Of a DNA stretch of 64,000 nt, positions 1 through 64,000 are shown piece after piece (the first letter of the stretch is position 1; every line of letters begins with the position of its first letter). The notes beneath the pieces are model-generated. The model had not been told where the DNA came from. It worked only from the letters and a program-made list of their open reading frames with translations, and did no database searches. Source of the stretch: Adineta vaga. Lineage: Eukaryota > Animalia > Rotifera. The stretch covers positions 12,338,001 through 12,402,000 of the forward strand of contig CP075497.1 in NCBI GenBank assembly GCA_021613535.1. The letters are read 5' to 3'. Made by a program: the position numbers and the translations under genes.

Positions 1-76
1 CATGAGATTTATATAAAATGAATAGATAAAAGAATCTATCGAGATAACAATTGACTAAATCTTCAATTATATTATC

Positions 77-348
77 ACTGAATTGAGCTATATACTCGAT
101 GACAAGTTCATTTAGATATACAATCTCTGATTTGAGTATAATTAAGTTTTCTTATTGATAATTCACACTGAAACAGCTTTCATGGTATAGTGTATTCAAA
201 TGCCTAAATGAATACTTTCATTTAATATTCAATACACCTACGTTTTATACTTTTTGATTCATTATCATATTTGTCAGGTTTTACAAAATTGAATTTCAAG
301 TATTTCTATGGAATCATTGACAAATGACACAGCATCTTCAAATCAACT
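77..348 (+). promoter_or_regulatory. Conserved upstream blocks of prepropeptide A
   Basis: ACTGAATTGAGC (77-88), TATAGTGTATT (186-196), CAATACACCTACGTTTTA (230-247), TTGACAAATGAC...AAATCAACT (317-348) all recur upstream of gene B. Confidence 0.6.
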
Positions 349-418
349 TCTCTTCTTTCTCCACATATATTTCTTCCTACTTTCCTATTAAATCGTTAGC
401 ATTATTATTCAAACAACG

Positions 419-742
419 ATGTCGAAACATATTGGTCTCTTCTGTATATTCATCGCACTAGTTTATCTCAATACTATTCTTATTCAAGTTTCCGCAACAA
501 CAATCGATCATCCTAGTCAACCCATTGAAAGTCTACTTGACCCTGCCAATATTGATCCAGACTATTTCATTGCCAATCAACAAATGAGTTATGATGACGA
601 TAGTGAAGCTGGCGTAGATGGTTATCGAAAAAGAAGTTTTAGAAAAAATTGGGCAAAACTATTTGAAAGATCTCAACCTCGATACACGATTGCATTTCCT
701 GCTCTTTTACGTTCACGTCGATGGATTGAAGAAGAACAATAG
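419..742 (+). CDS. Secreted prepropeptide A (putative neuropeptide or antimicrobial peptide precursor), single exon
   Basis: Hydrophobic N-terminal signal peptide, acidic spacer (DDDSE), RKR and RR basic sites flanking SFRKNWAKLFERSQPRYTIAFPALLRS; paralogous to 1408-1713; AATAAA downstream. Confidence 0.75.
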   Translation: MSKHIGLFCIFIALVYLNTILIQVSATTIDHPSQPIESLLDPANIDPDYFIANQQMSYDDDSEAGVDGYRKRSFRKNWAKLFERSQPRYTIAFPALLRSRRWIEEEQ

Positions 743-1122
743 GATCAATATGAATACATCAATAGATAAATTGAGATTTTGAATCATGTCCTTGATGAAT
801 TTAAACAAATAAATAATCGATTAAGATGATAAAGAAAGACATATACACAGAATGTGATGAATAAAATCGAAGTAGATTGATATTTTATATCTCAACATCT
901 TCTAGAACATTCAATCCCTTGATAACAGTTTTCTTAACGAAAATCTATAGTATAGTTTTTTCAGATACTGTTCCTATATTTTATTTCGTATTTGCTCTGG
1001 ATATTTGGAATTGTGTCTGTACTCTTGTATAATATAATCATTTTTATCAAGATATTATAATTTATAAGTATCTCGTAGGATTCTTTCCTACAGGCACATT
1101 TTATTTTAAAATTACAATATGA

Positions 1123-1293
1123 ACTGAATTGAGCGTAATACCTGACCCAATACGCCTACGTTTTAGAAATTCTTTTTTCTTCTTTCTTCTTTCTTCTTTA
1201 ACAAACTAATTAAAATAAAAAGTTTAATTATGTACTCTATAGTGTATTGTCCTTTTAACAGTTGACAGATGACGGAAATACTCAAAATCAACT
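1123..1293 (+). promoter_or_regulatory. Conserved upstream blocks of prepropeptide B
   Basis: ACTGAATTGAGC (1123-1134), CAATACGCCTACGTTTTA (1148-1165), TATAGTGTATT (1238-1248), TTGACAGATGAC...AAATCAACT (1262-1293). Confidence 0.6.
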
Positions 1294-1407
1294 CTTATTC
1301 ATTTTTTTCTCTTTTATCTCTTTCATTTCATATTATTCATTAGTATTTATATCATCCACCAGACTACACGTACATTTATTTATACTCTTATCGTATATAC
1401 TGAATTC

Positions 1408-1713
1408 ATGTATAAGCAAACTGGTTTTTATTTGATGGTCTTAATAGTAATATTCCTTTACTTAGCCAATTCGTTTTCTGCAACATCAACAAATGGATTA
1501 AAATTAGATCAAAAACGATCTTTTGCACTTTTATTTGGACGTTATGGTTTAGGTTCTGACACTATTTTACCTCATCGACCAGTTAATGGTAATGAAAATG
1601 ACAATATGGCGATTCCAAGAAGAAACGATATGAAAAAGAAATGGGCAAGATTCTTTCAAGGATCCCAATCACCTTATTCAATTGCATTTCCAGCACTTAT
1701 TCGTTCACGTTAA
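1408..1713 (+). CDS. Secreted prepropeptide B, paralogue of A, single exon
   Basis: Signal peptide, KR/RR/KKK sites, C-terminal WARFFQGSQSPYSIAFPALIRSR matching gene A; AATAAA near 1797. Confidence 0.75.
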   Translation: MYKQTGFYLMVLIVIFLYLANSFSATSTNGLKLDQKRSFALLFGRYGLGSDTILPHRPVNGNENDNMAIPRRNDMKKKWARFFQGSQSPYSIAFPALIRSR

Positions 1714-2084
1714 CACATCAAACCATAAACAATTGTATTATTTAAATGAGATAAATACTTAATTGATTTCTTTTGTTTCTCGAAGTATATAAATCAAATA
1801 AATGAATTCAATCACTGGACGAAAATATCTACAAATTTGATTTTTATTTCTTATTAAAAACAAGTATCGCTCACAATGAAATTGACTAAATAAATAGAAA
1901 CATACTATCTAATGAAAGAAAATCATCTTGAGAGTGTAGCTGAGAGTAAAGTAGAACACTAGCATCCTCATCCACACCGTACCATTATCTAGTGTACAAT
2001 AGATGTAACCCAGTTGATTATCTGTAATGTCCGTTGTAACTCGATGAGTACATAGCACTTAATTTATTGGACATTTCCGCAGAT

Positions 2085-2162
2085 CAAAGAATCCGGTGCG
2101 AAAACGGTCGATTTCTGAGCATTCGCTATAGTTTCATGGAAGCAGCATTCCGGAACGGAATA
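2085..2162 (+). repeat. Dispersed repeat fragment, copy 1
   Basis: AAAGAATCCGGTGCGAAAACGGTCGATT...GAAGCAGCATTCCGGAACGGAAT aligns with the reverse complement of 51690-51766. Confidence 0.65.
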
Positions 2163-2704
2163 TTTTTTCTTCGCATGTTAATATATAATCATATTGATAT
2201 TCGAAGAAATTCTCGATAAGATTTCTATTAAATTTATTATGTTTTTTTTCTTTCAATTATCTGTTTTTTTATTATTATATCCAAATGTGAATCTATCAAA
2301 GTCAATGAGCTCTTTATCGATATGAAAAGAATTCAATTCTGTAACTTACAAATCTATTCTTGATTGTTTTGATTCGAATCGAATCAACGAGTACTGCAAA
2401 GAAAAACAACTTTTTTTTCTTTCAGTGATTTGCGCCACCTGTGCATTTAGAAAAGAAAAAGCAAACGATGTATATTTTTATGCTATATACATATATGAAA
2501 ATAGGAGAAAAAGACATCAAAGTAGAAAAAAAATAAGATCGATTCATATGAATACAGAACGAAAGAATCATCGTACAAAAGAACTATGTATAGACATTAA
2601 TCGTTGTTTTGCATTTTTTATTATATCATAAAAAATACGTCGTTGATTTTTTACATATTCATCAATTGTTTTTTCGATATTTTTCCCGTTTGATTAAAAG
2701 ATTA

Positions 2705-4099
2705 ATGGATCAACCACCTAGTGATCGAATCATAAATGATATTCCATATCCTCGTGCTAGTTTATTAACAGAAGAGAAGTTATTTGATCCATCAACAGGT
2801 TTACCATCGATTAGTCGTTTAACAAAACATTTACGAGAAGAAGGTCATTTGGATGAACGATGTGCATTACGTCTTGTTGAACTTGCAAGAGGAATATTTG
2901 AACGTGAACCAAATATGTTATTAGTTCAACGACCAGTTACAATTGTTGCTGATGTTCATGGACAATTTTATGATTTATTAACAATCTTATCAGCTGGTGG
3001 TGATCCATCGAATACTCGATATTTATTCTTAGGTGATTATGTTGATCGAGGTCAATTTGAATGTGAATGTATTTTTCTTTTATTTGCACTTAAAATCAAA
3101 TATCCACAAAATATCAATTTACTTCGTGGAAATCATGAGACTCGTCAAATGACAAAATCATTTCAATTTAAATTAGAATGTGAAAAGAAATATCAATCGA
3201 AAACATTATACAATGCTTGTATGCATGCATTCGATGCATTACCTATTTGTGCATTAGTTGATTCACGTTTTCTATGTATGCATGCTGGAATATCACCTGA
3301 TATTCATACATTAGCAGATATTGAACAACTTGATCGATTTAAAGAAACTCCTAATTCAGGTTCATTATGTGATTTACTTTGGAGTGATCCAAGTGAAGAG
3401 TTCGATCAATTAAATGATCAAGAACCACCTTTTAAACCAAATAATGTTCGTGGTTGTTCGTATTTCTTCTCTTATTATGCATGTCGAGAATTTCTATTAC
3501 GAAATAAACTTTTATCAATTATTCGTGGACATGAAGTACAAAAAAATGGTGTAAGATTCTTTCATAAATCATCTCGTACAAATTTTCCGGTTCTTATTTC
3601 ACTTTTTTCGGCACCAAATTATTGTGATACATATAATAATGTTGCTGCGATATTAAAATTAAGTGAAAGTCAACAGTTATCTGTTGTACATATTGACGCA
3701 CATGGTCATCCATTTGTTTTACCAAATTATGAAAATGGTTTTCAATTTGGTGAACGATTTCTTGTTTATTATGCAACACAACTTCTTCTTTCATTGTTTA
3801 ATATGTATTCACCTGATGAATTAGCTGCTGATGATGGCCGTCGAGATAAAACAGCTGTCGAGTTGTTAAATAAAAAACGATTAATTGAAGCAATGGAAAA
3901 AGCGTATGGTGAAGTGAAAAAAACCAATAAAATTGCATTGAATTTACGTGGTTTAACACCATCTTATAAAGCTTATAAGGAATTATTAGCTCGACCAGAC
4001 ATTAAAGCATTAGTTCAAGAAGCGGAAAAGGGTCGAATTAAAGATTATGATCAAGCTCTTCAATTAGATCAGATATTCGAACGACGACCTTCGACTTAA
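2705..4099 (+). CDS. Calcineurin A-like (PP2B) Ser/Thr phosphatase catalytic subunit, divergent, intronless
   Basis: PPP motifs DVHGQ, GDYVDRG, LRGNHE, DLLWSDP, RGCSYFFSY, SAPNY; calcineurin-type tail (LRGLTP, LDQIFERRP); first in-frame ATG at 2705. Confidence 0.9.
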   Translation: MDQPPSDRIINDIPYPRASLLTEEKLFDPSTGLPSISRLTKHLREEGHLDERCALRLVELARGIFEREPNMLLVQRPVTIVADVHGQFYDLLTILSAGGDPSNTRYLFLGDYVDRGQFECECIFLLFALKIKYPQNINLLRGNHETRQMTKSFQFKLECEKKYQSKTLYNACMHAFDALPICALVDSRFLCMHAGISPDIHTLADIEQLDRFKETPNSGSLCDLLWSDPSEEFDQLNDQEPPFKPNNVRGCSYFFSYYACREFLLRNKLLSIIRGHEVQKNGVRFFHKSSRTNFPVLISLFSAPNYCDTYNNVAAILKLSESQQLSVVHIDAHGHPFVLPNYENGFQFGERFLVYYATQLLLSLFNMYSPDELAADDGRRDKTAVELLNKKRLIEAMEKAYGEVKKTNKIALNLRGLTPSYKAYKELLARPDIKALVQEAEKGRIKDYDQALQLDQIFERRPST

Positions 4100-6292
4100 T
4101 CATGATTCATCTTCTTGAATATTTCAGCAATCAACACAACATTTATTGACATATTATCTTGAATAAAAACATTCTTTTAATATAGATTTAGAAAATGAAA
4201 TTTAATCTTTTGAGGTTTTATTTATCTAATTTCGAATGTGCGTAAATGTAAAATAGGACATTAACATCAATATTAACAACTTTCTTCACAGAAGTCGAAT
4301 CTAGCTGTGATTTACATAGAATTAGATGTTGAGACTTGATTTTAACAGTATGATTTTCCAAGAAAATCGAGTATCATTGAAAGAATTTCTTTTTTCAAAC
4401 TTCATATTGCGACAGCAACGATATTATAATTTACATATTTTTTAACTATTTTGCAATACATTCAAATTAATTTATAATTAAACTAAGTAGCTTTGCTATC
4501 TGGTAAGTAATCAGATGTATTATCTGATGTTTTAATTTCAAAATTGATATAGATTTTAATGATTTTGACTTTTCTGGAAAGTTAATAACAACATGAACAT
4601 TTCATATTCTTCTGTTCGTTTGAATCGTCATCGTCTTTCGCGAAATCTTACAAATCTAACATCCATTTTGTAAAAACAAATAATATTTTCAGTATTCTAA
4701 GCAAGAAAGTCTTTTAAAAATGCGTCAAGACACACCATTCGATGCAGAATTTTATTCTCTGCAAAACGAGCTACTTGATTTTCACTCAGATAACTGAAGA
4801 CGCTCAATACCTTTCCATGTAGTTTCTCACTTTCTGCTCAGATTTTGAGTTCTCATTTCGATCTGATGCTTTCTATACAGCACTTAGCTACACACTTGTC
4901 AAGGACATTTTCAATCATCATCCTTACTATGATAGCAATTTTACCTCGATTAGTAAAATGATATGTACTGTAGTAAAAAAGTGCATGAGGAAACAAGTCA
5001 AACAGAGCTGTAGAATGTTCTCTTATCTGTAATCAAACATGAAGATTTACTTCAACAATTATGAAGTTGATATTTATTATAAATGTCAGTGAAACGATCT
5101 GCTGAATTAATTCTTGATTTTTTCGACAAAAAAAAGTTAAAGACCAAGCATCATCTGTTCGTTTGCAAAACTCGTACAGATGAAATTTCTTTAATTGGAT
5201 GTATTCATCTTCCAACAAGCTCTGGAGATGAAAATGCTTCAACAACTTCTATAACGGAGATTTATCGGTATTGGTGCATCAAACTTTCTTCATACTAGTG
5301 GTTTCTTTCTTTTTTAGTCGATGATGCATAATTTCATATGCTTTATTTGAATTACAATGAAGAAATACATAAAGAAAAGCATTGCACAAATAGATTCTCA
5401 TGAAAACACAGGTGAGTATTTTTGTCGATCAAAAAACCCTTTTTTTTAGAGATTACGCAGTTTTCGGAAGTTCATCGAAAACTAATGCCATGTGCTCCAA
5501 AACTCTATATTCATGTCTCGTTCATTTTTGTAGAAGTTTCTGTCAGACATTTGACATTTGATACAACTAATAAATATGTTTTACTATAGTATATGCTATT
5601 CATTATGTATATTAATCCATAAATCGTTGTATCAAACGGAGATTTTCTAACTATGACTTACATTATTGATCAATGAAAAATATATGTGGTAATGTTCAGT
5701 AATAGCAGTAGGCATGTTCGATATGGATATTGTGAGAATCTGAATCTCGCCCTTACATGTAATGAGACGTCATATAATTCGCGACCGTCCACATGAGTAT
5801 AACAACTGAACGATCATACAATAATTAGACTATATTTATTTGTACATTATCAAATGTTAGAGCATGCTCTGACTGTGTGATTATATATGTGAATACTATT
5901 TTTGCTTATAAAGTAAGTTCAATGCAATTCCCGACCAATTTACTTCAGATTAAACGTTAGATTGTCTATGAAAGGAAACGTTCAAGTATCTCAACTAAAA
6001 TTTCTATAGCAGATACTTTTGTTTGATTTTTCAGTATTTTATGCGATTACATACGATATGTACCATTAATTCTTCTTGGATGAAAAAAAGTTTGCTGCAT
6101 ATAAACTAGATCTTCATATTTATCCGTATTTGAATATTAAACTAACTATCAATAACTTTTATTTATTTTCTGTTTAAATGTATCTTTTGGATTGCATTCA
6201 TGTCGAAGTTATTTCGATAGGTTTGGGAATGGCTTTCATCTATAACAATAAATTATTTGAGAAACAAGTGTTGTTTCTCTACACAAAATGTT

Positions 6293-6491
6293 ATATTGAT
6301 ATTTGAAGAAATTCTCGACAAGATTTCTGTTAAATATGTGCTTTAAAATCATCGTATATGGCTTATAAAGAAATATTAGCTCGACCAGATATTCAACCAT
6401 TATAGTTCAAGAAGCTGAAAGAGGTTGAATCAAATATTATGAACAAGCACTTCAATTGGAACAAATATATGAACGATGACCATCAACATAA
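6293..6491 (+). pseudogene. Internally deleted copy of the calcineurin locus (upstream flank fused to the last ~50 codons)
   Basis: 6293-6335 matches 2191-2233; 6336-6491 matches about 3944-4099 with a 2-nt frameshift and two CGA>TGA stops. Confidence 0.9.
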
Positions 6492-6545
6492 TTCTTTTTT
6501 CTAAAAAATAATCCAGTAATAAATCTGAAAAAGAAAAGAAAAAAT

Positions 6546-8326
6546 TTAATCTAATTTTTTGTTTATCTTTAGAAAATAATAATCTAATTCTGATTGTTCA
6601 ACAGCACTTGGTGCTTCCGAAATAAGATCTTTTCCTGAACTTGTTTTCGGAAAAGGTATTACATCTCGAATATGTTCTGTTTCTAAAACTAAAGCAAGAA
6701 GACGATCTAATCCTAGAGCAATACCACCATGTGGTGGTGCACCATATTGTAATGCTTTTAAAAGATGTTCTAAATGTTCAATTGGTAAATGAAGAATATC
6801 ATTTAGAATAAAACGTTGTAATTTCGAATCATATATTCTAATTGAACCACCACCAACTTCAAAACCATTTAAAACAAGATCATAATGTTGACCAATAATA
6901 CGTGGCCAATCTTTTTTCGATGATAATAATGATAAATGTTCATCAATTGGTGCAGTAAATGGATGATGAGTTGATTCCAGTTGTGTTCGATCATTTGCCA
7001 TCGGTGTAAATAAGGGAAAATCGGTAATCCAGAGGAAATTCCATTGACGTTTTTTTCTTAATTCAATTTTATATTCATTTTCAAGAAAATCAGCCAGTTT
7101 TAAACGAAAATTTCCCATTTTGATCAAATCTTCATCTTCATTTTTTGTTCTATTCATTGAAAATATCTTCTGTATTTCATCGTATTGAATATCAACATCA
7201 TCTTCAATTAAATTCTTGACATTATTCAAAGAAATTGGACTGGTAATAGAAAATTTATCAGATGTATGTTCAATTTCTAAACCAAAACGAGTATCTGGTT
7301 TATCTGTTCCATAACGTGACATGGATTCTGCATAAGTTAAACGAGGAAATGGAGTATTTTGAAGTTGATCAGGCCAACAATACGATAAAAGTTCTTCGAT
7401 TAGAGAGAAAATGTTTTCTCGTGAAACAAAACTTAATTCTAAATCAATTTGAGTAAATTCAGGTTGACGATCTCGACGCCCTGAAATCAAATATAAATTT
7501 CTTATGGAAAATTTTTTCTCAATAAACCTGTTTCATCTCGAAAACATTTCGCAATTTGAAAATATCGATCAAAACCTCCCATCATTAATAATTGTTTGAA
7601 TTGTTGTGGACTTTGTGTTAATGAATAGAATAATCCACCACCTTGAGAATGTGTTGGAACTAAGAATTCTCTTGCACCACCAGGTGTACGACGAAATAGT
7701 AATGGAGTTTCTATATCAACAAATGAATGTTTTAAGAAAAACTCACGAACTTTAGCAATGAATAATGAACGAAAACGAATACGTTCTTGCATTATATCAC
7801 GACGGAAATCTAAATAACGATAAATTAAACGTGTTTTCTCATCAGATTCATGATATTTTGATAGATCAATTGGAATTTGCGGTAAACACGAATTAATTAC
7901 TTGAAAATCGGTTACATGAATCTAAAAATGACTTCTTCTATTTTCTTTTTCTAAATTATTCGAACATACTTCAAGATCACCTAATGACATATCGGTATTA
8001 ATATCTTTTTCAGGTCGTTTTTTTAATACTCCTTTGATATGTACACAAGATTCTACAGATGTTTGTTTTAATATTTGACGTTCTTGTTTCATTGTTGATG
8101 GAAGAATAAATTGAATTAATCCCGAATGATCACGAAGAACACCAAATGAGTTCAAACGACGATATTGTAACCAACCATGAAGAGATACTGAAGTATCAAT
8201 TAGGTTTTTATTCGATAAATCAGATACTAAATGTTGTCGATAAGAATATTTTGTTGAATATGATGAAGATAATCGACAACAATGACGTACTGTTAAAGAA
8301 AACTGTTTTAAAAGATTAGAAAACAT
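6546..8326 (-). CDS. DARS2: Mitochondrial aspartyl-tRNA synthetase; exons about 8326-7970, 7921-7528, 7480-6546
   Basis: Transit-peptide-like N-terminus, OB fold (LRDHSGLIQ), GAREFLVP, QSPQQFKQLLM, CFRDE..RQPEFTQIDLE, HHPFTAP, GAPPHGGIALGLDRL; 48- and 47-bp GT-AG introns restore the frame. Confidence 0.95.
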
Positions 8327-8391
8327 ATCTATCTATAAGAATTGTTCACAAAATCAGGTTTTATCTATCATGTACCTTTCTGAAGAAAGTT

Positions 8392-8416
8392 GATTGGTTA
8401 GTTAACTCGACCAATC
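8392..8416. promoter_or_regulatory. Inverted CCAAT-box pair in the DARS2/LASP head-to-head interval
   Basis: GATTGGT-N11-ACCAATC between divergent start codons 380 bp apart. Confidence 0.4.
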
Positions 8417-8705
8417 CTATTGTTGATAGTATGAGTAATTTGTACTTATTTAAAAAAAAAGAATTGAATTTATTTCTTTTATATGGAAATGATTAATAAA
8501 AGAAAGTTTTGAAGGAAATGAATCAAAATAGTATTATGTTTATTTTCATTGGTTAAACAAATGAATGTTGAAAAAAATAGATTTGATCTGCTCTGTTGTT
8601 TGTCTCTGTTGTTTGGTTAAAGCAACAAAGAAGATTTTATTTTCTCTTTCAATCCTTCAGATTTTTCTTCTTTTTTTTGTCAAACAATAAAAAAATCAAA
8701 GAACA

Positions 8706-10186
8706 ATGTCTATGGCACAAAAGAAGTGTGGAAAATGTGAGAAAATCGTTTATCCAGCTGAAGAAATCAAATGTCTTGATAAAGTAAATTGACTATTTCA
8801 TACGTTCTTTTTCTTCTTCTACGCACATTCTTTAGTTTCGATAGATTAGATAACAAGGTAATTCTTGTGTGAGAATGTATTTTAATATCCTCAATTTTAT
8901 AAAATAGAAACGCATGACGTTTTCTTCCTTTTGAATAGAAGAGAAGAAAAACAAACAATTATCTTTGAAATTCTTTATTTTGTTTATAGTTTTGGCATAA
9001 AGGATGTTTAAAATGTACAGTATGTGGAATGACACTTAATGTTAAAAATGTCAAAGGTTATGATAAAATGCCTTATTGTAATGCGTAAGTATTTCAAAGA
9101 TGTTTTAATGATTAAAAATTCAAGATTTTTGTTTAGACATTATCCTCAACCTAAGCCAACTGTTGTTGCTGATAATCCTGAAATGCAACGTATTCGTGCA
9201 CTGACAGATATTCAAAGCAATGTAAGAAATTATTTCTATCAAATATGAAAATAGTTTTTGGACGTTTTAAGGCGAAATATCATGAAGATTTTAATAAAAG
9301 TAAAGGAAAATTTACATCTGTGACCGATAATCCGGAATTAACACGAGCGAAAGAACATCAACGTATTGTTAGTCAAGCGGAATATACTGGTAAACGAAAA
9401 GATAGTACATCACAAATACTTAATCAAGGTAAAAATTTTATTCGAATGAAATCTTTCAGTTTTTTTATTTTCTTTTTAAGATCATCCACAAGAATCACAT
9501 ACAAATAATGTTAATAATCGAGCTTATAATCCATCTGGACCAACGATCGGTCGTGGTAAGTTGATGTTCTTTTTAAATTTTAATCTTGAGTTTTTATCGA
9601 ATTGTTTTAGTCGCAGATTATGATCCGATGAACGATGCTCGTGGTTCATTGGCACGTGGTTATGAGCCAACTTCAAAAGCGATGCATGCTTCTAGTAAGG
9701 AAACATCATATTTTTGAAAATGTCGTTCATTCAAAAAAAAAATATTGATATTTTACCTTATCTGTAGAATATGAAAACAATCCCAAAGATGTAACTCAAT
9801 CCAATACAAAATCTGATCATAATGACAATGGAAATAAAAACTCTTCTCATCAATATGAAGACGAAACACATATTCCATCAAATAACAATAATAATAATAA
9901 TAATAATCATGACGATAATCAATATTCACATGGTGATAGACGATCACCACAAGTAAGATTATTCAGAGGAAAATTGAAAAACATATTTTCACAAAAAAAA
10001 TATCTTTAGATAAAAGTTCGTGCACTTTATTCATATACAGCAGCAGAAGCAGATGAAATAAGTTTTACTGAAGGTGATACACTTGTTGAATGTGAAGAAA
10101 TTGATGCTGGTTGGATGTTAGGTCGAAATCCAAAAACAGGTCGACAAGGTTTACTTCCATCGAACTATGTGGAAATTATACAATGA
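8706..10186 (+). CDS. LASP1: LIM and SH3 domain protein (LASP), multi-exon
   Basis: Spliced LIM domain ([44 protein letters not shown]), nebulin repeats (ADNPE, TDNPE), C-terminal SH3 ([22 protein letters not shown]). Confidence 0.95.
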
Positions 10187-10669
10187 GAATGAAAAAAGTC
10201 CTTATTTCTTTTCTTTTCTTTTTTGTTTTCATTTTTATTTGGGAATTTGATTTCTTTCTCATAGAGATTAATTCAGTGTAAATAATAACACTCATTCATT
10301 TTCTTTCTTTTTGTACTTTATGATACTATCAGCAACAAAATACGAATCTTCTTATCTTACTTTCGCGTTCATTGTCTACATTCTTTTTCTTTCTCTTTCT
10401 CTTTCTATTTTGCCATGTGTATGCGTTGTTACAGTTTCAAAAGAACTCTTAGAGACAAACATTTTTTCAAATAAACTTTCAAATCACGCAATATTTAACT
10501 TCGTTATAGTACCGTGCATGTACAAAATACTAGGACTAATACAAAGTTACTTGTCTATTCGGCGATGAGAATAATAACTAAAAGGACAACAAAATTGATA
10601 AAACGTGTTTTTTTCTGATTATTCTGGAACTAAAACAAATGACACGAAGAACGAGGAAAATATGTATCA

Positions 10670-10798
10670 TTTATAGAACAGTGAATAATCCTTTGCTTTG
10701 ATTGAACGATCTAGAACGTTGGAGAAAGAATATGGAAAATGAGGTTTATCGAACAGTGAATAATCCTTTGCCTTGATTAGACGATCTAGAACGTTGGA
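10670..10798. repeat. Direct duplication of a ~54-bp unit, period 75 bp
   Basis: TTTATmGAACAGTGAATAATCCTTTGCyTTGATTrrACGATCTAGAACGTTGGA at 10670-10723 and 10745-10798. Confidence 0.9.
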
Positions 10799-10964
10799 AA
10801 AACCCAGTGGTTAATTCCATGTTATAGATTTTTTTCCAAGGAGAAAATGGTATAAATATTAGAGAATGGTCTGTAATATGCATTGTATTGCAAAGCACAA
10901 ATATTTCATCAGAAATCAAGTAAGTTTGAAATAGGGATGAGTTACTTGATTTAGCCTTTTCATT

Positions 10965-11026
10965 TAACGCTTGATATTAAGCATTAAGTTTTATCATTAA
11001 AATTAAAAACTTAATATCAAGCGTTA
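10965..11026. repeat. Perfect 17-bp inverted repeat (hairpin or MITE remnant)
   Basis: TAACGCTTGATATTAAG (10965-10981) / CTTAATATCAAGCGTTA (11010-11026). Confidence 0.85.
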
Positions 11027-11572
11027 GGTCGAAAAACTTAACTTAATTTTAAGTTAAATTAAAAAGCCCACGCTTGGTTGGAAATATATTAAAAACCTAT
11101 AGTGTGACAATCGCGCTTACATGCGCTCAGCAGCTACCGAAATTTATTTATTTGAGATTTATCCTGATTTATTTAAAAATCTCCGTACGTTTTCAAATAA
11201 ATATTGAGGGTGTGAGTTTAGACTGCAAATGAGGGTGAGTCTGAGAATAAATCCATATGAAATAAATAAATCTTGATAAATCCTGTAATAGAAATAAATC
11301 TTGGCAGAACCTCGCATCTCTTCCATCAAAAATTGTCGCATAGTTTTTATTTGACGATACGAAATCGTGTCTTTTTCATATGAAATAAAAATGAGAGGAA
11401 GCATAATAATGTGATTTAACAAGAGTATTACAGTCTACACAATGAAATATAAACTACATATCATTTTCCCATTTTTTTGAAATGTGCATCTGCTTTTTAC
11501 TTTTATTTTATAGAAACACTCGCTGCTATCTGTGTACTAAACACACGTAATAACTCATTTAACTCTCCGAAA

Positions 11573-12596
11573 ATGGTTGGCTTAGCTGTAGGTACAGTCG
11601 CAGTTGTGGCTAGTGGAGGTGTTTTTGGACCTGTCTTTGCGGCAGGCGCAAATGCTGCCATAACGACTGGTGCAAGTGTGGGAAGTGCCGGTGTAGTTGG
11701 AGGTGCAATGGTTGGAGCAGCTGCAGGAAGTGCAGGTGTTGCTACATTAGCAACAGCTGTAGGTGGTAAGTAGTTTATTCAAGAATACTACGTACTCTTT
11801 CTACGCATTCTTGGAAATTACATGATGACCCTTTATTCTATAAAACTATTTTATCCGGACTCAGATTTTGCTAGAAATTCTAGATGAAGTTGCCATTTTC
11901 AGACGAGGTATTTTTTGACAGAACAACTTTCTCTACAGTGAATAATACTATAAAAATGGAAGATTTAGAAAGATACTATAGCTAAATTAATAGTTTTCAA
12001 TTGATAAAAAAACACTACAGATCTGTAAGTCTGTATGTCATGAAACAATATTGTTGATTAAATACACTAAAAAATTGATCAGCAAATTAACTGCAATCAT
12101 TCATATCTTCGATCTTTTTTCAATCTCATATTCTCATTTAACTGTTTAATTGAAAGCGTCAATTATGCAAAACATCAAAAACAAAAAAATCAAATATGAA
12201 AAATGTAATTTTTCATGTTATATTTCAGATGCTACTACTGGAGCAGCGTCTGCTACAGCAATGACAAGTGCTGCAGCTGGTATTCTAACAGGTCCAGTTC
12301 TTTGGGTTGTTCTTGGCGCGGCTGAAGATCAATCATCTGGTTTATATAGATTCGATTGTTGGAAACAAGTTGTACACGATGATTCATGTGAACCATCGAA
12401 TGGACGATTACTAAAAGATATTATTACCGATTCATGTATCAAACAAGTATTGACAATATCAAACAATAACGAAGCCAACTTACTCAATTTGGTGATTGAA
12501 AATATTTGGAATGAACAATTTTTCATTGAATACATTTATTTGGAAAAAACAAAACAATCGGCTGCTCATGATACCAAAATTGAACAAGAAAAATAA
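11573..12596 (+). CDS. Gly/Ala-rich hydrophobic protein of unknown function; exons about 11573-11765 and 12229-12596
   Basis: GTAAG donor and TTTCAG acceptor join in frame; ~95-aa G/A/V/T-rich segment followed by globular FDCWKQVVHDDS..ENIWNEQF region. Confidence 0.7.
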
Positions 12597-13172
12597 CTTT
12601 CTGCTTATATATTATCTTGTTTGATTGTAGTTAATTACATTTTAATAAAGAAATTTGTTTTTAAAATATCACTAACAAAAGACTTGAGAAGTCTTCGTAA
12701 ATAACCTAATAATCTTTTTCAACTCAACATATTCAATAGAAATAACCTGGTTGAATTCTTATTATTACGTACAAACGATTGATATATTTAGAAAAAAATG
12801 TATTTTATTCCTAATGAAATGTGAAGTAAATAAAGGTAACTATCGTAAGGTGCTGATGTTTTTCTATTTGCATTCGATTTATTTGAAGCAATAACCGATA
12901 GAAATCGTTGACATATTTAAAAATTAATCAATCCTTGAGATTCTCGTTGTTATTGCTCATGCATACATATAGACTTTAAACTAACTACGTGCAAACGAAG
13001 ACAAATAGAAAAAAAAAGAAATGACCCGAGATTCTTTTTCTTTCTTATAAAAAAAAAGAATTTCATCTACACGTTGATAGTGTTCATTTCAATTGACAAA
13101 CAGCAACTGAACTTTTACAACACTTTGGAAGATTAGATAACATACAAACCATCGCTATGCATTAAACCGAAG

Positions 13173-14419
13173 ATGTCGAATACTTCCGTTAAATCTTTAT
13201 CATATATTCAAAATCAAAAATTAAGATTATCATCTGATATTGATTCTAAACGAATTCATTCATCATCAATTCCAATACCAATTCAATTATGTTTTCATTC
13301 AAATGAAAAACATGCATATGAAACAATGAAAAACATTTTCTCTTCACGTTCGAAATATTCATCGAATCTGTGTGATGAATTTGGTTGTAATATTCTTATG
13401 TATACACTTCGATATCAACGTTATAAATTATTTGATTATTTATTGAATGATATTCCATTAGATATTGATTTTCGTTCAAAAGATCGAGATGGAAATACAA
13501 TTCTTCATTATGCGATTGTTTATATTGAAAAAGAAAATATGGAAATTATGGAGAAATTAATCGAAAAAATGAAAAAATTTCGTATTGAAATTGATCAAAG
13601 AAATCATTTTGGATTTACACCGTTATTATTAGGTAAAATTTTCAAAGAATTCTTTTCTTTTATACAGATATTGATATATTTTCTAGGAATATATTGTGGT
13701 CGATATGATCTTGGTTTGATTCTTCTAACCAAAGCAGGTGCATCACCATTTGTTCGAGATTTTATTCAATTGAAAAGTATTCTTGATTATATTGAATTCG
13801 ATAGAGAATCTTGTCATCAACATCATACAATGTATGTAAATTCGTTCTAATAAGAAAAGATTAGTTGAAGTTGATTTGATTTCATAGTCGTCCATATTCT
13901 AGTCCAATAAATCGTGAATCCATTCGTTTACGTCTTCAAATTCATCAGATTTTTCCATCTCGTTCCGAAACTTCGTCTTATTCTTATAAAAATTTTTTCG
14001 AAAATCTTTTCCCACAATCTGTACATGATCATTCCGGATCAATTCGTAAATCTATTCTAGCAATATTTCATACAAATGATTCATCATCAAATCTATCATA
14101 TTTCATTCATCATCTAAATCAACGATATCCAACAGTAAAGATTCAAGAAAAACTTCAAAATATAAAAACCAAACAATATGGTAGTGAATATGAAAATTCC
14201 AAAACAAATCTTCATACGATTTTTAAACTATTTGATCCAGATTTAAGACCTAAAGCAATATCATCGAAAGACAGACCAATACATCGTATTATGTCACATG
14301 GAAAAACATCAGGTCCATTCAAACGTTTAGGAACGAAATTAGCAATATTAAATTCTCATTTTCGACATGATTATCACTCGAAAGTTCATCATTTAGCTGT
14401 ACCTGCTACTATTAAATAA
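13173..14419 (+). CDS. Ankyrin-repeat protein; exons about 13173-13632, 13689-13831, 13888-14419
   Basis: DEFGCNILMY, DRDGNTILHYAI, NHFGFTPLLLG ankyrin motifs; spliced frame open to TAA at 14417-14419. Confidence 0.85.
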
Positions 14420-15251
14420 CATATTATCATTAATACAAAATTTTACTGAATAAAATGGTTATTACATAATCGTAGTATCGTATGAAATCTAAATATTGCC
14501 CGAGAATTCAATTCATTTCTTGATAATATCAATACTAATAGTCACAATCTCGAAAAGAAAATAATTCTTTAAAAAATTGCTTATTATCATGAATTTTCTT
14601 TGTATTTGAAATGAATAAATTTGATTCCTTTTTTTTTTCGTTCATTCATTCTTCGTCTGAACATATACGTTAATTTGTATGGAGGAGTCCTTTTAACCTT
14701 TCCTGTTTCTTCTTAATTACTTATATACATATATGTATATATACATATCACACTGATTAATTCAAATAAGTTCGCCCTGGACATTTAGGCCATGAGAAAA
14801 ATGCACTCGTGATGTCATTCTTTCGACCATATTTTCCTCTCGAATTCGAATCGTCAAGTGCAAATAGAAAATATATAATCTATATAGTGTATATCTCTGT
14901 AAAATCGTGTCCGTTCTGCCCTATGATGAATCATATATTCAGTTCGTAGACGACCGTTTTTATTTAACGTTACGGTTTTCTCACCCTCCCTCCCTCACTT
15001 TTGTTATCCATAGATATATCATCATTTTACCTTTAACTCGACGCTCGATCACACCCAGCGGCGGTGACGAGTTGTCTATGCTTATTGAATCCAATCTAAT
15101 CTTTCTTGTTTATCTTCGCTTTTGAAAGAACGATCTTGTGAAGTAAAACCAACTAACATTTGTTTACGTTTGCCAATTTCCAGTCTCGATCAGAGTAAAT
15201 ATTTTCTTTTAAATTCAATAAAAACGATTTGATTTCTTAGAATATTTAGTT

Positions 15252-17368
15252 ATGCATTCAATGAACTCCTCACATCGTACATCCGGAGATATTCCGTCGT
15301 CGATGTCTTTGAGAGAAACACATATTGTAAGTGATTCATTTTGTTTTGAATCTTTTAAAATCATTTCTTTGTCTTAGTATGATATCAACAATCTGTCGGA
15401 CAAGGACAAGTTCAAATTGCTATCAGCAAAAGCTTTAGATTATGTTTGTAAACTTGCATTTTTTTCTTAAGTTAAATCATTATTTTTATTAATAGATTGA
15501 TCAGCATTGTGCCGTATCGATTCGTCTTGATGGAATTTATATTCCAACAGAAGTCAGGCAATTACTCGATCATAAACGTCCACTTCATTTAAATGTAACA
15601 ACCCAAGATGCATTTTCATTTGAAAGTAAATTTGTCTTTTTTTCAAATAAAGAAAAATTGAATAAATTAATTCTTTTGTTTTTTTCTTCAAAGCATTTAA
15701 ACGATGTGTGACAACATTTTTATCAAGAGAACGAGAATTTGATGAAAATAGTCTCGGACAAGGAAATTGGAATATTGTTGAACAAGGGGTAAATGAATTT
15801 TCAATTGAAAATCTCTTTGAAATAATCGATTTTAGTATCAAACAACAGTTATTACTGGATATATTTTTGATGGAATTAAAGGTTATAATGTACCGAATTA
15901 TGTCTTTGAAAATTTGGTAAAGAAAAGAAAAATATTTCGGAAGAAAATTTTGATCTGATGAAGAATTTTTTTTAGGGTTATTTTATTCGATGTCTTCGTC
16001 ATCAATATCGATGTTTAGTTACACTTTCATGTGAATCCCCTGTGGTGAAATTATCCTCGAAAATAACAGTGGCAATAACGTAAATTTTCTAAATTGAAAT
16101 ATTTCTCTTCTAATTTGAATTTCTTTAGACATGAATCACCAATAATTCGTCATCTTGCTGCAACTTATATGCAAAAATCGATGATGTCTGCTGTAACACA
16201 ATGTGAAATGTATCATGTCAATCTTATTTTACATCAAAGTAATTTCTTTTCTTTTATTTTCTAAATTAAACTTTCATGATTCCATTAAGATATTTCACCA
16301 TCGATTGGAACACCACCTCGATTAATTCAACCACCTGTTCTAAACGATGCACGTCTTATTCTTCCAACATTAACACAAAATTCAAGCAATAAATGGGATA
16401 CAATTTCATTATCGGATGGTATTCTTTCTATCTTTTTTTTAGAAAATATTCTTTGAATTTCTAAAATTAGGTGTACCAATCTGTGATGATCCATTGAATC
16501 TTAATGATATACTTCAATCAGTTGCACCAGCAACTTTTGGATCAAGTTCAATACGTAAATCAGAAGATTTTCTTTTTGTATTTAAATTTTTTAAAATCTA
16601 TTTGTAGAATCAACACCATCTGTTAGTCATCCAGCGATGACACGTCAATATCCATCTTCATCTATCCAACATAATCTTACAGTTAGTTGAGATTTTATCT
16701 AATCTTTTTATTTATAGAATGTTTTCTTTTCAGAATACTTTTGATCAATTAAAACTTGATGATTGCCGTTTAAATCAACGTTTTCTATCGAATAGTAATG
16801 AAACCACTAGTCCAACGGGTACAAGTACTGGTATTGATGATTATTCACATGATGTTCGTCAACGACGTGCACCGGTTGATCATGCATCACAATTAGGAGC
16901 AATATCTGATGTAACTGATGAAGAGGAAGGGTAAGAACATCATTTATTTCGAAGTTGTTTTTTTCTAAGAAAAGAATCTTTGTTTTTCTTTTGTTCAGTG
17001 CGGCTTGGTGTGTTGATCAACGTCCATTTCATACGCAAATTCGTACACTTCAACATCGTTTTTATTCGTATGGTATTCGTGTTGGTGAAGAATATTCTCG
17101 AATAACATCAATATTAAATATTCCACCATTAATATCAATAACTGAAACAGCTCGTGAGAGAAAGATTGGTTCGAAAAAGCAATGGTATTTTTCGCTTTTA
17201 CTCGATGGACATTTGATGTTAGCTTATGTTTGGGATTCGAAAAAGAATGATGCAAAACGACGTGCTTACGATACAATGGTACATCTTCTTAATACAACAC
17301 ATGATTTTGCAATAAAACCAGTGAAAAATAACAAATGGAAAGTTGTGAAAGCAACTCGACAACGTTAA
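15252..17368 (+). CDS. Multi-exon orphan protein with a possible C-terminal dsRBD-like fold
   Basis: More than ten short exons joined by GT-AG introns; last exon encodes YFSLLLDGHLMLAYVWDSKKNDAKRRAYDTMVHLL. Confidence 0.65.
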
Positions 17369-20226
17369 AAACTTTGCCTTTTTTTTCTTTTATGTTCGCT
17401 CTTCTTTTATTTATTTACTACAAAAAAAACCCTCCCGTATTGAAAAAATAAAACTAAGAAAAACTTGATCTATCATTTATTATTATTAATAACGCCATTC
17501 TTTCAAATGATACAGCGCCGATTTTTTTATGTTCTTTTAATTACAAATCTCGTGAAAAATGAATAAGTAACTTCGATTTCAAATGATTAGAAAGTGAGAA
17601 GTTCTCGGAAGGAAAATTGATCTGTTGGTAGGAAGATCGCATGTTTTGAACGCGTAAAAGCAAACGATTTGATTCTATTCGTGCTTAATAATCTTTCACA
17701 TGTCTATTTCCATATTCTCGAGATAAACATCGTCTTTTTTCCCATGTCGAGTATTCAAAGGATTAGTTCTTTCCAAAAAAAATAAGATTTCAAATTTGAT
17801 CAAAATAGATTCATAGAAAAACCTCACAACAAATAGATCTTTTCCAAGCACGTCAATCGTACGTGCAAGGGACATATTGGATTGACGAATAATGTTGATG
17901 ACAATCTTTGCTTTTTGTTTCAAACATAATGAAGAAAGAATAGAATTAATGACGAAGGAGATATCACGTTTTTCTTCCTCAAGAGTATCAGATGAAATAG
18001 AACAGCTGCTTCCAACTCCCATAATGTACATATCTAACCTTGAAAATTGACTTTTTTCTTTTTCTTTTTACATTTTTCTTTTAGAATAAACGCAATGAAT
18101 TGGAAAGATAGTTGTATTTCTATTAATAAATGAATACTATTCGTTCTTATTCGCCAAATAATCTCTTTTCTCATTCTTTATTGTAGCTGCTTCTTTAGTT
18201 AGATGCAGTGTCTATTTGTCTGTAAGTGCATATCTCTTTTTTTTCTCTTCTTCGTCTAGTAGTTTTTCTTATTCACTACTGATGCTAATGATATTCTCTT
18301 TGGCATCATCATCTCTCTTATCTTCTAGCGTTGCCTGTTCGATGATGGTCGTCGTCGTCGTGGAGAACACTGCGCGCCGATGAGAGCAGTAGCAGGCTAA
18401 TCACATTAATGAAGAAGAAATTCTATCATCGTACTAGTGCTGCCCGCCCATTCATTCGTCCGCCTGCCTCGCTTGCTGACAAGGGAAGAAGAAACGAAGA
18501 AAGGAAAAAAAATGCAGAAAGACGGTATCAAACCAGTGTCTGCAAAAGAAAGAGAAAAGGAAAGGATAGCTCGTCGTCGGCAGCTGTTACTCGACCGACA
18601 AGCAATGTGAACTACTATCTACTCTATTACACGGAAAGAGAAAAAAATGAAGAATAGGACAAAAAATTGCCAGAAGTAAACGAGCGAACGCACTAATAGT
18701 TCATAGAAAAAGCATTGCTTATTGGTGGAGTATAAAGAAAGAAGGAAAGAAAGAATTTTCTGCACAAAAAAAGTTTTACAAGTATCAAAGGAGAATGCTT
18801 TTTCCTTTCTTCTCTATCTAGTGTATAGAAGAAGAGTAGACGACGACACACAACACAATAACAACAACAATATTAGTTCTCCCCTATTGCCTATAGTAAG
18901 AGAAAAAAAACGGGGCAAGAGCAATTCCCTTTTCTTTCTCTTCGTTCTCTCTTCATCTCTTTTTCCATTCTTTGATTAAAAAGCATCAACAATATATTTA
19001 GTTCATTATGAGAAAAATTGAGATTTTGCTTTTTTTAGAAAAAGTATTTTATTGAATTTAATCCTAACAAATTATGTTCGTTTATTTCAAAACATAACTG
19101 GTATGATAAAAAAAAGAAATATTAAATCAATCTGATTATTTTGTTTATTCATTCTATTAAATGTCTAGTTTTTTCAATAGCAATTAATCTAGTCTAATTC
19201 TATCGTTATACAATCATTTATACTTCATCAATTCAATATAATTCCAGGTAAATCGATTTTCATATACATAACAATATGTTCTCGAGTTCATTGTTTTCTC
19301 ATTGAAATGATTGGTTATACTCTAATAAATTAATGAGTATTAAATACTCTTTTTTTTCTTCTTCTTCTTCTTCTCTCTATATTCTGAGAAGAATGTTTAG
19401 GGTTTCCATGGTGGTTCTAGGCTTGTTTTTTCTTTCTAGAACAGTGATAGTTCCAGAAGAGAGGATAGAAAACGCTGAGTGTAGAGTTTGTTCGACAGTA
19501 AATAATAAAAAAAAGAACAGGAAAAAGAACGCCAAGAACTCAAGCAAGGGAAATGAAGAGAAAAGGAAGAAGAAAAGCTGAATACGCGGTTGTTTGAAGG
19601 GTAAAAAACGGGAATGTTCCATCGGGTTAACATATAACGGAAACATTTCAAGAAAATGAGTTAACTATACGCGAACGTTCTTACACCGTATGAGTTTTCT
19701 TTTTCTGTTCGTATTCAAAATTATCCTATCAACAGAAAAAGAATATTAAATAACTAAATATGGTGAGTAGAGAATATAAAAAAGAAACAGAGAGAATGAA
19801 TAAAGAAAATGTTTCTGTTCTTGCTCAACATATCTGTCAAATCATATAACTATATATACAAAGCACGCATATGAATCTTTGATTCTTTTTTTTTTCTTGT
19901 TAGTAGCACCACCAGTGTATCTGTATGAGAGAAGAAGATATGTTTAATTCTTTGTTCAAAGATTGAAAAATTCGTCCTTAAATTCTAATCTAACATTTCT
20001 TTAGTCGAAAATTTTCTTCCGGAAACGTAGCTTGTTCGACTTCTGACGCCGGTAATTGCTATCCGGATCCGCTTTTCTCTCTGTTTCTCTCCTATAAGAT
20101 GTGATGTATTCAATGCAGTAAAATCGTCTATCAAAGATAAACTATTTATTCGCATAGAAAATCAAAATTTTAATTTGTCGATTTTCTTTCGCTTTTTAGT
20201 TTCGTAAAAAGTTACTTCCATCAAGT

Positions 20227-21699
20227 ATGGGTCTTTGTGCGTCTGGCATGAGCTCGGAAGAGCGTGAAGCCATGGAACGAAGTAAAGCCTTAGATAAACA
20301 ATTAAAAGAAGATGCAGAACGAGCTGCTAAAGATGTTAAATTACTATTGCTCGGTAAGTTGTTTTCTTCCTCTTGAGAAATAAGATCATCTATATGTTAA
20401 AACGAAAATAAAAGGTGCTGGTGAATCGGGTAAATCAACAATTTTAAAACAAATGAAAATTATTCATATGGATGGATATTCCAAAGAAGATTTTGAACAA
20501 TATCGCGAAGTTGTTTATTCAAATACCATTCAATCCTTAGCAACAATTATTCGAGCTATGGAAACATTAAATATTCAATTTGGTTCAACTGATCGAGAAC
20601 GAGATGCGGCGATGGGTAGAATATTTTCGTTTTATTTTCAATTGAAATGTATATATTTGTGATTTAGTATTGGATAAAATCTCTCGTATGGCCGATACGG
20701 AACCATTTGAAAGTGAATTACTTGATGCAATGAAGAAATTATGGAATGATAATGGTGTTCAAACATGTTTTAATCGTTCAAATGAATATCAATTAAACGA
20801 TTCAGCAAAATATTTCTTAGATAAATTAGATGAAATTGGTTCACCACAATATTTACCAAGTACACAAGATATTCTTCGTACTCGTGTTAAAACAACTGGA
20901 ATTGTGGAAATTAATTTTACATTTAAAGGTTTATAAAAAAAAAGAACAAGAAGTTTTCTCTTCAATGAAAATTTTGTATTTTTAGATTTGAATTTTCGTG
21001 TATTTGATGTGGGTGGTCAACGATCCGAACGAAAGAAATGGATTCATTGTTTCGAAGATGTCACAGCTATTATCTTTATCGTTGCTTTAAGTGAATATGA
21101 TCAAGTAAGAATTGGTGGTTGTTTTGTTTTCAATAATGATTTGATTAAATCTTGTTTTTGTTAAGGTTCTTGTCGAAGATGAAACAACTAATCGTATGCA
21201 TGAATCTCTTCGTTTATTTGACTCAATTTGTAATAATAAATGGTTTGTTAATACGTCGATTATTCTCTTTTTGAATAAAAAAGATTTATTTGCTGAGAAA
21301 ATTACAAGATCAAGTTTGGTGTAAGTTCAAAGATTTGATTTCGAATCAAAGAAGTTTATCTTATGTTCAATTTGTCTTCAATAGAAAATGTTTTCCCGAA
21401 TATCAAGGCAAAGATGATTATACCGAAGCGAGCGAATATATTCAAGCTCAATTTGTTGCACAAAACAAAAGCGAACAAAAAGTTTGTTTTTTTTTCTTTC
21501 AAAAGATTCATAAAAATCATTTCGTTTTTCTTAGGAAATTTATTGTCATTTAACTTGTGCCACAGATACTCAGAACGTGCAATTTGTCTTGTAAGAAAAA
21601 ATTTCATTGGATAATAATATTCTTATTGAGTTTTATTCTAGTGATGCGGTTACTGATGTTATCATAACGAATAATCTTCGGGCGAGTGGACTTTATTAA
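20227..21699 (+). CDS. Heterotrimeric G protein alpha subunit, Go/Gi class, multi-exon
   Basis: MGLCAS start, [40 protein letters not shown]-terminus [14 protein letters not shown]. Confidence 0.95.
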
Positions 21700-24600
21700 C
21701 AAAAAAACAAATGAATGACGAAAAATATTTGTTTCGTTTTTTTTTTAAAAGAGAAAAAAACAGTTTTTATTGCGTACATCCAGATACAAAGTATCGCCCG
21801 CCGCTCAGCTTCTTGTCTCTTTTTATTTTCTAAACTTTATTTGTCAAGTTCGACAAGCGCCGGTCGATATCATTTCAATTTTAATTCTTTTTTCTTGTTT
21901 TATTCAACATATTTTGATCTATCTAGAGTGTGACTAGTCAAGTGTTTTCATTAAAGACGGCTTTTCTCTGTTGCTGTCGTGTGTGTGGTGTATTTTCTTT
22001 TTTTTCTAATTTTCTTTCTTCTGGCTGCTTGTCGTCATTGTTATTTGGATGTTGTTGCCAATTTGACTTATATTACTTCTAATACGCGTTTTCTTTTCAT
22101 TTTCTGTAAATGTACGTGTGCTTCGTTTCTCTCGCAATCATTTCACTATTTTTTATTGTATTCTTCGCTATTTTAAATGTCTCTGTTTTCTTTCTTTCGT
22201 AAAAAATAACATCGAGAGCCAGAGTTCAGAGAATATGACGATAATGGGTTCATTTCTTCATCTCATTTTTCATATTTAGTTGCAAAGTTTACAACAAAAT
22301 CGTTGAAATTTAACAATAGTAACGCGTGGTTTCATAGTTTCAATATTATCTCTTGACAATATATAGAATTTAGTGTCTTCTCTTACTTCATTTCAAGTAG
22401 ATTTAGGTTTTCGACGAAAGATCAGCTTCGCGTATCTTGAACAAAATCAAAAAGATCTTACTCTTTCATACTTTTCAGTAAACGTACGAGCCTAAATAAA
22501 TATCAGCTAAGACGATAAACAAGATACAATTAGAGAACTTGACATTTCTTGAGTTAAATCCTCCCGTTCGTAGTGTGATAGTCTCATCAGCTTCGTCATG
22601 TGTCTTATTATTTATATTATCGAGTTTCACAGAGATTGATGAAGAAAAAACCTATAGAAATTATCACATCAACTGATGAGAGATAAAGAGAATTTCCAAG
22701 AAGAGGTGTGAAGAAAAGTCTAATCTATTTTTAAATGATTCTACAATCGATCAAATTCAACTAGAGCTCTATTCTCGAAAAAATATTGTTACATCGTAAT
22801 CCTCGGATTTTCCGTTTTGATTTTCTGGAACATGATTGAGCTTAAAAATCAGGTACGTAACACTATCAGTCAGTGCGATAAAATGAGAAGACTCTTGATA
22901 ACATATATAATGTAAATAGTATCACACACTATTCTGTTGATGATGATATTTTACCTTTAGTGATTGCGTTTTTACATCATTAAGTGGAACATCAGGATAT
23001 TTGTTTTCTTAAAATGACAGAAACACTCATTGTGTTTACTATTTCGTAGTGTGATACTTAGACGGTTCTAAATGATCTCGAGAGTCCAGACAAGGATAAT
23101 AGCTTTTGAAGATATTTGGTTTTGACAATTATTTCTCGATTGTTTGCTGTTCGTAGTATACTTATATGAATATTGTGAAGAAGGAATTAAAAATTTACTC
23201 TATTCTTTTTGATACTTCATACACAAAAGAAAATGAAATATTATCATTATCATTAATCATTTAATATATTTTGTCCAGTAATATCATCTTACTCAACCTA
23301 TGTCATGAAATTTGTCGTTCATATCAAAACAAATCATGTTCTGATAAGAGTCTTGACTTTGAATGAACTATCTCTTCTCAATATTGACTGAAAGTCTATC
23401 ACTGATTACTAATAACGACGAAATTAAATCTGCTTCTCTGTCTGCAGATCATGTGGGTGGAGATGACATTCTTCATCTTTCTTTTGCCTCAAGAGATTGA
23501 CCTGTCCAGATCGATGACATATCTCTCGTCTTTTCCTGCGAGAATCATTGACACATAAGTCATTTTTTCTTCTTCTTCAATCGTCTATCCTCTTTTTAAA
23601 AGTCTATCTAATCTATATTTGACACCATCCAGCTGTTCATTCGTAATTCAATGTCTGTATACCTTTCTGATTAACTAATTATCACGTTTATCATCTTTCG
23701 TCTAATGTGTGAACGATTGTTTAGTAAAATAAATTCTTTTCCTGCTGAGAATATTTTTCACACTTTGTCAATAAATCGATGTTGAAGACGATGGTCAATT
23801 CATTGAATGGGAAAGTCTTTTCTTCTTTTTTGATCTAATCAAAAGTGCAATGTATGAAGAGCTCTGCTATGTTGGTGTCAACATAGACAAAGACAATTTC
23901 CTGGTTTTAGTCATTGCATAGAATATAAAATGAATCTCATTTATGGACATTGTATGTTCTTTTTTAACAATGAATGACTCTCAAGAGAGAGAGAGAAAGA
24001 AAAGAATGACCTCTCTTTCTCTCTTTTATATTCTGTCTCTTCATTTTCTGTTATAAAACATTGACTAGCATGTATTTGATGTGTTTAAGTATTGAACATA
24101 CAGGTGGTTTATATTGATTTGAATAAAGAGAAAAAGGTGGGATTTTCTTCTTCAAAGAAATCAAATTTACATACGGTATGATTTTAATTCAATATTTAAC
24201 AAACACTTAATACATTCATTTAAAAAATGAACTTTTTCTTCTCGATAGAGAATATTATATGAATTTCTCCACCCTCTGTGAGATATACAAACATGAACAT
24301 ATGTTCTAAGGAAAGATTAGACGTTTCTGTTCATCAACAGAACAGACTTGGTCTGCACGATATTTGTATATACACATATGAAGAATAACTTCTAATTTGG
24401 CATTATACAAAAAGAAAAGATCATTTTACATGTCTCTGTAGGTGTCCATGTTTTTTCAACTTTTTCAACAACTATTTTGAGAAAAGACCGTGTCAATTAA
24501 AATGACCTCTTTTGTTTGTCTTCGTATTGACCTTCTCTTCCTATCTCCCTCTCTCTCCCTTTGCGTGTGTGTGAATAATGAATACGACGAGTCTAATTCT

Positions 24601-26163
24601 AGAATAGAATGAATGAAATCTATGTTCTGTTTCTTCTCTATTTGACAAATATTAGATGAGAGAAATAGATGAAACGGAAATCGTGATATATTCACTCGCG
24701 AATAGAATTTATCCGTTGACCAATTAGATCGAGTAAGAGTTTTCTTTTTCTTCTTCATTCTAATTATCATTTGATACATTTTTTTTTATTTTATATTTTC
24801 TAATGATCATTGATAAAAGTCATTGAGTTACTTATTCCGGAAATCATTTTTCTTTACCTCAATGAATCTGTTCTATTAAAGGAAACAGATGATCTGACCA
24901 AGGCTCTTTCATCGATAATGTTCACACGCGCACCAGATTATTTCAGTAGGTTTTTTCTTCTTCTTCTTCTTCTTTTGCATAATCATTACGAAAAGTAAGA
25001 AATCCAATGAAGCGAACGTGATGCGCAGATAATGACTTGCGACGGTGGAATTATTTAGTGTCAAAAGAGTCACAAAGAAAGATTATTGATAGTGAAAGAC
25101 TATATATGTGCTTCAATGACTTTCGACATTGTGTCACTTCACAATATCAGAATCATCATAAAGAATGGTCGAATGATTTTTAATCAAAAAAGAAAAAACG
25201 AGGAACAGTTCATTGATCGAAACTTTTCCTACAGCGATATTAAACATTGTCGTTTTCAAGAGAAAAGAAACTGACATGATTTGCATATCGACGTAAGTTT
25301 ACTAATCGATTGAACACATATGACAAAGATTAAAATCTTTACACATTTGTGTTTTGCATGTACATCGAGAAGGTAAAATGATAACGAATCGCGTTTTGTC
25401 TAAATAATGACATAAGATGAAGTGAAGAGTTCATTTTGTTTAATTAGATGGTTACATCATAATAATGAGTAAGTTTACTCGCGTTCTTTCTTTCCCTTTT
25501 CGATCAACGTCCAGACATTAGGATAAAATACATGGATCGAATAACAAACAGGATTAGATGAATGCGTGTAAAAGGAGACTAGATGTGCCTTTGAGCATCA
25601 CTCATCAGCTTAGAAGAAGAGATTTAATGAAGAATGCGAGTTCATTTTCCGTGTAAAATTCAATAACCTTGAAATAAAATATTTAAAAATTGTTCAATTT
25701 TATTCGCATCAATAAGTTTGTCTTTCGTTCTCAATTGACTCGCAACAAATCAATCATATAAATGTAGTTCGTTCATCTTCTTATTTTTACATAACATTCA
25801 TTGAAGCATAGCCTATCATTTAGCATATGTGATGACAAGAACTTTTCATCAATAGAAATTTCTGGCACACAAAGAAGAAAAAGAAAAGATAACCACTAGT
25901 ATGTTTGTGTCATTCAATAGCTTTTTTCTTCTTCTTCTTTTCTTTCTTTTTCTCTCATCTCGATGTAATAATGAGAACATATTCTTCTTTCTCTTAAACT
26001 TGAATAGGAAAGAATGAGAAGTTCGATCTAATCACATCTGCCTACCGGGTGAACCAAATGTAACTGGCTTGCTTTTAATCAAGGGCAAAAAACTGATCAA
26101 ACTTCGTCTTTTCCCTTAAGATATTCTTTTTTCATTGATAGAAAAACAATCTGATTTCAGATT

Positions 26164-27417
26164 ATGGTTCAACTTCCTCCTCCACCTTTATTTACCATTC
26201 GTCCTCCACCCAAACCACCTGGTTCATTTTTCGAACAATTTCAAACGATTGAAATTCTCAATGGTCAATGTATAATTCCTTCATTAAATCTTCTTTCAAA
26301 TTCAACGGCAATTCTTCAACAAAAAGAAATCAACTGGTTAAATCTTTCTCTACTAATTTTAGCTTTTCTTAGTATCATTTCTTGTATTATTATTGGAATA
26401 TTTATTTTTATTTGTCTCAAGTAAATTTATTTGATTTTATCAAAAATATTGGACAAAACAAAGTTTATTTGTTTAGAAAATTGAAAAAAGAAGAAAAAAA
26501 TTATAAAAATTATGTGATTACTGGTTCATTAGCAAGAAATACACATCAATCGGAACCTTGTGCACGAATAAATGAACATTATAAAGTAAGATTTCAATTC
26601 ATTCCATTACTCACATTTCCTCAATGAATAATTTATCAAAAAAAATTCTTTTTGATCATTTAATTTTTCTCTTCACACACGTCAGTATGAATGTAATAAT
26701 AGAGAACAAGTGTCTTTGAAGAAGAGATTGATTAATATTACTGTTATGAATGTTACAAAAAAAAGTAATAATCTCTCTTGATTTTAGTGTACATCTAATA
26801 CATTAAATTGTTGTGATGATTATTATTCTCATCAATTGATTTCATTAAATGACCCAACATTACCATCTTCAACTCCACATCAATTTGATTCTTCTTCCTT
26901 CGTTACAAATTCCATTGGTTTTGATAATTTACAAAATCATCAATATGAATGTATACCTGAATATTTATTGACAATGACTCGTCGTCATCATCATCATCCG
27001 CCTTCGTCATCTACATCACACATCTGTCATCATCAACATTCATTATATCATCAACCCAATATATCTTCGATACCATATGCTACTTTTTCTCGATCATTAA
27101 TTCATTCACAAGGAATAACAACAGCAAGTACAAGTGATAGTAGTCAATGTACTTGTTCTTCTTCTTCTCCTCCTCCTCCATCAACAACAGTCGTTCAAGA
27201 AGAATCATCAATACCATTACTTACCTCATCAATTCCGAAAGAATCTCAAAGAACAGATGAAATATTCATATCTTCGCCGAAATCAATGAGAATTGGATGG
27301 ACAAGACGAAATAATATTTCGACATCATCAATGAAAAGAAAACCGTCAACAAATCATTCTAATGAACAACGATATAGTTTTCTATCTCAATTAAGAAAAT
27401 CTTCTGTATTACAATAA
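26164..27417 (+). CDS. Single-pass membrane protein with Ser/His/Pro-rich cytoplasmic tail; exons about 26164-26420, 26477-26585, 26788-27417
   Basis: One strong hydrophobic helix followed by a basic stop-transfer stretch; GT-AG introns link three ORF pieces. Confidence 0.65.
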
Positions 27418-28149
27418 GAATTTCGAATAGAATATGCAGGGATTCATTGCTTTATTATTTGCATTTTTTCATTCAATTGATTCCATTTAGCGAAAAACAA
27501 AGTTCAATTTAATCACTTCGATAGTCAAATATCCTCAATATACATATGAAATTCATATATTTAAAAGAACTGATCTTTGTAATTTAATTCAATTCAATAT
27601 ATTCTTTTTTTTCCGAAGATCACAACTATTTTGTATAACATACATGATCTAACATTATACAATTGTATTGAACTCAAGGAGAATGAACAGAGAATTTACT
27701 TTTATTCATTCAGTTGTTGTCGAAAACTAATGAATAAACATCATTTTGTTGCATCTTGTTTTTCAAAGTAACATTTATATATCTTCTCGGAAATAAATAA
27801 AACTGCCAATGACTATCTCAAATACAATATGAACTTATATGTATTAGAAAATAAGAGAAACAATAACATGGAGAAAAAAGTAAGGTGTTGCATGCATAAA
27901 GATACCGCATGTTATTAAAACAGGTAACCATTAACCAGCTGAATATATAGAAAATGAGTTAGTGAAAGAGAGAGAAGGGCGAATCAGAGCGAAATATTAA
28001 CTTGAGGAGAGAAGAAAAGGAAAGAGAACATATATTATTTACAAGTCTGTAAAGATTTCTATGAAAAAGAAGACATAGAATAAATATTTTCATAATTTAT
28101 CACAATTACAAGGTATGATTATTGAATAACGCTTGAAATATGTTAATAT

Positions 28150-29360
28150 CCTTTATTTTGAAAGAAACACGCAAATCAAGATCATTGACAATTTATTCTT
28201 GATATTTTTCGATATTCGTAGAACTATCGTCAGTATCTGCATGATGTAGTAAATGTTCTATGTCACCAAGAATGTGTTGAAGACCTGAAAACTCTCTAAT
28301 ACCTCCGCTCATAGTATTAAATAGTGCGCCAATACTGTCCAGAAACTCTTTCAAATCAGAATCATTTGAATCAAATTTGAAGGAAGCGTTTTCTTTCAGG
28401 TTTCGAATGCTTTTTCATGACATCAAAGTGCGTTTGAATACTCACCTAGGTTAATATATGCGATGCCGAGCCCATTACAGGGGAGAGCAAACCTTCGATC
28501 CGATGGAGAGAGGAATTTTTGAAAAATATCAACGGATTTTCCAAAAGATTCAATAGCTTCGTCAAATTTACCTTCACCATTATTGATCATTCCAAATATA
28601 CGGTAGATCGATGCTTTCTCATAATCGGCATCCATGCTATATAATATAATGTCAAATAAACCTAATTTCATTAGTAAGTTACCTAATCGATACCATCCTT
28701 TTTCAGTTGGAAATGTTTCTTGTCGCATGCTCTCAGTAAAATTACGCAGTTGAGGATCATCAACATTTGTTAATGTTAAATCTACTTGTCAGAGACAATT
28801 GTTATTCTCATGAAATTGCTTAATTTCTCCGATACGAAAAACAGAATGCATGGAGAAAAAAATCTCTTCTTCTTTCTCAAGTGCACTAATATCATGAGTT
28901 TTGACGAAAGCAGTAGTCGATTTCGATGGATCGACAGTTATCTTAAAGAGAACATCAACTAAATCAGGACTTTATTGATCACTACCGGCGAACAAATATG
29001 ATATATCACAATCAACACTTGTTGATAAAAGTTGTTGAATGACATTATAATCCATCTTTGGTTTTTTTATTTTGCAAAGTCTGTTTTTGATAAACCTTGA
29101 CCACGATATACGATGAACGTGTCTGATTATGAATGGGCATTATATTGCTGATTATGATGGTGATACTCTTCTTCAATTTTGTCTACTATGTTTAAATCAA
29201 TATTATTACTGATGGATAATTCCTCGCGACAACACTTGATAAAATTATCAAAATGCTTATCTTCGAAAACGATTGTAAGTAAAATTTCCTTGAGAATTAA
29301 GATATACATAAAGGATTGATCGAGTTCGTCGAGATTTTGATTTGCGACTATATCATGTTA
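28150..29360 (-). pseudogene. Decayed ADP-ribosyltransferase plus TPR-repeat gene
   Basis: R-S-E class motifs VYRGQG, F(L)STS, EKEEEIFFSMHSVFRI, then TPR helices; in-frame stops at about 28972 and 28789 and frameshifts. Confidence 0.85.
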
Positions 29361-30711
29361 AATTGAAACCTTTCTCCTTCGTAAAATATTATCTTGTCGT
29401 ACCGCACGAATGGATTCAAAAAAATTGATCAAATAAATATGACCTAACGAGAAGTCAACCGATCGATTCTCCTGAAAATTACGAGATACTTCTTGACAAC
29501 GAGAATAGAGAAGCTAGTAAACAGATGAAAGAAATCTTTCGAAAATTACGAATAATTTGGAATAAATTGTTAAAGACGATAGACAGAAATGTTTTCAAAA
29601 TCTTATCAGGAACCCTACTTTAAAGTTTCATTTTAAGACATCTTTTTTTGAAGAAATCGGGTACTACTCTAAATGATGATTATATGATCAAAGTTGACTC
29701 CATTTTTGGTTTACTGTGAAAATGTCGAACGATAAAAATATCGAAAACATCAAAAGAATGAGCTGATAGGTGGTTTTATTTTTATTTTCGACGTTTATAC
29801 GGTAAACCATCCAAAATATTTTGTTCGCCATGTAAATTAGAATTAGCAAAAACTGTGCTCGATATTCAGATTCAATTTTTAGTTTTCGTACTCGAGGATA
29901 TATGGGTGGGTGTAGATTCGAAGATGATTTAACATTCACCTACACCGCCAAGACCTTCGCAGCAGTTATCTCTCTTTTTCCCTTTACATATTTCCTACTG
30001 CTCTTTTGTCCAAACTGAATATATATTAACGTAATGCACATTTTCTTCTTTAAATATATAAAGTAGATGAAACTTTTTGTTTATTTTGAGAAATACTTAT
30101 ATCAATTGGTCAATATTTTGTGTTTTGAGTCTTTGTATCATTTTCACACATTCTTTTGTTTATTTCAACACATTAGAATTTTTGATTACTGATAAGACAC
30201 TTCTATAGTCTTTTACTTTCCCCTCTCCTTACACATTTTGTTCTGCAAACATACATCACACAACGAGGTAAAAAAACGAGAGAAAGGAAGAAAGACAGAA
30301 CGGAAAGAATCAATACATCAGTGTGGTATATTCTGTTCCAACTATCGTCAATCGATCACAACATCACCTCGAGAGCAGAGGAAAAAAAGTATGTATTATA
30401 TAATTATTCATGACCATCGTTTTTTTTTCTGCATTCTCGTCAGTTCTGATCAGCATAACGATGAGTATAAAAGAAGAGAGAAAGGAACAAAAATTAAGCA
30501 GAACATTCGTTCAAATGTCAATTCATTGTAAAACTATTCACATTGTGTTTTTCTACATATAATTACGACTAGAAGGCATCACTACCCCTCCTATTACATC
30601 ATTGGTTATTTAGTGAAGGACAATTTCTAACAAGTAAAAGAACGAACATCAACATTACACATTTTCATTCGAATTCAAGACCCATTTTTTTTCTTCTTCT
30701 TTCTTTAGATA

Positions 30712-32099
30712 ATGGCTGATACAATATTAAAATTAAGTCGAAGTTTAGTTAAAATCGATACAAATAATGATTTTTCATCCGATCAAATTCATTATCAAAT
30801 AACATTTACTGTTTTAATTATCTCTGGAATTGCATCAACAAGTTTACAGTTTTATGCTGATCCAATTCAATGTATTCAACCAGCACAATTTACCGACGGT
30901 TATACATCATTTGCTCGAACATTATGTTGGTTAAATAATACATATTTTTATCCTCAAACGTATACGAGATTACCATTGAATAAAAATGAACGAGAACAAC
31001 ATACACTTTATTATTATCAATGGTTACCATTTGTTTATTTAATTCAAGCATTTTTCTTTTTATTGCCACATTTAATTTGGATTAGTTTTTATAAAAAAAA
31101 TGGTTTAAATCCAGGTTTAGTTGTTGAACAAGGAAAAAAATTTGATAATAAAACTGATATCAGTCAACGAATTGCTGAAGAAATTGAAAGATATTTAATG
31201 TGTAGACAATTAGCACAATGTCGAAAGAAATTATTACTTCGTATTGATGTTAATGAACAGTCACAAAGTCAATCTACACCATTTTTACCTAAAGTTTCAT
31301 TTCGATTTCGATATCATACATATTATCTTGTTTCACTTTATCTTTTTATTAAATTTCTTTATCTTCTTAATATAATTATACAAGTTTTAATATTAAATGT
31401 TCTTTTATCAACGGGTAAATATGGTTTTATTCGTTTTGGTGCAGATACAATAAAATATCTCTTTCAATCATCATTACGTGAACGTATTACAAATTTATCC
31501 TATCAACATCAACAATTATTTCCATTTGTTACTCTATGTGATTTTCATATTCGAGAATTAGGACAAGATCATTATTATACAATGGAAGTAAGACAATTTC
31601 ATTTGATAAAACTCAATTTTCTCTCTTTTAATTTTAGTGTATATTATTAATAAATATATTTTATGAAAAGATTTATTTTGCAATGTGGATTTGGTTTGCA
31701 GTTTTATTTCTCATATCACTTTTCTCATTTATCTATTCATTCTTTCTTTATATTCCAATGTTTTCTCGTTCACAATTTATTAAAAAGATCATTGATTCTA
31801 TCGAAGCAAAAAAACGACATACAGCAACAACATCCGAACCAATTTCTTTACATTTACGAACAACAAATGATGAAATACATTGTGATGATTATCTCTTTGA
31901 TAAAAATCGACGAAAAAATTTTGTTCATTGGTTACAACGCGATGGAATTTTTCTTCTTTATTTACTTAAATCTCATGCAGGTTCACCATCAGTTATCAAA
32001 TGTGTCGAAGATTTAATGAAAATTTGGATTGAAAAGTATGAAGATAAGTCAAAACTTGCGGAACAATTACTGAAAAATGAATTTCAATTTTCCAAATAA
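30712..32099 (+). CDS. Innexin; exons 30712-31587 and 31638-32099
   Basis: PIQC..CW first loop, YYQWLP signature, FPFVTLCDF..ECILLINIFYEKIY second loop, four TM segments. Confidence 0.95.
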
Positions 32100-32673
32100 A
32101 AACATTCGATTTTTATGATATTGATATTGAATGATATAACCATAAAGTAATTTACAAAAATATCGATCAAGATATTTCGCTTCGAGACAGAAGATCGAGA
32201 ATATTTTTTGTTATTCTTTCTAATTGAACAGATTCATCTATTGAAATAAAAGTATTTAACAAAAACTTACATAATCTTTAATCTATGTACAAGTTCGATG
32301 AGAATTCGTCTAATAATCATTGTAAACTATTGCTAAGACAACAACGATACACATCCCGAAACCACCCCTATAAATTTCAAGTGATCATGATCATTCAAGT
32401 TATAAACAACTGGAAAAAGTGCATCGATAACATACAAAAGACTTTTATAAATTGATCTATAAAAATCCAAGAGAGTAGAGCTACTTGATATAAAATTAAC
32501 TTCTAGTTTTCTTTTTATGATATATAATAAACTCCATTTGCTTTAAATACTAGAAATTCTTTCTTTTTCGATCAAATAACATTTGATTACTGTTTTTTGA
32601 CATTTATCGATCAAAATATCTCAGAACAAGCAAATGTTTCTTTTCTGATAATTATTCAATTGGATTGATTTCA

Positions 32674-33903
32674 ATGGCTGATGACGAAGAAAATGATCCA
32701 ACCGCCCCATTTAATGAATTAGAAGCGTTTGATTCACTTTGGCAAGCGTTAAAATGGAATCAAATAAAAAAACGTGTGCCTATATGTTTTAAAAAAACAA
32801 TTCATAATCGATATTTTTTTGCAAATTTTGTTTATCTTGTAAGAGGAAAGTTGATTAAAAGAATTTTGTTGTTAAATGTATCATTAATTTTAGCTCTATG
32901 CAATTGGTATTATGGTTATTGATTATGATCCATGGATTAATGGATCAGCTGAAGCAGGAGAAATAACAAATGAAATCATCTGTTCTTGTAATGAAACAAC
33001 AACGGCGATTATTTCTACAACTGCAGTTGTGGAAACTGGAATATCTCTTGTAAATGGAATGTATCTTGGTAAATTGAGAAAGTTTTATTGAAATTTAAAA
33101 GATTTCGTTTTTTTAAGGACTAGCAGTTGTACATATGATTTCTGCTACTTTATATTGGTGGGCATGGAAAGGTAATAAGAGATTGTTTTTCTTCTTCTCT
33201 TTGGAATTCTTATTTGTTTTGAAAAGATCATCGTTGGAATGATCTGATTATGATACCCGAATATTTAAATCATGTTGAAGCTGGTTTATATCTATGGGCT
33301 GCAAGTTGGTATCAAAAAGAAGATGGATTATATGGTCATTATACATTAGCTTTACATAAACTTGAAACAGTAGCAGCATTCGTAGAATTATTTGCTTCAT
33401 TTGGATGGTAAATTTCAAGATGGAAAACGTAATATATTTTATTTCAATTATTCTTTAGGATAATGTCATGGTATCGAACATATACACGTGCAGTAGGACG
33501 TGGTTTTACATTTGAAGATCCTGATACAGTGGCATATACATTAACAACATTAAGTTCATTTATTTATATCGCATATAATATACAAATATTAATGAGTCCG
33601 GAACAATATGGAACGAATACACTTTATTATAATGGTGATATCATCTATTCAATTGGTGCGATCTTTTATTTATGGGCAAATCTACGTGATGATGGTTGGT
33701 TATGGTGGATGCCAGTTGCGGGACAATATGGAATTGCAGCCGGAAGAATACAAACAGGAAAACCAATTCGAGCTGGTTTACCTCATGCTTTAATTGGTGG
33801 AAATGAACCTTGTCTAAAATGTTATCGAACATGTTTAAGAAGAGATTCAAATGAAGGAAATGCAGGAAATGCAACGGTTGTACCAATTCAAGAAAAAGTT
33901 TAA
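32674..33903 (+). CDS. Multi-pass (about 6-7 TM) membrane protein of unknown family, five exons
   Basis: Spliced frame continuous from MADDEE to QEKV-stop; repeated hydrophobic helices; motifs IPEYLNH, GRGFTFEDPD, LRDDGW. Confidence 0.75.
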
Positions 33904-34834
33904 CTGCTGCACTTTTTTTTCGAAATAAAAGTCTTTTCTTTTTCAATAAATTGATTTGAATATTTTAAAGTAAATGAGAAAAACGATTTGAGATAATAAT
34001 AATAGTTTAGCTAATCATTTTCTTTGTGTTAATTAACAACGATTTTATTCAAGGCTTTTTCTTCTATTATTATTCATCAACTAATAATAGATTTCTTTTT
34101 CTTATATTCAACACAAATTAATCTTATCGTTCGACAAGGTTTTTATCAATTTTATTTCAGAATTAAAGATTATCATAAGCAATGAAACTTTTTTCTTCAA
34201 ATTGAAGATATAACAAGAATTTATCATTCCAAATGATGCAATCAAAAGAATAACCTTTTGCTATACTTATCAATCATCATTAGTGAACTTACATAATCGT
34301 TTTTTTCCTTCTTCTCTCTTCTTCTTCTTCTTAAGATATCTGTAAAGTCTTTCTTAATATATCAATTGAACAAAATGTAATAAACAATTCTTATTGAATA
34401 TTTCATGAGTTATTCATAAGAAAAGAAGAAGATTCAATATCAATTGTCTTTTGATCTCTCCCGTCGTATAGTAGAAATAATAATAATAATAATAATGAAA
34501 GAAAGAAAGAAAGAACAAACAAATGAAAAGAAAAAAAAGTATAATGTACACACATAAAAGAAGAGAAAATGTAATATCCACACGCTCTATTCTCTGGGCG
34601 AACGAACCACAGGTAACAACAGCGAGAAAAAAAACAACACATAAAAAAATAAAAAAGAAACTGAACAAAACAATATCATATACTGATGATGATTATTATC
34701 ATATGTAATACAAGAAGCAATGTGTGAAAGACGTGCGACTCAAAAAGAAACCAATGAAAAAAAGGAAATCTTATGTGCGAGTAATAGAAATTTTGCGATA
34801 TGAAAAAGCGAATCGAGTCGTGTCCTACACTTAT

Positions 34835-36345
34835 TCACAACGTCATTCCCATCCGTTGTAATGCTAATAGAGCATTAACCGCTTTCTATAAAAATTAAAT
34901 TAAACAAATTTCAAGCTTTTAAAATCAAATCAAAATTATTTTATATATTCAAACCTGCCAACGTCGTCGGATAACAAATCGACGTAATTTTTTCGTCGAT
35001 AATTTCTTTTCAGCTGTTTCATCATCATTTGGTATAGAGACTAATTTAGGTCGACGAGTCAACCATGGATGAGAAAGACATTGCCGTGATGGAAGACGTT
35101 TACTAAAACGAATTTTTTCAAAATGAAATTTCGAAATGAATTCATATCAATCATTACTCTTTATCTTTAACAAGTAATTTTGATATAAAATCTTTTGCTT
35201 CATCAGATATATCCGTAAATGCTTCATCATCAAAATCATAATTAGCTCGATTGATATTTGCATAAGTATCATTGTCATTTTCACCCATAAATGGACTTAA
35301 ACCAGATAATCTAATGAAAATTAAACTTACAAATCTTTATTTTCATTCAATAAATTAACTTACAAAACATAACAAATGACTCCTACTGACCTAAGTACAA
35401 GAAATCGATGTCAAAAAGAGAAATGTTATTTCAAATAAATTCTTACCACATATCTGTTCCGAAGCCGACTCTATCAAAATTAATAACTTCTGGTGCGACG
35501 AATTCTGGTGTACCAAATAGAACTTTTAATTGTTTTGTTGGATCAAATCTTCTTGCTAAACCAAAATCAATAATTTTTATTCGATGACCATCTCGATTAA
35601 CACATAAAATATTCTCAGGCTAAACGAAAAAAATACAAACATATCTTGTTATCTTGTCGTTAATTTTCATCAATCAAACCTTCATATCAAGATGAATAAT
35701 ATTACATGAATGCATAAAACTAACACCTTCACAAATTTGCATCATATATAATTCACAAAGACGTTCAGTTAAAATAAAATCATCATCAATAACACGTTCA
35801 AATAATTCTCCGCCACTGATTCTAAAAGTAAAGAAGAAGAAGAATAAAATAGTTTCTCTATGAAAATTTCAAATTATTTTACAATTCCATAATTAAACAG
35901 AAGTTTCCTTTGGTTTCAAACGCATCATAAAGTTGTAATAGACGAGGATGTTGAAGTGATTTCATGATATCAATTTCATTTAATGCTTCAATTCGATCTT
36001 GTTCTTTATTTATTTGAATAAATTTTGCAGCTAATAAATGTTGAGTTGATTTTTCACGACATTTTTTCACTTCACCAAATTTTCCTCTAAAATTTTCCCA
36101 ACACATTCTCCTTGCCAAAAGATTAAAAAAGTTCCTTCTTACCTTCCGAGAATTTCCATCAGTTCATATTCATCTGTAGCTAATTTATTCTTTTTAACAG
36201 TCACAGCACGTGGAGAAAATGGTGGATCAATATCTATAATAACGAGATAAACTTGTTTTTACGATAAGATTTAGTTGAATATTTACCATCTTCTAAGACA
36301 ACATCATGAATTGTATGATGACCATGTTGTTGCATTACATCAGAC
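34835..36345 (-). CDS. Myosin light chain kinase-like CaMK-group kinase, shared catalytic exons
   Basis: LGRGKFGEV, AAKFI, GGELFERVIDDDF, HLDMKPEN, IIDFGLAR, GTPEFVAPE, CaM-binding tail KKLRRFVIRRRWQKAVNAL. Confidence 0.93.
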
Positions 36346-36666
36346 CTTAACAAAAAAGAAAAAAGAAGTTTTTTCAACGAATATTGTAATCGATAAAAAT
36401 AGAAATAAAACAAATAAGAGACACAATGTGTATAATGATAACATCATATGGTATGAAAGAGAAAAGAATGTATCGTCTGACATATATTTGAGATTCTTAT
36501 ATAACGAAATAATTTGAAACAATTCACATATAATTATTAAACGATTTCTTTTATGATTTTATTCATAAGAGAAAACGAAAATTGAATCTTATGATGATAT
36601 AAATATATATGTTTAGTAGAATGAAGCGTTTGATTAGTAAATATCTTCTATGTATATATTTGTTAC

Positions 36667-37892
36667 CCGTAAAGACGTATAAATGAATCTCTTTTGTATC
36701 TTAATGGAAGATTTGTATTTATAAGCAAAGAATTTTGTAGAATAGTTGTATCTGAACGAATTGTATCTGTACTTGAAAATTGACAATAATCATCAATACT
36801 TGAATCAATTTCAGTTGAACAAAAACATGTTGCTAATGTTGATGATTGAGAGGATGGTTGTTGTTGTTGTTGTTCAAGATCTTCATTGATTGAAAATAAT
36901 GGAACAATAGTTGATAAGGGTGAAGATGAAGATGAAGAAGAGGAGGAGGAGGAGGATGATGATATTGCACGAGTAAATGTTGGAATTGGTGAAGGAGGTG
37001 AATTTGTTCGTTTAAATGATGATGAATTAAAAATTACTTGACGTTGTTTTTGTGTTGAAGCAATTGTTGGACGAGCGAAACGAGGTGGTGATGATGATGA
37101 TGAACATGTTGATGAACATGTAGAATCAGATGTTCCACTTGTACTTGAACGTGATAATGTAACACATTCATGATTACTATTTTCAATGACAGTAACTAAT
37201 GTATGAATAGCTGAATCTGAATCACTTTCAAGTGTTCCAATATGTTGTTGAGAAACATATTTTAATTGTGTCCAAGATTTTGCTAAAGGAATTTTTGGAC
37301 TAACAGGTGATGATTGAACCCTATTATGATTTGTTATTCTTTCACAAATCATCATCGGTTCAGCTGGATGAGTCGATTTTTTCGAATGAAATGGTATTGG
37401 TGAAGAACAAGAAGAAGAGGAAGAAGAAGAAGAAGTATCAACAATAACAATAGGCGGAGTTCGAGGTGTCGGAACAGTTTTTCGTGTTCCTTCCCATTGT
37501 TTAACAAAAACACTACGAATTGGTGCAGAAACTTTGGTAGAATGATTCATTGATGAAAGTGTTTGAGATTCAAATTGATGAATTATATTTGCAACACGAG
37601 ATGAAGATAAATGAGGTTTAGATAATTGACATCGAATTTTCGAAGGAAATGTTGATGGTTCGACTAGTGAAATTAAAGATTGTGAAGGTCGTAAGAAAAA
37701 TGGTGATGATGTTGTTGTTAATGATGATGATGATATTAATGATGTCGAAAACGATGAAGATGGTGGTGGTGGCGGTGGTGGGAGAAACCGAGGTCGCAGA
37801 AAAAAAGTTGATGACTGTTTATTATTGTTACTATTCGTCGTCGTCAAATCGTTCACAGATGTCCATCGTTGGATGAACGTTGATGATGACAT
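36667..37892 (-). CDS. Ser/Pro-rich alternative N-terminal exon (proximal) of the MLCK-like gene
   Basis: ~409-codon open frame ending in a phase-2 donor (TACGG/GTAAC) compatible with the acceptor at 36346. Confidence 0.7.
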
Positions 37893-38733
37893 TTTTCTTC
37901 TCTCTTTCTCTTCTCTTTTTCTTTTTATGTTCAAATACAGAACAGCAAAAAATTATTACACCAACGAACACTTCACCATGTTGATCAGTATCATCAACTG
38001 CGACGACAATAATAATAAAGACGAAGAAGAAGTACGTAACATATTACACACGTGCATTTATGTGTGTCAATCTTAACCTCATGTGCACATTTTTTTTTGT
38101 ATGAAAAGTATTCGTCGGTTATTCGAAGGAGAGAGAAATCAACCGTTATACATAACGTATCAAAAAAAGAAAGAAAAAGAACGAAAAAGAAGAAAGAATT
38201 TGATCGAAGAAAAAGAAAATTGATTCGAATTTTCTTCGAAAACAGAACAGAAAGAATTGTTCAAATTGATATAAATGATTATAGAAATCGAGTAAATGTT
38301 TGAAAATTTGGAAAGACAATCGAACCTCGTTACTTTCTTCAATGTGTCTAGCTTATGTCCTTCGTTGGTTTCTTATTTCGTTTGTAACATTGATTTTCTC
38401 TCATGTGAGTCATTACATACAAGTGTGCGCTCGATTGCTCGTCAATAAAGGTCGTATTATTATGCTTAATTCATACGTCAAGGTCAAGGCTTTTCTATAA
38501 AAAATGATGACGGTAAATTGAACAAACTTATTACATTTTTCGATATCGAAAATGCGATCGAGAAATCTTTTCTATTTATCTTTGTTCTTTTCTTCGAAGA
38601 GAAAAGAGCAAAAGAAAAACAGGAAGATATTCCCATAGATCATATTACATGTAAGGAGGAGAAAATGTCTTTTGATGACAGACAACTGGACATATCTTAC
38701 AGAGGAGGTGTGAAAAAAAGATTTCTCTTTTAC

Positions 38734-39683
38734 CTTGTTGTTGATGATGATGATGATGATGATGATGTTGTCGTTAAATCATGTGGATGTTTCGATTTAT
38801 TTTGTGTAGAATTGGAATTTTCTAATGTTTTCGTTAATTGTCGTTTATATAATGGTTGATCTTTTTGATGTTCGATTTCAGCTTCAGTTTTTGGCGTAGA
38901 ATTTGGAATTATTGTTTGTTTAGGTGATGAAGATATGGGATTTACTTGTTCGCTTTGTTTCGTTAGACTAATTCGTCGAATTGAAGATGGTTCTGGTGAG
39001 ATACTTGTTCGTTTGATTGTTGAAATTTCAATAGGAATTGTTTGTTCGTTGGTCTTCGTGACACTTACTCGTCGAATTGAAGATGGTTCTGGTGAGATAC
39101 TTGTTCGTTTGATTGTCGAAATATCAATAGGAATTATTTGTTCGTTGGTCTTCGTGACACTTACTCGTCGAATTGACGACGGTTCCGGTGAAGTTGTCTT
39201 TTGACTTGTCCGTCGAATTGATGTTGGAGCAGGTGATATACTTCGATCTTTTATATTGGATACAGATGGAGATTTCGAAAGAGATTCTGTCGATGGAGAT
39301 TGTTTCACAGGTTGTAAATTCGTGGAATGATTAACATTCGAATTGAAAGAATTTCGTCGTTCATTAAATGTTGATGTGGACATTAATTCCGTACTTGATT
39401 GACTTTTTGTTGAATTTTCTAATGAAGTTTTTCTTAATTGTAATGTTGCTAAATAATGACTTGTTTTGGAATTTGTTTGACATCCATTTGATTGATTTTG
39501 TAAACGAAAATCACTCACAGTTTTATTCTTTGTTCCCAATGATGTTCCACTAGTATCACTAACTGTTCTTTCATTTGAAGAAGTACCTGATTGTTTTTTT
39601 CCATCTTTTGGTTTCAGTTGAATACCAAATTTATTTGCTACTTTATCTTTATTAAAAGAACCAAGACCTGGTGTAGCATTCAT
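38734..39683 (-). CDS. Ser/Thr/Lys-rich alternative N-terminal exon (distal) of the MLCK-like gene
   Basis: ~317-codon open frame ending in a phase-2 donor (ACAAG/GTAAA) compatible with the same acceptor; TTCTAG acceptor just before the ATG. Confidence 0.7.
38973..39192 (-). repeat. Coding tandem repeat, 96-bp (32-aa) unit, about 2.3 copies
   Basis: TCGTCGAATTGA recurs at 38973, 39069, 39165; unit SPEPSSIRRVSVTKTNEQxIPIxISTIKRTSI. Confidence 0.95.
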
Positions 39684-40901
39684 ATTTTTTTCTAGAAGAA
39701 AAAAAATCTTCTATTCTTTCTCAAACTATTCAGGATAAATTCATCAGTTGTTATTGCCGCTGTGTTTGTATGTGTCTTTTACAGAGAATATTCTCTTTCT
39801 CTCTCTCTCTCGTATTCTCTTAGCTAAGAATAGAGACAAAAAACAAGCATTCGTAAGAAAAAAAGGCAAGTTATTGAGAAAAAGTCGAGGAAAATATCTT
39901 CTTCTTTTCTTCCTTCGCTTCTCATGCGTATGTAAAAGAAGCGTAATGATATCGAACTATGTACAAAACAGCAAAATAAGAATAGAATAGAAGAAGACCT
40001 TGGTTCTTCATCTACTACCGGATGACGAAAGATATTATTATTGTGATTGTGATTCGACGACATCGATCATGGTGCTTTTACCAACACGTTCTTCTCGTTA
40101 GATATACTGAGAATTTTTCAATTCATAAAGAAACTTTTCTCTCTTTTTCGCTCTTTAGATGATATAATTCATTCCTTTCCAATGTCTTCTAGTTATGTCT
40201 AATAATTCATTTTTATGATCCTATTCATTTATCTTTTTCAAGAATATGACAACGACATTTCTATTGTCCAGACATAAGAAAACGTTTTTTCTTCCATTAA
40301 CGAAGATACTCAATTATATATTTGATGAACTATTTCTTTAGTTAATCTTTCATGACAAAAAAGAAAATTAGAAAGAATATTTAATTCATTCAATGATTAA
40401 CTTTAGAAAAGTCAATCAACAGTTGTTTATGTCATTTAGATTTGTCAAATATTTCTCAATATCCCAAAACAGACAACATTATTTCTCTATCCAATTCCCA
40501 ATCTTATTAGATTTTTTTATGTAAGGACAATTCAAGATCTATTTAATGCCAAGCATAGATATATTTCCTTGTTATACACGCACATATCCATCTGTATATA
40601 TGTATAGAGAGAAAAAGAAAAACTGCTCAAATCATCAACCACGGTCAATATTCAGCCGGGTGACGAAAACAACGTTTTAAAGAGAAATAATGACGTAGAA
40701 AGAGTAGGAAAGAGGAGAAAAGAAAACACAAACAAACAAAAGAGAAGAAGAAAACAACAAATATAAATAATAGATGAAATACACACATAGATATTAATAT
40801 TATCTTTCTTTCTTTTTTTTCCTCTCTCTCTCTATCACTCTCATTCTCGTCGAAAACAACAAAACGAAGACTAATGCAATGTAAATATCCGATGATGTTT
40901 A

Positions 40902-43356
40902 TCAAGCTGAATAAGTAGTACCACCCGTAGTTGTAACCGTTGTATTTGTAGATGTTGGAGTTGCATAAGTCAATATTGGAGAATCCATTGATGGAGTTGT
41001 GAAAATAAATGGATAAGAATAATTTCCTTGAGGATGACCAGGATAATATTGTTGAGTTTGACCAGATGTTGCAGTTAAGAATATCGGTTGTTGAGCAAAT
41101 GATGGATTACCTAGAGGATGAGTTGAAAGTAATGGATGAGGATAAATTGGTGTTGGATGATAACCAAATGTTGGATTGGATGGAAATGATATCTAATCAA
41201 AGGAAAAGATTTGAATATTTTGTTCGAATGGAATTATGAGTAAAATAATTTGTTTTAAATCAACATGCAAATCTATTTTAATATTCGCAAACAGAAAAAG
41301 CAATCATTTAGATGAAGAAGCGACAATGAAAGATTTTCTGAGAAAGATTGAATTTGAGAGATATTCTTACTCCTCATATTGAAGTGTCCTTCATTTTTAT
41401 CATTCGGGATAAAAACAAAATGAAATGAATGCCCCGGAGAAAATTACCTCTTCGGGCTGCTGTATAGTTTGTTGTTCTGGTAAAATCAACTGAGACTGAT
41501 TGGAATCGATCATCATTATCGATGGACCGGGAAGGCTAGTAGCAGTAGAGCCGTACAAAGCATTATAAGTCTCTTTGTAAAGATCTTCAAGACATTTCTC
41601 CTAAGATAAAAATCATAAAAAATTCATCGAGCCATGCTGAGCATTTCAATCAAATAAAATATTCATGCAATGCAAAGTTTCTTTTTTTCGAACTTTTCGA
41701 TTTAAAATGAGAGAAAAAAAAGACATACTTCAGTTCGTCGTGATGTTGGCCGAAGAATTGTATAATAAGCACCACGATGGTGAATTATATTGGATGATGG
41801 ATGATTTGGACGTGTTGTATTTGATAAAATACCTGGTGGAGTTGAAGGACTTGGACGAGTTAATAAAGGTGGACTTGAATTATCAGTTGTAGATAAACGA
41901 CCATTAAGATTTCTACGGAAAAAAAGAGAACGTTTAGTTGATATTATTCTATCTCAAATTGAATTATTACTTTTGTTGTAAACTATTGATAGAAGTTGGA
42001 ATGATTGTTGTTGTTGTTCCATTATTTGTAGATAAAGGTGTTGTTGGAATAGTTAAATATGGAATGGCAGTTAAATGTGGTGTAAAATCAAATGTCGGTG
42101 TTGTTGAAGTCATAGTACCATTTGGTAAAACAAACTAAATGACAAAATAAAACAAAACATATTTAAATTACGAAAAGAAATGAAATGTTACAGGTATTGT
42201 TGATGGACTAACAGCACGTGTAAATCTAAAATATTGATTTTTATCAACTGGTTTTGCTAATGTAACTTCAACAATTGATCCATCAATTTCACGATCTAAT
42301 CAAACAAAGAAATGAAATATAAATATCGAAAGAAATTTCATGTTTACTATTCATAAGATTCATTGCATGTAATGCATCATCTCGTTCTTTAAAATGAACA
42401 AATGCATAATCTTTCAATTTTTTAACACGTTCAATTGAATTTGGTTTAAAACGTTCAAATATATCTCGAATTTGTTCTTCTGTTGTATTCATCATTAAAT
42501 TTCTCACATAAAGTACTCGAACCTAAAACAAAATTGGAATAAAAAGAAAAATCTCTTCGAAAACTATTGTTTACTGTCGACATAATATCTTCATCGACTT
42601 CAGTTTCTGGTTCAGCCCAATCCACAGCAATCTGATGGCCCCATAATTGAATTTTTCCTGGTAATAATTTTCTTCTTGCCATTGCAGCGGATCGATGACT
42701 TTCATATTCCACAAAAGCAAAACCACGATTTTTTGTTTTATCATGTGCACTTGGATAAACAATAACATCAACGACACCTTCTGTTATTTTACACATTTCA
42801 TCGAGGATTTCTTCTCGTTTCTTTGTTTTAGGAATACCACCAACGAATAATCGACAATTATCAACTGATTGACAAACACCGATTAAACGATTCGAACGAA
42901 TTTCATAATTATTTAAATCTTTTACTGAACGTTTAGCATCATCACGATTTGTATATGTTATAAATGCATAACCACGATTAAAACCCGAAAAATCCATCAT
43001 TAAACGCATTTCATAGATTTGACCACAACGTTCAAATAATGGAAATAATTCCGATTCAAAGCAATCGCGAGGTAATTTACCAACAAAGACTTCACAACCA
43101 CGACCAGGTGGATGACGTGTTGTTGGCCAATCTAAAAAAAAAGGAAAAAGAAAGCTTTCTATCTATCGAATTGAATTTGAAGAATTGATTTACCTGGTGG
43201 TGGACCCGTTTTTCTTTGTCCATTTTCTTGTCGCATAGGATAACCATTATCTGGATTAATACTTGTGATCACTTCATTTGGATGTGTACCAATGATAGTT
43301 GATGGTGAAGGTAATGATTCGTCATTGGAATGAATTATTGAATCTTGAATATCCAT
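40902..43356 (-). CDS. Three-RRM RNA-binding protein of the RBM47/RBM46/A1CF (hnRNP R/Q-related) family, multi-exon
   Basis: [94 protein letters not shown]. Confidence 0.92.
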
Positions 43357-44639
43357 TGATTACAAACTAAAAATATTTCACAAGGATAAAAGCCATCTGT
43401 TCTTTTCTTTCAATCGAAGGATTATAAATCAGAGAGAGAGAGAGAAAAAGGTGTTCTCATCGTCTCTATCTCTCTCTTTTTCTCATATTTATTTCGTATG
43501 CCGACATCAACAAGAGATACAGATAAGAACATAACTCTTTTCGATAAAATATCTCTGATGACAAGAAGCAAACAAAGAAAGAGAAACTATAATGACGAAT
43601 ATTCTCAATATGAATTCTCGATGTGTTATTTTTTTTTGTTCTATTCGATTAATCTCGATAAGATAAATCGACGATGAAATGAAAGATTTAATTGAAATGA
43701 ATATGAGACGCATGCGTTTGATGCCATAAACACCTGTTTCTTTCTCATCAAATCTAATAAATATTTCTTACTTGATATGAATGAAAAAAATTAATTTTGA
43801 AATTACAATAAAAAACGATAAATTAACAAATAATTTTCATTTCACATCCGCCGTTAGTCTACTAACGGTCGGTATGTGTGTGTATTTGTGGTGTTGGTCT
43901 AATCTTCTCTTGACGATGAATGTGTGTGCGCAAATAAGAGAACTTTTATCTTTCTTTTTTTTCTTCTCTCTTCTCTCCCAAGCACGTGTAGTCAATCTCT
44001 GATTTTCTCTATTTAACACCAAGTCAACATGAACAAAGTCACTTCTGTCTGTTGACTTTTTTCTTAAACTTATCTACGAGTTCGATTTTGACTTGTCTCA
44101 CGTGTTTTCTTAATGATAAATGAGGAAATGATTTAATTGAATTTCTTCGAATTAACTTTTCCCAAAAGATTTCTTTGAATAAATGAAATTAGTGATTTTA
44201 CTTCGTTGAATGTTTCTATTCAAATAAAAGAATATTGATTTCCTTTTGACCTTCGAAAATGAGATTAAATACACGTAGTTTGTTTATTTTCACACTTACT
44301 AGTTCGATCGATGAATACAATAACACGTTGTCGAGAGAAATCAACAAGAATACATAGACAAATGTTGGACTAGTCATTCTTACTTTTGCTTTCTTTACAA
44401 ATTCGAATATCCACAACACATGTGAATATTCTTCTCTCTCTCTCCCCCTTTTCTCTTTACCATTTTATATAAAGATTAATCTTCTAATCACTTTTTACCT
44501 TCAATGAAGAATAGATGATATTTAAAGGGAGTTTTAATCAATGTTATTTGTTAGTTTTATTGAATGAAATGATTTAGAAGAAAAAAAATGATAAAAAGAT
44601 AAGAAAACCAAAAAGAAAAAATTCGTTGTTTGTTTTCCT

Positions 44640-45080
44640 TTTGAACAATTGATTAAGATTTTTGATCATAATTCATGATGTTATAAGCCATAGCGACATG
44701 AGAATGACAATTATTACAAAATAAAAGATTTTTATCCATCATTTTTTATATTCATTTAATGCTTGCTCAACAGTCTTACTTCAAATTATTTGTACATTTA
44801 TTGAATTTGATGGAAATGAAATTCGATTTAAATTTTAATTGTAATTATCATCTTAGACGATCAAATACTGTTTTATCTTCCTAAAAGAATATATTTTTTT
44901 CTTTACCGAAACATAATAAGGTTCAGCAAAATCCCAAATAATACCATCAGTACGTGCAATACTCATATAACCAATAAAAGGAAAAAAACATGTTAAAAGT
45001 GGAATTAGTGTTCAAACAATACGATGAGTACAAAGAATACGATCACAATAAATTGAACTCTTCATTTCAATATTATCTTC
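44640..45080 (-). pseudogene. TMEM222: TMEM222 (DUF778/RTE1-like) pseudogene
   Basis: Minus-strand translation RIV*TLIPLLTCFFPFIGYMSIARTDGIIWDFAEPYYVS/ED and NLLFCNNCHSHVAMAYNIMNY; several stops; one intron retained. Confidence 0.85.
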
Positions 45081-45897
45081 ACTCGTGTGGTTCGTTTTGC
45101 ATCAATTAAGCTGAACAGTCCAGTCCATTCAGAAAATAATCAACCATATTAACATTCACAGATGTCGCTTTATTCACAAATTGTTCCATCATTTCGAACT
45201 TTTTTTTCGTTTTATTTGCAATCGCTGAGGAATAAATACCAGTGTACTGAATTGATCTGATTGACCAAAGTCGATACATTCTTGTAAGATAAATAAAATT
45301 TGTTTCTTTAATAGTTGTTATATTTTCTTTACTTTTGCTTGTATGATACTTTCTTATCATGTCAAACGGTTTTAAACTATATATTTAAAAGAGCACAAAA
45401 ATAGAAACAACAAAGAGATGACTACGTAAACTGCTAGATCATTTACTTGATATGTTAACATGTAGTTTGCAGTACGAAAAAGACAAAAATTAATACAAAT
45501 CTTATGAATACGCACATGTTTATACATATTCTCACGGTACTAATCACTGATCTTTGCGAATAAAACATCTTGACAAACAGAAGATTCGTCGAAAATGATC
45601 GATTACTTTCACTATTGGATTCTTTTTCGTAGAATTTGTCGATTTCTTTTGTGTCTCATGACAACTTCGTCATGATTTGTTTTTCATAATGTTTCTACTC
45701 TTATCATAAATATTATTGTTTGCTTTACTGACGCTTGTAATGTACGTCGTTTGCGTTACCAATGACATCAATTCGGAAGAACAAAAAGTTGGATTCAAAG
45801 AAAGAAATTTTTAAGTAAGCGAAATTCTATAATCAGACTGATTGGAAAGTAGATTTTTGTATTAGAAGAAGAAAAATACAAATTATAAAAACATAAT

Positions 45898-47634
45898 ATG
45901 GGAAGTTGTGGTAGGAATGTCGACTTTCAATATTTTCCGTATATTTATACTTTGGAATTTTTAGCTTCTGTTCAAGCTCACGAAACTCAAGATAGCACTA
46001 ATAAAAGACCAATCAAACCGCACTCGCATTCTCCTTCTCCTTCTTCGTCTTCTTCAAAACCAAGTAAGTTATTATTTAGTAGGAAGTATTTTGATCTACT
46101 TTGTCGCTACAAATTTGTAATTTAACGAATAGTCTCTGGAAAAGAGTTACATCAAAATTATTTGTATGTTTAGTTGAACATTGGTTAAACCCTCGATACC
46201 ATAGAAAAGATCCAACAAAAATAAAAAAACCTGATGAATTAATATCTATGATGTCATATCCTCCAAAATCTGTTGACCCCGAACGTTTGGATCGTATTCT
46301 CGGTTCTCTAATTGGTCTAGCTGTAGGTGATGCACTTGGAGCTCATGTAGAATTTCGTCCACGCCAATATTTAGTTGAACATCCTGTGAGTGACTTTCAG
46401 GAAGGTGGAACATGGGGACTCAGTAAAGGACAGGTATGTAGACATAAATATAACAGTTAGTAAACTTAATATAAAAGAGAAATTAGTATGATGATGATCT
46501 ACATAAATACAGTTTGAATTGTTCATTGATGATACGAGATGTTATTTGTACCTTCTCTGTTTTTTTTCTGCGATTACAGATAGTAAATAATTCTTTATTA
46601 TTCATGATATTTAGTTCACTGACGATACTTCTATGGCACTTTGTCTGGCAATTTCATTGATTATTTGTCATGGTTTTAGTCCATATGATCAACTAGTTCG
46701 ATATAAATGGTGGTATAGACATGGATATATGTCATCAACAGGTCAATGTTTTGATATTGGAGCTGGTACGCGTCAATCAATAAATGAGTTTGAAACACGT
46801 CAAAAAAAGTTTGCTAAACAATTACAGTTATCTGTCGAACAGATGGATTATTCAAGTGATAGAGAGTTATTAGAGGGATTTGATGTCAATTGTAGCAACA
46901 GTGAAGCAGCTGGCAATGGAGGTTTAATGCGTCTTGCTCCTGTACCTCTTTTTTTCCATGAAAATCCACGTAAAGCTGTGGAATATTCGGGTATCAGTGG
47001 TCATATAACTCATGGAGATCAAAGAGCTTATGATGCATGTCGTTATTATGGAGCACTCATTGTTGCAGCTCTTCATGGCGCATCAAAAGACGAGTTATTA
47101 GACGAAAAATTTTATCTTAAACATAGAGATTGGTTTGGTAAAAAACCATTGCATGAAGACGTTCAGAAAGTTGCTGAAGGATCATTTAAAAAGAAAAACG
47201 GTTATGATGATGGAATTCGTGGAAAAGGTTTTGTAGTTAACAGTCTTGAAGCTGCTTTATGGGCATTTTATATCGATGAAGATTCATTTCAGAAGGGTGC
47301 TTTAGCTGCAGTTAATCTTGGTGATGATACAGATACAACAGCTGCTATTTATGGTCAATTAGCTGGCGCTTATTATGGTTATCAAAGATTACCATCGAAA
47401 TGGGTGAGACAGGTTTATGCTCAAGATTTAATAAAATGTTTAAGTGAATGGATTGTTTATGAAGGACAGCATTGGGCACGTCAATATCGATCTTCGAAAC
47501 ATGGATCTGATTGTATTACTAAAATTTCTTCGTCGGAAAAAGAAGTCCATGCAAACGAATCATCAAAACATGCATCATCATCAAATGGAAAAAAACATTC
47601 TTCAAACTTTTCAGAATCTTATTATGACAATTAA
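45898..47634 (+). CDS. ADP-ribosylglycohydrolase (DraG/ARH family); exons 45898-45910, 45965-46063, 46174-46433, 46615-47634
   Basis: GLAVGDALGA, FTDDT, GNGGLMRLAP, HITH, VNLGDDTDTTAAIYGQLAGA; spliced N-terminus MGSCAS. Confidence 0.93.
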
Positions 47635-47842
47635 GATGACTTACATGCATAAACAAAATTGTTCTACACATTTGATGAATAAAGAATTTAAACAATTGAA
47701 CTTTTCATTAGAAACCAAAGAGATTTTTCTTTTTTAAATAAAGCATTTTCAATTGGTTAAACATTCTACAAATCTAACAACAGAGACTGGGTGTTTACAG
47801 CTGTTGATGAGATGCTTTGTTAACAGTTTCATAAATGTATAA

Positions 47843-47993
47843 CTGAAAACTTGGATTCAATTATTCAACTATTGTTTCAAGTATTCGAGTATTCGAGTAT
47901 TTAACTATTAGAGTATTGAGGGTGCAGGGGAGGGTGCTAAAGGGAATAGTTCAATACTCGAATAGTTGAATTCAACTTTCGAGTTTGACACTA
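47843..47993. mobile_element. Decayed foldback/MITE with TATTCGAG and AACTATT subterminal repeats
   Basis: TTCGAGTATTTAACTATT vs AATAGTTCAATACTCGAA (17/18 inverted); right end GAGTTTGACACTA; left end eroded. Confidence 0.6.
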
Positions 47994-48520
47994 CTGGAAT
48001 CCGACAGGATCACTTTGGGAAATGATAGGAATTCGGTCAGCACCGACACTCGGAATCCTGCAGCAATGATTCAGGCACAACTCGACAGAACCCGGTTGAA
48101 ATTATCCGCATCCGACAGATCAAGATTCATCTGGAAAGGAAAAGATTTTCTCTCAAAGTATATGTTTCACGAGCCAAGAACTTATCTTCAAATGATTTTA
48201 TTGATGAATTAGACGATGACTACGATCATAACGAAAAATCAGATGATTTCGATACCAAAGCAATCACTGATTTATATGATGCTAATGAAGAGAAAAAACT
48301 GTCATATTTTGAAAAAATGATGCACAAAAATCTATAATTAATTTTCAATAAAGTATGTTAATTTTTATTACTATTTCTTGTTTATATTTAATCGTTTAGC
48401 TCGATAATATGAATACTCGATTAACATCATTAGAACAAAAAATTATCTTATCTTTATGAACGTCAATCGATGCCAACCATTATTAATATATTAACTAAAA
48501 ATTATTTGATAGACATTTTT

Positions 48521-48621
48521 CCAAGGGGGAAAAATCTCATTCCGGGGCATTCCGAATGCCACAGAATGTGTGGGAATGCACCAGACTACTGGAATGCCGG
48601 AATGAGATTTTTCCCCCTTGG
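48521..48621. mobile_element. 101-bp MITE-like element with perfect 25-bp terminal inverted repeats
   Basis: CCAAGGGGGAAAAATCTCATTCCGG / CCGGAATGAGATTTTTCCCCCTTGG; internal GGCATTCC/GGAATGCC; no clear TSD. Confidence 0.85.
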
Positions 48622-49163
48622 CTGAAGGTATTATTTGGTTTAATAAAGGTAAAAAGGCTACTTTTCGTGTTAACATGAGTATTCTATACATATATATGAT
48701 GTGGAAATAAATATGAAATTTGATAATAATCTAATACCATCATCAGTATTTCCAAATCATGATCATACATGTTTTCTATATGTGTCACAAGAATTATTGA
48801 ATGCAGAAACTTGGCAAAGACAATTTATATCTATTACATAAAAAGAACCAAATTTTCGTATTATTTTTTATTACGATCACTTTATTTTTCAATTCCAAAT
48901 TTTCTTTATATATATCTGGTTTAACATTCTATTTCATCCCTAATAGTGCACAATGTCGTATTGGAACATATAAGTTTTGTCAGATTACGAATAATACTTC
49001 TATAATTAATGTTATTAATAATAGTTATTCAATATGTACAAAAATAGAATTTTGTCTAAGTGAATTTATCATACCTTTTTTTCTTTTATCAATTCGATAA
49101 TATTCAACAAAATCGAAATTATTCAAAACCTCCTGAAATTGATTAAATATTGGCAATTAGAAC

Positions 49164-49272
49164 CATCGATGTCCACCGCGGCTGAGAATGAGCCGCTGTC
49201 GAGGCGCGCCCGTTTTCAAAAAAAGCTACCGCGACACGTTGTTAGAAAAACCTGCTGCTGTGGACATCTCTG
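49164..49272. mobile_element. 109-bp hAT-type MITE
   Basis: TIRs CATCGATGTCCACCGCGGC / GCTGCTGTGGACATCTCTG (15/19); 8-bp TSD ATTAGAAC / ATCAGAAC. Confidence 0.8.
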
Positions 49273-49477
49273 ATCAGAACAGTAAAAGTTTCATATATTA
49301 TATATTTTTTGTGCCATCTAAATCATCTTATTGAACAAGGACAATTTTGGTTGGATGGTCTCATTTCTATTTCCATAATCATTGTAATCTTAAGGAAAGA
49401 AAATGAAGTGCGAGTATTTAAATAAAGAATTTCAATGGAATAAGTAAAGTTCTTGTTTATTTTGAAAGATTCCTAAT

Positions 49478-50191
49478 TCACTCAGTTTTTTCATTATCAA
49501 ATTCTTTACCACCTTTAAATAAAATCCACAAACCAAATCCTAATTCACCAATAATCATTGGTAAACTTATATACATTTCAATAGTTGATTTATATTTTTC
49601 ATAGTTTGGCAATAATAAATTAGCAATATTGCTGATAATGTAACAGAAAGAAGCAATGATCAATAAAATACCAAGTATTTTGGGAATGTGATCAGATTTG
49701 AAAACTAAATGACCAAGAAGATAAAGATGACATCCAAAAATAACTAATCCAATAGACCAAATATTAAAAAATCCAGTTAAAAAGAACATTACCAAAGCAT
49801 TTAATTGGTTTTTTTCAAAAATCGATCCATAGTTTTCACCATTGAGTAGTAACGCAACAAAAACGAAGTTTAATAAGGCGATTCCTAGAACTGCCGAGTA
49901 GATGAGTCGAAACCAAGCACATAGTAAAGAAAGATGTTCGTTTACTGGTTTAAGAAAAATATGAAGTGCCCAAGCCGCTAACACATCAGAGATAAGTATA
50001 ACAAGAAAGCTAAAAATACTAAGACGAAATAACATCATAGACGATTTGATATTGTTAGCTGTTAACGTTATATTGTCAGGTACTATAAGACCATTCAGAA
50101 CAAAACCATATGCAAATCCTGCAAGAATGGCCATGATCAAAATCGAATATCCTGCTACTAGTGCAGCGTGACGTGATGAAATCTTAGGCAT
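49478..50191 (-). CDS. DUF4386-like multi-pass membrane protein, intronless, bacterial-type (HGT candidate)
   Basis: 237 aa, about 6-7 TM; TANNI, LFRLSI..DVLAAWALH..LKPVN..LSLL.AWFRL, GLVIFG.HL..LG.L.FKS..IPKILG, GELGFGLWILFKG. Confidence 0.8.
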   Translation of the reverse strand: MPKISSRHAALVAGYSILIMAILAGFAYGFVLNGLIVPDNITLTANNIKSSMMLFRLSIFSFLVILISDVLAAWALHIFLKPVNEHLSLLCAWFRLIYSAVLGIALLNFVFVALLLNGENYGSIFEKNQLNALVMFFLTGFFNIWSIGLVIFGCHLYLLGHLVFKSDHIPKILGILLIIASFCYIISNIANLLLPNYEKYKSTIEMYISLPMIIGELGFGLWILFKGGKEFDNEKTE

Positions 50192-51689
50192 TGTATTCTT
50201 TATTTTTTCATCCGAATAATATTAATTTCTGAAAATATAAAATAAAACAATCTTTCGACAAATAACGAAATGTATTCATATTATAGTTCGAGAAAGAATA
50301 GACGCCGTATTTACTAAAAGTATTTGGAATGAGAATAATTGCTGTTTCAGTCACATTTAAAACGAAATGAAAAAGTACAATAGTTATACAGATAAAATTA
50401 AAACTTATCAGCTGACTTGATAGTAAATGTGATCGATAATCAATTACTGACACAGCGTACGCTTTGTCAAATTTAAACAAGTATTCTCTTGTTACTTACT
50501 GAAATTTGTATGCAATTATCATTGCAATAAGTATGAATGCAAAGAAAAAATATATTTATTTATTTTGATCAGAAGCATAAACAAGTACAGAAGTATGTAC
50601 ATCAGTATTGGATACTTTTTCTTTTCTTTCTATATTTATGCATGTGTCAAGCTCGTAACATTGAAACAGCCAATAGAATTTTCCCTGTCGCAATCATCAT
50701 ATGTGTGCATACTCTTAAAATTATAAAATACAACGCTCGTATTGTTTTTTTACATTTCTCACAATAAATATAATAGAAAACAAGACATTCTAGAGCTGCT
50801 GATGTTAGATTGAAGCCTATATGTGCCAAATGAAAGAGCATACATCCTCTCGAATGATGCTTCTTTCTACAATTTCGATAATACGTGATTTATTCTTTCT
50901 TCCTCATTTTGTACTACATTTCTTCCTTTGTCGTACGTTATCTTTCAGTACATTTTTCTCTTTCTGAGATTGTGAAAATGTCAAGGTTGGTTCATATCAT
51001 TGAACTGATTAGGACGCCTTGAAAAAGGAGAGAAAGTCTGAATTGACATAGAGCACTCGAAAAACAGAAAAGAGACCGAACGTGGAGGAATACATAAGAC
51101 AGTTTTTCTTTTTTTTCTTGTGTGAGCGAGTTGATTTTGATATTATTAAAATAAAAGATTGAATTTTCAGAGTTTTCCGAACATCTTGAACTTTCTCGTT
51201 TCTCACATTGCACATTTATCAAATTAATCCACCAACACAGTTCCGTTACACTATATACAAAACTTTCACACTTACGCAAGGTTCGCTTATGTACTTATAA
51301 AGTCGATCAAAATTTTGTAGAACGATTTTCTCCCTTCCTTCTTCACATTGTAATGAAAAGGTTTGATCAACCCTGAATATATTATTAAGCCTTATCGTAT
51401 CGAATGACCTTTTCTTCGGTGAAGAAGCAAGATTATCAATCAAATGAATAATTCTTTTTTTCAAATATGAAAGATTAATTTGACATAAAATTTTTGCTTT
51501 ATTTTAAAATGAGATTCCTGATGAAGTTTTATCAAAGATTTTACAAAGAAACATAAAGCATTCAAACAGTTCGAGAAAACACAAAGTGAAGTGGGTGAGA
51601 AACAATTACCCAAGACGATGATTTCGACCTCCGGAACTAGCTGTAATCGGCCAGAAATGTTTTAGAATACATTAAAAAGAACTAAGGAC

Positions 51690-51766
51690 ATTCCGATCTT
51701 GAATGCAGCTTCTTTAAAATCACAGGAATATCATGGAATCAACCGTTTTGGTACCGGATGCTTTGA
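51690..51766 (-). repeat. Dispersed repeat fragment, copy 2 (inverted relative to 2085-2162)
   Basis: Reverse complement AAAGCATCCGGTACCAAAACGGTTGATT...GAAGCTGCATTCAAGATCGGAAT. Confidence 0.65.
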
Positions 51767-52881
51767 AATGAAAAAACCTTGTAATCTGTTGCTTTAATAC
51801 AATTTTGATAGAAAGATAATTAAAGATCTCTTTCATATTGCAAATGTTCGTCGTCGGGAACCAAAATTTTAAATGATTATGTAATAGAAATATAATCAGC
51901 ATTATTTAACAAAGAATCGTCCGGATCTAGGTCCTGAATATTTCCTTATGTATCATTTTGATTAAGTGAGTGATGATTCTTCCATATATAAACAATACTC
52001 AAAAGCTGGATGCAACCATCATGTATTATGAATAACTAGTTGAATCTTGAACTTTTCAGTTACTTGACTATTCGTTCAAGTCTTTCCACAGATGTTGATG
52101 TTGTTTTTGGGAAAATGTGGATGGGAAATAACTGATATTTGAGTATGAAATTATTGACAATTCCAATTTCGAATTGTTTTATTAGATATAGCATCATTGT
52201 GATTATCCAAGCGTTTGTGACATTTTGAAACCGATTGGGTATATCTTATTTGCTCATAATATACTTCGATGGAAGACGTAATGATAATATGAATCTCTTC
52301 ATCGATTAGTACTATAATTCATTTTTGTATGATGAAAAGTGCATTTTTTCTGAAAATCTTTATCATATCTTAGAAAAAAACACTTGTTTGATCGTTTTCT
52401 TTCGTTTTCACTATAGCATCACAATAACTACAAGCTTTAGAAAACTAATAGAGTCTATCGAAAGAACATTGAGATTTCGATATTTCTTTCTCAAAATCTG
52501 TGCCATTCTTGATAATAATATTTTGTTTTTGTATTACTAGCGTGACATATATTGAAGATTTTATATCAATGATAAAGTGAAAGTAAATTCGTGTGTATTT
52601 AGTGACATCTGTCGACCTTCACCCTTATGTGATTTTTTCATCTTATTGCATGAAAACAAACAAAAACTGAAGAATATTAAAAAAATTACTTTTGGAAAAT
52701 ATGAAAATATTATTTTCTATTTGATTCAATTGATGAATCAATGATGGGACTGAATAACCTCCTATGAATGACTATGAATGTCGTATGTATGTTCTTCTTC
52801 TTTCCAACTCATTGTTCGTGATCATATATTTGGTTTCAGTCTGATTAATAATCAAATCATTGCATATTATTATCATTCCAA

Positions 52882-53919
52882 ATGAGTACAAATCCTGAAA
52901 TGAGCGTTTCAGCAGCAACTGCTGGTGAATTAAATCAGCCAAAACCTCGTTGGATGCCTTTAGAAGGAAATCCTGAAGTAATTTTTACGAAATTCCTTGT
53001 CATTCGATTTATTTCTTAATTTCTTTTCCAGGTTTTGAATAAATATTTGAAAAATTTAGGTGTTAAAAATGATGATTATGAATTTGTTGAAATTATTGGA
53101 TTTGATGACGAACTTCTTGCATTTGTTCCTCAACCAGTATCAGCTGTTCTCTTAATATTTCCAATAACTGAAGCAGTAGGAATTTTCTTTAATAAATTTT
53201 CTCATTGAAAATCCTTTGAAATGAATTTTAGCATGAACAACATCGTTTAGAAGAATTTGAAGAAGCTGCACAATCACCACCCGATTATTCTCAAGCAATC
53301 TATTTTTTAAGACAAACAATCGGAAATGCATGTGGATCGATTGCTGTTATTCATTCAGTTGCAAATAACCTCGAAAAATTTCAACTTGATTGTAAAAATT
53401 TCTAAGAAAAGCGACGAATCAATCGGTTCATTTTAATTTTTTTTCAGCACATAAACCATTGGCACAATTTATGGAAACAACAAAGTTAATGACACCTGAA
53501 CAACGTGCTGAACATTTGAAACATGCAATGGATATGGCAACTGCTAATGATACAATTGCAGAAGAAGGAGAATCACGAGTAGGAAAATTTCAATGGTAAA
53601 GAAAATAAATCAATCTCATGTGATTTCTTTTAGGTTATTGATCGTGATGAACATGTTAATTTACATTTTGTATGTTTCGTTAATGTTAATAATGAACTTT
53701 ATGAATTAGATGGTCGACATCCACATCCAATTAAACATAAAGTTCCATTACAACAAGGACAAGCACTTGATTTATTACGCGTATGAAAGTTTTTCTTTTC
53801 ATTTTGATTGATTAATTCATTCGTTTTTTTAGAGTACCAAAAATATTATATTAAAATTAATCGACCATGCCGGTGGAGATATTCGATTTTCTATGATGGC
53901 TTTAACGAAAACAACATGA
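52882..53919 (+). CDS. Ubiquitin C-terminal hydrolase (UCH-L1/L3 type), six exons; absent from the ORF track
   Basis: [31 protein letters not shown] (catalytic Cys), LHFVCF (His), ELDGR (Asp), RFSMMAL. Confidence 0.93.
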
Positions 53920-54417
53920 ATGAGAAAACAAAACGATTTTTATTTCTTTCTGCATATTTTATTTTTTATCGAATTTGATTTGTAACTGAACTATTTCATC
54001 GAATTCGTCAAAGAAAATAAAAATAAAAAAACCATATCATTCAATAACGAAAGCATTCATAATCAACAAGATATTCACTCAATTATTTGAATGAAAGAAT
54101 AAATAATCGTCATTGTTTTTTTCAAATAAATAGATGTTTCACAGTCATTAAATGAGAACTAGTATAAGAATTACATTGCCTACTTAGTTTATTTACACAT
54201 TTTTCAATCTATTCTTTTCGTCATGACTTTTAAACGAAAGAATTTTTTTCTCTTTCAACCATTTAAGAGCATTAAGAGGAAAGGGTGGAGGCGTGAGAAA
54301 GCTGAAAAGAAAAAAAAGTTGTTGTCTTTGTTAAAAAAATCGTATTTCGATTTTATTCGACTATCAAAGCAACAGTTTTTTTATTCTCTTGTCAACATTT
54401 GAAAGTAAAAGTGAAAT

Positions 54418-55456
54418 ATGTTAAATCCAGATAAAACAACATTTCTTTTAATATGGCCCCGGTGTTTTATCGTATTTTTGGGTCTGATTGAATTGCTTGC
54501 TTTTGTGATGTTTATTCTAACAGAACTTTGCAGTGTAGCAGCAAATTTTTGGATAACAAATGTTTTTGCTGGTGGGTGGTGTGGAATCGTTGTTCTCATT
54601 CATGCCATTGCATTATTTGTTGCTGGTAAAACAAATTTTTTTTTCTTCTGAAAAGGAAAAGAAATACATTTACTGTTTTTTAGGACTTTGTTCTCCTGGT
54701 CCATCATCTGCATTTCGTGCTGCTCTTCTAACAATTTTATTATTTATTGCTTGTGGTGCATTAATTTCGTTTGATATCGCATTTTTAATTCAGCCAACAA
54801 CATGTATATTGACTTCATCATGTTCTGCAAATGCTTATTCGTCGACAGCATTTAACTATGGATTTCGTTCATCATTTTATCAAGTGTTTAATAGTTGGGA
54901 ACCATTTAAAACATATTCCGAAAGTCAAGTTAAAGTTCTTTGTCAAGCAATTCAATTAGGTCTTGCTGGTCTTTGTCTTATTTTGGGAATTGCTTATTTA
55001 GTTATCTATTTTGAATGTTTAAGAAGATTGAAAAAACATCAACAAATCGGACCGAACCTTTCGCCAAAACCAAATGATTATAATACTCTTCAAGATAATT
55101 ACATGTCACCACTACCCAATGGACAACGAATTTTGTCATCATCATCACCGCCACCACCACCAGTTACACCTGGTCAAGTTTATCCCAATGCTTATCCTCA
55201 ACTACCAAATCAACAAGTTTATATGATGCACCCACCAGCTCAGCAAGTTTTTGTTGCTCCACCTCCTCCTCAACCTCAACTCGTTTATTATCCTCCTCCT
55301 CCTCCTCAAGTACCTTCATCAGGCATTCAATCAATGTATTATGGTCCTCCACCTCCTGCCCCACCACCACAAGCGGCTGCTTGGCGACCACCAGTTCCAT
55401 TTTCAGCTCAAGCTCAATCAACTGTTAGACCTTGGTATGCACACAAAAATAACTAG
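54418..55456 (+). CDS. Four-TM (MS4A/MARVEL-like topology) protein with Pro-rich cytoplasmic tail; exons about 54418-54625 and 54684-55456
   Basis: Four hydrophobic helices, AGGWCG motif, Cys-containing loop, poly-Pro C-terminus. Confidence 0.75.
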
Positions 55457-56094
55457 AATAATTCAACGAGATATGAATTTTTTTGAAAGTTTGATTAATT
55501 GTTCGTTTTTAAAATATGAACATCGAAGATTTCATGAATCATCACAATTTTTCTTTTTCATTTTTACTTCATTTTGTCTTTTTACAAAGCAAACAGACAG
55601 TTTCATTGATTATTCTTCTTAAGTCACAATGTTATAATAACAGAAGACATATTTATATCTTATTAAATGACTTTCAAGGTTCACGAACAAAAGACAAAGT
55701 TCTTAAACATTTGTTATTTTATGTCACACCCTTTTATTCGATTGTAATTTTTTTTCAAAGTGATGTGAACAAAAATTATCACAGGGTTAAAATCATTTAA
55801 GTTCTTGATCGACTTGAAAAGTAATTCAACTCAAATAAATCAAGAATCCTTTCAAAATATATTCGATCTACCAATCATTGTCTTTCGAACATTATTCATT
55901 AAAAGATTTTTCGTCTTTCAAATGATTTGGTTAAAATCCGAAGGTCAAATTTAATGTATATAGTTCGATAGTGATCAATGATGATTTGTATCTTTAGTAT
56001 TACATCATTCGCATAACGTTTATTTCCCCTTGAGTCGAATGTTCATAGTTGAATGATTTTCTTTTTTTTCTCGTTGACCAACGTTTCATTTTGA

Positions 56095-57773
56095 ATGAAT
56101 AAACCAATCATGGAAGACGAATTACCTTTGAAACTTATTGAATTATCTGATTTTCTTCGTTCACCATCAATTCTTTCTAAAAGACTTTACTATAAACAAC
56201 CAAAACTTGATGAAACTTTACAAGCAAATCAACCAAACAAAATCAAACAAGAATTGAAATCGAAAGAACCGGTTTCTGGAATTATTCTATTAACACAAAA
56301 AGCAATTTCCAATGAAACTCATCAAACAATTACCGAAGAGAAGAAACAAAATGAATTATTTGTACCAAAAGATATCATTGTCTTCGCCGATGATATCGAT
56401 CGAAAAAAACTTGGCATTTTTCAAAAATCAAATAATTATTTTTCGAGGTTTTATTTCAATTATAAACGAAACAATATATGAAGCAAAAATATCTTTTTCT
56501 TTAGACATTTATTAATTACATCAGGTGCGGCACTTCAAGCTTTGATATCACCATTAACTAATGCAAAAGAATGGATTATTGTTTGTAAATTGAAATATTC
56601 TAAACGTTATACAAAACAACCATCAATTCATGGTTTTGAGATAACGAAATTGTTTCAGTTTTGTTTTTTATTTGATTTGTTTAGGAACTGTGATTATTTC
56701 ATTGAATATTACTCATCCATTAGTTCGTTATGAACTTTTAACTGCTTTGGATTTATTACAACAATCATTCAATGAAATCAAATCAGCTTATATTGTGGTT
56801 TGTTTGAAATTGACAAATAGAAAAGGAAAGATTTCGTTTTTCTCTAATTCAGGTTGATTTTTCACAAATTTTAATTCGTTGGTTCAAAACTTATCTTCAA
56901 CGAACTGATCAATACCCATCGTTATCGAATCGCTTGCTATATCGATATCGATTTCAAGCGTGGAAATGTTCAATTACTTTAGGAAAAAGACAATTAAATC
57001 AAGATAATGATTATCAACATTTTAGTTTAAATTTACAAAAAATGGTAAATATTTCATTTGAATTATTCAATTAAAACGGATAGGGTTCGATAGTAAGTAT
57101 ACTCTTCGCCGAAACGGATGAATTATTGATTCGTGCAATTCAGATTCTGTTTAAGGATCTCTCAAAAATCGGCGAAAAGTGTGATTACTTTTGTTTTGAC
57201 CGTGTTATTTTCTATGAAATTATTCCGTAGCAAAATGTTTAATGAATTCTTATTTATTTCATTTTAGTTGCATAAATCCGATATTCCAATGCAGATTTAC
57301 ATTGATTTTAATTCATTACCAACAAATGTTTATTCAATTGAATTAAATAATATCTTTATCTATTCAATGAGTTTGTTTCTTTTTCTTTTGTTTCTAGTTT
57401 TATTTTCTATTTCTTAGATAATGATTACAAACAAATGATAAAAGATATGGGAAATGGTTTATCATTAATTTCTATTCAAGATTTCAACAATTGTTTAAAA
57501 GAACAAGGAACAAAATCGATGAAAACATCAAGTTTGACTGAAAAAGAAGAAAATCAACAAAAAGATGACACAAATTCTATTCTAGCGACATATGAACCTA
57601 ATGAACAAGAACGAGCTTTGCTAGAAAAACTTTGGGATAATCGAATAAGAATTCAAATGCAACATCAACAATTAATGATGAAAGCAACACGATTAATTTC
57701 TTTTCCATCGATAAATAATGATTTAATTAATAGAAAAATTAATCAACAAACAATAAATTCGATTCCTTATTAA
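56095..57773 (+). CDS. Multi-exon protein of unknown function
   Basis: About six coding-like exons separated by short GT-AG introns; TAA at 57771-57773 followed by AATAAA; no recognised domain. Confidence 0.55.
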
Positions 57774-60700
57774 ATTTTCAATAAAATTTAATTTCAACTT
57801 GAAATATTTCATATGAATGACAATGACAAAATGATCGAGAGAGATTCTATTTTCTGAAAAACTATTTAGACGAAAATGATGTTTGTATTCTTTTTATTAA
57901 GTTGAGCAATTATGATTCGTTCTTTTTTTTAATTTCCAATCGACATTTCTCAATGAACACAAACTTGGAAGAAGAAAAAACAGATAAAATCGAAGTATAA
58001 ATATCAATGTTCTATCAGATGTTGTTGAGTAATAATGTCGTTGAAATGTTGATCTGACTGTTCATTTGTTTTCGATATTATTGAGAGAAGTTTTTATAAA
58101 ATTCTCAAATGGACTATATTTGCAATTGCACCAGAGATTCACTTGAATTTTGAGCATATTATAAATAGGATGATTATTTCTTTTCATATCGTTCCATTGA
58201 AATGTATTTCGAGCAAAATATTGATTGTTTAACGGATATGGAAGACGATAAATCAATGAAGTTGGACTTGATTGAATTGAACACAATTGACTTGAGGGTG
58301 GTACCAGCAATGTAAAGTTTACTTGACCAAATAAACCGGTAAATTTCGTAGCTGAATATCTATTCTGTTCGAGAATAAGCAGACGTCCAAAAGCATGCGT
58401 AGTGGTGTTGAAAAGCTTCATCGAACAATCAAATGATTGTTTCAAACATGTATTTTTGATGTCACCAGAGAGATTTTTGTGTTTTGACTCATCATTCTCG
58501 TGATACATTTTAAATATTAAATGGTTAAGAACTTTTTTTGAAGTAATCTAAAAACAAATAAAACAGAATTAATGTATATTCATACATAGAGATCTATTGA
58601 AGGTTCTTAAAGATGTAGCAGTCTACGATTTACTTTTTTCTTCAATAATTCATATGTTTAAGTAGAGATTTTCTTTTCTGGTTTATAGTTTGATGTTTAT
58701 TCTTTTGAAACGGAAGAAGAAGTCCAGAAATAAAAGCAAGACGGACATTTTGTGGAAAGTGATAGCACGAAAACATATCATGAATCAGCACTAGGTTTGA
58801 TGTTACTACTTTGATTCACTGAAGAAATAGAAAAACAGCGGTAGAGTCTGAGAGAACATTTTGTTCAAGGTTAAAACGAGATGTAAAATTAACTAATATG
58901 ATAACAACAAATGAAAAACAAAAGAAAAGAAGATAAATTTGAATGAACGAAATAGAAGGAAATTTTATCTGAAGACTGATGTTTAATGTTCCTAAGATTT
59001 GAACCATTGATATAGTTTTAGTCACCAGCTTATATTTGATTTGAACATAATGTAAGCATAACTTCAGGTAAACATTTTGAAATATCTGGTTGACGGAGTT
59101 TTATCGATAACGGATTTTATTCGGTTCATTTGCATATAACTATTATTACTAAAATAAACACCTTCATTGTTTTGTATGGGACGATCTAATCCTATATAAA
59201 AGATATGTGAACGATTCTGATAAATTATATATATATATATGTTTTTTGTTACCTAATATTGCACCTGCATTCATCTCAAAATATTTTTTGTTTTTATTAT
59301 TATAATCCTGATTATTTTTATGGATAGTGTGGTAGAGAAAATCAGATTTTGATAGTATTGGATACATCAACTTAAAAGCGGTTTCGAAAAACAATTTGAA
59401 GAAAGACATGTTAGTTAAATGAAATAAAATCGATCTAAAAACAAAAGAAAAGAAAGTGTGATAGATATTGAAAAGTATGAAGATATGTGCTGCTATTTCT
59501 TCAAATACATATTAAAGGGTGAATTAATTACTGCTGGTATTACATCATATTTTTTTGTAAAACAATATAAATGGAAGTACAACAGCATAATAGTTTATTT
59601 AGGAATGATCAACAAAAATTTAGAATGACCATCGATAGACGTGTGTGGATCCAAATTAACCAATGAATCATATCTGTTGAAAAATTTCAGCTGAAGAACC
59701 TGCTCGACGATATATTTTTATTTATTAAATAAATTGAAATTATAATTTTTTTGTCCAGATATAAAGATTGAAATATAGTCGATAAATATCGATAGTTGAG
59801 ACAGTAGCAGACATATTGAGGAGGCAGCAGGCACATTCACTTTTTTTGTAGCAGAGAAATGTAGTTTTTCTTGAGAAAAACCTAACCGTAAAATTGTCAA
59901 CGTAATACAAGTATCGTATACGGAAGAAAAAAATGATTCGCGATCGACGCGCAAAAAGATTCGTTCATTTATTTTGTCAGAAAAATTAGCAGTTTTTTTT
60001 GGAAAACCTGTCAGAATGAAACATCGTTTTGTTGAAATACGAGATAACACAAACCTTTTCTGTTTCTATGCTTTTCAGATCCTTCGATGATTACATAATT
60101 CAGTTAGATAAGATTAGGACAATTTATATCACTTTTTCAAAGGAGATATAAAGAAAGAGAATTAGATACATACTATCATTGTTCTAGCTTTAGAATTGTT
60201 GTTTGTATAGACTAAGTATGCAAATATAACTGGTGAAACGAATGACAATAGATTTTTTCCACTAACGATTTTAGTCAAATTTGATAACGTAATAGAAGTA
60301 TTTAACAATCATCTTTTAAGTAAACAAATAAACTTCTTTCATTTCAATGCCAAGTTAAAAACAAGATTAGGAAAATCATAGGAATCTTTGATGATATATA
60401 ATAATACAACATGCAGTATATTTCATCACGACTCGATCAAAAACGGTTTACTCAATTCAATTAATAATAAAAATATCTACAACAATTGAATTGGTAATAT
60501 TTGTCAATCTATTGAAACGTACTATCCTGAGAACTTATTAAATGAACATCTATAGTTTATTAATTGATTCATATAGTCATATATAATCAAGACCAATTGC
60601 TTTCATCTTTTGTTGATGAAGTTTTTGAAAAATGAATGATCATGCTCAGTTTTCACAATCTGTCAGGTTCTTTTCTACTGTGCACATGATTCACCATCGT

Positions 60701-61749
60701 CATTCGATAGTTCGTCTTCAATTAGTTATATTTAACGATTACCAGCTGATGCATTCATCCTTCTAACAAATGCCTTGAAAAACATCATCGTCAACATTAT
60801 TATGACTATTTTGAAGTCTTTCATCACTAACGATTCCGTATACATCTTTTCTTGAATGAAAAACTGAGCAAATTGAACAAGTGCCATTAGGAACAACTTC
60901 AACGTTTATTGAAGATGTTTTATGCTTGATTGTCCTCGACACAAGTGAATAATTTATCTTGAAGTCTTGCATGAGAAAGGAAATAAATAGATAAGTGAAA
61001 AGAATTCTATTATAAAAAAAATGAGAAGAGCAAATAACTGATAAAATACTTTTCTATCCAATACAAATGCCTTGTGTAATGATTGTTGGAAATAAGTTAA
61101 CTTTTATACTAAAATAGAACATTGAAGAACATGTACGGATAAAAAACGAATGATTTATTTTATAAAATCACAACGACAATAACAACAAGAAAGAGATATG
61201 TGATTTATCCCCATTCAACCTTTCTAACATGATTTTTCATTTATTTGATGTTTATTTTCGATGTTTTCTTTTTTAGTATATATAAAACATGACAATTTTC
61301 AAACGCATGATATCTGGTCTTGATTAAAACAGTTTGATTTCCTTTTTCCTATTTTGAAAGCTTTAAAACATGGGATTGTGTTTAGTGAAAAATACTCGAC
61401 ATTTGCTATGATTTAACTATAGTTTGCGGAAAGGAGATGGATGTTAGTATTGTTGTGTTTATTAAAAATGGTTGAACATTTCAATCTGTCAGCAGATATT
61501 GTTTGGGCATCGATAAAATTTTATACTTTCTTTCTTCATTTGGTAACAAAAGGGAGAAAATTACAATAGATAGTTCATAGATCGTCGAACATTGGTTTTT
61601 GAGAAATCCGGTATCGAATGATGAAATAAAGTTTGTTATTGGTGATGATTAAAAGTGATTCGGAAAGTAAGAAGTATATGGTGTTTTATCCTTTTAATAT
61701 TATTCAAACTATTTCTCTGAAAGCAGCATTAAGTTGACATAGCAATGAA

Positions 61750-63365
61750 ATGGATGACAATAAACCTCAAACATTGTATGTACATGAGAATTGATTGATA
61801 ATATTCATAAATGAGATAATATTTTAGATCTATACCTATTCCAAAACGAAAAAAGAAGTCCTGGATCAGTTTAATCTTTGTACTTATTGTGATAATCATA
61901 GGCATAACGATCATATCGAAGTTCGTCATTGCAAAGAAACAAACAACAACCACAACAGTAGAAACATCAACTACAGAAAGTACAACAATAAAAACAATTC
62001 CATTCACAGAAACAGAAATGACATCAATTGCTTCAAGGGAAATAATGCAAGGTAAATGTATTTTCTCTTCGAGAAACCTATACGAAATAACTCATCTCAC
62101 TACTTTATATTTTGTTGATGTGTACTCGATACTTAAACAAAAAGTCTTTTGATATCTGACTGATTTATCTAATACATTTCTCTAGCTTCTCTTGTTAGAG
62201 CAGAATCAAGATGAGAAGAAAAGTTTTAAAAGAAAATAAATCTCATTCGAAAGATCCTTTCCAAACGTTCTTTTCATACCGTAACTGTTGTTAATGGTTG
62301 ATCGACGGTTATATTGAAAGGAAATAGTAACCATCTCCAAGTGAGAGTTTTGGTACCTCTTCGAAGCTGAAAATTCCTCTTCTTCGCTTCTGCAGACGTT
62401 TTGATTTTATTTTGAGATTAAACAAATCTAACACATCTTCTTCTCATATAGTCAATGAGCAGACAACATGGAAACCATATGGAATAATAATAGCCGGTGG
62501 TAATGGGCCGGGATTTGTGGTCGATCAACTTAACCAGCCCATAGGATTCAATTTGGATGATGACATGTCATTGTATATCGCTGATCAGCGCAATAATCGT
62601 ATTGTCAAATGGCAATTGAATTCTTTCTTTGGTCAAGTCGTTGCACATGGTAACGGAAATGAAAATGGAATACATCAGCTGTATAGTCCATCAGATGTAC
62701 TCCTTGATAAGAATAACCTTTCTCTCATTGTCTGTGAACGGGAAAGACATCGACTGACCAGAGTTTTCCTTCAGGAACCAATCAAACCACCCGAAGTCAT
62801 TCTTAAAACTGCTTGCAATTATTTAACACGTGATCACAATGGCGATATCTACATTTCTGATCTTGGTGGCGAGTCAGTGAAACGATGGCAGGAAGAACAG
62901 TCACGATTGAAAATTATAGCTGGTGGAAACGAAAGAGGAGATGCTTTAAATCAACTCCATTATCCGCAAGGTATTTTTGTAGATAACAATTCTTCAGTTT
63001 ACGTAGCTGATACAAACAATCATCGAGTGGTGAAATGGGCCAGAGATGCTGAAGAAGGGATTGTTGTTGCTGGTGGACAAGGTGTAGGAAATGGCGCCAT
63101 GCAACTAAATGGTCCTTCAGGATTAGTTCTCGATCATTTCGACAATATCTATGTAGTTGATGGGGGAAATGCTCGCGTGATGCGCTTTCCAAAAGGATCA
63201 CAAAATGGTACCGTTATTATTAGTCGATTTACAGATAAACAGGGTGTGGGCAGCTTGTATTTTCCGCAAGATATCTTATTTGATCGACAAGGAAATCTTT
63301 ATATCGTCGACAGTTTTAATTTTAGAGTACTGAAGTTTGAAGTCGAGTGTTACAGTGATTGCTGA
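61750..63365 (+). CDS. Type II membrane NHL-repeat (beta-propeller) protein; exons about 61750-61775, 61828-62051, 62452-63365
   Basis: KRKKK then TM helix, Thr-rich stalk, then NHL repeats (QLNQPIG..YIADQRNNRI, QLHYPQGIFVD..YVADTNNHRV); start exon uncertain. Confidence 0.85.
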
Positions 63366-63645
63366 TACTATTTAATTAATCTTCTTTTCGTAAATTTGCT
63401 TTCGCTTCAAAACTTATCCAAATAATAGATAGAGAATCAATCAGAAGATCAATAGTATCCCTATATCTCGTTCACTAAATTGTAAGTTCATTGTACCAAT
63501 TATCGACTTAAAACTATCATCTGTATTTACTTAAAGTGTGCTGATAGAGATAGAACCTTTATTTGCCCTTAAAAGAAATACAAGAAGCTTACATTGATCA
63601 AGTATTTTCAGATATCATTCGAAGTCGATCTTTTTGACATAACAA

Positions 63646-64000
63646 TCAATCAGAACTCATATTGGTTTTCTTGTTGCACAGTTGAGTTATTGAATCGTTT
63701 ATTCCGTTTGAGTTTATCGATAATTGAGAAATCAACTTGAAAATGGTATTAATTCCACCGATAAGACCTATGATAATCGTGCACAAATAGATTATATTCG
63801 TTTTTTTCATAAGTAGACGAACAGAACGATGATTTACATTGTTGATAAACTTTGTCAAAAGAATACGAGATATGCCATTGTTCAATCATCATTTCATCAA
63901 TAGTTCTTTCGATTGATGTATTCAAATCACATGTACTAGATTATGTTGGATACAATGCAGTTGCACGATGAACAATTGAAATATTGAAAGTAATTATATT
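63646..64000 (-). pseudogene. 3' end of a disrupted membrane-protein gene running off the window edge
   Basis: IDEMMIEQWHISYSFDKVYQQCKSSFCSSTYE then, after a frameshift, IIYLCTIIIGLIGGINTIFKLI; one in-frame TAA upstream. Confidence 0.6.

Follow-up and report, generated by a model that had tools for sequence, protein, structure and literature searches.

A candidate family of small secreted peptide precursors in the bdelloid rotifer Adineta vaga

Genomic organization and copy number

The window (the whole 64,000-nt stretch of the Adineta vaga genome analysed here) carries two short genes close to its start, and both open reading frames lie where the first-pass annotation had placed them:

419..742, + strand: coding sequence of copy 1 (107 aa, stop codon included)
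1408..1713, + strand: coding sequence of copy 2 (101 aa, stop codon included)

They had been described as a tandem pair. The tandem arrangement holds, but the array is a triplet, since a third copy (copy 0; G000:C6:12337560-12337868) precedes the window by about 550 bp. A fourth paralogue (copy 3) is found on a different chromosome (C3:4340388-4340693). As a whole, the earlier observation is confirmed and proves larger than described. A 23-aa C-terminal block was said to be the main similarity between the two products, and BLASTP of copy 1 against copy 2 (E = 2e-11, 25% identity) bears this out. A KR-SF motif was also listed as common to both. It is peptide-proximal in copy 1 (aa 71-74) and N-terminal in copy 2 (aa 36-39); because these positions are not equivalent, we reject the motif as a homologous feature and regard it as a coincidence.

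A comparison of the ORFs in a 30-kb region surrounding the C3 copy with a 40-kb region surrounding the C6 cluster matched only the peptide genes, and the calcineurin-like gene adjoining the C6 cluster has no partner near the C3 locus. Because the flanks share only the peptide genes, the C3 copy is best described as a dispersed paralogue and not as a demonstrable whole-genome-duplication partner of the cluster, an origin that we dropped for want of shared neighbour genes.

Transcription and upstream elements

The three tandem genes are expressed. RNA-type runs from three studies (X1, X2 and X8) contain three separate polyadenylated, unspliced transcripts; these runs cover the gene units only and leave the intergenic bins empty, whereas all bins have coverage in the DNA control run X10. 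The contigs align colinearly with the genome, without joints, and end in poly(A), as expected of the intronless genes first proposed. Transcript and upstream features in the window are as follows (window position equals L001 position minus 1082):

356..880, + strand: copy-1 mRNA (RNA-type contigs L001 1438-1962; poly(A) after 880; no joints)
860..865, + strand: AATAAA polyadenylation signal of copy 1, 15 nt before the poly(A) site
1401..1835, + strand: copy-2 mRNA (RNA-type contigs L001 2483-2917; poly(A) after 1835; no joints)
1797..1802, + strand: AATAAA polyadenylation signal of copy 2 (sequence and RNA-type contigs)
317..328, + strand: conserved upstream 12-mer TTGACAnATGAC of copy 1, 102 nt before the ATG
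1262..1273, + strand: conserved upstream 12-mer TTGACAGATGAC of copy 2, 146 nt before the ATG

The poly(A) tails appear as loose ends of 21 A after L001 1962 (copy 1, run X1) and of 19 A after L001 2917 (copy 2). For copy 0, the X8 contig bears a cDNA 5' adaptor. The copy-2 contigs begin just 7 nt before the ATG and are probably incomplete at the 5' end. An alignment of the four upstream regions identified the 12-mer block as common to copies 0, 1 and 2. Within the 64-kb window its pattern is found at two places only, each upstream of a peptide gene, and about 65 chance occurrences are expected per 100 Mb as estimated from base composition. We consider it a candidate for a shared cis-regulatory element.

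Family members and searches for relatives

Profile searches recovered 98 homologues of about 90-125 aa, with E-values down to 1e-45. Named members come solely from Adineta and Rotaria, and the others from metagenomes and ENA; one of the latter contigs (L009) has a GC content of 58%. When 1.84 billion representatives were searched exhaustively with an HMM, 34 representative clusters came back, all within the family, and no outside protein. Pfam scans of both window proteins and of 55 family members gave no consistent match at E up to 10, only scattered noise, and PDB chain sequences searched with a profile yielded no match at E up to 10. In the literature, a motif search hit only the hexamer AFPALI, by chance, in the frog peptide ranalexin-1Ca (PMC9607450), and the papers found on rotifer or Adineta neuropeptides contain no description of the family. 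The statement that the peptide matches no named family therefore stands across Pfam, PDB, the exhaustive HMM search and the literature. As far as databases show, the family appears confined to bdelloid rotifers.

Precursor layout

Family members share a hydrophobic signal-like N-terminus, a variable acidic pro-region, a KR-x-x-KKK stretch, a near-invariant peptide with the consensus WAKFYQGAQSPYTIAFPALIR[ST], then RR or a stop codon and, optionally, a short acidic tail. In the two window proteins these parts are predicted as:

419..496, + strand: copy-1 predicted signal peptide (aa 1-26, ending ..QVSA before TT)
626..649, + strand: copy-1 putative basic processing linker RKR-SF-RK-N (aa 70-77)
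650..718, + strand: copy-1 conserved peptide block WAKLFERSQPRYTIAFPALLRSR (aa 78-100)
716..739, + strand: copy-1 RR site (aa 100-101) and acidic C-terminal tail WIEEEQ (sequence and family alignment)
1408..1482, + strand: copy-2 predicted signal peptide (aa 1-25, ending ..NSFSA before TS)
1618..1641, + strand: copy-2 putative basic processing linker RR-NDM-KKK (aa 71-78)
1642..1710, + strand: copy-2 conserved peptide block WARFFQGSQSPYSIAFPALIRSR (aa 79-101), ending at the stop codon

In each of the four A. vaga copies a hydrophobic core of at least 12 residues lies within aa 4-20 (mean Kyte-Doolittle 2.0-3.2); the most hydrophobic 12-mer spans aa 5-16 in copy 1 (mean 2.79) and aa 9-20 in copy 2 (mean 3.15). 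Small residues at -1 and -3 follow the core in copies 1-3, and copy 0 has no such clear site. Some homologues are labelled 'Secreted protein' in UniProt. Acidic residues are abundant in the spacer, as first reported, and so is asparagine. The Trp of the peptide block stands at aa 78-79, behind a pro-region of about 50 residues.

Neither copy has a Gly before the terminal basic residues, in agreement with the first-pass annotation. Among the 98 members the residue preceding RR is Thr in 57, Ser in 40 and Gly in one (P0054). Most protostome neuropeptides carry a C-terminal amidation Gly, and its near-absence here (1 of 98 members with Gly) counts against a neuropeptide.

The description of the peptide as cationic and amphipathic holds weakly. 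Its net charge is +1 to +3 and its helical hydrophobic moment 0.30-0.44, compared with 0.18-0.24 for shuffles; the observed moment is reached by 5-7% of shuffles for three copies and the consensus, and by 21% for copy 3. The peptide also contains Pro (one or two residues) and Gly (at most two). An AF2 model built on a 55-sequence alignment has a mean pLDDT of 60 and contains no globular fold; the N-terminal helix 2-25 is its only confident part, a helix over KKKWARFFQG (aa 72-84) takes in the first third of the block only, and coil follows after residue 84.

Conservation, selection and age

The motif is conserved in related species: IAFP and the next Leu are invariant in all 98 members (Adineta, Rotaria and metagenomes). 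Basic residues on both sides of the peptide, which would form mono- and dibasic convertase sites, are conserved with it. K and R occupy positions -21 and -20 in 81 members, and K is found at -16 in 75 and at -15 in 89. R-[S/T]-R at +6 to +8 is present in at least 97 of the 98, followed by R in 87 and by a stop codon in 8. The tail beyond RR varies or is missing and reaches up to about 20 unrelated residues. Since RR is kept in 87 members and eight stop straight after R-[S/T]-R, the tail is dispensable and the basic site is not. Averaged over alignment columns, entropy is 0.88 bits for the peptide but 2.30 for the signal region, 2.42 for the pro-region and 2.12 for the tail; conservation is thus concentrated in the predicted mature peptide and its flanking basic sites.

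The genes are under purifying selection. Within the peptide block of the four A. vaga copies, pS is 0.44-0.60 and pN 0.11-0.30. Ten of 13 allelic or strain coding variants are synonymous and none alters the peptide; the two allelic variants in the copy-2 peptide block, at 1665 and 1680, are both synonymous.

The four paralogues, three in tandem and one dispersed, are anciently duplicated. Four orthogroups are common to Adineta species, and one of them groups as the sister of a Rotaria clade (support 100/99). Copy 2 has an orthologue in A. ricciae, P0002, with 65% identity, and in that species a tandem cluster adjoins the same Metallophos and tRNA-synt_2 genes as in A. vaga. A tandem cluster on a metagenome contig likewise adjoins a tRNA-synt_2 gene.

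Predicted processing and function

The first-pass annotation interpreted the genes as an unrecognised family of peptide precursors, and that interpretation is supported: the family is conserved in relatives, transcribed and unmatched to any named family. The genes probably encode bdelloid-specific small secreted prohormones or neuropeptide-like precursors, with one non-amidated peptide in each. The scheme that we infer comprises signal-peptide cleavage, endoproteolysis, the exact peptide ends, secretion, the producing cell type, a receptor and a signalling role. The predicted N-terminal signal peptide would direct the product of about 100 aa into the secretory pathway, where kexin-type proprotein convertases would cut on the N-terminal side of the peptide at KR and then at KKK. 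The C-terminal cut would fall at R-[S/T]-R-R, a site replaced by the stop codon in some copies, and leftover basic residues would be trimmed by a carboxypeptidase. Processing would leave a single peptide, non-amidated and about 22 residues long, with the sequence W-A-K-F-x-Q-G-x-Q-S-P-Y-T-I-A-F-P-A-L-I-R-[S/T]. Use of the KR site alone would yield a 27-residue form, with an N-terminal Gln in most family members. The peptide would serve as a ligand for a receptor, and each of the four paralogues would supply a slightly different version of it.

Convertases are present in A. vaga. Eleven P_proprotein (PF01483) matches exceed the cut-off in the genome, and PCSK1, PCSK2 and furin2 paralogues have been reported (bioRxiv 10.1101/802215). 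The nearest language-model neighbours in the ESM Atlas are mostly peptide-hormone precursors (DH31, PDH, UTS2B, NPFF, CCK, NPF and galanin) of unrelated families, with scores of 0.86-0.93, a range that shuffled proteins sometimes reach and that makes them a class-level lead only. Precursors of the PDF/DH31 type, which are among these neighbours, resemble the rotifer proteins in size (about 100 aa) and in layout: a signal peptide (predicted in the rotifer proteins), a spacer with little conservation, dibasic sites, a single conserved peptide near the C-terminus and an optional short tail, with conservation confined to the peptide. They differ in that there is no sequence or profile similarity between the two, and the rotifer peptide has a distinct sequence and lacks the amidation Gly.

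It is conceivable, with the balance tipped slightly the other way, that the four genes belong to a signalling system found in bdelloids only, in which non-amidated ligand variants of 22-27 residues with the core SPYTIAFPALIR act on a receptor and which has no counterpart in other animals. Equally tentatively, such a system would either have arisen within bdelloids or be recognisable there alone today.

Alternative interpretations

The proteins could instead be small secreted or membrane-associated proteins that are never processed, with the C-terminal block, basic runs included, acting as a binding or sorting motif. Cleavage is itself inferred, the basic runs flanking the block are conserved, and the modelled helix over aa 72-84 spans the KKK run and the start of the block. 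However, the model contains no confident fold, and the middle region is disordered and poorly conserved. The C-terminal ends of family members also vary: some stop at R-[S/T]-R, some at RR, and others carry a further tail of unrelated residues, about 20 at most. Such variation is predicted by a cleavage site and is hard to square with a C-terminal structural motif. R-x-R-R is the furin-type cleavage consensus, and the site in the family fits it. We consider an unprocessed protein unlikely.

A role in defence was the second option raised for the locus. In a precursor of that kind, the charge of the cationic C-terminal peptide would be neutralised by the acidic pro-region, and the peptide, once freed, would kill microbes. 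The layout, with a predicted signal peptide followed by an acidic spacer and a basic peptide at the C-terminus, fits such a precursor and is like that of the frog-skin dermaseptin/ranalexin type, which also has a KR site; the net charge is positive, the hydrophobic moment lies somewhat over shuffled controls, and AFPALI recurs in the antimicrobial ranalexin-1Ca. That likeness, however, amounts to six residues in an unrelated Cys-containing peptide, and the rotifer peptide has no Cys 'Rana box'. Its charge is low, its helix would be broken by one or two prolines and a Gly, and AF2 gives coil beyond residue 84. In frog-skin peptides and cathelicidins the prepro regions are conserved and the mature peptides hypervariable. 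The rotifer family has the opposite pattern, with a mature block near-invariant across genera and a variable prepro region, and the absence of non-synonymous allelic change in the peptide gives no sign of rapid diversification. Of the two functional options, this conservation pattern favours signalling over antimicrobial defence, and we regard the latter as rather improbable.

A third alternative is that the peptide is a strongly diverged member of a named family, either CAPA/pyrokinin/sCAP or NPB/NPW-like. The language-model neighbours, peptide-hormone precursors of several unrelated families, leave room for this, and there are short motif resemblances. CAPA, pyrokinin and sCAP peptides have cores such as ...Y-L-A-F-P-R-M-amide and ...A-F-P-R-V-amide, and the rotifer core contains Y-x-(x)-A-F-P. 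In the rotifer peptide, however, A-F-P is followed by A-L-I-R-[S/T]-R-R and not by P-R-x-G, so that the defining PRX-amide C-terminus with its Gly is absent, and each precursor holds one peptide where CAPA-type precursors hold several. Vertebrate NPB and NPW are non-amidated peptides of about 23 residues that start with W-x-K and are followed by RR, all of which the rotifer peptide shares. Their Trp directly follows the signal peptide, whereas the rotifer Trp lies behind the long pro-region, away from the signal-peptide cleavage site, and nothing else can be aligned. The Pfam scan of 55 members at E up to 10 gave no CAPA, NPBW or other neuropeptide family beyond noise, and the exhaustive HMM search reached no protein outside the family. 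CAPA, moreover, is already among the families that NP-HMMer reports as newly found in rotifers (bioRxiv 10.1101/2024.07.20.604414). Membership in a named family is therefore very improbable.

That the genes are chance or non-functional ORFs with artefactual similarity is effectively refuted by their polyadenylated transcripts, the 98 homologues with E-values down to 1e-45, the dominance of synonymous changes and the conserved synteny.

Implications

Peptide signalling in rotifers is almost unexplored. According to the NP-HMMer preprint, an AKH-like precursor was the only one previously known in rotifers; that study ran known-family models on four rotifer proteomes, including those of A. ricciae and R. 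socialis, and its method is limited to families already known from arthropods (bioRxiv 10.1101/2024.07.20.604414). Since such a search finds known families only, the bdelloid family offers a specific candidate for a lineage-specific ligand that experiments can address. Its genes are expressed and strongly constrained, the peptide can be synthesised at low cost, and comparisons can be drawn among four paralogues. Receptor deorphanisation in Gnathifera could start from it, and in bdelloids it would mark peptidergic or secretory cells. Since orphan peptide families restricted to one lineage are common among animals, the bdelloid family would extend existing knowledge and not overturn it. If a signalling system found in bdelloids only is the true reading, the peptide, given its near-invariance across Adinetidae and Philodinidae, would control a basic function of these animals, for instance feeding or ciliary activity, reproduction or dormancy.

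Genes and paralogs in A. vaga

A six-frame search of the entire A. vaga genome (100.8 Mb on six contigs) identified four paralogs. The first-pass annotation had described a tandem pair of genes, and both ORFs lie exactly where it placed them; the cluster, however, is a tandem triplet, with a fourth copy dispersed on another chromosome. The window corresponds to C6:12338001-12402000 and has a G+C content of about 30%.

Family members in A. vaga
Window 419..742, + strand: copy 1, ORF of 107 aa
Window 1408..1713, + strand: copy 2, ORF of 101 aa
C6:12337560-12337868, about 550 bp upstream of the window: copy 0, 103 aa (six-frame search)
C3:4340388-4340693, another chromosome: copy 3, 102 aa (six-frame search)

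Copies 1 and 2 match by BLASTP with E = 2e-11, mostly within the final 23 residues, the C-terminal block in which similarity had been claimed. The KR-SF that they were also said to share occupies non-homologous positions and is a coincidence. All four copies have a common C-terminal end, ...(K/R)KWA(K/R)(F/L)...Y-x-IAFPAL(I/L)R(S/T)R. No flanking genes common to the C3 copy and the C6 cluster were found.

Transcription and a shared upstream 12-mer

Contigs of four public sequencing runs (X1, X2, X8 and X10) were placed on L001, the 3.3-kb stretch covering copies 0-2, whose positions equal the window positions plus 1082. X10 covers 30 of 30 bins and behaves as genomic DNA. Coverage by X1, X2 and X8, which come from three different studies, is limited to three separate islands, each terminated by a non-templated A run.

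Transcript islands (contigs of X1, X2 and X8)
L001 580-1053: copy 0
L001 1438-1962 (window 356-880): copy 1
L001 2483-2917 (window 1401-1835): copy 2

AATAAA is found at window 860 (copy 1) and 1797 (copy 2), 15-33 nt upstream of the A runs. All three tandem genes are thus transcribed. The X8 contig of copy 0 begins with 25 non-genomic nucleotides, which we take for an adaptor from cDNA synthesis; L001 580 is therefore probably a true 5' end. Copy 2 contigs start just 7 nt 5' of the ATG and are probably incomplete at the 5' end. The contigs of X1, X2 and X8 are colinear with the genome over copies 0-2 and no joints were reported; these genes are therefore intronless, as had been proposed. At window 494 (L001 1576), in the region where cleavage of the copy 1 signal peptide is predicted, X8 has an in-frame 9-nt insertion (CAACAACAA), which is an allelic or strain length polymorphism of a Thr-coding repeat.

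The 12-mer TTGACAnATGAC is conserved 100-150 nt 5' of the ATG in all three tandem copies (window 317-328 and 1262-1273; about 1363-1375 of locus L006, upstream of copy 0), while the promoter around it has diverged. It occurs nowhere else within the 64-kb window, and just a degenerate version lies upstream of copy 3. It may be a shared cis-regulatory element.

Precursor architecture and proposed processing

We consider it fairly probable that these genes encode prohormone or neuropeptide-like precursors, from each of which a single non-amidated peptide, about 22 (or 27) residues long, would be released as a receptor ligand. The layout was obtained by aligning 98 family proteins on their invariant core.

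Layout of the precursor from N- to C-terminus, with residue counts
Part 1: hydrophobic N-terminus
Part 2: variable spacer, rich in D/E/N
Part 3: K-R (81/98)
Part 4: two variable residues, commonly Q-L
Part 5: K-K-K (60/98, 75/98, 89/98)
Part 6: W (84/98), then A-K-F-(F/Y/H)-Q-G-(S/A)-Q-S-P-Y-T
Part 7: I-A-F-P-A-L (I, A, F, P and L 98/98; second A 97/98)
Part 8: I (91/98), R (97/98), T or S (97/98), R (98/98)
Part 9: R (87/98) or stop codon (8/98)
Part 10: no residues, or a short variable tail, often W-I-E-Q-E-Q

A predicted signal peptide would take the product into the secretory pathway, convertases would cleave it at the conserved basic sites, and the peptide so released would act on a receptor. 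Some chains stop right after R-S-R, others after R-R and others again at the end of unrelated tails; R-[S/T]-R(R) is near-invariant across members. Such variable ends beside an unvarying site are expected if a furin/PC-type cut there makes the functional C-terminus, followed by carboxypeptidase trimming; the furin-type consensus is R-x-R-R. Ends that vary beyond an invariant basic site also argue against a small secreted protein that stays unprocessed, which we regard as unlikely. As noted in the first-pass annotation, an amidation Gly is lacking: 97 of the 98 members have none before the C-terminal basic site, and the product would accordingly lack amidation. Gln follows K-R in 61/98, and in these a longer pyroglutamyl form is possible; the four A. 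vaga copies have R, S, N or D there. An AlphaFold2 model from a 55-sequence alignment (mean pLDDT 60) is confident only for a helix at the N-terminus (aa 2-25); a weak helix spans KKKWARFFQG, the remainder is coil, and nothing points to a globular protein.

The motif is conserved in related species. Conservation is concentrated in the peptide, where column entropy averages 0.88 bits; the signal region has 2.30, the pro-region 2.42 and the tail 2.12 bits. The acidic spacer and basic peptide would suit an antimicrobial peptide precursor, but the mature block is near-invariant while the prepro region varies, and the peptide has a low charge (+1 to +3) and contains prolines, which makes this role quite unlikely.

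Family extent and novelty

Copy 2 used alone in a word search recovered just two relatives, both from A. ricciae. A profile of six sequences recovered the 98 proteins (E from 1e-45 to 8e-9), nearly all of 80-125 aa. The members with a named source belong to A. vaga, A. ricciae, A. steineri, Rotaria socialis, R. magnacalcarata, Rotaria sp. Silwood1 and Silwood2; the remainder come from metagenomes and run assemblies. Without exception they are annotated as hypothetical, uncharacterized or "Secreted protein". Novelty here depends on the absence of relatives, and a 55-sequence profile was therefore run in an exhaustive HMM search against 1.84 billion cluster representatives; it returned 34 clusters, all family members or fragments of them, and no non-family match at E = 0.001. 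Pfam gave no family for 55 members, only scattered noise, and a profile search of PDB sequences to E 10 gave no match. In the papers searched the peptide motif turned up only in ranalexin-1Ca, a frog peptide that shares a hexamer with it by chance, and no description of the family was found in work on rotifer or Adineta neuropeptides. The earlier failure to match a named peptide family therefore stands, and this is, as far as databases show, an undescribed, bdelloid-restricted family of a well-known kind.

What speaks for membership in a known neuropeptide family is resemblance to CAPA/sCAP, whose cores resemble Y-x-x-A-F-P, and to neuropeptide B/W, in W-x-K and length; yet the family lacks the P-R-x-Gly amidation end of the former, its Trp does not directly follow the signal peptide as in the latter, and none of the 55 members has a Pfam profile match to either, so membership is very unlikely. 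Chance ORFs are excluded.

One Logan contig of SRR10663368 (L009, 2371 bp) carries two clear members in tandem, one copy-0-like and one copy-1-like, beside a C2H2 zinc-finger gene; its G+C content is 58%, versus about 30% in the A. vaga window, and the named bdelloid members found belong to Adineta and Rotaria.

Selection and age

Comparison of the 23-codon block among the four A. vaga copies gives differences at 44-60% of synonymous sites, against only 11-30% of non-synonymous ones. The four runs show 13 coding differences from the reference, 10 of them synonymous; the three replacements are confined to copy 0, in its signal or pro-region, and neither of the two changes within a peptide block alters the protein.

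A maximum-likelihood tree built from 29 members resolves four orthogroups, and in each of them one A. vaga copy groups with a member from A. ricciae. Sequences of A. steineri are nested in the copy-1 and copy-3 orthogroups, and the copy-3 orthogroup is sister to a Rotaria clade (support 100/99). Synteny extends to the neighbors of the tandem cluster: three A. ricciae members are followed by genes for a Metallophos (calcineurin-like) protein and a class-II tRNA synthetase, and on a metagenome contig two members are followed by the same synthetase gene.

Syntenic neighbors in the window
2708-4096, + strand: Metallophos gene
6549-7490: class-II tRNA synthetase gene

The order is copy1-like, copy0-like, copy2-like in A. 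ricciae (locus L015, 4205-6348) versus copy 0, copy 1, copy 2 in A. vaga (C6:12337560-12339713). On a separate contig A. ricciae carries another copy1-like gene, P0082.

Proposed function

We show transcription, layout, conservation and selection, and infer cleavage, secretion, cell type and receptor; the earlier interpretation as bioactive-peptide precursors is supported. Nearest neighbors in a protein language model are DH31, PDH, urotensin-2B, NPFF, CCK, NPF and galanin precursors (0.86-0.93, scores that serve as leads only), which supports the peptide-hormone precursor class and no particular family. The required processing enzymes are present in A. vaga: its genome has eleven P-domain matches, and PCSK1, PCSK2 and furin2 paralogs have been reported (10.1101/802215).

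In a phylum whose peptide signaling is almost unstudied, this family is well suited as a candidate for both peptidomics and receptor deorphanization. Orphan lineage-specific peptide families are common, though. According to the NP-HMMer preprint, whose search uses models of known families alone, an AKH-like precursor was the only one known from rotifers until then (10.1101/2024.07.20.604414).

Neighboring genes

The calcineurin-like (PP2B-type) Metallophos gene directly 3' of the cluster encodes 463 aa and is apparently intronless; it has many paralogs in the genome, including a row of three on C5 (6145978-6151365) at a spacing of about 2.4 kb. About 600 bp from copy 3 lies an intronless 266-aa ORF (85-882 of locus L007, minus strand in the locus; about C3:4338972-4339769) whose N-terminal part is rich in Cys and which matches Pfam Amidase_2, an N-acetylmuramoyl-L-alanine amidase domain, with E = 9e-16. 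Horizontal acquisition of genes is common in bdelloids, and this ORF could encode a peptidoglycan-recognition protein or a bacterial-type amidase gained by horizontal transfer.
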